Below are positions 1-64,000 of a stretch of DNA of 64,000 bases, piece after piece. The translations under genes were made by a program, and so were the position numbers. Origin of the DNA: Eukaryota sp. GEM-RC1 (taxonomy: Eukaryota); assembly GCA_040285855.1 (NCBI GenBank), contig JAUFOQ010000004.1, positions 2,418,001-2,482,000 of the forward strand. The letters are read 5' to 3'. The notes beneath the pieces were generated by a model. That model ran no database searches. It worked only from the letters and a program-made list of their open reading frames with translations, and was not told where the DNA came from. The first letter of the stretch is position 1. Each line of letters starts with the position of its first letter.

Positions 1-812
1 AACCAAATTCCTCAGATTTATGGTTTGTTATTGAATGATCATCAATGGACTACAACATTCAGACTTCGATGTTTCTTGTGGCCCTCTAATTTACCCAATG
101 ATCTTCAATGCAAATGTGGTAAATTAGTTACTTTTTCTCACCTTTTGTTGTAATCGTTTCATTACTTATAGAACTTGTATTCATGATGCTGTTAGAGATC
201 AAATTCATGCCATGTGTAAGTCCTACAAAATCGAATCTTTCGTTGAGCCACTGTTGAGGTCACTGGAAATCAATAATTCAAAAACAGTGATTCTGATAAG
301 ACTTTTGGTAAAAGAAGAGCTGATGTGATAGTTCCATCAGTCAACGATGAACTAACCGTTGTTGATGTGATTACTGTGGATGTTTGCAAAAAAAGTGCCT
401 TCAAGGATGCTAAAAATGAAGTTTCTCCACTGAATTCTTCAGAACAATACAAGAGAAACAAATATGATGAACCATTGACTGCTCTCAAACATATTAGGCA
501 TGTTGAGTACAAATTATGTCCTTTTGCAATTTCAATTTATGGTCGACTTGGTAGAGATGCTCTTTGTTTTCTCTCCGATTTTGAGAAAGTGGTTAAAAAA
601 AGAATGAACGAGAAATTTGATTTCAAATTTTGGTTGAATCGTATTGTTTTTACAATATTTAAAACAATTCCCATCATGATTTCAAAAGCTCTATTAGCTC
701 TCAGTGTTTTTTATGAAGAAAAAGCTGATGTGAGTTTTAATGGCGATGATTGTTGCTTTAATGTTATTGAGTTCTAGTACTTGTGTTTATTTTAGTGTTT
801 TTGTTCCATAAA
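1..812 (+). mobile_element. 3' fragment of RLE-type non-LTR retrotransposon, family A (zinc knuckle, RLE, 3' UTR)
   Basis: Near-identical to 4578-5390; encodes HDAVRDQ, EP, RRADVI, VDV and E..K..KY RLE motifs; truncated by the window start. Confidence 0.9.
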
Positions 813-846
813 TATCTCTAAAAAATTGAGTTCTCAAAAGTTGAAC

Positions 847-1400
847 TCACGAGCAGAGCAGATGATTGATTTTCGATCCAAAACAGACCGAAAGTACTGA
901 AAATGCCAAGTGGTTATCCTTTTGACATCTTGTATCTCCTGCAATTGAACTGATTTTGTTTAGATAATTCTTGAGCACACTCTCAATCTGCAAAGAATTG
1001 CCAATATAGGAACCCAAAAAACGGACTGCTTCAATGTTGTAATCCACAAACCGGATTGATTGCTCACCATACTTAAGTTCCTCAAACCGCTTACCAATAA
1101 GAAAACATTTAGATAGTTTGATTTCGATTTCAAAATCAATTGATTGAGATAAACTTACAAAGTGTTTTAAACCATCCTTAAGAGAAGTTAAGGGCCCATT
1201 AAGAGAAGAATCATCAGCGTAAGCACACATATGAGTATCAGGAAATCTATCATTAAACTTAACTAAAATGGATTGAAGAGCCAAACAAAAGAAAAAAGGG
1301 TCCTAGAGGATCCCCTTGTTTAACTCCTATTATTAAGGAAATCACTTTAGAATGAAAACAAATGATCAGACACAAATCCGTACATCAATGTAAAATATGG
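847..1400 (-). mobile_element. Reverse transcriptase fragment of a different non-LTR family
   Basis: GVKQGDPLG (frameshifted), YADD and RFLGSYIG motifs on the minus strand. Confidence 0.8.
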
Positions 1401-2194
1401 TAAAAGGGGTAAAGATCTAAAAACTTTAAAAATAGTATATCGTGGGGATACCAATACAAGTAACCGTAAAAACTATACAAGCATACCCTTTACTATGCTT
1501 GTATTGGAACTTTGCTTGTATTAGGGTCCTTTAAATCTTTTGTTTTGTATAATTAAATATTAATCATGACAAGATCACTAAAATTGGAATCGATACTCAC
1601 TAAGTTCAATCAGTTATCTTTAAAATACTCTAATTAACCCAATACTAGCGCTTCCCTAATACTAGCCACAAGGGTTAGGCTAGTAAAATACCTAGGTTCA
1701 ACAAATGATTCAATTTTGTGAGACTTACACATAACATGTATTTGGTCTCTTACAACATTGTATACTTGTGTTTACCAAAAAAAAGTTTATGAACATATAT
1801 GAAAATCAAGGAAGTTTTATTATTACCACATCTCCTTGATAGAACAGAACAATCTTCCAATTAATTAATCCATCAAACAATCGCGTGACCTTTCGGAAAT
1901 TATTTGAAAGGTATCAATTACACAAAAAGATCTAGAAATACCAATTTCAAAAGACTCAGCTTAAAGAGTGCTTCGCATATCCTCTCAACCATCATCACCT
2001 TCATCTCATTGTCCAATCTCATTCAACAACTGTTACTGTAGATCACATACAGAAAATGTATTTCAACTTTCAGGACAAATAGTTGCCGTTTGTGTCTTGA
2101 TAAATGGTCTTTAAACCAAATGACGTTCAGGCCTTTTCCACGGTTATACTACGGTAAAAGTTTACGGTTTTGTATCGATTTACATTGTTCGTAA

Positions 2195-5100
2195 ATGTTG
2201 CTAAAGAACACTCTTGATCAACAGGTTTTAGCTTCTTCTTTTTCTGATGTCTTCTCTGAGTCTAACGCTGCTTCTACTTCCATCAAATCTTCTCCTGAAG
2301 TTCCGATCCCTGCTTCTCAGCAAATTCGAAAAAGAGCTCTACCTAACTGTTCTTCTTGTGGTCAATTAGGTCACCGAAAAAATCAGAAAGTTTGTCCAAA
2401 TTTTGATTTGCCTAAAATTCCTGATTCCCTATCGGCTGCCATTGCAGAAGTCTCAAATGTTGTTGACAATCTGGCTGTCACTTCTGAGGTTACGGCAGAA
2501 GACAACGTCCAGCCTCTTTCTGACAATTCTTTTACAAAATTTGGTCAGTCCAATGAATGTAATTTTTGCAAAACTGTTTCGGCGTCTTGCCTAATTAAAA
2601 ACAATTATTTGATTTGTGGAGATTGTCTCTCTGTTGATACTCTTCGACCTCCTGTGAAAATTCCAAATCAACTCAGCCCCAAAGGTTCCATTCCTTTTTC
2701 TATTGCTTTTCGGTCTTTTACTCTAGTGCTTTCACTAGGTTCTTGGGATGTTCTTCACATCTGGAAGTTTTTTCTTGAGAAACAATCTCAATCCTGCACT
2801 CGCCCTAAGAAAGTGTTTGCTCCAAAGAAATTACCAAAGGAAAAAGTTGTACGTCAACAACTTCTTCGAGGTAGGTATGGTTCAGCTAAGAATGCCTTGT
2901 TTTCATCAGATCTTGCTCCTGTTTCTGAGGACACTGTTTCTCAACTTCAGGCTCTTCATCCATTGGAAAATTTTTGTCCTGTCAAGCCGATGCCTTCTTT
3001 GTATTGGAAAGAAAACCCCATTAGAGTGGATGAGTTGATGAGTTGTATTTTAAAACTCCCTTCAGGAAAAGCTCCTGGACCTTCAGGTATTACTTTTGAT
3101 ATGCTCAAATCTGTTTCACGTCAAAATTCACTTATTGTTGAAGATTTATGTCTCTTTTTCAACAATGTTTTGTTATCGAAGGTTGTTCCTCCTAAAGAGT
3201 TGTCTGCTTCTCGTTTGGTTGCACTGATTAAGCCTAACAAGAAAATCCGTCCTATTGCTGTCGGTGAAGCTATTTACCGTTTGTTTGCTTCTGTTGTCTT
3301 TGGAAGAATTTCGAACAAAGCCAAGGATTTCTTTTCACCTTATCAATATGGTATTAAAACCATTTATGGAGCTTCTGTAGCTGCCCTTTCTTCTGATGTT
3401 TTCTTCAATGCGGTTGAAAATAATTGCATTTTCAATTTGGATTTTAAGAATGCTTTTAATTCTGTTAAACGATCTGCCATTTGTTCTGAATTGGAAAAGA
3501 GTTTTCCAGAATTAAATACCTTTTTCATTGTTTTTATGGTCACTCTTCTGACTTAATTTTTAATTCATTTGTTCTTAATTCTGTTTCTGGTGTTAAACAA
3601 GGAGATCCTCTTGGTCCCTTCTTTTTTTGTTTGGCTATTCATCCAATCCTGAAAAAACTCAAAGAAGAACATGCAGACTTAGAAATCGTAGCTTATATGG
3701 ATGACATTTCTTTTATTGCTCCTATGTCAACTCTTCGTATTATTGCGAATCAGGCTGCTGATTTGTACGATGCAATTGGACTTCAATTAAATGTGCAAAA
3801 ATGTTTTTTGATTGCCAAGGTACCTGTAACTTTAATTGTTAATTCTTTAGAGGTTCCCTTTGTGAACTATTTATCTTCAAGCTTTAGATTTCTAGGTTGT
3901 TATCTTGGTTCACATGACAACATTGTTAAAGATCTGAATGTATATTTGGATTCGATGCGAAAAGAATTAGATCAAATTAAGGAATTGCAACTGGAAAAAC
4001 ATCTCAAATTCTTTATGCTAAAAATTTGTTATTCAGGAAAAGTTACTCATCTGCTTCGCTCTCTCCCCCCTGTACTTACCTATAACTTCTGTAGAAGCTT
4101 TAACAAAATTCGTACTGACTTTCTTGCATTTTTGTTATCAGTGGATCCTGCTGCTTTGAACAATCACATCTTCTCAGATCCTCATCTTGGTGGTATTGGT
4201 TTCACTTCGTCTAAATGGTGGACCAAATCTGCTTTCATTGGTGGTGGTAAGAATTTTGTCTTTGAGTTCTGTAGACGGTACCCAGGTCAAGAAAATCTTC
4301 TTGTTTCGACAACTAGTTTTTTCTTGGTAAATTTGAGATCAGAATTGTCGCTAATTTCACCTGACCTCTGGCAAACTTGTTTTCCAGCAGATATTTGTGA
4401 AATACCAGAACGATGTGTCACCTCGTTAAAATTTGCTCTTAAGAAACTCCAAAAACACCTTTTAAAACATTTTGAATGTCTGGATTTTAAAATTCGACTT
4501 GGCTCGGCCAAAGAAAAAAATCCAGCTTTCGCAAATTTTTTAATCGATTTGAAGGACAGTTCTTCAGTTGCTTTGATTAACCAAATTCCTCAGATTTATG
4601 GTTTGTTGTTGAATGATCATCAATGGACTACAACATTCAGACTTCGATGTTTCTTGTGGCCCTCTAATTTACCCAATGATCTTCAATGTAAATGTGGTAA
4701 ATTAGTTACTTTTTCTCACCTTTTGAGTTGTAATCGTTTCATTACTTATAGAACTTGTATTCATGATGCTGTTAGAGATCAAATTCATGCCATGTGTAAG
4801 TCCTACAAAATCGAATCTTTCGTTGAGCCACTGTTGAGGTCACTGGAAATCAATAATTCAAAAAATAGTGATTCTGATAAGACTTTTGGTAAAAGAAGAG
4901 CTGATGTCATAGTTCCATCAGTCAACGATGAACTAACCGTTGTTGATGTGATTACTGTGGATGTTTGCAAAAAAGTGCTTTCAAGGATGCTAAAAATGAA
5001 GTTTCTCCACTGAATTCTTCAGAACAATACAAGAGAAACAAATATGATGAACCACTGACTGCTCTCAAACATATTAGACATGTTGAGTACAAATTATGTC

Positions 5101-5357
5101 CTTTTGCAATTTCAATTTATGGTCGACTTGGTAGAGATGCTCTTTGTTTTCTCTCCGATTTTGAGAAAGTGGTTAAAAAAAGAATGAACAAGAAATTTGA
5201 TTTCAAATTTTGGTTGAATCGTATTGTTTTTACAATATTTAAAACATTTCCTATCATGATTTCAAAAGCTCTATTAGCTCTCAGTGTTTTTTATGAAGAA
5301 AAAGCTGATGTGAGTTTTAATGGCAATGATTGTTGCTTTAATGATATTGAGTTCTAG
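2195..5357 (+). CDS. Retrotransposon polyprotein: CCHC knuckle, RT, zinc knuckle and RLE; two homopolymer frameshifts (~3523, ~4972)
   Basis: CSSCGQLGHRKNQKVC; KAPGPSG, IRPIAVGE, LDFKNAFNSV, GVKQGDPLGP, YMDD; CKCG..HLLSC, HDAVRD, RRADVI, VDV. Confidence 0.88.
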
Positions 5358-5412
5358 TATTTGTGTTTATTTTAGTGTTTTCATTCCATAAACTGTGCTT
5401 TGTAAAAAAAAA
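2230..5412 (+). mobile_element. 5'-truncated RLE non-LTR retrotransposon (CRE-like), family A, with poly-A tail and 7-bp TSD
   Basis: TSD AGGTTTT at 2223-2229 and 5413-5419; A-tail 5404-5412; empty site CAACAGGTTTTGGTTAAATC seen at ~33687. Confidence 0.92.
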
Positions 5413-6127
5413 AGGTTTTGGTTAAATCACACTAACTTAACAAATTTTAAAACAATTCATGACATGATATCAAACGATCTTTTAAGTAAAAAGATTTTAT
5501 ACAGGAAATGCCTCTGTCAGATGCAATGGCAATGAATGTTCATTGAGTAAAGTATTAAGCTATAGTATAAAGTTCTCTTGTTTATTGTTGGCTTCAAGTT
5601 AATTACTAGCCCTTACCAATTACAAGCCCCTCTTTTAATGGCCACGAAGAGATAGGCTGGCCTATCATAGGCCAGTAAGGGATTTTCTGGGTCTAGTATT
5701 AGGTTAATTAAATTGTGCTGATCAATTCTGACAGACAGGTAGATCAATCGTATCAAAATAAACATCAAAATATGACACGTCTACAATTTCGTGGTCACAC
5801 AAGGTTTTCGTTAATCTCGTAAATTATTGACCACCGTTAAATCAAACGCTTCCCTAAAGCTAGTATCTGTTGAACAACTATATTTGCTGTCAAAATTGAG
5901 AAACTTCATTGTATCAATGTTTCCTAGAAGTTTAGTTATTCTTGAGTTACAGACTTGTCCATCAGATGTTCCACTATGTGCAAAATTAAAATGGCTAAGT
6001 GCTTTTGTAACTAGTTAATGAAATCTGAGAATAATTTTTTAATATGACTCTCCGCGGTTATATATATAGAGATCAGTCTTTTTTAAAAGAAATCTGGGAG
6101 TTTATTTTGGGAAACAATACATCCCCT

Positions 6128-6250
6128 CTACTTTGCTTGTATTTGGACTTTGCTTGTATTTTTACTATGCTTGTATTTTTACTATGCTTGTATTTGTACT
6201 ATACTTGTATTTGTACTATACTTGTATTTGTACTTTGCTTGTATTTGGAC
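6128..6250. repeat. Minisatellite, ~17-bp unit TACT(T/A)TGCTTGTATTTG, about 7 copies
   Basis: Direct tandem repeats visible; related units at ~1490-1522. Confidence 0.8.
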
Positions 6251-6532
6251 CTCGACTATATAAGTAAATATATTAACTGTTTAAGTTCATGATTCAATTT
6301 GAAACAAAAGTATTTACAAAATGAATATGAGATAATTAACATGGCAAGACTTAAAAAATTAAAAAACAGTAAAGGTATTCTTAAGTAATCAAAAGAAATT
6401 GACTAACAAAAATCATGATGGGAATTAATGTTGGTGTTTTGGCTGAGATTGGTGCCAATAAACCGACTCACTCAACAATTTTTCATTCTTTTAGTGAATA
6501 CAATAAGAAATTAAACATCAAAGATGACTTCA

Positions 6533-7734
6533 TCAGTCGTCAGATGACTCTGATGCATCTAAAACCTCTTGAGCAAGACTTAGATACTCAGAAATATCAA
6601 GATCTAGTGAGTAATTCGACTTTTGATGAGCACTAGAAACCATTTTCGCCAATATTTTAAATTTTTGATCATTTACCTGATTGACATAGGAAATGAAACC
6701 ATCTAAATACAAAGAAACTAACGGAATAGTAGAATCCTGGTTAAGTAATATCTGCCGAATCCTTAATAGCAATTTTAAAATGAAATTCTTATTGTCCAAA
6801 TATTTTAAAAATAGAACTAGAATATCATTAATAAATTTAAAATTTCGAATCATACCATAACATGAACTTCGGCGTAAAATTGATCGAAGCAATTGATTGC
6901 AATCAGAAAATTCACAAAAGAATGATAATACTCCTGAAATATTCGAAATATTCCACCAAGATTCCGATGAGATATCACCATCATTTATAAAACAATCAAA
7001 AAATCCAGCAAACGACACGTCAGCAAGAGTCAACAATACGTGTTTTTCAACAACACCTGAAATTTCCAAAATATCAATGTTTGGAATTCTGTTTAGCTCC
7101 TCAATTTCCTCTTCGTTAAGTTCTTCTTCACTAAACAGTTCCCAATTCAAGTATTGTTTTTGAGGAATAATATCTAAAAGAAAACCGAAACTGTCAAGGT
7201 CAATATTATCTGAAAGGAAGTGATCTGAATCAAATTCTTCTTCTTCATGCACTTCTTTTGCTTTAAGGCGATCAGACGGGGGTATTAATCCCGGGTTATC
7301 TAGTTTGCATACGTCAGCTGCTGACGTGACAGTGAATTGATTGGAAAACATAGAGGCAAAACCATATGAATGTTCGTCAGATGAAGACAGAGAAGGGGTG
7401 TGTTGTTCCCAGAACCATTCATTGGAAAGGTCATCAGTTACTGGAGGTAGTAGTAGCTGGGCATGGTCATCAAAATGTTCAAAATGGTCATTAGGGTGAG
7501 CTTTAGGAAGAGTAATAACTACAGATTGGGACGTAGGATCATAACAGGACCGTTCCCGTCCATCACGCAGCAGTGGATGAGAGAAGTAGATACAGAGGAA
7601 AAAGGATCAGCAGACAATCTGAATTCTTTATCAGTAACGTCGAATTCAATATTGTGGGCTCTGGCCGAAGGTAGTTGTACCTGAATAGTGACAACAGTGT
7701 CAGTTTGAGATAGGTTGAATGTTGGAGTATACAT
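6533..7734 (-). CDS. SHQ1: H/ACA snoRNP assembly chaperone SHQ1-like (CS domain plus SHQ1 domain); one frameshift at ~7600
   Basis: N-terminus MYTPTFNLSQTDTVVTIQVQLPSARAHNIEFDV..ADPF, continuing after the A-run frameshift as YDPTSQSVVITLPKAHPNDHFE..W..EQ..YGF; RLKAKEVHEEEEFDSDHF and RRSSCYGMIRNF match SHQ1 conserved blocks. Confidence 0.8.
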
Positions 7735-8263
7735 TTTCCTAGTCTGATAAATCTCAATTCGGTTTCTTCTCTTCAAAACGATCACTCTACTAAGATTGCA
7801 CATCTCTTTCTCATAAATGATCTTGTGGTTTACATACTTTGTTACTTTTCTAACATTGACCATTCTTCTTTGGCCAAAAAGGAGAAAACTCAAGAAGTTG
7901 TTGATTACGCCTTTGCAACTGATCTCAACGTTAACAATGACAGTAGAACAATCTCAGGGAAATACGTAACCTTCAGTGGAAGTCGTCAACTTACACCATT
8001 TCCTATTGCTTTTAACACTCGTGTCACTTCAACTAATCCTGTTGATGACGAAAAACTGGTTTATCCTGGTTTATCTCAACGAAACCATTCATTCCGATTG
8101 CTACTTACTCAAATAGAAGTACTTCCAAGAGTGAATCTCCAGTTATATCAATTAAAAGTCCACTTTTGCTGTTGTCACCTAACTATGAGAATAGCTGTTA
8201 TGATTATTAGGAGATTGATGATTCAATTAACTTTTGATTGATGGCGTCATTTTGAGGACCTTG

Positions 8264-9387
8264 TTAGAACGTTGTTGATTGATAGTTTTCAGATGATCCG
8301 TCAAGGTACATCCCGTCTTTTCTTTGGACAATGTAGCTAGTAAAGGATCGTTTAGCTAATTTCTTTGAGATCTGAACACCTCGCCAGTAGGCAATGAGAT
8401 CATGAGGAATGAGAGTCTTAGAAACGAAAAGTCCGTTTCCTGCATTAGTTAAAGTAGAAGGAGCCTTGTAGATTGAGAAAGGGCGTCCAGTAAGTAAGGA
8501 CTTGCATGACACTAGAATGAATTACAAAGTTGAAACAAACTGCTAGTGGAACCGTCTTCATTCATTGTTCTTCTGATCCACATTAGAGAGAGATCGCTCA
8601 CTTCCAAAGTCTTGTTTTTCATAATCTTCTTCTTCTCATCGTGTGCTTTCTGGAGTTAGAGTAGTCGATCCTCAACATACCAGCATGACGCATTCTTCAC
8701 ACACAAATGCAGTTCCTGTGTCCCATCTGTTTTCCACACATTCTACATGGAATGCCCACTTGCAGAATCCTTCGCAAAAGACAATGTCCTTGACCTTTGC
8801 GCTGGCCTCTTCTTCACAGACAGGACAACTAACTCCATACTCAACTCCTTCTGAGTCTGAGCTGGAATCTTCGAGGTAGTATTCTCTTGCAGATGGTGTA
8901 CTCTCACCTCTCCAGTAGGGAGGTGGATGCAGGTTCGTTCCTCAGGGGATAGGTCAGCGTGTACTTTTGTTTGACGGGACGGTGTAAAGTTTAGGTGTCG
9001 CCACATGGTGCAAATTGCTGTAATTAGTAAGCTGAACTCCACATACTAGTAGTTAAGTATTCGCACCCCGGAACTACGATACTCGTGATCAGGTTTGGAG
9101 TTTAGAACCTTACAGCGTCTACGATGGTCTTTGAGAGCTCCTTTCTCGGTAAAGCGTTGATGACAACCTTCACATTCGTGGGGTTTTTCACCTGTGTGGA
9201 TGAGCATGTGTTGCCTCAGTTTTGCAGCTGATTCGCAAGTCTAGGATTAGTTTGTGGTTAAACATACTCTCAAACATTCACTGCACTGAAACTTAGTTGA
9301 ATGCTTGGCGTTTACGTGCTTCCTCAATCCCTGTTTGGATCCGAAAACTTTATCACAGTCCTTACAAGCATACCCTCTTGTGGACAT
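8264..9387 (-). CDS. Multi-exon C2H2 zinc finger (x3), PHD finger and SET-like protein; middle exon unresolved, SET appears incomplete
   Basis: YACKDCDKVFGSKQGLRKHVNAKH, FQCSECLR^TCESAAKLRQHMLIHTGEKPHECEGCHQRF; PHD CPVC..FCEGFCKWAFHVECV..CEEC; SET start IYKAPSTLTNAGNGLFV..LIAYWRG; introns 9241-9267, 9018-9046, 8650-8680, 8512-8540. Confidence 0.7.
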
Positions 9388-10267
9388 GTGAGAAGATTTA
9401 ATGCCGGTAGAAAAGTGAATTTCGTCTGTTACACTTCATTTCTATGTGTGTTGTCAGAATTCTCATATCCTCTTTTCTCACATCTTTTTCTCTTCAATGT
9501 TTCTTCTTTGTGTCTACTTTTGCTGCTTCCTTTGTCCAACCTGTACTCTCATTCAATGCTTCACTTCACTGGTTTTGTGTTTTCTTAGTTAAATTGGTGT
9601 TAGTTTGAAAGAGAAAGTGTGTCTAATGTCTCCTGTTTAATTAATATTATCTAGATTCTTGGTCATTTTCTTACTTCAATTGGTTGGTGATACCAAAATG
9701 TTGGTTGGTGATACCAAAAGATAGAGTTACTACCAACCAGGTATTCTCTTGCAGATGTAAGAGAATACCCATCAGTAGGATGTTTAGTAGGATGATTTGA
9801 TGGATTCCAAAATACATCTTTTCGAATACACTTTGTACTTTCTTTTCTATAACTTGAACAAACGCAAAAGATTTTTTGAAATGGAGGCCAGAAGAATATT
9901 GTTCCAGATTCAGATTGAGGATTAGTTCTTTCCATTAGACTGTCGTTATAATGGTTTTTAATGTTAAAACAAATTCTTTCGTATTGTATGTAGTTTTTGT
10001 ATTTTTATTTCAATTTTATCGAATCCGTAAATACGGAAACATTTAAAATATTCAAATATGAGATTATACGTACAGAAACAGTTAAATAATGGCGTATTTT
10101 CAGTTTATATTTTTAACATCACTGCATACATCTGTGATCATTAAAATGCACCATCAAACTACATCTGGAAAATAAATACTATAAGCGAAATACATTAAAT
10201 CAAATTCATTGAGTATCTATTTATAAGTCAATGTATTTACAAAACCACTAGTTGAACCACTAGTGAA

Positions 10268-10887
10268 TCATTGATATTTCTTCCCTAAACCATTTAAAAA
10301 TGAAGACAATGATCTAATTGAATCTTCTCCTACTCCCATTTCTACTGCTAACGCTTCTAATAGTCCTAATGAACACCAGTACTCAAATTGTCTACAGAAA
10401 GTTGTCCATTGAGGTGATGACAGCGTTCCCTTGATGTCTTGATCTTCAGGAGGTAACAATGGAAGCAGACTTGCATCATTTAAGGTATTTGAGTTTGCAA
10501 GGTTGGTAGCAGAAAGGATTTTGTGCAACGGTGGAAAGTTCTCTTCATCTTTAAGTGTGTTAACAAATGATGATACAGACTTGGTAAAGATGACTCAACA
10601 GAGCCTGCAAGTTCTGAAGACGTTGTGTATATGAAACATTGCTGACCAACTGGTAGAGGAGACAATTGATAAACAAAACCAGGAACGCTGAGCCGCTGTA
10701 GAGTTGGTATATGTTGTTGTTGGAAAAGAACCTCTAGTGTTTTAGAGTTGTCTGATGCTGTCCAAAAGAAAAGGAACAAATCATCTGAGAATATCAAAGA
10801 AGCAGAGCCAATGACAGGATACGGTATGACCTGTTGGTTCTCAGTAACATCGAAGACTCCGATCGAATCGAAAGAGTTGATGATCAT
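10268..10887 (-). CDS. RPN13: Proteasome ubiquitin receptor RPN13/ADRM1-like (Pru domain plus UCH-binding domain); one frameshift at ~10530
   Basis: N-terminal Pru-like pattern (V.P.P..G..DDLFLFFW..G.VYQL); C-terminal LLPLLP..DIKGTLSSPQW..F...G.L..L..EMG resembles the UCH-binding domain. Confidence 0.6.
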
Positions 10888-11009
10888 TTACAGAAAAAGA
10901 ATTCCTGTCTGAATTTGTAAAGACAAACAAACAACAAATATGTACATGTACGGGTAAAACCAAACGACTCTATATACATTAACATTGGTACCAAATTTGT
11001 ATAAAATAA

Positions 11010-11775
11010 AACTACAATGAGACGTCGTTGTTATTTATGGCCATATAATTTGCCAAATGATCTTCAATGTAGCTGCGGAAAACAATTAACGTTTTCTCAT
11101 TTGTTACGTTGTAATCGCTACATAACTTATCGAACGTGTATGCATGATGCTGTAAGAGATCAAATACATGCTATGTGTAAGTCTTACAAAAATTGAGTCA
11201 TTTGTTGAACCACTTCTAAGATCTTTAGAACCAAGTTATAATTGTAATGTCGAAAAACAGAACCAATTTTTTGGTAAACGGAGAGCAGATGTTGTTGTCC
11301 CTTCTTCTTCTGACAAATTGTTTGTTGTTGATGTAGTGTTAGTGGATGTTTGTAAAATGACATCTTTATAGAATGCTTACTCTGAAACTTCCCCTTTAGA
11401 CATTCCTGAACAAGCCAAGTCGGATAAGTACAAGAAACCATTGATGGCTTTAAGACATGTAAAACACGTCGAACACGAATTATGCCCTTTGCTGTTTCCA
11501 ATTTACGGACGTTTAGGAAAAAGTGCATTCAATTTTTTAAACGATTTCGGAAAAATCGTAAAAAGTAGGATGAACAAACGTTTTGATCATATGTTTTGGT
11601 TAAACTGGATCGTTTTTACTGTTTTTAAAACAATTCCCCTAATCATCTCCAAAGCACTATTTCCAGTGAGTTCCTTTTATGAGGACAAAGCTGTTGTAAG
11701 ATTTGATAGTGACGGATGTTGTTTTAATGATATCAAATTATAGTTGTTTGATCTATTACATTTAAAATAAATAAA
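11010..11775 (+). mobile_element. Degenerate 3' fragment of RLE LINE, family A' (related to A)
   Basis: HDAVRDQ, IESFVEPLLRSLE, RRADVVVP; ends CCFNDIKL followed by an AATAAA-rich tail. Confidence 0.85.
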
Positions 11776-12035
11776 ATTCTCACTCAACTTGTATAGAAAC
11801 AGGAAAGGGCGCAACATAGATTTGAAAAACGATTTTCCATTTAATTCTTTGACTTAAGAGTCACATTTGGAATTTTTGTGCAGCTCTGGTTGAGTATTTA
11901 TCCATACAGTACTAGTTATATGGTAATGTAGTTCAACCTTCCTATAAACCTCTGCATCCCAAACTCATTAATAATGTACTAGTTGTATCAACAGAGATAA
12001 AGTCTACACTAAAAAGATTTGACTGTATAGAAAAC

Positions 12036-12085
12036 ATCCTGGAACTGTGGATCATCCCGGAACTGTGGATCATCCTGGAACTGTG
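12036..12085. repeat. Short tandem repeat, 18-bp unit CATCCTGGAACTGTGGAT, about 3 copies
   Basis: Directly visible. Confidence 0.8.
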
Positions 12086-12172
12086 TGTCTATCAGGAGGG
12101 AATTATATTGATCATCAACTAGAACGAAGCAACACATCACACACATGTAGATTCAGTTACATTACCAGCTCC

Positions 12173-12547
12173 TTATTCAGCTCTTGAAACTGCTGAAAGG
12201 AAAAAATTAAATCGTTATGGCGAATTAATTTCCAAGATGAATTCTCGCCGACGCAATCCTTTTGTTTTCCATCCTTTTGCTATTTCTCTTTATGGAACGT
12301 TTGGTTGCTTCGGTCAGCAATTTCTCACAGATTTTGGCAAATTGTGTAAGCAGCATGGAAAGAATTTTAATGAAAGTTACTGGAGAGGAAGGTTGTCGTT
12401 TTCCCTTTTCAAAGCACTGTTTAGGTATTTTGATTCGATTTTGAACCGTCTCTTTGCATTGAGACATGAATTTGAGATGATGTAGAGGTATTTGTATCTC
12501 ATTTGTTAATATTGATGATAGTTTGTATTTGTAAGAGTAAATAAAAG
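12173..12547 (+). mobile_element. 3' end of RLE LINE family B
   Basis: Near-identical to 26341-26695 (ALETAERKKLNRYG, FHPFAISLYG). Confidence 0.85.
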
Positions 12548-12601
12548 GCGTCTGTTACGTTACCTAAGCAGATCAAACAAATTCTATTTGTTCAAGACTC
12601 A

Positions 12602-13286
12602 ATGTTTCTTTGTGCCATCTGTAAGATTAATGAGATTGGTTGTTCATTACTTTGTGGTCATTGCTTCTGTCCGAGTTGCTTAGCTGGTTGGATTGAAACA
12701 AATAACTTTTGTCCCGTCTGCCGTACTCCTGCAGACAGATCACACATAAGAAAAGTCTTTCTCCCCAGCGAGGAATCCCAAGAAGCTATTGAAGCTCCTA
12801 CCATCGACATCACCTCTTCTCCTCGCTTCCTCATACAACAACAACGTGATTGGATTCCCCTCCCCCGCCACGTCAGCAAACAACTCCTTGATAGCTATAC
12901 CAATGGTCAGCCGTCGCTGTCTATTGATCCTTGGTTCTACGACTTGATAATGCTCAAAAGAACTCACACCATGTCTTATTCGCAGCAACTTCTGAAGGTT
13001 GGTTATGATTATCCTAGTAACATTGACTGGCTTTTCTCTGTCCGATCTGGGTTCGAGCTGTGTCTATTTGATATGGCAGTTGAGTTGGAGAAACATTATT
13101 CAGAAGGAACTGAATCTTTTGAACTGGAAACGGGAATGTTCAAGTATAAAATCACTTTCAACTTTGGAAACAGGCAATCACTCTCAAGAAAATTTAGGTA
13201 CTGGTAGAACTCGTCGTCTCAAGAGAGAAGTTGACGAAGAAGTTCATGAGGAAGAAGTAGAAGAAGAAATGGAAGGTTCTGTTTAA
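12602..13286 (+). CDS. RING finger plus WWE-like domain protein (putative E3 ligase); frameshift at ~13165
   Basis: C3HC4 RING CAIC..LLCGHCFCPSC..W..CPVCR; two WWE-like repeats (W......F.L......ELEKHY..G......YKITF..Q.N..TG..RRL.R). Confidence 0.72.
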
Positions 13287-13814
13287 TTATTTAATCTATT
13301 TGTAATTTTTAAAATATTGCGTGTTGTTTTTTACGTCGATGTTTGGTTACTTTTTCTCATTTTGTTTTATTTACTTGTATGTATTTGAGAATGATCTTAA
13401 TCAAAAATTTACAAATGTTAAATCAAATGAATTACTGGTGTTCGGCATAAACCGCATTTCTTACAATATTTGAATAAAAAAACAATATTTAAATATTTGC
13501 TATTGAACTTCTACCTGTAGTTCTGTAAGGATCGTTCAATGGATAATACAAATGCAATCCCCATTTTTAGAACGATTCTCAGGGTCGTCCACGATGCTAT
13601 ATTGAACTAATGTTGAAGATCCACAGATCTCTATGGAATATGGAATAGCTACACAGTTAGAGCAATTATACGAAGTAGAAAGTCAACTAACCTATTACGA
13701 CAAGAAAGGAATAATCAAATGGATTGTGTATTCCGATAATGACGGACAGAAAATGTTCTAATAAAATACAGTATATGGTTTTTATTTTGAAATAGATTTT
13801 ATGTTATAAATTAA

Positions 13815-14150
13815 CGAAATACAAACAACTAGTACTTAAAAGATATTAAATGATCCACATCTACTCTTGAACTACCACGATACAATTTGTCCAGAATACG
13901 ATTCAAATACTTTGGGAAACTTCTATATAAGGAAAAAACAATGCGATTGCGCCAAAGAGACTGATTAAAATTATTCCAATGGTCACGGCACAACTTTGAA
14001 AATGCATCAAGAACTTTCAGCAGCAATTCCAATATTACCAAGAATTGAAATAGCAAAAGGAATGAACTTAAAAGAAGAATACAAATTGGAATTCAGTTTG
14101 ATCATTGTGTCAGAATATGTACTAATTTTTTCTTTTTTCAGCTTTGGATA
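13815..14150 (-). mobile_element. 3' RLE fragment of another LINE family
   Basis: FKFIPFAISILG and WRNRIVFSLYRSFP on the minus strand. Confidence 0.7.
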
Positions 14151-14463
14151 AATGGTTTTTATTTTGTTTTAATTATATTTATTCCACATTTATTTTTGGC
14201 ACTTTTTGATGTTCAAATTATTTTACATTATCTTATAGGAGGCCCTGGTCTAATCCGTATTTTTGTCACATGAATCTGCATTGAATATGCAAATATTAAG
14301 AATAAATAAGACTAAATACTGATAACTAAATATTGATACTAAAAATACCAAAAAAATACACAAATAAGGGCTTTGTATTAATACAAATACAAAATACACA
14401 GAATACAGGTATTCTGTATTTCCCATCTATGTTTTACACCAACAAACTAATCTAACTATAAGA

Positions 14464-17400
14464 CTATCCCAAAGACCGTACAAAATCAGCAAGCATCTCG
14501 TTTGAATCAACAATACTCTGAGGAATCATTGAAATCAACTGGAAACTGATCTCTTCTTCGTCTTTCAAAGTCCTCAACATTCTTCTGAAAACAAAAATAT
14601 AAAGACAAATAGCTACCAAAAGAACAAAATCAACAGTAGAACAGTGAACAATCGTTGAGTGGAGATCACTGAGTTGAGCTCTTCTTGATAGAGATCTAAA
14701 GAGTCTAAAGACAGTGACGTTAAACCTCGACCAACATTTACTAACTCTTGTATATACTCATTTTCAAAATCCCAGTAAATTCCTTCTTCTAGATTAACAA
14801 TTGAAGAACAAAGGATAATAAACTTGTTAACTAAAAAGTTTAATCCAAAATCTCCAGTAGTTGAGCTATTAAACTCATTGACGTTGAATCTTGTGTTGAA
14901 CAAAAGTTCGTTTTGAGGAGGATATCGACCTGCTGAAGCTTCTTGAATTTGAAACTTCGTTTGAAATAACAATGAATTATGAACATTTTGCAATTGGTCC
15001 AAGTTTCCGTCCAGTAATCTGATTGTAGCAACACGTGTTCTCGGAACAAACACAGCATCTAACACTTGTCCAAGGATTCTAAACACTAGAGTTACTCTAT
15101 ATCCACTCTCTTGAAGTTGAGTAGGCCATTGTTGTAAGCTACTAGTGTTGTACAAGCAAATTCCAAAGAACATAGATAGAGTTACACCTAGTAGAAGTAA
15201 AGAAAACGTACTCTGTCTGTTGAATTTTTTAATCATTACCAAATTGATTACCTGTTTGATATGATTGGCAGACTTCTTACGTGGAGAGCAGATAAAGATG
15301 AATAAAACCAAAAGAACCAAAGTAAGAAAGACAAGCGCAAAGACAAGATAACGGGAAAACAGGAAATGCAATGGAGATCTGAATGAATCTAAAGTATTTG
15401 AAAATTCTGAAAGTATATCAGTTGTAGGACCAGCGAGGTAATCATAATAACTAACTGCAATCACAGTGAAGAAGTCACGAGACATGATTAAAGTTCTTGC
15501 CAATTCCAATTTCTTATCAGCATCTCTATTGTTCATGTCAAAAGTTTTGTTAGTATAACGGTGGGAAATAGGCACTGAGCGTTGATTTAATCGGGTAATT
15601 GGATAATCAACTTCTTGAGTGACGTCCCAGTCGACTTCAATCAATTCTGATGTCACGTTAATTGGGTAATCAAATGCAGAACCAGAAAGAGTAAGTGAGA
15701 TCTCTTGAACGTGGAATAGGCGACCGTAAACGTCATCAATGGACTCAAACAGATCATCAACACGTTGCAACACATCATCAACCAAAGTGCCTCGCGTTTT
15801 TACTAAAATTTTAATATTTTCAACATTATCCTCCAATATTTTCCTATGAACCCAATAGTTTTGGTAAGCGTCCAAAGAACCCGCCGTAGCAAATCTATCA
15901 GCATTGTACCTAAAAGAAGTGTAGGAATGACGAGCTTCAAAGAAACCGTCGAGAAGATTCATGACGACTGTTGACGTGTCTCTGATTGACATCAACTCAG
16001 ATCGATGAAGAACGAAAAGAGAAAGAGCTGAAATCGAAATGAGAAGCGACAACACACAAGTAGCTATAAGAACACTCCTTAAAAGTGGTTTTCGATGTAA
16101 CTGTCGATGGAAATAAAACGGAACAAAAAGAAGTAAGATAAAGACGGCAGCAAAAAGACTGATATCCAACACCGATCTGATGTCAAGGAGAAATGGCGGG
16201 CAACATTGTCCTCAACATGTGCATCGAGTAAGTTCAAAACACTCCACTGATTTCGAGTTGATTGAAGTAATACGTCATTATAACGATCAGAACTGATTGT
16301 GGATCGGATTACTTTGAGCTTTTCCTCATCAGCAATCATTTGATCAGTTTCCAAGTCGGAATACCAATTATCGACATCGTTATAAACAATCTTATCATGT
16401 GAAAGTGTAGTTTCAGAATTCAAATCATAAGTAAATCCACCAAGTTCGTGTAATTCGTTGGAATTAAACTGATATACTTGTGCAGCCAACACTTGAGCAA
16501 TATTATCAAAATAAAGTAATCCATCACGGAAGACAGACGTATCACCAATCAGAGTTTTGATTTGATTAGAAACGTCATAATCGTAGAAAAGTGATTCAAT
16601 TAGAGTTTCACGGGCACCTGCATTTAGGAAGGACCAATAACTTTGATAGAAAAAGAGATCTCCCGAATTGACAAGACCAAATATTCTAGAAGTTAAAATA
16701 TAGTCGAGTACAATTAATTCCACCGCAGAATTTTCTAAATATTGACCAGAAGTCAATGCAGTAAGATATTCTTCGTGACTATTGGAAACTGAATTAAAAC
16801 TGAATAGTAGTGACAATGAGATTAAAATTAAAACAATGACAACAGTTAAGGGCACAAATTTAAAACGATATTTGACAGGCAAATCGTCATGAACATCGCC
16901 ATCAGATTTGATTGACACAGTAACTGAATCATCAGTTCTGGGCTCCTCTTCGACACTGTTTGATTGGTCTAATCGTGATTCATCAACGTCATTAGATTCA
17001 GAAATGTCCTCAAAATCAGGATCACGTTGGTGAGTACGACCGAAATTTTTAATTTTTACAGTCAATTCGGAAACAATTGAACGACACGTCACTGATGGCA
17101 CCCACAAAAATAAATTCAAAACTGCCTGTCGTTCCCATGAAATTTTTGAAATTACTCTATAAAATCCAAATAATGCAATAAAGAAGAGACAAACAACAGA
17201 AGAAATTAGAGAAATCAAGATAATTAACAAAGTATAATCAAAGAAACGTTGAGAAGAGTTCAAAATAGTTTCCCAAAGAACTGAACCACCAATATTTAAA
17301 GTCCTTCTATTGTCAGTTAAAAACCGGAAAAAACGATCTTGATCGACATCGACTTCACTATCAAAAGAAGAAATGAAATTAAACGCTGTGCTAGCAAAAG

Positions 17401-19853
17401 ATGATACCAGTTCCCAATAGTTGATAATGCTAGGTTCATTGATTGGAGGAGAAGTATTTCTGTAGAAAAAGGCAGTAATTGTTGGATTCCTAATAAAGTT
17501 ATTAATTAACTCGTCATTAATTCTATCTAGTGGCGCTTCGTTAACTCTCGGGCAGATAAAGGAACTGGTCGTAGTTAAAGCGTCAGCTGACATGAAGATT
17601 CTTCTGGCGTGGTAATTAATATGCTCTGCTGTTTCAACAATTTCTTTTCTATAATGAGGCTCTAAAGTAGAATTGTAAAAGATGGAGTACATTCTGGCTT
17701 CAACTATTGCTTTGTTAGACATCGCCAAGACGTGAGAACTTTCCAAGAGTTGTTGAGCTCTATTACCAACGTCATGCAACGTGTCAGAAAAGAACCAGAA
17801 AGAAATCAGGGAAACAATAAATAGTAGTCCAAAAGAGCCAAAAATCATACGTGATAAAACGGAAACTAAATCGTGGTGATCGTGATTCGAAGATGAGCTC
17901 AAATCAACTCCTTTTCTTCGTCTGGATCTACGTCTTTTTTTAGTAAAACTTGATTTGGAAAGCACTGAGCTCCTTTGTGATTGAGCATCAGATGATCCAG
18001 TCGATGATTGAAGCTCAAGACTTTCCATTATAGACCCTGCCAGCTCATCATCCATCTTGATATCTTTACAAAAGATAGCGTAGGCTAAAAGCAAGTCCTT
18101 GTGATCAGGAAAAGCACCAAGTAATGAAGCAAAGAGAGTATCAGCTTTAAGTTTCTGCACTCTGAGCTTGTCTGTAATCAAAGGGAGACGTGAGAGCTCT
18201 ACTCGTTCACTCAAGAGAACGTTCCAGAACTGAGAAAGAGCTTCTAAACAGTCCTGGTGAAGCTCCTTGACTTCTCGAAAATTCTTTTGAAACGTAATTG
18301 ATGACTTGGCATCGAGGTAGTCTTCCCCAGTATTAGACTTTCTTCGAAGAGCTTCAGAAGACTTTTGATAGAAGAACAATAGGTAACGTTGACGAAAAGT
18401 CAAGTCAACATCAAGATTATTAATCAAAGAATTCAATGATATATATGATAAATGGTTCTCCTTAATGAAGGTTTCGAAATTGCATTTAAACAGATAAGAA
18501 TCAACTGAATCAGGAAAGGTCACGATTCCATGTTCGATGACGTGATTGGCAACGTCAACTTGCTGAGCTTTACTTTTGTGGGGTTTTGGCTGCAAAAAGC
18601 GTGTTAACAACTCAATTTCAAACCAATACTTGACAGGAACATTCTCAACAGCACCAGAAACTTCATCTGCGGTGAGTGACACGTCATCAATTGAGCTGCT
18701 GACGTCATCAGTGTCAGAATCAACTTCAACTGAAACAGATTGATTGACTTGAGGTTTGACACGTTGCACTTTCGAACTAGAATTAACATAAGCTGCAGTT
18801 TTCTTAGAGTATTTGTCATAGACATTGGTGACTGACCAATAGAAAACAAGTCCAAGAATAGCAGAAGTTAATCCCCAAACAACAAGAACAATCAATCCAG
18901 ACTGTCTGTCAGATAATGAAAATTTAGCAGAAATTAAAATATTTGCCAATAAAGTGATTGATGACGCAGGCCATTGAGAAATCGAAAGACAAAAGTACTG
19001 ATTTGATTGCTTCTTGTAGAAAGGTATTGTTCTGATAAAGAGAACAGGAACGACGATGGAAGCCAAGATATAGAGAGATCGGAAGAGCCACACTCTAAAA
19101 GGAAACAAAAAGAAAGAGAAAACAATGACGTTTTTGGAAATAAAGAGCCAGAAGTGACTCAGAGAGGTAGATCGAGACCACAGTCTTTTTGATAGAGGTG
19201 ACACGTCAGCAGCGCACGTGTAGAAGACGAGAGTGATCAAAAAGAGGGCAACAATGACTACAGCAGAAACTATCTTGATAAGGATACCACCAATACTCCA
19301 ACAATCTTCAAGAGAGAAGAAGGGGTGGAAGAGTAAAGGAGGAGTGGAATCCAAGGGAAGACACGTGAGAGAGGAAGTAAGAACGGAAACAAGGGGGGAG
19401 GTAAAGAAGGGAACAGAAGAGTGTGATGAGAGCTTTGAGGATGAGTGAGCCGACGTTGTACTGTACCCCATCGCTGATAAAGATTACATACAGACAGAGT
19501 AAGGCGATGAAGCAAACCGAAGAGATGAGGATCGTGAAGTAAGAGGTCCAGGAGTAGATCTGGGAAGAAGCTACAGAGATGGGAATAGCGAGGAACTGAA
19601 CAACACGGAAATCGAACAAGGCGTCCCAATGTTTGATGTTGGAGACATTGATAATAACGCCACATAGCTGCAGTATTTCCAAGGTCGCCAGAAACAGGGC
19701 GAGAAAGTGGAAACGTGTGGTATCAAAGGATAGTCTCTTGATGAGGTGAAAGACTCGAACTTCGAGCTTCTGTGCATTAGTGATAGACCTATGTTGTAGC
19801 GCTGTTGAGTGAGAATGGGTTTCACTGTGAGTGCTTTGATGATTGTCTATCAT
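14464..19853 (-). CDS. Large multi-pass membrane protein, TmcB/TmcC-like (~1790 aa); frameshifts at ~19395, ~16170 and ~14620
   Basis: N-terminal transmembrane bundle; helical repeat FW..LL...V.L..L......K..A...F..LL..FP....LL..YA.F..DI..D; Ser/basic linker; repeated TM plus ERQAVLNLFLWVP and C-terminal L.MIP motifs; adjacent ORFs join across short indels. Confidence 0.65.
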
Positions 19854-20173
19854 GTTGACGATCAGGAAGAATTCTGTTTCAAGTGAGGGTGAGAGTCGAA
19901 AATTTTCCACCCGGATGCCACCCGGGTGGTTTTCAAACACTGGCTAGTGGTTCCCATTCCTGTGACTGCAACCAAACTGTCCTTAGACAAAAAAACAACT
20001 GTCAGGACATCACGAGGTGAGGCGTGTGCGCCAAAGTTGACAACTATACATGCTTATTGTATGTAATCATTGGTTGTTGTATTTTGAATGCTTCAGGTGT
20101 GATATGCTGGAAATAACAACATTGTTTTCGCCTTCGATTGTTCCCACACTGAAACATTTTGTTTGGTTGGGAT

Positions 20174-20802
20174 CATGGAACGCAAATGTTCCGTACCGTG
20201 GCGATTTTAGGCGTACCGTACCGTACCGTACGTGCGTACGTACAATACAGGTACCGGTACTGTTCTTTTGACCGACTAAAATAAGTATTACTATTTTTAA
20301 CATTATGATCCAATTTGATATTTTAACAGTTACCATCGTCATAAATTCTACCGTTAAACAATGCTCAGGATTTCAAAATTGTGATTGTCACACTTATTCA
20401 AATTTAGGGGACGTCATTTGCTGACTACAACTTCCCCAAAATGACATTTTTACGTAAGAAGCTCAGCAATCGCTCGCAATCAACAATAGTACTAACTTCT
20501 TCGAATCGCAATGCATTTATGAGTGCATACGACGGAATATATCAATGATAAAGGGCCCAAAAACCCACAGATTGGATTTCTAATCGATTATAAGTTGCAG
20601 AATTAAATTGTATTTAGTACAGTGTTTGACGAGGCAATAAACCTCCACTCCAAAAATGGTATTTGTAAATCCATTACGATTATTTATAAATAGGCTTTTA
20701 TTAAAATCAAATGACATCGGTACGGATAAAATAAATCGGTACGTACTGATCCGTACCGTACGGACAGTACGTACGGTACGTACCAAAGATTTGCGCACAT
20801 TG
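20174..20802. mobile_element. hAT-type MITE, copy 1
   Basis: Perfect 8-bp TSD GTTGGGAT (20166-20173 and 20803-20810); imperfect TIR; CGTAC-rich subterminal repeats; second copy at 55945-56527. Confidence 0.88.
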
Positions 20803-20919
20803 GTTGGGATTTCTTATTAACTTAACTAACTAGCTTTCCATTTGTCTAAATTTGCTGGGGTTGAATTGACACATGCAATAGTTTTTAGAAATCTGGACTG
20901 TCCAGAATTTTATAATAAA

Positions 20920-22530
20920 GCTGCTAATAAAGCTTTGGAGATGATTAGGGGAATTGTTTTAAAAACTATAAAAACGATCCGCTTCAACCATAACATATGA
21001 TCAAAACGTTTGTTCATCCAATTTTTAACGATTGTTCCGAAATCGTTTAAAAAATTCTATACACTTTTTCCTTAACGTCCATAAATTGGAAACAGCAAAG
21101 GGCATATTTCGTAATCAACATGTTTTACATGTTTTAAAGCAATCAATGGGTTCTTGTACTTATCCTGTTTTGCTTGTTCAGAAATGTCTAAAGGGGAAGT
21201 TTCAGAGTAAGCATTCTTTAAAGATGTCTTTTTACAAACATCCACTGACACTACATCAACAACAAACAATTTGTCTGAAGAAGAAGGGACAACAACAACA
21301 TCTGCTCTCCATTTACAAAAAAATTGGTTCTGTTTTTCGACATTACAATTATTACTTGGTTCTAAAGATCTTAGAAGTGGTTCAACAAATGACTCAATTT
21401 TGTAAGACTTACACATATCATGTATTTGATCTCTTACAGCATCATGCATACACGTTCGATAAGTTATGTAGCGATTACAACTCAACAAATGAGAAAACGT
21501 TAATTGTTTTCCACAGCTACATTGAAGATAATTTGGCAAATTATATGGCCATAAATAACAACGAAGTCTCATTGTAGTAGTCCATTTGATGATCATTCTA
21601 TAATAAACCATTCACTTGTGGAATGTGATTAATTAATGCCACAGCAGAACTCTCCTTTAAATCAATTAAGAAATTAGCGAAAGCTGGATTTTTTTCCTCA
21701 ACCGAGCTAAGACAGCCTGTGAAATCTAAACTTTCAAAATAATTGAATAAATGATTTTGTGCTTTTTTAAAACAAACTTTAAAGACAAAATGTTTCGACA
21801 TGGAATTTCTTTGATATGAGCAGGAAAGCAAGATGACCATAACTCAGGAGAAAGATTTCCTATTTCACCACGGAGATGATTAAGATAACAGCTGCAAGTA
21901 CTTTCAAGAAGAGAAGTTCTTGATGGATATCGATTACAAGACTACATTTATTCGAAAATACAAAAAAAGATGATCTAATAGTCAATGTCATCAAAACAAG
22001 ATTCCATCGAATCGAACCTTGTTGAAGCTTTGTCTTCATAAAACACACTTAGGGATAACAAAGCTTTTGAAATCATTGTGGGAACTGTCTTTAGAATCGT
22101 AAAGACAATTCGGTTCTGCCAAAAAGAACGATCAAATACTGTATGTTTTTAGTTCAAATTCATCAAGGAACTTCAAGGCCAATTTGCCTAATCTTCCATA
22201 TATGGAAATCGCAAATGGGACAAGTGAATATTCAACATGGACAATGTGTTTCAGGTCTTTCAAAGGATCAGCATACTTTCTTTGCTTGTTATTTTCAGCA
22301 ATGTCTAAAGGTGAGATTTCCTTTGTAACAAACTTGTTACCACTTTTTTTGCAAACATCCACTGAAACAACATCGATAACTGTCAGAGATTCAGAAGATG
22401 AAGGTATAATCAAGTCAGCACGTCTTTGCTCATAAGAATTTTCTTTTTGGAATGTTGATTGATGTCAAGAGATCTCAGCAAAGGTTCAATGAAGGATTCA
22501 ATTTTGTAAGATTTGCACATGGCATGTAGC
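20920..22530 (-). mobile_element. Cluster of degenerate RLE LINE fragments (family A' plus another family)
   Basis: TMRLRCYLWP..CSCG..HLLSC..HDAVRD..RADVVV; a second RLE has RADLIIP..IDVVSVD..E..K..KY. Confidence 0.85.
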
Positions 22531-22745
22531 TGATTACAAAACTCGAATACAAAATTCTTTCCACCAGGTAGGATTTACCCAGATTTAAGTGAATTAATAT
22601 GCAAAAGTATAAGAACCGAACCGTATACTCAACGTGATATGAAGCTGCTAATCTAGTGAAAGAGATGTGAACAACATTGTGAACATTTGACTGATCTGCT
22701 AATGTGAATTTCCACTGGTATTTTCCTTCCTTTTCATCACTTATC

Positions 22746-23678
22746 ATGTTTAAGGTCTTAGTTACTGGAGGCTTGGGTTTCATTGGTAGCTGTGTCGTGA
22801 GGTTACTTGTAGACCAACAACATTCAGTTGTCATCTTCGACAACGAATCAACAGGAGATAACTACTTTGAACATGAACTCGTCACTTTCATTAGAGGTGA
22901 TGTATCAGTTCCCAGTGATTTTGAGAAACTTCCTTCAGATATAACTCATGTAATTCACCTTGCTGCAGCCATTTCTGTCGCTGAATCAATGACTGATCCT
23001 GAGAAATACATGGGAATCAATGTTGAGGGTTCTAAACATGTGCTAAGTTGGGCTTTGAACAACAATGTTACCAAGTTAGCTTCAGCTTCTTCTGCAGCTG
23101 TTTATGGGGCCACACAACAACTTCCCATAAATGAAAGTGTTCCAACAGAACCTATTTCTCCATATGCTGAAAGTAAACTTCAAATGGAGTATTTACACAA
23201 AAGTTTCAACCAGCAAGGACTCCGATGTTCTTGTTTCCGCTTCTTTAATGTCTATGGTCCACGACAAAAGCCATCCAATCCATACTCTGGTGTTATATCG
23301 AAGTTCATGGAAATGGCTTTCTCCGGATCCCCTTTAACAATCTTCGGGGATGGGCTTGCTACTCGTGACTTCATCTCTGTGTTTGATATCAGCAATGCTT
23401 TGATCACCTATCTATTTAGTGATGTGAATGATTATGACGTTTACAATGTTGGAACTGAATCTGTCACATCAATTAATGACCTCGCTCGAATCTGTATCGA
23501 CATCACTCAATCAACTAGCACCATTAAGTACGGTCCTGAAAGAGACGGAGACATCAAGCATTCACTGTCAGATTCAGCCAAAATAAGAAGAGTTTTCGGG
23601 TGGTCACCTAAAGTTAAACTGTTTGATGGTTTGTCAGTGACTTATAAATGGTTTGTTGGAACTATTGAAGACAATTAA
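22746..23678 (+). CDS. NAD-dependent epimerase/dehydratase (extended SDR; UDP-glucose/GlcNAc 4-epimerase-like)
   Basis: TGGLGFIG, HLAA, SSAAVYG, YAESK (YxxxK), FRFFNVYGPRQ, IFGDG..TRDF; intronless. Confidence 0.92.
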   Translation: MFKVLVTGGLGFIGSCVVRLLVDQQHSVVIFDNESTGDNYFEHELVTFIRGDVSVPSDFEKLPSDITHVIHLAAAISVAESMTDPEKYMGINVEGSKHVLSWALNNNVTKLASASSAAVYGATQQLPINESVPTEPISPYAESKLQMEYLHKSFNQQGLRCSCFRFFNVYGPRQKPSNPYSGVISKFMEMAFSGSPLTIFGDGLATRDFISVFDISNALITYLFSDVNDYDVYNVGTESVTSINDLARICIDITQSTSTIKYGPERDGDIKHSLSDSAKIRRVFGWSPKVKLFDGLSVTYKWFVGTIEDN

Positions 23679-23797
23679 TGACTAATAAACTATTAGTTAT
23701 TTAAAGTCAATTGGTATTTATTATAACCACATTTCAATCTCTAAAAGATCTTCAATTAACTTCAATTTCAAATTTACAAAAAAACCACACAATAATT

Positions 23798-25092
23798 TTA
23801 ACAATTCATTTGTTTCTTTGATGTACTAATTCTTTCTGGTAAACATTCCCGATTCCTTAACAAAAGAAATGGATGATCAAGTAATTCAGCAGCTGAAGGT
23901 CGTTTGGTAGATTCAATGGCAAGACATCTGTTAATGAAATCCTTGCAAGAAGACGAAATACTAAGATCTTTAGGTAATGTGATACCTTCCGTAGCAATAA
24001 CAAAAATAGCTCTCAATGGAGGTAAGTCAAAGTAAGGTGGATGTGATGTGAGGCATTCGTAACACAGGACACCTAAAGACCAGATATCTGTAGCAACATT
24101 GTAATTAGAAGAAGTTATTACTTCGGGTGACATCCAATAATATCTAAAGTGAGAAAATTTAAAATATTTAAAACACACGTGCCCACTGTAGAACTTCGAG
24201 ATTGCTCTTCTGCCGTTAATTGAATGCAAAATCCAAAGTCTCCTAATTTAGCCATTCCATCACACGTCAACATCACGTTATCGCTCTTCAAATCACGATG
24301 TAACCGATGCTTTGAGTGCAGAGAGTCTAGCGCCAGCAGTATATCATAAGCAATCGCAGCGAGAGCTTCTTCAGGGAGAGGACCAGAAGAGGAGAGGACA
24401 TTGGCTAATGAACCTCCTTCAAGATACTCCATGACTAACCAAAGCTGCCTAGTCTCTTTGAGAAGGTAAGATTGGAAGTACTTAACAATGTGATCATTAA
24501 CTGAAGTTCTAGCCATGGCTATTTCATTCTTTAAAGCCTCAATGTCAAGGTTAGGAGTGATACTAAGAGTTTTAATAGCAACAGTGTGACCAGTAGACTT
24601 CTCTAAAGCAGAAAACACAGACCCATTTCCTCCCTGTCCAATTTGAGAAGTAATTGTGTACAAAGGCCGTGGATCCTTGGGAGAGATTTTTGAAGCCTTC
24701 TTTAGTGCTTCCTGTGTGTCTGCTGCTGTAGGAAGTGGAGCTAAGGGGCGAGGGTGGGGTGTGGTTTGAAAAGATAGACATTTGATAAGAGCATCTGGAA
24801 ACTTGTGCTGACGTTCTTCGTCAATACCAGAGGCTAACAGAAGTTGTTTCCACTCATCAGGAAGTCCTACAAACTGTTTCTTGTTTATGTCGTATGTTAC
24901 ATGAATTTTACGTTCGAATCCACGGGGCTCAGAGATTGTACGAGAACTAGGAGATGAACGACCAGTTAAATCTAGTTGACGTTGAAGTTCAACAGGAAGA
25001 CCTAAAAGTTCACCGTTGGAATCAACAGATACATGTACAGTTCGCTGGAAGTTCGAAGGAGTGGAAATGTTGGAAGTAGATCTGCAATGCAT
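23798..25092 (-). CDS. PAK/STE20-family Ser/Thr kinase with two CRIB motifs; 35-nt intron at 24144-24178
   Basis: ISTPSNFQRTVHV and ISEPRGFERKIHV; GQGGNG, VAIK, HRDLKSDN, DFG; splicing restores VGTYYWMSPE; DIWSLG. Confidence 0.92.
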
Positions 25093-25369
25093 TGAGTGAA
25101 TTTGGAAATGGAAATTTCTTCAACAATGTAAATGAACGATTTTTCCTTATATGTATTTAGTAAGAGCCGTTACATGTACCGCTGTGACTTAGAATTAAGC
25201 GAATTCGTTATAGTTCTATAGAAAAACAAAATAGATTTCCTTTTCCGGCAGTAATCCTTAATTCAAACTAATTGGTTAAAGAGATTACATATTGAAACAT
25301 AATGCCCTTGAAATTTGCTTTGAAGGATCTCCAACAGCATACATTCAAATATATTGAAAGTTTAAATTT

Positions 25370-26695
25370 TACAGTTCGTCTTAGTTTCGTCTAGGGAAAC
25401 TGAGCCAGCTTTCGCTAATTTTTTAGTGATTAAAAATTTAATTTGTGTATTAATTAATCAAATCCCACAAGTATACAGTATGGTTTATTATAATATGATC
25501 ATCAATGGGCCACAACGATGTGTCTTCGTGGCTATTTGTGGCCATACAATTTGCGTGTGAGTATGAACTGTATGAGACCATAATACCGACGAAATTGAAT
25601 CCTTGGTTGAATCACTTCCATAAAACAATTGTGATGATGAAAAACAGAATCAATTTTCATCTTCCAAGAGCAGAGAAGACTTCATCAAATATTTTGGAAA
25701 TTGATCTTGAATTACAAGGATCAACAGTCGTGAAATCCATGATAATTTCCTGACAGGATAACCAAGGACCAATCAAATCACCACGACTTCTATCAACTTT
25801 TGGCTGATCAGAAAGATTAGCAAGACTTCAAAGGTATGGTGACTTCTGTATCTAGCGCTTTATTATCTCTTGGCAGACATTATGAGGATAAAGTAGGTGA
25901 GAATTTCCAGATAGGCAATCTGGACTTTGAGGATATTGATTATTAGATGTATGTACACTGTAGTGTTGTTGTCAATAAAAATTAAAAAAAAAGTAGGTTG
26001 TATTTCGTTAATTTATAACATAAAACTTTTAAACTTTTCTACTTGTGTGTGTGGTTCTTCTTTAGCCTCTTTCCATCATGTGGTCAACTGTCATAAGTTT
26101 ATTCATTTAAGATCAATTATTCATAACAGTTTACGTGATCAATGTTTAGAATTGTTTAAGAGCAATGGTTTTCATGGGAAAATTGAACCAGTTTTAAATA
26201 GTTTGTCTGACTCAATTATGAGAGATAAGAGCAGAGGTGATTTGATTGATCCTTGGTTGTCCTCTCAAGAAATAATTATGGACTTTACTACTGTTGATCC
26301 TTGTACCTCAACTTCTGTTAACAAAATTTTAGACGAAAACTATTCAGCTCTTGAAACTGCTGAAAGGAAAAAATTAAATCGTTATGGCGAATTAATTTCC
26401 AAGATGAATTCTCGCCGACACAATCCTTTTGTTTTCCATCCTTTTGCTATTTCTCTTTATGGAACGTTTGGTTGCTTCGGTCAACAATTTCTCACAGATT
26501 GTGTAAGCAGTATGGAAAGAATTTTAGTGAAAGTTACTGGAGAGGAAGGTTGTCGTTTTCCCTTTCAAAGTATTTTGATTCGATTTTGAACCGTCTCTTT
26601 GCATTGAGACATGAATTTGAGATGATGTAGAAATAATTGTATCTCATTTGTTAATATTGATGATAGTTTGTATTTGTAAGAATATATAAAAGGCG
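25370..26695. mobile_element. Mosaic of LINE fragments (A'-like, inverted family D piece, family E 3' end, family B 3' half)
   Basis: 25690-25824 matches 46270-46405; 25830-25950 matches the family E 3' end; 26040-26695 encodes CVCG..HVVNC, HNSLRD, RGDL, MDFT. Confidence 0.85.
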
Positions 26696-27202
26696 TTCTA
26701 AAACTTTTTACACTTTTTTTGGTAAATTGAAAAAACTGTTTATACTAGTAGATGAATAAGACAAAAACACATATCAAAATAAAACCTATGGAACACTAGA
26801 CAAAAAATTTTGGTATATTGTGATATAAAGTTTCCAATGAAAATTCTGGTTTGAGTCGATTAACATTTGCACTGTTTCGTTCCAGGCACAGATAATACAA
26901 ATACGATTTTAGGTACAACGCATGTTGTTTGGTGAAGGACAGAAGGGTCACATTTCAAATACTTCAGATAATGTACGTTAGTTACGTTTTTTTTTATGTT
27001 TTCACTAATCGTAAACTGCGTTTATTTAAAACCCTTTCCATTAAAAATATGTACATTGAAAAAGATATGTGAACTCAAGATTCCTACATTGTGTCTCCCA
27101 TCTCCAGAACAAATAGATTGATGAAGTCGAGTTTTGTGTCCCTCAGAACATGAGCAACAGACTTTGTGTGTTGGTTTTTCTCTAGAAAATTTACCGGCAG
27201 TT

Positions 27203-27928
27203 ATGCCCTTTCAGTTCGATCTGGACTATTCGTGCCTAGATATCGAAGACGATTTTCTACCGCCTCCTCCTAATGTTAAACAAACTCCCAAACAGAGTGC
27301 CCCACAATCTCGTTTGAGCTTCCCTAAAGTTTCGCTCACACCCTCAAGTTCTCGCTTTGCTAAGCTCCAAAGTAGTCCCTTTGCAACACCTTCATCTACT
27401 CCTGTATCTGATCCACGCCTTCGATCTTCCCCGACAAACTCTTCCCCTCAGACTTCAGTTCCTTCACCATCTTCTCTTAATCTCTTTTCTCAAATCAAAC
27501 CTTCCACGCTTCCCTCCAAATCTCTGCCTGCTTTTCACATCCGCATCTCAACCGTTCTAGCGGATCTTAATCTTGACACGTCATCAGCACCTTCTAACGA
27601 CCCTTCATCTCTCCCTCCCGTCTCTACTCTTCCTCTTCTTATTGCTTCTGTAGAATCTATTAATCCTGCACCTTACGCCCTCTCTGTGGTTCTTGTTGAC
27701 GTCAACAATACTGAGTATCACGCTGACATTCATACTTCAGTACTGCATGAGTTTAAAGTTGGAGTAGGTGACGTGTTGGTCTTAAGAAGTGTGTGTTGTT
27801 TTAACAGAATTGTTTTACAATTGGTCATTGGTATGAGCTCTATAGTAGAAGTCCGATCTTTTGATTGTAATCAATCAATTCCTTTTGATTATAGTGATTT
27901 AAAAATGACGTTGACCCAGACTTTGTGA
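27203..27928 (+). CDS. HROB/C17orf53-like OB-fold protein (Ser/Pro-rich N-terminus)
   Basis: C-terminal LPLLIASVESI....SVVLVD....HADIH..VL....VGDVLVLRSVCCF....L.I....IV.V resembles the HROB OB fold. Confidence 0.6.
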   Translation: MPFQFDLDYSCLDIEDDFLPPPPNVKQTPKQSAPQSRLSFPKVSLTPSSSRFAKLQSSPFATPSSTPVSDPRLRSSPTNSSPQTSVPSPSSLNLFSQIKPSTLPSKSLPAFHIRISTVLADLNLDTSSAPSNDPSSLPPVSTLPLLIASVESINPAPYALSVVLVDVNNTEYHADIHTSVLHEFKVGVGDVLVLRSVCCFNRIVLQLVIGMSSIVEVRSFDCNQSIPFDYSDLKMTLTQTL

Positions 27929-28355
27929 TTGCAGCAATTAAAATTGATTGGTTTTTATTGTTTCTCTTCGATTTTCTTCGCAGAAGTTCAATGATTGAAG
28001 ATTTTCCAGTCATTTTTTCACATATTTGACCGCTAGTTCTTTTCAATTCTTTGAGTGAGCACTCTAGGTAAAATTTTTTTCCATTTCATTTTTAATTTAG
28101 TTCAAAAGCAGAATTTTCCCTCTGGAGTGTGAATTGAAAAAAGTCAACTTGAAAAAGCTAGTAATGAAAGTCAAAGTTTATCCAGTTTTTTTGTTAAAAA
28201 AAGTTGAAAGAAAGGAATATCTGCTTTCTATTTTTTCGAAATCTTTAAAAATGATAAAATATGAGCAATTAAAATAAATAAAGAAATCAACACCCATTTC
28301 GACCTCGAAAAGAAGAGTCTAAATACAAATTTTAAAAATAATTTAATATACATGA

Positions 28356-29230
28356 TCAATCTTCATCATTCTCTGATTCTTCACTTCCTTCTTCTTCATT
28401 CTCTTCAGCATTGTCTTCTTCATTCTCTTCATCATCATCTCCTTCTGAAACTGAAGAATAAGCAGCTTCCCTCATCCAAGGGGGGTGCATACCTCATCAA
28501 AAGATCTTCAACGATGACTAACTGACGTGATGTGGCGCAATGAATTACGATCTTCCGAATCTGATCAAAAGCAAACATATTTAAATAATCTACCAAAGAG
28601 CGAAGTAACACGTGTGCAGCTGATACCGGGGGATAGCCCGGGTTGCCCAAATCACAAAAAATCAAACGAACCAATAATAGGAAACACAAAAGTAGTGTAA
28701 TTATTACGAATTCCGTAATCAAACACAGACGTAATCAAAGCTTTTAGATTGATTGCTGTTCCTACCTTTCCTTCAGCTACCTTAGCTGCAACTGCTAGGT
28801 CTGAAATACGAGGGAAATGCTCTTCAGTGGGTGGAAACAGACAAACTAATTGTTCCACTTCTAGAACTTGTGGTTTTAATACCTTCACGTCACCAATATG
28901 AAACTTTGAAGAGTGAAGTTCAGCATCTGAAAAGATGTCGTTTTCAAGGGTGAAAACATCAGAGAACAGTTGACAGTCCCCATTGGGTTGAAAGGATAGA
29001 GGGCAGCTTAGAACAAGAATGTCACTTGAGAGAGTAGTGGCATCACCAAGGAAAACAGACAGTCTGTCATTGATGTCCTTACGAGGCCTCATTTTAGGTA
29101 GCCAAAGGCCAAGGTTGTTGTTGAAATTGGCATAAGAATCTGTGTCGTCTTCAAAAGGATTGCGAGATTTACTGATGATGTCAGATCTGACTGTCCATGG
29201 TGGTAAATCAACAACAGAAGTGACAGTCAT
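28356..29230 (-). CDS. GDAP2-like macro-domain protein with acidic tail; homopolymer frameshifts at ~28658 and ~28482
   Basis: PRKDINDRLSVFLGDATTL; FPII..GYPPVSAAHVLLRSL..YL....IRKIVI..LLMRY.P. Confidence 0.6.
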
Positions 29231-29444
29231 GATAAAAATAACCGGTAGTTATAAAAAGGTAGTTTTGATGTTGGAAAAAAGCGATGTCTGGTGAATGCTC
29301 GTTTACAATGTCTTACTGTAGATATAATAATGCCATGTTCAGCAAGGGTGATCATGTTCAGCAAGGGTGTGATACTAGGGTAGACTGTATTGTTAGTTAG
29401 TAAATAGTATTTTGATACAGCACTACTCATATATATGGTAGTCA

Positions 29445-29770
29445 ACTGTTTCCATTTTTGGATTGATTCTAGTCCTGCTGGTGATCAATTTTTGAAGCAT
29501 TGTGAAGAACAGTGTAAAGACAAGAAAGTAAGTGTAGAATAGCTAAATGGAAGAACCGTATTGTGTTTTGTATTTATCGGAATATGCCTTTCTATTTCTC
29601 TAGATTACTTGAGATATTGTACATGTTTGGTGTGAAGGTTAATGTTGAAAAACGAAATCTTTTACCGGGTGGTGATGAAGTCGTTTTGATTTAGTCTTAG
29701 TATTCTTTTTTTGTTTTTACAAATTAATATTTCCGTAGGAAGGTTACCATTTTAGGTACAGAATAAAGTT
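29445..29770 (+). mobile_element. 3' end of RLE LINE family C
   Basis: Similar to 45095-45417 (ends RNLLPGGDEVV). Confidence 0.8.
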
Positions 29771-30656
29771 GCTTGTTCTTTAAAGCACGGGTTTGATCAC
29801 AACTACTATGTATACCAATAATCAAACAATCGAATTCATTAATGATTTCCGTGAAAATGAAAGAATATATATTAATTACATAGCATATATTAAAGCCATA
29901 TCACCTAATTATAAAGATAAAGAAATTATAATAACAGATAGTAATAATGCTGATCTCATTGTTTGATTTCGGTTGTGCTTAAGAGTACATTTTTGATTGT
30001 CACACCTTGAATACACAAAAATTACAAATTTTCTGTTTATCAATTGATTACCGTTATTAATTGAAAATAGTTTTCATCTTTCTTCAAAGGTTCTTTAAAC
30101 AGTAAGAACTAGAACAACTTCTCTTAAACTTCGAGTATATACAAATAAACACTGTTTCAAAAAATTCTTGTTATCAGAAAGATTGTCAACTTCGCATATC
30201 AAGCATACCAATCAATTGGTTTTTACAAACTCTATAAAACTGGGACTGATTCAATTAAATCAGCCAAATAAGTTTCTTAAAATCACTAAATATCATCCGA
30301 CGCCACATTCAGTTCGTGAAACGATGATATCACTCCCAAAAATTTGTTTGCACAAACGGTGCAAGAGTAGATGACGTTCAATATCTTGAAGACATACTAC
30401 ATGTAGTACGATAATGGTATACAATTTTTTATGATGTGTCTCAATATTTATGGAACAAAAATAGTAAGATCAATACAAAAACTAGAACTCAATATCATTA
30501 AAGCAACATTCATTGCCATTAAAACTAACTTCAACTTTTTCTTCATAAAAAACACTGAGAGCTAATAGAGCTTTTGAAATCACAATAGGAATTGCTATAA
30601 ATATATACTATATATGGTATATAATTTCAAATTTCTTTTTATACAATTCTAATGAT

Positions 30657-31548
30657 CTACAATTCTTTCCTAATGATCTCCTGTAAACAATCAGACAAAG
30701 ACACCACCGACACAACCTTCTTAGAATTAGTTGTAGAGGTCAAGTACACGTGATGAACTTCCAAAATAGCTAACTTTTCCAACACATGAAAAAAAAGTAT
30801 GTTCAGGGCGAATAAGAAAAACATTAGTTTTTGCTTTTAAATCATGAGATCGCACCTTAACAATAGTGTCAAGAACAGGTTCTGTTAGAAAGGACACAGA
30901 TTTGGTCTCAAGAATGCATCTAATATCTGACAAGGAAATGTTAGCTACAATTTCTCCATTTTCAGAAATGACACCTAAAGAGTAAATCTTCTTCTCATTC
31001 ATTATTTCAAAAGCAGTAATTGTTCTATCGGTTGGTTTAACAGAGAGAATTTTCTTTGGAATTCCGCTGAACGTCTGGGAAACTGGAACGTCACCAATCA
31101 AAGGCAACAATGACTTGTTTTTGACTAGGAAACGAATAATGTCTGTCTGACTAAGAATTCGGACACATTCAGTTTCATTAAAAACAGGAACTCTCCTAAC
31201 GTGTGCTAGAACACGTATTGCATCTAGAAGAGATCCGTTCTCATTCAAGGGGATAAGAGGATTAGCTCTGTTTAAGGTGACGATCTCTTGCACAGGAGTA
31301 ATTGAACACTTATCATAGAGATTGATGGGGTGTTTTGAATGCCAGGAATCTATAACAAAAGCGACAATGTCCGCGACATCGATGAGACCCAAGATTGAGT
31401 TATCTAGAGCATTCCGGACGGGTGCGGTATAATAGGATTCTATTAGAAGTGAAAGGCACTCCAAAATTGAAGAGTTGCTGTCTAAAACAACCAAATCATG
31501 TCTGGAAGGAATATCCCTAATGGGAATGTTTGCAAAGGTTCCCTGCAT
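30657..31548 (-). CDS. CBS-domain protein (four CBS repeats; AMPK-gamma/Sds23-like); frameshift near the 3' end
   Basis: APV..GLIDVADIV, RRVPVF..ILSQTDIIRFL, AFEIM.EKKIYSLGVI..G.IVANISLSDIR; last repeat HHVYL..VVSLSD lies in a shifted frame. Confidence 0.85.
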
Positions 31549-31657
31549 GGGTGAAGTAGAAAACTGTAGACAGAGATCACTAACATATGTCTCTTAGTTG
31601 AAATCTCCAACTTGGAGAGAAGCGATTGATCCAATTGCTAGTGGTATTTGTTCTTCA

Positions 31658-32569
31658 ATGTATTCTCCTTTGCTATTAGCTACTTTGCTCTCTGTGTGCT
31701 TCTGTCTCACTCCTATTGTTACTCTACATGGAATCGTGGACACCGCAAGCTCTATGGATGAATTAGTTGATTTGATCTCCAAACATTATAATCCAGATGT
31801 CTACATACACAATGCAGAGATTGGCAATGGATTCTGGGATAGTATTCTCAAGCCTTGTTGGGACCAAGTTGACTTACTACATGATCGACTCAAATCCGAT
31901 TCAAAGTTATCAGACGGGTTCCACGCCATTGCTCATTCTCAAGGTAGTCTTCTCATGAGAGGGTATATAATGAAGTATAACGACCCTCCTGTACTTTCCT
32001 TCACTTCGTTGGCTGGACCTCAGAATGGTGTATTCGGTATACCCAAAGTCCTTGCTCCGTGGTTGTCTGATCTCATTGCTAAAATCCCTTATTCTCCCTG
32101 GGTCCAGAATGCCTTCTCATTTGCTCAGTATGTCATTCTTCCTTCTGCTCTTTCTCACTTCAGATATTGGAGAGATCCTCACTCGTTAGACGTCTTTGTT
32201 CAGAAGTCAATGTATCTATCTGAGATCAACAATGAGAAGCAATTCAAGCACGAGTTCAAGGTAAACTTTGAACGTCTCAAGTTTCTCCTTTTGTTCTACT
32301 CTGTTGACGACGAGGTCATTATTCCGCCAGAGTCTGGGACTTTCTCCGGGTTTTTGAGAGATAGTTCTAAAGAGATTGTTCCTATGAATCAGACCAATCT
32401 TTATGTAAATAATCTCTTTGGTCTTCGGTCGCTAGATGAGTCTCACAAGTTGAAAGTTGTACGATTATCTGAGTTAAAACACAATGACTTCAAAAGTGAA
32501 AAGTTTTTACCTTATCTTAAAAAGTTTGTGTTTCCAATGTGGTTCGACTTTGATTTTAAAAAGTTTTGA
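31658..32569 (+). CDS. PPT1: Palmitoyl-protein thioesterase (PPT1-like) with signal peptide; 36-nt in-frame intron at 32128-32163
   Basis: PIVTLHGI, AHSQG nucleophile elbow, SLAGPQNGVFG, AQ^YWRDP after intron removal, D.VIIPPES..F, LY....GL..LD. Confidence 0.88.
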   Translation: MYSPLLLATLLSVCFCLTPIVTLHGIVDTASSMDELVDLISKHYNPDVYIHNAEIGNGFWDSILKPCWDQVDLLHDRLKSDSKLSDGFHAIAHSQGSLLMRGYIMKYNDPPVLSFTSLAGPQNGVFGIPKVLAPWLSDLIAKIPYSPWVQNAFSFAQYVILPSALSHFRYWRDPHSLDVFVQKSMYLSEINNEKQFKHEFKVNFERLKFLLLFYSVDDEVIIPPESGTFSGFLRDSSKEIVPMNQTNLYVNNLFGLRSLDESHKLKVVRLSELKHNDFKSEKFLPYLKKFVFPMWFDFDFKKF

Positions 32570-32959
32570 TCACTGTTTAACACTAGTGTAACCTTTTTCA
32601 TTGTAAATAGTAGAAGAATTTGTTCTGTTTATATCAATTTTCTTTTAATTTTCATAGTTGTAAATATTTTAAATTTATGAGTGAACAATCTAACTGTTAC
32701 AACCACAATTTGTTTCTATTATCACTTGTTAAAATTAGAGATATAGAGAACAGCATTTATGGTGCAACCAGTTATGTGTTGCATTTGATGAAATAAATAT
32801 AATTTATGGTGCTTTCGATGGCGCATAAAGTTAAAGTCTAGATTAAATAGATTCGTTCTATTTGGATGGAGTCATTAGGTTGAAACTCAGAAGACTCGAG
32901 AGGATCTTCAAACACAAAGTACGGGAAAAGTGGAATCATGGAAGGTCAATGACAAGAGT

Positions 32960-35095
32960 CGTGCATCTCCAAATTCAGAAAAGATAATAAATAGGAGAGT
33001 TATTCACATGCCACAAAGTATGAAGATCCCCTCTTTTATCTGAAAACTCATTTTTCTGAAAAGTGATTCAAAACCGGATCAACTTTAGAGTGAAAACCGT
33101 GTGCTGCAGACATGGAATAACAAGAATGACGTTCACCATCATAAATTATTGAATGTAGAAGAATAAAATAACGACAATTTATTAAATGACGAAAACACCA
33201 TTAGCTCCACAAGACCAAGTTGAAAAGTATTCAAAAAAACTGGCGGGCAATAGCCAACCGAAGACGCATATTGATCATCCAAGGTTCATCAGATAGATGC
33301 AATCCAAACACTTTTGGAATTTGAGAATTAAATCCAGAAGGTCCACAATTACAAAGGTCAAAGAAAAATGCAGCTTACTCGGGACTATTAGTTTTAGCCA
33401 CGCTAATACGAATATTAAATTCCAATCAGTTATCTTTAAAATACTCTAATTAACCCAATACTAGCCCTTCCCTAATCTAGCCACGGAGCGGTAGTAAAAT
33501 ACCTAGGTTCAACAAATGAATCAATTTTGTACGACTTTCAGGACAAATAGTTGCCGTTGGTGTCTTGATAAATGGTCTTTAAACCAAATGCCGTTCAGTA
33601 TTTTCACACGGTTATACTACGTTAAAAGTTTGCGGTTTTGTATCGATTTTTATTGTTCGTAAATGTTGCTAAAGAACACTCTTGATCAACAGGTTTTGGT
33701 TAAATCACACTAACTTCACACATTTTTAAACAATTCATGACAAACGATATCAAACGATCTTTTAAGTAGTAAAAGGATTTTATAGGAAATGCCTCTGTCA
33801 GATGCAATGACAAGGAATGTTCATTGAGTAAAGTAATAAAGCTACAGTATAAAGTTATCTTGTTTATTGTTGGTTGGTTGTTGACTTCAAGTTAATTACT
33901 AGCCCTTACCTGATACAAGCCCCTCCGTTGAAGTAAAAGCTTTATTCGGTACCCAAAAAGGTAACCTTCCTACAAAACTATGAAATTGTAAAAACAAACA
34001 AATAATACTAAGATTAAATACAAACTACTTCATCACCACCCGGTAAAAGATACGTTTATCAACGTTAATCTTCGCACCAAACTTGTACAATTTCTCGATG
34101 AATCGAGAAAAATAGAAAGGTATATTCCGATATGAGGAAAACACTATTCGGTTCTTTTATTCAGACACTCTAAACTTACGCTTCTTTTCTTTACACAGGT
34201 CTTCCAAATCCTTGACAAATTGATGACTAGCAGGACTAATCGATCCAAAAAGAGAAACAGCAAAAGGGTGAAACACAAATTTGGAATATGAGTTTCGATT
34301 TAATTCTTCTACTTGAGAATCATACTTGGAGTGTTTGAGCTTTTCAGCTGCTGTTAACGGATGAAAAGAAGAATCTAATATCCTACCAACACAAGATTTG
34401 TTACAAACATCTACTGTAGTAAAATCCTTTAATGATTGACTCGATTTAAGCCAAGGATTATGGAGATCCCCCCTTTTTGATCAGTAAATTCATTTTCTGA
34501 AAGATGATTCAAAACTGGTTCGACTTTAGAGTGAAAACCGTGGGCTTTAAACATGGAATAACAAGAATCACGTACACCATCATGAATTACTGCACGTAGA
34601 TGAATCAACTATCGACAATTAATTAAATGACGAAAAACACCATTAGCTCCACAAGAGCAAGTTGAATAGTTAAATAAATTTGCAGGCCAAATAGCCAGAA
34701 GAAGACGCATATTGATCATCCAAGCTTCATCAGATAGATGTAATCCATACACCTTTGGAATTTGAGAAATAAATCCAGAAGGTACAAAGATCAATTAAAA
34801 AAGCAGCGAACTCGGGACTATTAGTTTTAGCCAAGCTAATACGATTTTTAAAGTCCAAGAGTTCAAACCCCTTGTCAATTTATTTTGCTGCTTACATACA
34901 GCAGACGGTAGAGATGAAATATTTTTTAAAGGAGACTCCTTTACGTGAGCAGGCAACAGAGATTCCCACATTTTGGGAGACCAAGATGATACCAGATCTT
35001 TAGATCTTCCTAATGTAACGCTTTATTATATCTTGGCAGACAATATGAGGATAAAGTAGGTCACAATTTCCAGATAGGCAATCTGGACTCTGAGG
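32960..35095. mobile_element. Degenerate family C LINE fragments (minus strand) flanking an empty-site copy of the 1638-5703 repeat (~33425-33925)
   Basis: 33940-34870 is the reverse complement of family C RLE/3' end; 33425-33925 aligns to 1607-1720, 2066-2229 and 5420-5630. Confidence 0.8.
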
Positions 35096-35797
35096 AAGGG
35101 GTGAGAAAAAATATATTTATATTGTATTTATTGTAATAAATATCTATTTATTTATTTATTTATTTATTGTTCTTTGAGTTACAGACAATATATTTATTGT
35201 TGGTCAAAACAATAAACAATATTATTGCAATATATTGCAATATATTTAAATATATTGGTACATGTATCCTATTTTGGCTGTTTTTACAGCAATACATGGT
35301 GCCTTTTTTTGAAGAAATGCAATGTAAAGTTATCGATTGGAGGTTGCTGAGCACGATACAATTCTATCTGAGTGTTCTATAAGTCTGAACATAAGGAAAT
35401 TGTTACCCACTACTTTTCAAATCTGTACTTGCCACGATTTGTCCTGCTTAATACGACGGAAACCCAAACTGTTCTGTTGTTGTGCAATTGGCGTTACTCC
35501 AAAGAAGTATCTTCAATCAGAGTCTTATTCACTACACATCTATTGAGCTCTCTTAGGACGATGACGAGTCTGAGAAACATTTGATATATCATAAAAATTG
35601 TTAGAGCTGTTCTTGTCTCCTTATTGACACATAGAAACTAAATACAATTAACCAATATTTATTGACCATAAATATATATATTTATTGTTTTCGACAACAA
35701 TAACAATATATTTATTTCTGTCAAAAACAATAACAATATATTTATTTTTATCGAAAACAATAAACAATATATTTAAATAAATATCTTCACACCCCTG
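35096..35797. mobile_element. hAT-type MITE inserted in a family E LINE 3' end
   Basis: TIR AGGGGTGAGAA / TTCACACCCCTG; degenerate 8-bp TSD CTCTGAGG / ATTTGAGG (uninterrupted LINE has CTTTGAGG); CAATATATTT subterminal repeats. Confidence 0.7.
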
Positions 35798-36094
35798 ATT
35801 TGAGGATAATGATTAATAGATTTTTGTACACTGTAGTGTTATTGTTTTTTTTGGGCTGTAGTGTTGTTGTCAATAGTTATATTTTATTTGCATTTTCTTT
35901 CTTTGTACAACCTTTCAAAATATGTTCAAGAAACACACTTTGGATGTATATGATATCCTCATTCTTGTGACTTTTATTAAGGAATAATAGTTGATACCAA
36001 AAAACATCACACGATTTGTCTGCCACACACGGACGATGGTGAATTTGTGTTTGCTTAGGTTTAATGAAGTGATTGAAAAAATCATCACTGAGAG

Positions 36095-39000
36095 TTGACA
36101 GATCTTCCAGAAATAAATTTACCAACTCCAAAAATAAATGTTGCTGCTTGTGAGAAACCTGAAACAACAGAAACAACAGAAACAATTGAATCATCTCACA
36201 CCACTGAAACAACAGCAGCAACAAGTAATAGTAAGACAACAGTTGCCAAAAGGAAAACCACCAAACCAAAAGCAAGTGGAATCTCAAATGCTACAAAGAG
36301 TTTGAAACCTCCTAAAAAACCAATGATTGAGTTTCTCAAACATTCGCAATTACCAAATAACTCTAATCATTGTTCAGTATTGTCTTTTGATATTGAAACT
36401 AGAGAAATTGATCAAATCCCTGCAGAGACACTTACAAAGGAGTTGGATGATCAAAGAAAGAACGAGAATGAATCTCTCAAAATGAAAAGTGATGCAGAAA
36501 GAGAAGTGTGGACTCAAAACCAACAAGTTTTTATGATTTCTGGAGTGTTTGGTCATTTTATAAAAGATCAATTTTACCTTCAAGACAATTTTGTTGCAAC
36601 TTTAGAGTTGACTCAAGAATCTGATGTTGAACTGCCACCTGATTGTAGAAACCTTCGATTTTTTGAAGACGATAAACAGTTACTAGAGTTTTTTGTCAAC
36701 TATTTGAATGATAAAAATCCATCAGTCTTAACTGGATTTAACATCACTGACTTCGATAATGTTGTTTTAGGCAAAAGGATTGTTACACTTGGATTCGACT
36801 TTCCAGAACCAATGCTAGATGAAACAACTAAATCTCATCTATCACCTCTATGGCAAAAGATTGTTCTGAATGGGCTGGTAGAATTGTCTGTGATTCATAC
36901 GTTTATGCTAAGCAATATATTGTTTCAAAATGTTCAAAGTCTTTAAGATCATTAAGTTGGTTTTTATTAAACGAATCAAAAGGACGTCTTCATGACAAAT
37001 TTCACCACTTATTGCCTATTAATTGTGTTGATGAAAGACCTCAAGAAGTTGTAAACTATTGCTTCAAAGATAGTGTAATAGCATTGAAGTTGTTTTTATT
37101 GTTTCAATCAAATAAAATCGTTCGTGCAACTTTTGTAACACATAAAACTACACTAAAGTCTATTGTCAAACATTTTGGATTAACGTTATTACTCGATTAT
37201 TATGCTCAATTGGTTCACAAACTTAGAATGCATACTTCCTATTGTTTGAAGCTGTTTTTATTACACATGGATAAGAACGGTGAAAAATTACCTTTAATTA
37301 CAAGGAAGGAAGTAGAACATATTCAAACTCTGTTAAGATACATCTCTGCTGTACATCATGAGATTAAATTATGTAATCAAGGACCAGCTCCTGCATTTAA
37401 TCAACACTTGAAAAACTTTGTTTTACAAGAATACAAACAAGTGATGCTCAACAATGGAGGAATTCCACGCTTTCCAGCTGCTCATTCCTCACGACCTACG
37501 GCAATGGTTGGTGAAACTATTAAATCGAATTTGGACACCAATATTACAATGCGATATGCTCAATACATTGACAAATTTATTAATGTTTATTTTCAAAAGA
37601 CTGATCAAGAAGAAAAAATGTCAAAAAAAGAATAGTCTGTTTTTCGTTGGAGACTTAGACAAGTTAAAAATGTCTTTCTTGAAGATAACAGAAATGATAT
37701 TCCAAAAACCACTGTAGAAATAAAACAATTTATTCAAAGATGTACTAGTAATACAGAATTTCTTCAAGACGACAGTAATCGAAGTTTGAACATTGCAGGT
37801 AAAATTAAACTTCTGTGGGCAACTAACGACTATGTTGAAGGATTGTTTAGAGATAGATATTTTATTGATGTTCTCTTCCCACCATCAATTGATATTCAAA
37901 ATGCTAATGGTACTTCTAAAAAGAAAGTCGTTAAGTCTCTACTAAAATCAGTTCGTGAACATCCCCAGTCCTTTATTAAATCTGCGATTCAAATAAATAC
38001 CTATCTTGAAAGTGAAGGAGCAAGTGCTTACAATATAATTCCCATTGTTCGTCACGTCACACCAGGTTTCTTTCAAATAGACACACAAGGTCTTTGGGGA
38101 ATATTACGTTCCACTTTGTCAACACAACAAGTGAATGTCAAGAAGAAAATGTCTGATTGGAATACACAAACTGAAATTCAAAAATGTCTCCTGCTGAACA
38201 AAATCAATTCTGGTCTTACTTTTTCAACTTTAATCGTCCATTTATAAAGAAAGGTTATAAGTTTAACAATACCATTAAAACTGATGGTTTCTCTGCCTGT
38301 GTTGAACTTACCAGAGAGGACTGTGTGGGAATGTCATTCAAACCAGACAGTGCAAAGTTCTCCAGTAAAGAAGAATATGTTCAGGACTATGATGTTGACG
38401 AGTTTTCATTGAAAACAAAAGTGTTTATTGATCCTGGAAAACAGATTTACTCTATTTTTGTTCAGAGAAAGTAAATAGGCCATTTCCTGAACAAAAAACC
38501 CGAGAAAGAAGAGATAAAGAATATGAGTGGCTAAGATTGACAGAGACAGAATGGTCCAGATGATCAAGGGTTCATCAAAAGTTTAGAAGGGGAAAGAAAA
38601 AAGAATTCATTCTCCAAGATGGAAAAACAGTTGAAGAAGAAGAGTCGACACTATCCAAAGAACATTCGAAATCCACTCTTTATGACACATTCTATGACTA
38701 TGTGGGTTCCAAACTTACAGTTATTGAATCAACATTTGATTACTACTGTTTGATGATATGGCGCATTCAAAAATGCAAAGATACGTTCATATTCAAAAAA
38801 CAGAAAGTAAGTTGTTGAAAAATATGACTGCAAAAGGATGGAATAAAGATGACTGTGTATTGATGTTTGTTGACAATGGTAATAAGAGGTAGAACCTAAA
38901 ACATCTCCGATCAAGTAGAGGTGTTGGTTGGAGAAACTTCTTTAAGAGAAATGGTTTTAACATAGTTCTTGTAGATGAGAGTTACACGTCTTCATAGTGT

Positions 39001-39246
39001 CCTACTTGTTGGAGGCCAGTTAAAGTGTTCAAAGAAATCAGTAATCCAAAACCATGGAAAAGAGAGAAGAAACCTCTGATAAAGTGTCACGCTTTGTTGA
39101 GATGCAAATCCCAAGAATGTAGGGAAGAATGTCATGGTAGCGCCAAGATTTGGAATCGTAACAAGTTAGCATGTATCAACATCAAGACAATTGTGGAGCA
39201 TCATTTGGAGCGGGGTCTAGGAGTTAGACCCAGTTATTTGTCATAG
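36095..39246 (+). pseudogene. Fanzor1 (eukaryotic TnpB-like RNA-guided nuclease) fused N-terminally to a PolB-type DEDDy 3'-5' exonuclease domain; decayed
   Basis: ExoI SFDIET, ExoII TGFNITDFD, GRIVCD, ExoIII YCFKD; then Fanzor1 blocks KTTLKSIVK, N...RY..YIDKFINVYF, PQSF..NIIP..PGFFQIDT, FW..FF..YKFNNTIKTDGFS, RuvC-I FIDPGK(T)DLLY, LVDESYTSS*CPTC, NPKPW, HALLRC, WNRN, RPSYLS; 4 in-frame stops and 4 single-A frameshifts. Confidence 0.85.
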
Positions 39247-39253
39247 TCATAGT

Positions 39254-41664
39254 TAGGGATGGGCAAACTCCAACTCGACTTCACTCCACTCGTAGAAATT
39301 ATAGAACTCCAACTCGACTTCACTCCAAACAATAAATTTTACAAGTGAACTTCACTCGAACTTCACTTCACTCCAAACTCAAGTCACTTGAACCACTTCA
39401 CTCCACTTCTGAATTTTATTTTTACTCCGAATGCTTATAAACAAGAAAGGAATCTTCTTGTTCAATATCGACCGCCTTCCTCCAGCGATAACTATTGTCG
39501 AAAACCCGCCGGCTTTAAAGCAAAGCAATCTGGCAGTTTACACCTGTTTCGAAACTACTACGTTTAGTGTCGTCGACAGTGCTCCTCTGACACGTAGAGT
39601 CTGTAAAAAGTGTTTACCAAATAGAAAACAGACATACGCTCTTGAAACTTCTTCTTCGGTGTTAACAAAACATGTTACGGACAAACACGACTGGGTCAAC
39701 CCTGATGTACAATTATCTCAATCAGATGAGTCGTCCGAATCTGATGCTGATCAGAAGGTTCTCTACGACTTTAGCCTGGTTCCAGAACCAATTAAGCTCA
39801 ACGAACGACAAACAACACATCTTAACACTCTTATTCGACACTATGTTGTTGAAACAAATCAACCTCTGTCTTTAGTTGACTCGGACATACTTAAGATTCT
39901 TCGGTTCTTCTTGGGAAAGGATTTTGAACTGTGTTCTCGCAGAAATCTCACCATTACGTTAAAGAACGAACATGCTTTATTACGAATGAAACTAACTGAG
40001 CTCTTATCTACTCAGTCTGTATGCTATACAACGGACGGTTGGACCTCACCAAATAATACCCCCTTTATTTCTCTCACTGCTCATTTCATCACTTCTAAAT
40101 TTCAACTTGTGAATGTTTTAACCGATTTACGTCCTTTTGGACATCCACACAATGAAGAAAGAACTGCCAGGTGTATTACTATGATGCTTAATGACGTTAA
40201 TGCGAAAAGAGATCATTCGTTCACGGTTGACAATGCTCCCACCTTACACGCTGCATTGAACAGAATCAATTATGAACGATCTGAACTGGGTAAAGGTTGC
40301 ATTCTAGAGATGAGATGCTTTGCACACATCCTAAATATTGTTGTCCAAGCTGGACTTCTTCACGTAGAAAACACTTGTGAAAAAATTCGTAAACTTGCCC
40401 AAACCTTGGCAGGCTCAACACAACTTACCCAAGAATTCCGGGATTGTTTCGAAGACCTAAATATTCATTCAATTAGAAGAGATGTGAAAACTCGATGGAA
40501 TAGTACATATTTCATGCTTTGTACTTATCTCAAACGGTTACAAGCGATCAACCTGTTTTTTGCAACAACCGAAAATGAAGATATTTCCGAATTACAACTT
40601 ACGTCTCAAGAACTTGCGAATGTTCGCTGTTTGTGTGATATTTTGAAAGTATTTTATAACACAACAAATACTGTTTCGTACTCAACATGTTCAGTTGGAC
40701 CGGGCGTAGTAATGTTCGCCGAAATAGAAAGGCAGCTTAATATTCAAGAGAACAATAACCAACACAGACCATGGGTGTTGCGGATGATTTCATCGATGAA
40801 GGATAAGCTGGTCACTTATCATGATCATATCTATAACTTCACAACATATGTCGCTATGCTTCTTGATCCTCGTGTTAAGACGAGATTGATGCCATTGAAG
40901 TTGAAGACTGAAAACTTCAGAGAGCAGTTCAAAGAATATTTTATTTCGCATCAACCCTCTCTTGATGATGAATCAGTAGAAGTCCAACCTGCAGAACCTG
41001 CAGAACCTGCAATCGTTGAAGGCGAAGTCGTTGATATTGATCCCGTACCCGAATGCTCTCTCCATTTGGCTGTTTCACATCTGGTTGATCAACATGAGGA
41101 GCCGATTGGCGAACTTGACTCATTTGAACTAGGTCCATTGGAACCCCTTACTTCTAATCCTTTAAAATTTTGGAAACACCGAACAGATAAGTACCCTGTT
41201 CTTTCTTCCATAGCTCGTCAGTTTCTTGCTGTACAGGTATCATCAGTTGCATCAGAACGATGTTTTTCTGCAAGTGGACGTACGCTCAGCAAAACAAGAA
41301 ATCGTCTCTCTGATGAAGTTTTGGAAGTACTTCTTTGTCTTAAATCATGGTATGCAATGAATCTAAACGTCCCTTCATAGCCTTAGTGTAATAAATAGGA
41401 TAAACAACTTGTTAGACTTTCCTTTATTTGTTTACCTTGTTTCTAGTGACAAAGCATATAGGTGTTACTCTACAGCGGTAAAACTATTGTACAGCCTACT
41501 CAAAAATACTGGTTAAATCACAAGTTTCACTCCAACTCGACTTACTCGTAAAATTTTGACAGAACTCCAACTCGACTCCAACTCGTAGAAATTTGGAGTG
41601 AAGTGGAGTGAAGTGGAGTTTGGAGTCTACTCGTAGAACTTGAGTGGAGTTTTGCCCAACCCTA
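39254..41664 (+). mobile_element. Complete hAT DNA transposon
   Basis: TIR TAGGGATGGGCAAACTCC / GGAGTTTTGCCCAACCCTA; perfect 8-bp TSD GTCATAGT (39246-39253 and 41665-41672); ACTCCAACTCG subterminal repeats. Confidence 0.95.
39431..41380 (+). CDS. hAT transposase (BED finger, DDE core, dimerisation domain), uninterrupted
   Basis: CKKC..H...KH; TTDGWT, TVDNA, CFAH, TRWNS, LLDPR, FWK..YP.LS.IAR, SVASERCFS. Confidence 0.93.
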   Translation: MLINKKGIFLFNIDRLPPAITIVENPPALKQSNLAVYTCFETTTFSVVDSAPLTRRVCKKCLPNRKQTYALETSSSVLTKHVTDKHDWVNPDVQLSQSDESSESDADQKVLYDFSLVPEPIKLNERQTTHLNTLIRHYVVETNQPLSLVDSDILKILRFFLGKDFELCSRRNLTITLKNEHALLRMKLTELLSTQSVCYTTDGWTSPNNTPFISLTAHFITSKFQLVNVLTDLRPFGHPHNEERTARCITMMLNDVNAKRDHSFTVDNAPTLHAALNRINYERSELGKGCILEMRCFAHILNIVVQAGLLHVENTCEKIRKLAQTLAGSTQLTQEFRDCFEDLNIHSIRRDVKTRWNSTYFMLCTYLKRLQAINLFFATTENEDISELQLTSQELANVRCLCDILKVFYNTTNTVSYSTCSVGPGVVMFAEIERQLNIQENNNQHRPWVLRMISSMKDKLVTYHDHIYNFTTYVAMLLDPRVKTRLMPLKLKTENFREQFKEYFISHQPSLDDESVEVQPAEPAEPAIVEGEVVDIDPVPECSLHLAVSHLVDQHEEPIGELDSFELGPLEPLTSNPLKFWKHRTDKYPVLSSIARQFLAVQVSSVASERCFSASGRTLSKTRNRLSDEVLEVLLCLKSWYAMNLNVPS

Positions 41665-41672
41665 GTCATAGT

Positions 41673-41732
41673 CTATATTTACTACAGTGAATCTGTAGCA
41701 CTATTGAATCTTAGAATTCACTACATTGTACA
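41673..41732 (+). ncRNA. Candidate Fanzor omega-RNA scaffold remnant (directly follows the Fanzor stop codon once the hAT is removed)
   Basis: Positional inference plus hairpin CTACAG-tgaat-CTGTAG (41682-41698) and TGAAT/ATTCA stem (41705-41720). Confidence 0.25.
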
Positions 41733-42581
41733 TAGGGTTGTTAAAATGAGCCGAGTCAAGTCGAGTCAAGCCTACAATTTGAAGCTTGACTTGACTCATG
41801 AGTCAACCGAGCCTGACTCGAGCTGACTCATTTTGATTACCTTGACTTGACTTGACTCATGAGTCAACCGAGCTCGACTCGAGCTGACTCATTTTGAATG
41901 CTCTTTTCTATTGTACTTTATAACATAACACAAATCTCTACTGTTTTCTACTGATCTGAATTTAATACACCTATTCCGTACCACGAGTGTAAACACAATA
42001 AACACCTTGCAGTATTGCAGATAGTCTAGCCCTTTCCTTTGTTACAATTTGGTATGCAGCAGAGAACAAACGTTCAATTGCTGCTGAACTTGGCCGAATG
42101 CTTAAGTAGTCGCGAGCTGAGCAAGCTGAGCTAGGATAATCTGATTGGTAGCGTTTCCACCAATCTAGGGGATCCACCGCAGCATCGACTATGCCTGTTG
42201 ATAAGTAAGCTGTCAGCTCATCCCGCACATCAACATGCAATGAATTTATACAGAGAACTGCTACTAATTCCATGTACAGGTGATTGTACTAGAATACGTT
42301 TAAATTGTACTAAATTACATTCATTAGAGTAAACTTGAGTAGAGCTGACTCACAGACAGAAACATAGGCTTGACTCGACTCATGAGTCAAATGAGCCTGA
42401 CTCGAGCTGACTCACGGACAAAGATATAGGCTTGACTCGACTCATGAGTCAAATGAGCCTGACTCGAGCTGACTCACGGACAAAGATACAGGCTTGACTC
42501 GACTCATGAGTCAAATGAGCCTGACTCGAGCTGACTGACTCAAAGCTCAGTGAGTCAGCTTGACTCAAAATTACAATCCTA
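41733..42581 (-). mobile_element. Non-autonomous hAT element carrying only the C-terminal dimerisation-domain fragment
   Basis: Perfect 8-bp TSD ATTGTACA (41725-41732 and 42582-42589); TIR TAGGGTTGT / ACAATCCTA; ORF 41971-42273 DPLDWWK..YP....ARDYLSI.PSSAAIERLFS; ~61-bp GACTC-rich subterminal tandem repeats. Confidence 0.92.
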
Positions 42582-42599
42582 ATTGTACATGTACCATGA

Positions 42600-43511
42600 A
42601 TGAAGTGTCCCCTATGTACTCATTGTTTTCAAGGCACTGAAAATCGGTATCTTCATGTTAAACGTTGCGGTTCTCAACAAGGATTAACAACTGCTCAAAT
42701 TCTCTCTGTATGGAACAAAACTCGAAATCCTACCACCCCTGGTTCAGAAAGAACTGTCCGTCCGGTTAATAGCGAACCTTTCCCTTTATCTCCCGTCTTA
42801 GTTGCAACAGACCTTTGCTCTCCCAGGAAAAGAAGACAAGCTTTGTTGAACAAATCGCTAATCGAACCTATTCATTCTTCTCGTTCCTCCCCTTCCTCCC
42901 AACGGTCTCTTGTCCCCTGGTTTAACGAATACGATCATTCCACACAGTCTTCTTCTCAAACCACGGATTGTTTTTGTTCTAAGTGTGGTGGATCCTTCAC
43001 TACAGCAGAAATGACTGAGGTTTCACGACTTAATGAAACTTTTGAGCAAGATAAGCGTGCGCTTCAATTAGAATTTGATCAGAAACTTTCAGCCCTCCAA
43101 GACCAACTTTCTACTTCTATCCATCAAGTTCATCGAACACGATCACAGATCTGTGTTCAACTGGTCTCTTCTCCCACAAGAAACGAAAGAAAACGTCATC
43201 CATTTACTATTTTAGGAAGCGGAAAAATTCAAAAGAGTTCTTCTGATTTAGGGAAGAACAATCAATCAATTAAAATCAACAGTCAGAAATTAAGAAGATT
43301 GACGGATGCAGAGGAGCATTTTCTTTGTCATGAGTTTCAAAACAACGACAAATTAATTGACATTTGGATATCAATGTTGCTTTTTGAAACTATTTCTGTA
43401 GACTTTTTAATCAAAACTTTACGAGAACTTGGTTTTTCATATTCAAAAGGAGCTTTATGTTCATTTTTAGACAAACAAGGTGTAATTTTTAGAAGTGAAT
43501 TAGTCGAATAA
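42600..43511 (+). CDS. SLX4: Compact SLX4-like protein (N-terminal UBZ-like finger, C-terminal SLX1-binding domain)
   Basis: CPLC...F.....R..HVKRC......QIL resembles the SLX4 UBZ; C-terminal W..MLLFETI....L...L...G......L..FLD.QGVIF resembles the SLX1-binding domain. Confidence 0.6.
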   Translation: MKCPLCTHCFQGTENRYLHVKRCGSQQGLTTAQILSVWNKTRNPTTPGSERTVRPVNSEPFPLSPVLVATDLCSPRKRRQALLNKSLIEPIHSSRSSPSSQRSLVPWFNEYDHSTQSSSQTTDCFCSKCGGSFTTAEMTEVSRLNETFEQDKRALQLEFDQKLSALQDQLSTSIHQVHRTRSQICVQLVSSPTRNERKRHPFTILGSGKIQKSSSDLGKNNQSIKINSQKLRRLTDAEEHFLCHEFQNNDKLIDIWISMLLFETISVDFLIKTLRELGFSYSKGALCSFLDKQGVIFRSELVE

Positions 43512-43623
43512 ACATTTCTTTTTGCATTCGAACGATGTTAAATGATTCTGTTTGGAGAATTATTCAAAACAACACAACCTGACAATCAGGTAAATATCTC
43601 AAATATTGTAAAAAATGCTAAAG

Positions 43624-44353
43624 TTAACGCTGGGCACATTGGTTTTGATGTTCCTCAAAAAGTGACAACGGAAAAAGACTATGGCAGAACTCACACGGCA
43701 ACTGTTCTTGGTCAATGATGACGTCATCAGACATTAGATCTGGATTCATTGGACATTCTGCTTCGAAATGGGCGGCAACTTCGCTATCATTGGCAAACCC
43801 TTGTCCACAAAGGTCACAGTGTACAGGGGAAGAAGGACTAGAAGAACTCTCCATGTCAGGGAGGAGAGTATATAGGAGGCTCTTGTTCATAAAGGAAATC
43901 ATGGCGCGGTGGTCTTCGTGAGGGATATGAAGGTTCTGGAGCTCGAGGAGACTGACCAACAACTTTCTGCTGGCAGTTACTGAGAAAATGTTGTTCAAGA
44001 TCAGCTAGGCGAACCCGTTGACCACAGTTTTCACAGTCTGTAGATCGAGAGCCACACTCTTTCTCGTGTTCCATGATTTCCCCTAATGGAAGAGCCAGAT
44101 CACAATAAGCACATTTGATCGGTCGATTCCGACAATGTTGGCTCTTGTGTATTTCCAGGTCCCTTGCTTCCATTCTTTCCCCGCAAACACAAGTAACAAT
44201 AGCATGTTGTTCCTGAATGTGATCTGATAGACTGGTTAAAGAAACAGGTTCGTTGCAATGCGGACATTTAGTTACATTTCTTACACACTGAAGTTTGTGC
44301 AACATCCAATTGCCTTGGGGGACTTCTTGGAGACAGTTTGGACAATGCGGCAT
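43624..44353 (-). CDS. TRAF-type zinc-finger protein (XAF1/TRAFD1-like); one frameshift at ~43860
   Basis: CPNC..VP..N..LH..QC.RN..KCPHC, C..RPIKC.YC, HEKECGSRS.DC..C; C-terminal LPCEFC......FEEHQ.QC. Confidence 0.8.
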
Positions 44354-44873
44354 TTTGAGGAGGGAAATTAAAAGATGGTGTGTAAATTATGGTGAAGATG
44401 TCTTGCTACAGTAGTAATTCAAGAGACGAGATTTTCGCACTACAGAACTAACAGGATGATGAGAACGTGGACTTACTAAGTGATTACTTAGTGATTTTCT
44501 GATAGTTATCGACAACATCTCAAAATCAAGGTGTGGGTCACAAAGGTAGTGTTAAGCCGCAAATGTATAAGCCATTAAAATATATATGTATTCTGGTACA
44601 TTCGATAAGATGTGTAGCGATTACAACTTTCCAAATGAGAAAACTTTAATTGTTTTCGACAGTTACATTGAAGATCATTTAGGAAATTGTATGTCCATAA
44701 ATAGCAACGAAGTCGCATTGTAGTGGTCCATAGATGATCATTTAATAATAAACCATACACTTGTGGAATTTGATATATTACTGTCATAGCAGAACTTTCT
44801 ATTAAATCAATTCAAAAATTAGCGAAAGCTGGATTTTTTCCTTATTCTGGAAAAATTACTCATCTTTTAAGAT

Positions 44874-47800
44874 ATCAAAAAGAGGGGATCTACATACTCC
44901 GTGGCTTAAATCGAGTCAATCATTAATGGATTTTACAACAGTAGATGTATGTAACAAATCTTGTGTTAGTAGGATATTAGATTCTTCTTTTAATCCATTA
45001 ACAGCAGCTGAAAAGCTCAAACACTCCAAGTATGACTCTCAAGTAGAAGAATTAAATAGAAACTCATATTCCAAATTTGTGTTTCAACCTTTTGCTGTTT
45101 CTCTTTTTGGATCTATTAGTCCTGCTGGTGATCAATTTTTCAAGGATTTCGAAGAATTGTGTAAAGAAAAGAAGCGTAAGTTTAGAATGGCTGAATGGAA
45201 AAACCGTATAGTGTTTTGCATATATCGGAATATGCCTTTCTATTTCTCTAGATTAATTGAGAAATTGTTCAAGTTTGGTGTGAAGGTTAATGTTGATAAA
45301 CGTAATCTTTTACCGGGTGGTGATGAAGTTGTTTGGATTTAATCTTAGTATTGTTTGTTTGTTTTTACAATTTCATAGTTTTGTAGGAAGGTTACCTTAT
45401 TGGGTGCCGAATAAAGTTTCTTCTGATTTCAAAAGCTCTATTGGCTCTCAGTGTTTTTTATGAAGAAAAAGCTGATGTGAGTTTTAATGGCAATGATTGT
45501 TGCTTTAATGATATTGAGTTCTAGTATTTGTGTTTATTTTAGTGTTTTTGTTCCATAAAAAATTGGATTTATATTTAATGACATCAACACTACATACATC
45601 TAATAATCAATATGTTCTAGTATTTGTGTTTATTTTAGTGTTTTTGTTCTATAAAAACCGTAAAAGTAATAATCAATATCCTCTCAAAGTCCAGATTGCC
45701 TATCTGGAAATTCTCACCTACCATCTCCTCAAAATGTCTGCCAAGAGATAATAAAGCGCTAGATACAGAAGTCACCATACCTTTAAAGATAGCAAACACA
45801 ATTCGACTTTTCCAAAATCCAAGATCAAAAGTTCTACTAGTAGATGTTTTTTCTTTTACAATCTTCACAAAAAAAACGGGGTTTATGATCAGTCAGTGAA
45901 ATAAATGCATTTGCAGAAGTTAATAACTAACAGACACTAACTAAAGTATCTAAACTATAATCCTTCTGTCCATCACCGAACAACTTACCTAAAATTGAAT
46001 TAAGATATTTGTGCATTGAACGAAACAACGTAAACGTTAACCTACTCAACCAAAAATTTTCATTGAAAACTTTACCGTACTCAGAACACAATTTACCAAA
46101 GGAGGTTAAAAAACCTTGTGCAGCTGGTCCGATATTACCGTATATCGACATCGCAAAAGGTTGAAACACAAAAGAATTGCACCTGTCAACATTCAATTGG
46201 TTAATTAAGTGACAGTACTTTGTATTTTTTCCTTTTTCAGCCACTTCAAGAGCAGAAAAATCATCATCAAAAATTTTGGAAATTGATCTTGAAATACAAG
46301 GATCAACAGTCGTGAAATCCATGATAATTTCCTGACAAGATAACCAAGGACCAATCAAATCACCACGACTTCTATCAACTTTTGGCTGATCAGAAAGATT
46401 AGCAAGTAAAGGTTCAATTTTTCCATGAAAACCATTAGCCTTAAACATATCCAAGCATGTGTCCCGGATACTGTTGTGAATAATTGATCGAAAATGAATA
46501 AATTGATGACAGTTAACCAAATGATGAAAATTTGAAGCCTTTGAACGACCACAAAGACATGGAGAATGCTTCAAAAGACCTGAAGGCCATAAACCTAACC
46601 TAAGTCTCATGTTTATAAGCTATTCATGATCCTTAAGATTAAAACAAAATTTTCTTGGCAAACGAGAAACAAAAGAAGACGCAGCGCTTGAAGAAATATC
46701 ATTCAAAAAAGCACAAAAAGATTTCAAGTAATGATGTTGCAGATTCATCTAAAGAACCGTACAGTGAAAATACAAAAGGGTACAACAAGTAATTCGAGTG
46801 TGAAACCGAATTCAATAATTCAATTTAGCACAATATTTTTTCTTTTTTACATTTTTCACCAATCAACAGAGGGTTTTTAGCGTTAGATTTAGCAAGTTTC
46901 TTGTTGGAACCATTACAAATGTCGATAGACATAACATCAGCAATAATGAAAGATCCATCGAGACCAGGAAATATGACATCACCACGGCTATTTCCAAACG
47001 ATTTGTCAACATCTGTATCATCAAACAAACCAGCCAGAACTGGTTCTAAATAGGAAACTATTCCATAAGATGTACACATACAATATAATTGATCCCTTAC
47101 TGAATCCATGAACCTTACTTCTAAAAGAAATAAAACGGTTATAATTCAATAAATGTGTAGGTGTTACAGATTGCCCACATTGGCATTTCAAATTATGTGG
47201 AAGGTTATCAGGCCAAATATACGTAAACGCATGTTTAATGACCAAGAGTTATCATCAAGAAAAAGACCGTAGACTTGAGGGATTTGAGTAATCGACATGA
47301 AACAGAGCTATTAGAAACATCCATTAAGAAATTTGCAAAAGCGGGATTTTTTATAAAAACATTATAATCCAAGCTTTCAAAAATATTTGTGAGTTTCTGT
47401 TGCAATTTTTTCAGACAAAACTGAAGATTAGTCAAACATCTTTCAGATATTTCAAAAGAAAAAGTATTATGTTACAAAAAATGCCACACCGTATGTTTGC
47501 GAACCCTAGATTTAGCAAGTTGCTTGTTGTAATCATTTCAAACATCGATAGACACAACATCAGTAACAATGAAAGCTCCATCAAGACCAGGAATACCACA
47601 ACAGCACGACTGTTTCCAAACGGTTTGTGAACATCCGTCAATTGTAATGTTCAATTTTTTTAACCGACTAAATGGAGATTCTAAAATCCTACCAATACAC
47701 GATTTGTTTCAAACAGCAACTGTAGCAAAATCCATTAATGTTTGACTCAAGTTGAACCACGGAGTATGAAAATCCCCTTTTGATCTCAAAATTGATTTTC

Positions 47801-50506
47801 TGAAAGGTGTTTTTAACTTTGGAGAGAAACACACGTGCTTTAAATCTGGAACAGCAAGAATCACGTTTTATTGCTTCCAATCAATATTGATATTGATGGT
47901 GCTACAACATTGGATCCACGCTCAAACTTATGTTAACATAATAACTTCAAATTGTTTTAAACACCTCGAAACACCTCCGACACTACGCTACGACAATGTA
48001 TTATATGACGAAAAACACCGTCAAACTCCACAAAAGAGCAAGTTAAAATGTTTAATCAATTTGCAGGCATGATAGCTAATCGAAGACACATACTGATCAT
48101 CTAAGCATCATCAGATAAATGTAATCCAAACACCTTAGGAATTTGAAAAATCAATCCAGAAAGTCCATTATCTTTTTTAAAATACGTTTTTATTTTTTTT
48201 TAATATATTTTTTTTATTATAAATGTAATAGATCAAACAACTAGACTTTGATATCATTAAAACAACACCCGTCGCTATCAAACCTTATAACAGCTTTGTC
48301 CTCATAAAACGAACTCACTGCTAATAAAGCTTTGGAGATGATTAGGGGAACTGTTTTAAAAACAGTAAAAACGATCCGATTCAACCATAACATATGATCA
48401 ATATATATTCATGTTTAAAGCACATGGTTTGCACTCTAAAGTTGAACCAGTTTTGAATCATCTTTCAGAAAATGAATTTACTGATCAAAAAGAGGGGATC
48501 TACATACTCCGTGGCTTAAATCGAGTCAATCATTAATGGATTTTACTACAGTAGATGTATGTAACAAATCTTGTATCAGTAGAATATTAGATTCTTCTTT
48601 TAATCCGTTAACAGCTGCTGAAAAGCTCAAACACTCCAAGTATGACTCTCAAGTAGAAGAATTAAATAGAAACTCATATTCCAAATTTGTGTTTCACCCT
48701 TTTGCTGTTTCTCTTTTGGATCTGCTTTGAAAGGGAAAATGACAAGCTTCCTCTCCAGTAACTTTCATTAAAATTCTTTCCATACTACATGTACTTACAC
48801 ATTTTGCCAAAATCTGTGAGAAATTGTTGACCGAAGCAACCAAAAGTTCCATAAAGAGAGATAGCAAAAGGATGGAAAACAAAAGGATTGTGTCGGAGGG
48901 AATTCATCTTGGAAATTAATTAGCCATAACGATTTAATTTTTTCCTTTCAGCAGTTTCAAGAGCTGAATAATTTTCGTCTAAAATTTTGTTAACAGAAGT
49001 TGAGTTACAAGGATCAACCGTAGTAAAGTCCATAATTATTTCTTGAGAGGACAACCAAGGACCATTCAAATCACCTCTGCTTTTATCTCTCATAATTGAG
49101 TCAGACAAAGTATTTAAAACTGGTTCGATTTTCCCATGAAAACCATTACTCTTAAACAATTCTAAACATTGATCACGCAAACTGTTGCGAATAATTGATC
49201 TTAAATGAATAAACTTATGACAATTGAACACATGATGGAAAGAGGCTAAAGAAGAACCACACACACAAGTAGACTTTTGAAGGAGACCAACAGGCCATAG
49301 ACCCAACCTCAAACGAATGTTGATAAGCCATTCATGATCTTTTAAGTTGAAACTATGTCTTTGATGATATCGAGTAATCAAAGTAGAAGCCTCATCACTA
49401 GAAATGTCTTTCAAAAAAGCACAAAAAGCGGGACTCTCGATTTTAGCCAAGCTAATACGATTGTTAAAGTCCAAGCTTTCATGATAGTTGATAAATTGCT
49501 TCTGCAATTTACGGACACATAGTGGTAAGGAGAACACACTTCTTTGAGGGATCTCAGTAACAGATATGGGGAAAAGAGACGCCCATATATCAGCATCAAG
49601 GTTCTCAATCTGATCTTGGACTAATTAATCATGAACACTGAATGTTGTAGTCCATTGATGATCATTCAACAACAAACCATAAATCTAAGGAATTTGGTTA
49701 ATCAAAGCAACTGAAGAACTGTTCTTCAAATCGATTAAAAATTGGCGAACGCTGGATTTTTTTTCTTTGGCCGAGCCAAGTCGAATTTTAAAATCCAGTC
49801 ATTCAAAATGTTTTAACAGTTGTTTTTGGAGTTTCTTAAGAGCAAATTTTAAAGAGATGACACATCGTTCTGGTATTTCACAGATATCTGCTGGAAAACA
49901 AGTTTGACAGAGGTCAGGTCAAATTAGCGACAATTCTGATCTCAAATTTACCAAGAAAAAACTAGTTGTACGTCTACAGAACTCAAATACAAAATTCTTA
50001 CCACCACCAATGAAAGCAGATTTGGTCCATCATTTAGACGAAGTGAAACCAATACCACCAAGAAGAGGATCTGAGAAGATGTGATTGTTCAATGCAGTAC
50101 TGATAACAAAAATGCAAGAAAGTCAGTACGAATTTTGTTAAAGCTTCTACAGAAGTTATAGGTAAGTACAGGGGGTAGAGAGAGAAGCAGATCAGTAGCT
50201 TTTCCTGAATAACAAATTTTTATCTTGAAGAATTTGAGATGTTTTTCTAATTGCAGTTCCTTAATTTGATCTGGTTCTTTTCATATTGAATCCAAATATA
50301 CATTCAGATCTTTAACAATGTTGTCATGTGTACCAAGATAGCAACCTAGAAATCTAAAACATGAAGATAAGTAGTTCACAAAAGGAAACTCTAGAGAATT
50401 CACAATAAAAGTTACAGGTGCCTTGGCAATCAAAAAACATTTTTGCACATTTAATTGAAGTCCAATAGCATCAGACAAATCAGCAGCCTGATTCGCAATC
50501 ATAGGA
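44874..50506. repeat. Left arm of a large inverted duplication
   Basis: ORFs mirrored on the opposite strand at 58226-63455 with near-identical sequence. Confidence 0.9.
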
Positions 50507-52400
50507 AGAGTTGACATAGGAGCAATAAAAGAAACGTCATCCATATAAGCTACAATGTCTAAGTCTGCATGTTCTTCGTTGAGTTTTTTCAGGATTGGAC
50601 GAATAGCCAAACAAAAAAAGGAGGGGCCAGAGGATCTCCTGGTTTAACACCAGAAACAGAATTAAGAACAAATGAATTAAAAACCAAGTCAGAAGAGTGA
50701 CCATAAAAACAATGAAAAAAGGTCCCTAATTCAGGAAAACTTTTTCCAATTCAGAACAAATGGCAGATCGTTTAACAGAATTAAAAGCATTCTTAAAATC
50801 CAAATTGAAAATGCAATTATTTTCAACTGTATTGAAGAAAACATCAGAAGACAGGGCAGCCACAGAAGCACCATCAATGGTTTTAATGCCTTATTGATAA
50901 GGTGAAAAAATAATCCTTGGCTTTGTTGGAAATTCTTCCAAAGACAACAGAAGCAAACAGACTGTAAATAGCTTCACCGACAGCAACATGGCATTTTTCT
51001 TGTTAGGCTTAATCAGAGCAACCAAACGAGAAGCAGACAACTCTTTAGGAAGAACAACCTTCGATAACAAAACATTGTTGAAAAAGAGACATAAATCTTC
51101 AATAAAAGAATTTTGACGTGAAACAGATTTGAGCATATCAAAAGAAATACCTGAAGGTCCAGGAGCTTTTCCTGAAGGGAGTTTTAAAATACAACTCATC
51201 AACTCTAATGGGGTTTTCTTTCCAATACAAAGAAGGCATAGACAGGCTTGACAGGAGAAAATTTTTCCAATGGATGAAGAGCCTGAAGTTGAGAAACAGT
51301 ATCCTCAGAAACAGGAGCAAGATCTGATGAAAATATGGCATTCTTAGCTGAACCAGACCTACCTCGAAGAAGTTGTTGACGTACAACTTTTTCCTTTGGT
51401 AATTTCTTTGAAGCACACACTTTCTTAGGGCGAGTGCAGGACTGAGATTGTTTCTCAAGAAAAAACTTCCAGATGTGAAGAACATCCCAAGAACCTAGTG
51501 AAAGCGCAAGAGTTAAAGACCGAAAAGCAATAGAAAAAGGAATGGAACCTGAGTTGATTGGGCGGAGTTGATTCGGAATTTTCACAGGAGGTCGAAGAGT
51601 ATCAACAGAAAGACAATCTCCACAAATCAATTAAGTATTTTTAATTAAGCAAGACCAGAAAGTGTTTTGCAAAAATCACATCCATTGGACCGACCAAATT
51701 TTGCAAAAAAATTATCAGAAAGAGGCTGGAGGTTGTCTTCTGCCGTAACCTCAGAAGTGACAGTCAGATTGTCTACAACAATAGAGACTTTTGCAATGGC
51801 AGCCGACAGGGAATCAGGAATTTTAGGTAAATCAAAATTTGGACATACTATCTGATTTTTTCTGTGACCTAATTGACCACAAGAAGAACAGTTAGGTAGA
51901 GCTCTTTTTGAATTGGCTGAGAAGCAGGTATCGCAACTTCAGGAGAAGATTTGATGGAAGTGGAAGCAGAGTTAGACTCAGAGAAGACATCAGAAAAAGA
52001 AGAAGTATTAGAGGGAACAAAAGTGGGATAAGAAGAACAAAGAGGCAGAGAACTTGGCAACTCATCTGGCCGTGAAGCTAGAACCTTACTGACAAGAGGG
52101 CTAACAGGAAATACAGACTCTGAAACACGACACATAGAATCACCAGAAGAAGAAAGAGGACTTACGGAAAGAGCAGAAGAGGGAGTCACAGAAGAATTAC
52201 TGCTAACCAAGGAAATCCGAGTTAATGGACGCACAAGTGGGGCTGAAGGACGACTTAGAGCAAAAGATGGAGTACCCATCTTATCGCAAGCTTAGCCGCT
52301 ATGCATGGTGACATTTTTGGTGTCCTGTTCCTTGGTTTGTTAGGGGAAGACGAAGACTGCCAGAAATTCTGGCAGAACTTCCTATCATGAAGTTGGAAAA
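49638..52400 (-). mobile_element. Degenerate family A LINE retaining the longer Ser-rich 5' region but lacking the RLE
   Basis: Reverse-complement match to 2232-4640; extends ~390 bp further 5' (ORF 51869-52279). Confidence 0.88.
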
Positions 52401-54126
52401 AAAAGAGCTATTAGTAACATCCGTTAAGAAATTTGCAAAATCGGGATTTTTTTTCCTTGGCAGTGCCAAGTCGAACATTATAATCCAAGCTTTCTTAAAT
52501 ATTTGTTAGTTTTTGTTGTAATTTTTCCAGAATCTGTGCTGAAATACCTGAAAAATGATTGACTAATCTTCAGTTCTGTTTGAAAACACTGAGACGAAAC
52601 GTCAAAAGGTAATTTAATCAACGCTTCGTTTAAGTCATATAAATATTTACATGAGTTTGGGTTAATAAGTGAAATATCATTAGGCAATCGATTAACAAAT
52701 TCAAAAATGAAATTTTTTCCACCGCCTAAAAAAAGCAGATTTGCAAAGAATTGAAGATTTGGTAAAATCAATACCTCCAAAATGAGCAGAAGTAAACAAA
52801 TGACTTCTAAGTAACGTTAAATCAACCTCTAACACTGAAGCAAACAAAATTAATCCTCAACTCGTTAAAAGATCTACAGAAGTTCAGAGCGATTGAAGGA
52901 GCAGTAGATCTCAAAAGATGTGTGATTTTTCCGGAGTAAAAAATTTTAAAATAAAAAACTTAATATGTTTTTCAATATCATATGAAGAAATTGTGTTGAG
53001 TTCTGAACCAATTTTTTCCAAACAATTTGATACTTCTTGAGAAATTTTAGGAACATTCCCAAGCCAACATCCTAGAAAACGAAAAGCGTCTTAAACGTAA
53101 TTACTAAATGGAATCTGAACTCTATTAATAAATAATTCTTGTGTAGATCTACCAATTAATAAACATTTTTCTGGGTTCAGAGATAAACCTAATGTTTCAT
53201 AAACATCAGCAACTTCCACAGCGACCTTTTTTAATAATTGAAGGGGACCAATAATAGAAATATCATCAATATAGCGAACTATCTTAAGGTCTGGGTATTT
53301 TTTTAAAATACACAAAAGCGAATCATGAATAGCCAAACAAAAGAAAAGAGGACCAAGAATATCTCCTTGTTTAACACCAGACATAGATTTCAATGAATAT
53401 GAATCATAAATTAAATCGCTTGGTTTTCCAAAAAATTGAACAAATTGGTCCGCAAATTGAAACAGCAAAAGGGCATAATTCGTATTCAACATGTTTTACA
53501 TGTTTTAAAGCCATCAATGGTTTCTTGTACTTATCCTGTTTGGCTTGTTCAGAAATGTCAAATTTCTTGTTCATTCTTTTTTTGACAACTTTCTCAAAAT
53601 CGGAGAGAAAACAAAGAGCATCTCTACCAAGTCGACCATAAATTCAAATTGCAAAAGGACATAATTTGTACTCAACATGTCCAGTATGTTTGAGAGAAGT
53701 CAATGGTACATCGCATTTGTTTCTCTTGTATTGTTCTGAAAACTCAAGTGGAGACACTTCATTTTTAGCATCCTCGAATGCACTTTTTTTGCAAGCATCC
53801 ACAGTAATCACATCAACAACGGTTAGTTCATCATTGACTGATGGATCTATGACATCAGCTCTTTTTTTACCAAAATCCTTATTATAATCACTATTTTTTG
53901 AATAATTGATTTCCAGAGATCTCAACAGTGGCTAAAATGTTTCAGAAGAGGTTCAATTTCAGAACAGTACTAGTAGTTAGAAAACGTAATTGCCAGATCG
54001 AAAACCAGTAATTGTTTTCAATAAAATACATTTATTCACAATAATAATGGTACTATCCGACTTAATATACGACTTTTATATAACTACAAAGTAGTTAATA
54101 CATATATACTCATTTAGAACAGACAA

Positions 54127-55080
54127 TTAATAATACAGTAATTCCATCAAATAATTAACGGAATCTTGTTCTTGATCACCCTGCTTCTCGTAAAACTTTT
54201 GCATTAAAGACAGAACAGTTTCTAATTCAATAAATTGAGCATCGCCTACAACTTCATGAACAGAAAGTTGTCCTTGACTTTGGACATCTTCAAGAAAATT
54301 CTTCAAAATTTCACCAACTTTAGAATATATTCGAATGCAGTTTTCGTTTTCGTTTTCTAAATCAAAACAGTGTCCAATGTAGAACAAAGGAATAGCTGAA
54401 GCAAACCCGAGAAGACCAAAAGATAGAGAAGAAAAATAGACAGATTTTGAAAAGAATTTCCTGGATTCAGACATGCTTTCTTGTTTTAAATATAGTTTAC
54501 CAAACAGTAAATACAGTCGAGATTTCAGACTATTAACGGTCATTATAGTGGAATTTCCTTCATCAGTTTCAGGTTTAGCTTTGTGGAAGTGCTGGTAGAG
54601 GATCCATGAAGCTAGGAAAAGATACTCCTTCCCGTGGGAAAGTTGGTCTAGTCCAATGGACGCTTCTCCCAGTAACATGTAAGAAGGGACAACTTGCAAA
54701 GTTTGAGGTCCGTACTGAACCACAGAATTGTTGAGTGTCTGTAGGGCGGCAGAGATGGCTTTCGAGAACTGCTGAGAATGTAGAGCTTGGATGGCTTCCC
54801 TTGTACTGATTTCGATAACGGTTTCCCTAAGAGAGCAAACTTTAGAAGCATGTTCCTTGCGTTGGGATTCGGAGACCGCAGTTTTTGTGTGTTCACGTAA
54901 CTGACGGAGGTGGTCACAAATTAAGCAGTGAATTGATTCCTGGTCAAGATCACAATGTGCAACGGAACAATAGTAAGTCAGTTTGCAGAGAGACCAGACT
55001 ATACGAGCAGGTTTTCTGCATAACTCACACTTGAAGTCAACACCTTTAGGAAGTGCAAGTGGATTGATGGTTGTTGACAT
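54127..55080 (-). CDS. ZMYND12: MYND-type zinc finger plus TPR-like protein, ZMYND12-like
   Basis: INPLALPKGVDFKCELCRKPA....C..TYYC...H...D...IH..IC; AISAALQTL....YG...L..VPSYMLLGEASIGL....EYL..ASW. Confidence 0.8.
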   Translation of the reverse strand: MSTTINPLALPKGVDFKCELCRKPARIVWSLCKLTYYCSVAHCDLDQESIHCLICDHLRQLREHTKTAVSESQRKEHASKVCSLRETVIEISTREAIQALHSQQFSKAISAALQTLNNSVVQYGPQTLQVVPSYMLLGEASIGLDQLSHGKEYLFLASWILYQHFHKAKPETDEGNSTIMTVNSLKSRLYLLFGKLYLKQESMSESRKFFSKSVYFSSLSFGLLGFASAIPLFYIGHCFDLENENENCIRIYSKVGEILKNFLEDVQSQGQLSVHEVVGDAQFIELETVLSLMQKFYEKQGDQEQDSVNYLMELLYY

Positions 55081-55105
55081 TAGGCAATAGAAGAACTAAT
55101 TTGAG

Positions 55106-55935
55106 CAGGGCTTTTCATTCTCAATTGAGGTTGTTTGATGTAATTTTCCATTATTTCTATTGCAATATATTGGTATTGACTTTCGATCGTCAATATATTA
55201 TTGATATTGATCAATATCTTGCAATATATTGACTTGAGATCGATACTAATTATCAGTGTAATTCACAGTATCATTCTTCTGAGTTCATAGATATATATCT
55301 CCTGTATTGAAAAACTTTATGAAAGTTTCTTCAATAGTTAACAAAATACCAAAATAGTAGTACACTAGTCTAGAGAGGATTATCATTAGCTCTTTCATTT
55401 AGCATGATTAATTAGATTAATTGAGAGATTGTACAAGTTTGGTGTGAAGGTTCATGTAGATAAACGTAATCTTTTACCGGGTGGTGATGAAGTCGTTTGG
55501 ATTTAATCTTAGTATTATTTGTTTGTTTTTACAATTTCATAGTTTGTAGAAAGGTTACCTTATTGGGTGCCGAATAAACATCTCTCTCATCTTTAGCATG
55601 AAGTAGAACATCGATATTTCACTGTTGGTAAAAGTCATCAACAAGATCAGTTGAGTAGACTTAGGAAATTAAAACAGATTGACCACAATGTTATGCGTTT
55701 GTACAATGTCACGTATCAGTTCAGTTTGCATTTTGTTGATAACAGCAGGTCATGTTTTGAGAGTTGTTGCTCAGTTGAGAGTAATTCCACTGATACGGGA
55801 TACGCAATCACAAAACCAGTGGTATCAATACATTGAAATATAATGGTATTGATTTTGGACGATCAATAACTTATTGATACAGTATTTCTTGCAATATATT
55901 GAGATAAATATAATGTTTATTTATGAAAAGCCCTG
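55106..55935. mobile_element. MITE-like element containing a nested family C LINE 3' end
   Basis: Perfect 13-bp TIR CAGGGCTTTTCAT / ATGAAAAGCCCTG; no clear TSD; LINE piece at ~55410-55578. Confidence 0.7.
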
Positions 55936-55944
55936 GGTACATCT

Positions 55945-56527
55945 CATGGAACGCAAATGTTCCGTACCGCGGCGATTTTAGGCGTACCGTACCGTACGTG
56001 CGTACGTACGGTACAAGTACCGTTACTGTTCTTTTGACCGACTAAAATATATTATTACTATTTTGAACATGGTGATCCAATGTGAGGTTTTAACAGTTAC
56101 CATCGTCATAAATTCTACCGTTAAGCATTGCTCAGGATATCAAAATCGTGATTGTCACACTTATTCAAATTCAGGGTCCACAACTTCCCCAAAATGACAT
56201 TATTGCGTAAGAAGCTCAGCAATCGCTCGAAATCAACATTAGTATTAGCGTCTTCGAATTGGAATGCATCTATTGAGTGGCTATGACGGAATATAACAGT
56301 GATAAAGGGCCCAAAAACCCACAGATTGGATTTCTAAACGATCAAATGATGCAGTAGCAATTTGCACTAGTACTGTGTTTGACTAGTGAACGAACCTCCA
56401 ATCAAAAAATAGTATTTGTAAATCCATTTTGATCATTCATAAATAGGCTTCATATAAAATTAAATGACATCGGTACGGATAAAATAAATCGGTACGTACA
56501 GTACGTACCAAAGATTTGCGCACATTG
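55945..56527. mobile_element. hAT-type MITE, copy 2 of 20174-20802
   Basis: Collinear with copy 1; TSD GTACATCT / GTACATCC (7 of 8 matching). Confidence 0.88.
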
Positions 56528-56563
56528 GTACATCCACACTGGCAGCAGTAATTACTAATTTCT

Positions 56564-57837
56564 AACCTACTGAACAAAAATTTTCATTGAAAACTTTACC
56601 ATACTCAGAACACAATTTACCAAAGGAAGTTAAAAAACCTTGTGCAGCTGGTCCAATATTACCGTATATCGACATCGCAAAGGTTGAAACACAAAAGAAT
56701 TGCACCTGTCAACATTCAATTGCTTAATTAAGTGACAATACTTTGTATTTTTTCCTTTTTCAGCCACTTCAAGAGCAGAAAAATCATCATCAAAAATTTT
56801 GGAAATTGATCTTGAATTACAAGGATCAACAGTCGTGAAATCCATGATAATTTCCTGACAAGATAACCAAGGACCAATCAAATCACCTCGACTTCTATCA
56901 ACTTTTGGCTGATCAGAAAGATTAGCAAGTAAAGGTTCAATTTTTCCATGAAAACCATTAGCCTTAAACATATCCAAGCATGTGTCCCGGATACTGTTGT
57001 GAATAATTGATCGAAAATGAATAAATTGATGACAGTTAACCAAATGATGAAAATTTGAAGCCTTTGAACGACCACAAAGACATGGAGAATGCTTCAAAAG
57101 ACCTGAAGGCCATAAACCTAACCTAAGTCTCATGTTTATAAGCTATTCATGATCCTTAAGATTAAAACAAAATTTTCTTGGCAAACGAGAAACAAAAAGA
57201 AGACGCAGCGCTTGAAGAAATATCATTCAAAAAAAGCACAAAAAGATTTCAAGTAATGATGTTGCAGATTCATCTAAAGAACCGTACAGTGAAAATACAA
57301 AAGGGTACAACAAGTAATTCGAGTGTGAAACCGAATTCAATAATTCAATTTAGCACAATATTTTTTCTTTTTTACATTTTTCACCAATCAACAGAGGGTT
57401 TTTAGCGTTAGATTTAGCAAGTTTCTTGTTGGAACCATTACAAACGTCGATAGACATAACATCAGCAATAATGAAAGATCCATCGAGACCAGGAAATATG
57501 ACATCACCACGGCTATTTCCAAACGATTTGTCAACATCTGTATCATCAAACAAACCAGCCAGAACTGGTTCTAAATAGGAAACTATTCCATAAGATGTAC
57601 ACATACAACATAATTGATCCCTTACAGAATGAACCTTACTTCTAAAAGAAATAAAACGTTTACAATTCAATTGATGTGTAGGTGTTACAGATTGCCCTCA
57701 TTGGCATTTCAAATTATGTGGAAGGTTATCAGGCCAAAATCAATGACCGCAAACGCATGTTTAATGACCAAGAGTTTTCATCAAGAAAAAGACCGTAAAC
57801 TTGAGGGATTTGAGTAATCAGACATGAAGCAGAGCTA
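56564..57837 (-). repeat. Direct, slightly diverged copy of 46038-47310 (family D/E LINE chimera)
   Basis: Same chimeric junctions and ORFs (MRLRLGLWPSG.., VRDQL.CMCTSYG..). Confidence 0.88.
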
Positions 57838-58225
57838 CATGTATTAGTTTTTTAAAATTACCGTTTTATTTATGGAACAAAAAGACCAATAAACACAAAT
57901 ACTAGAACTCAATAGAACTCCACTCTCATTTTAGTGTTTTTGTTCCATAAAACAATTACAGTGAAATCTCATAATAACATTTTTTTGATACATTTCAAAT
58001 TTATTGACAACAACACTACAGTGTACATCTGTAGTGAGTCATTTGTTGAACCACTTCTAAGATCTTTAGAACCAAGTAATAATTGTAATGTCGAAAAACA
58101 GAACCAATTTTTGGTAAACGGAGAGCAGATGTTGTTGTCCCTTCTTCTTCAGACAAATTGTTTGTTGTTGATGTAGTGTCAGTGGATGTTTGTAAAAAGA
58201 CATCTTTAAAGAACCCTTTAAAGAA

Positions 58226-61200
58226 TCCTATGATTGCGAATCAGGCTGCTGATTTGTCTGATGCTATTGGACTTCAATTAAATGTGCAAAAATGTTTTTG
58301 ATTGCCAAGGCACCTGTAACTTTTATTGTGAATTCTCTAGAGTTTCCTTTTGTGAACTACTTATCTTCATGTTTTAGATTTCTAGGTTGCTATCTTGGTA
58401 CACATGACAACATTGTTAAAGATCTGAATGTATATTTGGATTCAATATGAAAAGAACCAGATCAAATTAAGGAACTGCAATTAGAAAAACATCTCAAATT
58501 CTTCAAGATAAAAATTTGTTATTCAGGAAAAGCTACTGATCTGCTTCTCTCTCTACCCCCTGTACTTACCTATAACTTCTGTAGAAGCTTTAACAAAATT
58601 CGTACTGACTTTCTTGCATTTTTGTTATCAGTACTGCATTGAACAATCACATCTTCTCAGATCCTCTTCTTGGTGGTATTGGTTTCACTTCGTCTAAATG
58701 GTGGACCAAATCTGCTTTCATTGGTGGTGGTAAGAATTTTGTATTTGAGTTCTGTAGACGTACAACTAGTTTTTTCTTGGTAAATTTGAGATCAGAATTG
58801 TCGCTAATTTGACCTGACCTCTGTCAAACTTGTTTTCCAGCAGATATCTGTGAAATACCAGAACGATGTGTCATCTCTTTAAAATTTGCTCTTAAGAAAC
58901 TCCAAAAACAACTGTTAAAACATTTTGAATGTCTGGATTTTAAAATTCGACTTGGCTCGGCCAAAGAAAAAAATCCAGCGTTCGCCAATTTTTAATCGAT
59001 TTGAAGAACAGTTCTTCAGTTGCTATGATTAACCAAATTCCTTAGAATTATGGTTTGTTGTTGAATGATCATCAATGGACTACAACATTCAGTGTTCATG
59101 ATTAATTAGTCCGCAAGATCAGATTGAGAACCTTGATGCTGATATATGGGCGTCTCTTTTCCCCATATCTGTTACTGAGATCCCTCAAAGAAGTGTGTTC
59201 TCCTTACCACTATGTGTCCGTAAATTGCAGAAGCAATTTATCAACTATCATGAAAGCTTGGACTTTAACAATCGTATTAGCTTGGCTAAAATCGAGAGTC
59301 CCGCTTTTTGTGCTTTTTTGAAAGACATTTCTAGTGATGAGGCTTCTACTTTGATTACTCGATATCATCAAAGACATAGTTTCAACTTAAAAGATCATGA
59401 ATGGCTTATCAACATTCGTTTGAGGTTGGGTCTATGGCCTGTTGGTCAAAAGTCTACTTGTGTGTGTGGTTCTTCTTTAGCCTCTTTCCATCATGTGTTC
59501 AATTGTCATAAGTTTATTCATTTAAGATCAATTATTCGCAACAGTTTGCGTGATCAATGTTTAGAATTGTTTAAGAGTAATGGGAAAATCGAACCAGTTT
59601 TAAATACTTTGTCTGACTCCAATTATGAGAGATAAAAGCAGAGGTGATTTGAATGGTCCTTGGTTGTCCTCTCAAGAAATAATTATGGACTTTACTACGG
59701 TTGATCCTTGTAACTCAACTTCTGTTAACAAAATTTTAGACGAAAATTATTCAGCTCTTGAAACTGCTGAAAGGAAAAAATTAAATCGTTATGGCTAATT
59801 AATTTCCAAGATGAATTCCCTCCGACACAATCCTTTTGTTTTCCATCCTTTTGCTATCTCTCTTTATGGAACTTTTGGTTGCTTCGGTCAACAATTTCTC
59901 ACAGATTTTGGCAAAATGTGTAAGTACATGTAGTATGGAAAGAATTTTAATGAAAGTTACTGGAGAGGAAGCTTGTCATTTTCCCTTTCAAAGCAGATCC
60001 AAAAGAGAAACAGCAAAAGGGTGAAACACAAATTTGGAATATGAGTTTCTATTTAATTCTTCTACTTGAGAGTCATACTTGGAGTGTTTGAGCTTTTCAG
60101 CAGCTGTTAACGGATTAAAAGAAGAATCTAATATTCTACTGATACAAGATTTGTTACATACATCTACTGTAGTAAAATCCATTAATGATTGACTCGATTT
60201 AAGCCACGGAGTATGTAGATCCCCTCTTTTTGATCAGTAAATTCATTTTCTGAAAGATGATTCAAAACTGGTTCAACTTTAGAGTGCAAACCATGTGCTT
60301 TAAACATGAATATATATTGATCATATGTTATGGTTGAATCGGATCGTTTTTACTGTTTTTAAAACAGTTCCCCTAATCATCTCCAAAGCTTTATTAGCAG
60401 TGAGTTCGTTTTATGAGGACAAAGCTGTTATAAGGTTTGATAGCGACGGGTGTTGTTTTAATGATATCAAAGTCTAGTTGTTTGATCTATTACATTTATA
60501 ATAAAAAAAATATATTAAAAAAAAATAAAAACGTATTTTAAAAAAGATAATGGACTTTCTGGATTGATTTTTCAAATTCCTAAGGTGTTTGGATTACATT
60601 TATCTGATGATGCTTAGATGATCAGTATGTGTCTTCGATTAGCTATCATGCCTGCAAATTGATTAAACATTTTAACTTGCTCTTTTGTGGAGTTTGACGG
60701 TGTTTTTCGTCATTTAATACATTGTCGTAGCGTAGTGTCGGAGGTGTTTCGAGGTGTTTAAAACAATTTGAAGTTATTATGTTAACATAAGTTTGAGTGT
60801 GGATCCAATGTTGTAGCACCATCAATATCAATATTGACTGGAAGCAATAAAACGTGATTCTTGCTGTTCCAGATTTAAAGCACGTGTGTTTCTCTCCAAA
60901 GTTAAAAACACCTTTCAGAAAATCAATTTTGAGATCAAAAGGGGATTTTCATACTCAGTGGTTCAACTTGAGTCAAACATTAATGGGTTTTGCTACAGTT
61001 GCTGTTTGAAACAAATCGTGTATTGGTAGGATTTTAGAATCTCCATTTAGTCGGTTAAAAAAATTGAACATTACAATTGACGGATGTTCACAAACCGTTT
61101 GTTCACAAAACGTATATTTGGCCTGATAACCTTCCACATAATTTGAAATGCCAATGTGGGCAATCTGTAACACCTACACATTTATTGAATTATAACCGTT

Positions 61201-63455
61201 TTATTTCTTTTTAGAAGTAAGGTTCATGGATTCAGTAAGGGATCAATTATATTGTATGTGTACATCTTATGGAATAGTTTCCTATTTAGAACCAGTTCTG
61301 GCTGGTTTGTTTGATGATACAGATGTTGACAAATCGTTTGGAAATAGCCGTGGTGATGTCATATTTCCTGGTCTCGATGGATCTTTCATTATTGCTGATG
61401 TTATGTCTATCGACATTTGTAATGGTTCCAACAAGAAACTTGCTAAATCTAACGCTAAAAACCCTCTGTTGATTGGTGAAAAATGTAAAAAAGAAAAAAT
61501 ATTGTGCTAAATTGAATTATTGAATTCGGTTTCACACTCGAATTACTTGTTGTACCCTTTTGTATTTTCACTGTACGGTTCTTTAGATGAATCTGCAACA
61601 TCATTACTTGAAATCTTTTTGTGCTTTTTTGAATGATATTTCTTCAAGCGCTGCGTCTTCTTTTGTTTCTCGTTTGCCAAGAAAATTTTGTTTTAATCTT
61701 AAGGATCATGAATAGCTTATAAACATGAGACTTAGGTTAGGTTTATGGCCTTCAGGTCTTTTGAAGCATTCTCCATGTCTTTGTGGTCGTTCAAAGGCTT
61801 CAAATTTTCATCATTTGGTTAACTGTCATCAATTTATTCATTTTCGATCAATTATTCACAACAGTATCCGGGACACATGCTTGGATATGTTTAAGGCTAA
61901 TGGTTTTCATGGAAAAATTGAACCTTTACTTGCTAATCTTTCTGATCAGCCAAAAGTTGATAGAAGTCGTGGTGATTTGATTGGTCCTTGGTTATCTTGT
62001 CAGGAAATTATCATGGATTTCACGACTGTTGATCCTTGTATTTCAAGATCAATTTCCAAAATTTTTGATGATGATTTTTCTGCTCTGGAAGTGGCTGAAA
62101 AAGGAAAAAATACAAAGTACTGTCACTTAATTAACCAATTGAATGTTGACAGGTGCAATTCTTTTGTGTTTCAACCTTTTGCGATGTCGATATACGGTAA
62201 TATCGGACCAGCTGCACAAGGTTTTTTAACCTCCTTTGGTAAATTGTGTTCTGAGTACGGTAAAGTTTTCAATGAAAATTTTTGGTTGAGTAGGTTAACG
62301 TTTACGTTGTTTCGTTCAATGCACAAATATCTTAATTCAATTTTAGGTAAGTTGTTCGGTGATGGACAGAAGGATTATAGTTTAGATACTTTAGTTAGTG
62401 TCTGTTAGTTATTAACTTCTGCAAATGCATTTATTTCACTGACTGATCATAAACCCCGTTTTTTTTGTGAAGATTGTAAAAGAAAAAACATCTAGAACTT
62501 TTGATCTTGGATTTTGGAAAAGTCGAATTGTGTTTGCTATCTTTAAAGGTATGGTGACTTCTGTATCTAGCGCTTTATTATCTCTTGGCAGACATTTTGA
62601 GGAGATGGTAGGTGAGAATTTCCAGATAGGCAATCTGGACTTTGAGAGGATATTGATTATTACTTTTACGGTTTTTATAGAACAAAAACACTAAAATAAA
62701 CACAAATACTAGAACATATTGATTATTAGATGTATGTAGTGTTGATGTCATTAAATATAAATCCAATTTTTTATGGAACAAAAACACTAAAATAAACACA
62801 AATACTAGAACTCAATATCATTAAAGCAACAATCATTGCCATTAAAACTCACATCAGCTTTTTCTTCATAAAAAACACTGAGAGCCAATAGAGCTTTTGA
62901 AATCAGAAGAAACTTTATTCGGCACCCAATAAGGTAACCTTCCTACAAAACTATGAAATTGTAAAAACAAACAAATAATACTAAGATTAAATCCAAACGA
63001 CTTCATCACCACGCGGTAAAAGATTACGTTTATCAACATTAACCTTCACACCAAACTTGTACAATTTCTCAATTAATCTAGAGAAATAGAAAGGCATGTT
63101 CCGATATAAGGAAAACACTATACGGTTTTTCCATTCAGCCATTCTAAACTTACGCTTCTTTTCTTTACACAATTCATCGAAATCCTTGAAAAATTGATCA
63201 CCAGCAGGACTAATAGATCCAAAAAGAGAAACAGCAAAAGGTTGAAACACAAATTTGGAATATGAGTTTCTATTTAATTCTTCTACTTGAGAGTCATACT
63301 TGGAGTGTTTGAGCTTTTCAGCTGCTGTTAATGGATTAAAAGAAGAATCTAATATCCTACTAACACAAGATTTGTTACATACATCTACTGTAGTAAAATC
63401 CATTAATGATTGACTCGATTTAAGCCACGGAGTATGTAGATCCCCTCTTTTTGAT
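58226..63455. repeat. Right arm of the inverted duplication (lacks ~390 bp corresponding to ~47225-47618)
   Basis: Reverse complement of 44874-50506. Confidence 0.9.
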
Positions 63456-64000
63456 CAGTAAATTCATTTTCTGAAAGATGATTCAAAACTGGTTCAACTT
63501 TAGAGTGCAAACCATGTGCTTTAAACATGAATATATATTGATCATATGTTATGGTTGAATCGGATCGTTTTTACTGTTTTTAAAACAGTTCCCCTAATCA
63601 TCTCCAAAGCTTTATTAGCAGTGAGTTCGTTTTATGAGGACAAAGCTGTTATAAGGTTTGATAGCGACGGGTGTTGTTTTAATGATATCAAAGTCTAGTT
63701 GTTTGATCTATTACATTTATAATAAAAAAAATATATTAAAAAAAAATAAAAACGTATTTTAAAAAAGATAATGGACTTTCTGGATTGATTTTTCAAATTC
63801 CTAAGGTGTTTGGATTACATTTATCTGATGATGCTTAGATGATCAGTATGTGTCTTCGATTAGCTATCATGCCTGCAAATTGATTAAACATTTTAACTTG
63901 CTCTTTTGTGGAGTTTGACGGTGTTTTTCGTCATTTAATACATTGTCGTAGCGTAGTGTCGGAGGTGTTTCGAGGTGTTTAAAACAATTTGAAGTTATTA
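63220..64000. repeat. Start of a direct repeat of 60000-60780 (period ~3.2 kb), running off the window
   Basis: 63220-64000 reiterates 60000-60780 across LINE-family junctions. Confidence 0.88.

Follow-up and report, generated by a model that had tools for sequence, protein, structure and literature searches.

The window analysed here, a stretch of 64,000 nucleotides from Eukaryota sp. GEM-RC1, encodes at 36092-39246 (+) a PolB-type DEDDy exonuclease followed, without a linker, by a Fanzor1 nuclease. We regard it as virtually certain that this natural exonuclease-Fanzor1 architecture is real and family-wide. The copy in the window is itself a dead pseudogene copy of a multicopy mobile gene. 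The fusion is a conserved Fanzor1 variant and a natural design of which no description was found in the literature searched. The locus and its 3' flank comprise the following features:

36092..36379 (+): Thr/Lys-rich linker remnant ahead of the exonuclease; 36092 is the truncation point, placed by the start of the match to relatives, and the upstream modules of longer relatives are absent
36380..37119 (+): PolB-type DEDDy 3'-5' exonuclease (ExoI 36383, ExoII 36734, ExoIII 37057; frameshift near 36862), placed by PF03104 and residues 1-246 of the relative P0035
37120..39246 (+): Fanzor1 coding region with frameshifts near 38184, 38440 and 38772 and TAG codons at 37633, 38890 and 38995, placed by tblastn tiling and by comparison of P0035 residues 248-940 with SpuFz1
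38427..38441 (+): RuvC-I DPG motif, catalytic Asp at 38430, placed by alignment to SpuFz1 and PpFz1
38971..39120 (+): RuvC-II Glu at 38977, then a C4 zinc finger (CPTC 38998; second pair near 39103-39120), placed by motif; PF07282 is weak and below the cut-off in relatives
39151..39168 (+): RuvC-III with Asn at 39160, where most Fanzor1s have Asp, placed by clade alignment
39254..41664 (+): hAT transposon with a 655-codon ORF, 7 nt past the Fanzor stop (PF05699, PF14372; 8-bp target duplication 39246-39253 / 41665-41672)
41673..41732 (+): displaced rest of the original Fanzor 3' flank between two hAT insertions, candidate omega-RNA or element end
41733..42581 (-): second hAT, internally deleted (8-bp target duplication 41725-41732 / 42582-42589; PF05699 on 41974-42288)

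An earlier note on this DNA, made from the sequence alone, had joined the fragmented open reading frames into one frame of about 1050 codons. Indeed, intact relatives tile 36203-39240 by tblastn as five colinear pieces, but the gene is 5'-truncated at 36092, so that these 1050 codons are not the whole gene, and a hAT transposon occupies its 3' flank. Five relatives (P0008, P0016, P0017, P0031 and P0032) match from 36092 with their own sequence extending upstream, and no convincing match to the collected relatives was found at 35000-36091. The roughly 245 nt just 5' of the truncation point (35846-36091) were without a convincing match either to the collected proteins or elsewhere in the window. 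All DEDDy and Fanzor motifs named in the note are present. In the window translation, the exonuclease motifs start at 36383 (SFDIET), 36734 (GFNITDFD) and 37057 (YCFKD), and the Fanzor motifs at 37141 (HKTTLK), 38280 (TDGFS), 38427 (IDPGK), 38971 (VDESYTS), 38998 (CPTC), 39151 (WNRNKL) and 39226 (RPSYLS), ahead of the stop codon at 39244-39246. A single stop-free frame (36832-37632) holds both ExoIII and the start of the Fanzor part, about 25 codons apart, which bears out the claim that both lie in one uninterrupted frame.

Decay of this copy is evident from four one-base shifts of the reading frame, all next to short runs of A (near 36862, 38184, 38440 and 38772), and from the TAG stops at 37633, 38890 and 38995, where relatives carry Q, Q and K, respectively. 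Blanket homopolymer compression was not seen (18 runs of five and 7 of six in the element; 308 and 105 in the window). Because run lengths in the element resemble those of the window, the frameshifts may be genuine lesions or may have arisen in assembly.

The surroundings are eukaryotic DNA with many retrotransposon and hAT pieces. Non-LTR retrotransposons occur in many copies; they encode reverse transcriptase and, at the C-terminal end, a cysteine/histidine and nuclease-like region. The longest, at 2195-5013 (+), has one frameshift inside the reverse transcriptase, and fragments lie at 277, 21072, 25915, 34157, 44806, 45927, 48920, 56630, 59102, 61716 and 62987. One retrotransposon tail is split by an AT-rich element with internal 30-nt palindromic repeats (35097-35798). 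Because its two flanks overlap by 8 nt on an uninterrupted copy at 25850-25972, a hAT-type MITE with an 8-bp duplication is suggested. A large gene for a TmcB-like membrane protein (PF25474), broken into several overlapping frames, lies at 14613-19943 (-).

The ORF at 36092-36943 matched PF03104 (E 1.5e-10, 41.3 bits, cut-off 23), and ExoI DxE, ExoII Nx3FD and ExoIII Yx3D are all present. Pol delta was the best sequence-profile match of the exonuclease (E 1e-11; next E 5e-8). To compare the fold of the exonuclease alone, we used the predicted model of P0030, which is about 90% identical to the window. Its top 17 structural matches were all family-B polymerases (Z 13.3-17.9, with Pol alpha at 17.9), and phi29 scored Z 9.2 and DEDD RNases Z 9-11. 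Residues 1-246 of the P0035 model likewise aligned to PolB exonuclease folds (Z about 16); structure scores were tied among PolBs, and the modelled domain carries a helical insertion after ExoI. Profile and predicted fold (Z 14-18 against 9.2 for phi29) support an exonuclease closer to replicative than to protein-primed PolB, in line with the resemblance to delta-like or giant-virus PolB noted from the motifs, and the donor may have been host Pol delta or a large-virus PolB. No polymerase-domain family was matched in Pfam scans of the window ORFs and of the relatives' models, and the Fanzor fold starts at residue 248 of P0035 in place of palm, fingers and thumb. A whole family-B DNA polymerase was ruled out on these grounds, and the earlier statement that no palm is present holds.

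Taken alone, the Fanzor part of the window matched SpuFz1 weakly (E 1e-4), but the match was strong via an intact relative (E 7e-30), and the profile match to SpuFz1 reached E 1.9e-40. For the whole protein, we used the predicted model of P0035 (940 residues, pLDDT 85, pTM 0.71, a pTM that does not place the exonuclease near a DNA end). Its residues 248-940 aligned to SpuFz1 18-631 over 567 residues (Z 28.3, rmsd 4.0; Foldseek E 1e-28, target TM 0.81), and the expanded WED/REC/RuvC/TNB fold of Fanzor1 was recovered with Z 22-28 to three Fz1 structures. The exonuclease and Fanzor folds abut at 246/248, and a linker is absent. A structure-atlas search with the whole protein returned Fanzor-type clusters only (score 0.76), which we treat as a lead only. 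The identity of the C-terminal half, which the earlier note had proposed to check against Fanzors, is upheld by the matches to SpuFz1.

Within the clade, the RuvC-I Asp is kept in 16/17 members, with DLG replacing DPG in one TZLM1-RC subfamily, and the RuvC-II Glu in 13/13 readable members. In the window this Glu (38977) stands six residues before the zinc finger (first Cys 38998), a shift that is a Fanzor1 feature and has been described at the same six-residue distance (PMC13565253). The C4 finger between RuvC-II and RuvC-III (CPTC and CKSQEC) aligns to the SpuFz1 and PpFz1 cysteines. The RuvC triad of the clade is D-E-N (WNRN in the window): 13 of 17 members carry Asn as their third catalytic residue, the rest being three frameshifted tails and one gap, whereas 98 of 103 other Fanzor1s have Asp. 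The Asn thus departs from the RD motif of Bao and Jurka (2013), in which the third residue is Asp. Because GtFz1 is an active nuclease with Asn at this position, and the D606N change raises the activity of SpuFz1 (PMC11423790), we rejected a dead RuvC as the default reading of the D-to-N change; by analogy with these enzymes, the RuvC of the intact clade Fanzors is probably live.

One frameshift extends beyond the window copy. At the one-base site near 38772, ahead of RuvC-II, all six GEM-RC1 models that reach it (P0004, P0005, P0021, P0022, P0026 and P0029) are frameshifted, as is the window, whereas 17/17 TZLM3-RCL models are in frame. Since the GEM-RC1 models agree, their lineage may have multiplied with an incomplete RuvC. 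Run-length counts do not decide whether the shared frameshift stems from an error in the assembly, from an inherited lesion or from a programmed -1 shift.

Relatives were found in GEM-RC1 (best 85-95% identical), TZLM3-RCL and TZLM1-RC, on many contigs and in multiple copies. Such strains are Skoliomonas, free-living metamonads with nanopore assemblies corrected by Illumina reads (PMC11316075), and the hosts of the intact relatives are soda-lake protists. The intact relatives are known from gene models. Of 219 proteins collected, 41 carry an exonuclease, the window's own two left out (15 GEM-RC1, 21 TZLM3-RCL, 5 TZLM1-RC and 0 from other sources). The same fusion thus recurs in many relatives of three assemblies, and a one-off chance junction, a possibility the earlier note had raised against itself, was rejected. 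All five exonuclease residues and the RuvC D-E-N occur together in 10/219 models (9 TZLM3-RCL and 1 TZLM1-RC). Among sequences covering each position, ExoI D is kept in 28/28, ExoI E in 27/28, ExoII D in 32/32, and ExoIII Y and D each in 34/34. Both the exonuclease and the Fanzor are likely to be active in the intact protein.

Exonuclease-bearing members in the three Skoliomonas assemblies have diverged to about 25-35% identity, and exonuclease identity between subfamilies is 26-52%. Nevertheless, 26 residues separate the ExoIII Asp from the Fanzor start in 10/10 aligned rows, with no indel. Exonuclease and Fanzor identities co-vary among seven representatives (Spearman 0.60, p 0.015), and both supported groups are common to the exonuclease tree and the Fanzor tree. 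The kept catalytic residues, fixed spacing, correlated identities and matching tree groups point to co-inheritance of the two parts over a long time, which is an argument about descent and does not imply function. In a tree of 120 of the 139 aligned sequences, arbitrarily rooted and with 18 that were too short and P0203 (aberrant tail) dropped, 16 Skoliomonas Fanzors and one other protein form one clade (support 1.0). Among the best 150 of 1103 library matches, 4/147 Fanzor representatives carry the exonuclease, all of them from Skoliomonas. Viral contigs and metagenome contigs yielded no related loci, and of 32 loci picked up with a motif pattern, not one was matched by any of six Fanzor queries in tblastn.

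Longer relatives revealed upstream modules that are absent from the window and could not be seen from it alone. These comprise one or two Ulp1/C48 protease domains, with PF02902 above the cut-off in P0009, P0012, P0008, P0016 and P0018 and the HW and DCG motifs (His, Cys) present, as well as 2A-like motifs, searched as D(V/I)ExNPGP. The latter occur in nine collected proteins (five exact, four variant), always upstream of the exonuclease. The module order is 2A-Ulp1-Ulp1-exonuclease-Fanzor in P0009 and P0012, 2A-Ulp1-exonuclease-Fanzor in P0041 and P0048, Ulp1 tail-2A-exonuclease-Fanzor in P0218 and P0215, and 2A-exonuclease-Fanzor in P0114 and P0203. In none of the collected proteins does a 2A-like or Ulp1 module stand between exonuclease and Fanzor, and Pfam scans of the relatives' models revealed no recurring transposase, helicase or polymerase domain. 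P0010, P0013 and P0014 carry the exonuclease-Fanzor module behind foreign N-termini: two of them, from different contigs, have the same tandem-repeat leader, and P0014 has a helicase-like region. Such unrelated N-termini may be joins made in gene prediction.

At the 3' end, the first hAT (39254-41664) sits where the omega-RNA would be encoded. It is apparently intact: its 655-codon frame is free of stops, its terminal repeats match each other and its target duplication is perfect. The second hAT remnant lies 60 nt beyond it. The first hAT was rejected as carrier of the Fanzor, since a target duplication of its own and its location within the Fanzor 3' flank mark it as a later insertion. Fanzor-hAT 'associations' reported from proximity could in part be such secondary insertions. 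Folding of the 3' flank, a single sequence split by the hATs, was not significant (best z -2.1 of 51 windows, median -0.5), and the flank gave no Rfam match. Discounting the two hATs, no more than about 80 nt separate the Fanzor stop from the start of an SLX4-like host gene (42600-43511, +; PF09494, E 3.4e-6). SLX4 serves as a scaffold for flap nucleases; the proximity is probably a coincidence. The idea of an omega-RNA pseudoknot was dropped, as the SpuFz1 RNA is described without one (PMC10432273).

We propose that the intact protein would act as a self-finishing homing nuclease in which tail-trimming by the exonuclease aids homing, a reading to which we give an even chance. 2A skipping, and possibly the Ulp1 protease, would release an exonuclease-Fanzor product, which an omega-RNA from the 3' end would guide to the element-free allele. 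There, the D-E-N RuvC would cut about 14-21 nt past the TAM, like SpuFz1 and GtFz1, whose non-target-strand cuts fall 16-17 and 14-17 nt past the TAM, respectively (PMC10432273). Because the cut is offset, the TAM-side fragment would keep a displaced 3' end of about 15 nt without a match at the donor's left junction, a short non-homologous tail to be removed before copying. The tethered exonuclease would chew back this tail, and the end could then prime copying of the element into the site. In line with such an activity, proofreading by yeast Pol delta can remove non-homologous tails and shortens invading 3' ends by up to about 40 nt (PMC9477423). OMEGA nucleases have been modelled as enzymes of a restorative form of homing, in which the allele lacking the element is cut (PMC13565253). 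By analogy with Pol delta, anchoring a PolB exonuclease at the N-terminus of the Fanzor would suit removal of a 3' tail rather than 5'-3' resection. The earlier note had suggested resection of the cut ends, but a 3'-5' exonuclease has the opposite polarity and cannot perform the classic 5'-3' resection that starts homologous recombination; we replace that proposal with 3'-tail trimming. Against the homing reading counts that homing was shown for bacterial TnpB and not for these elements. More tentatively, and with somewhat less than even confidence, we consider a self-contained RNA-guided homing enzyme: a polyprotein processed by 2A and Ulp1, whose Fanzor would cut the empty site and whose captured proofreading domain would remove the exact 3' tail, with spread by gene conversion, possibly without a transposase of its own. 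If true, nature would have arrived at a cut-and-trim editor biased towards templated insertion.

The same conserved exonuclease residues would also suit a destructive editor that erodes both cut ends, so that its targets (empty alleles, rival elements or viral DNA) are deleted and not converted. TREX2-SpCas9, likewise a 3'-5' exonuclease fusion, raises deletion rates (PMC13370227). However, MmeFz2 edited less well with TREX fused to it, no set of targets or guides came to light, and a selfish multicopy element would presumably gain more by copying itself than by deleting host DNA; we therefore hold a destructive role to be unlikely. The analogy to engineered Cas-exonuclease fusions, which the earlier note had drawn, is weak as well: TREX1, TREX2 and T5 lowered editing by MmeFz2, and T5 lowered that by SpuFz1. 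Since these fusions reduced indel editing (PMC12923547, PMC13434818), they argue against a simple reading of 'more deletions', although homing was not their readout. It is less likely again that the exonuclease acts in transposition or replication of the element itself, for instance in finishing the ends of a Helitron-like or virus-derived polyprotein element, and that its fusion to Fanzor only ensures co-expression or nuclear delivery. The polyprotein traits (2A-like and Ulp1 modules) and the variable 5' regions on a constant 3' module in P0010, P0013 and P0014, a pattern also found in MCi-2 (Bao and Jurka), are what this role would predict, but the family's 2A-like motifs never split exonuclease from Fanzor, the spacing between the two is invariant, and transposase, helicase and polymerase domains did not recur in the models scanned.

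Maturation of the omega-RNA by trimming of its 3' guide end, also suggested in the earlier note, found no support here and appears improbable. Many DEDD enzymes are RNases with the same fold (Z 9-11), and Fanzor guides are protein-protected over about 15 nt (PMC11423790), yet the domain groups with PolB DNA exonucleases (Z 14-18; E 1e-11), well above the DEDD RNases, and other Fanzor1s make their guides without an exonuclease, which is absent in 143/147 library matches among the best 150 of 1103. Least weight of all goes to an attenuated or dispensable RuvC, with the protein being an RNA-guided binder that delivers the exonuclease, or carrying an idle domain. The clade-wide D-to-N change at RuvC-III, the common GEM-RC1 frameshift ahead of RuvC-II and the DLG of one TZLM1-RC subfamily would agree with this, but Asn is compatible with Fanzor1 activity and can raise it (PMC11423790), RuvC-I D (16/17) and RuvC-II E (13/13 readable) are kept, and 17/17 TZLM3-RCL models are in frame near 38772. 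With an end-processing enzyme kept on a Fanzor across three species, the family would allow the homing model to be tested directly in eukaryotes.

We searched the literature by title and abstract start, largely outside subscription journals, and found no natural Fanzor-exonuclease fusion; supplementary Fanzor tables could list some. The word 'exonuclease' is absent from the main texts of Bao and Jurka, Saito, Jiang, Yoon, Altae-Tran and a 2026 review (PMC13565253), and a further paper mentions DnaQ-like domains only in LTR elements (PMC6338049).

Among known systems, SpuFz1 of Spizellomyces punctatus (PDB 8gkh, 9cez) shares with the clade the whole Fanzor fold, the DPG of RuvC-I, the shifted RuvC-II Glu and the C4 finger. 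It differs in lacking exonuclease, protease and 2A, in its D-E-D triad and in its size (about 640 residues, compared with 940 to 1900 in the clade), and has a defined omega-RNA and terminal repeats. GtFz1 of Guillardia theta (PDB 9cer; fold Z 22.4) has the D-E-N triad of the clade, but is more distant (17% in structural alignment) and has no fused enzyme; the common Asn may have arisen independently. The proofreading domains of replicative PolBs (Pol delta, alpha, epsilon, Pol II, ASFV, herpesvirus) resemble the exonuclease in DEDDy motifs and fold (Z 14-18), and differ in that palm, fingers and thumb are absent from the clade, which has a helical insertion after ExoI. The exonuclease of Cas2-DEDDh has a 3'-trimming role in CRISPR adaptation. 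This DnaQ-like protein of type I-E systems (PDB 8fyc; Z 10.9) is likewise a natural fusion of a 3'-5' exonuclease with machinery of mobile DNA, but is of the DEDDh class, sits on an integrase subunit, is prokaryotic and performs no RNA-guided cleavage. In the engineered fusions of TREX1, TREX2 and T5 to MmeFz2 and of T5 to SpuFz1, an exonuclease is likewise joined to a Fanzor terminus. These are artificial and lowered editing, whereas the natural junction is invariant and its two sides have co-diverged. While the engineered pairs have so far lowered activity, the family provides ten natural intact candidates in which a nuclease and an exonuclease form a compact pair through an evolved junction.
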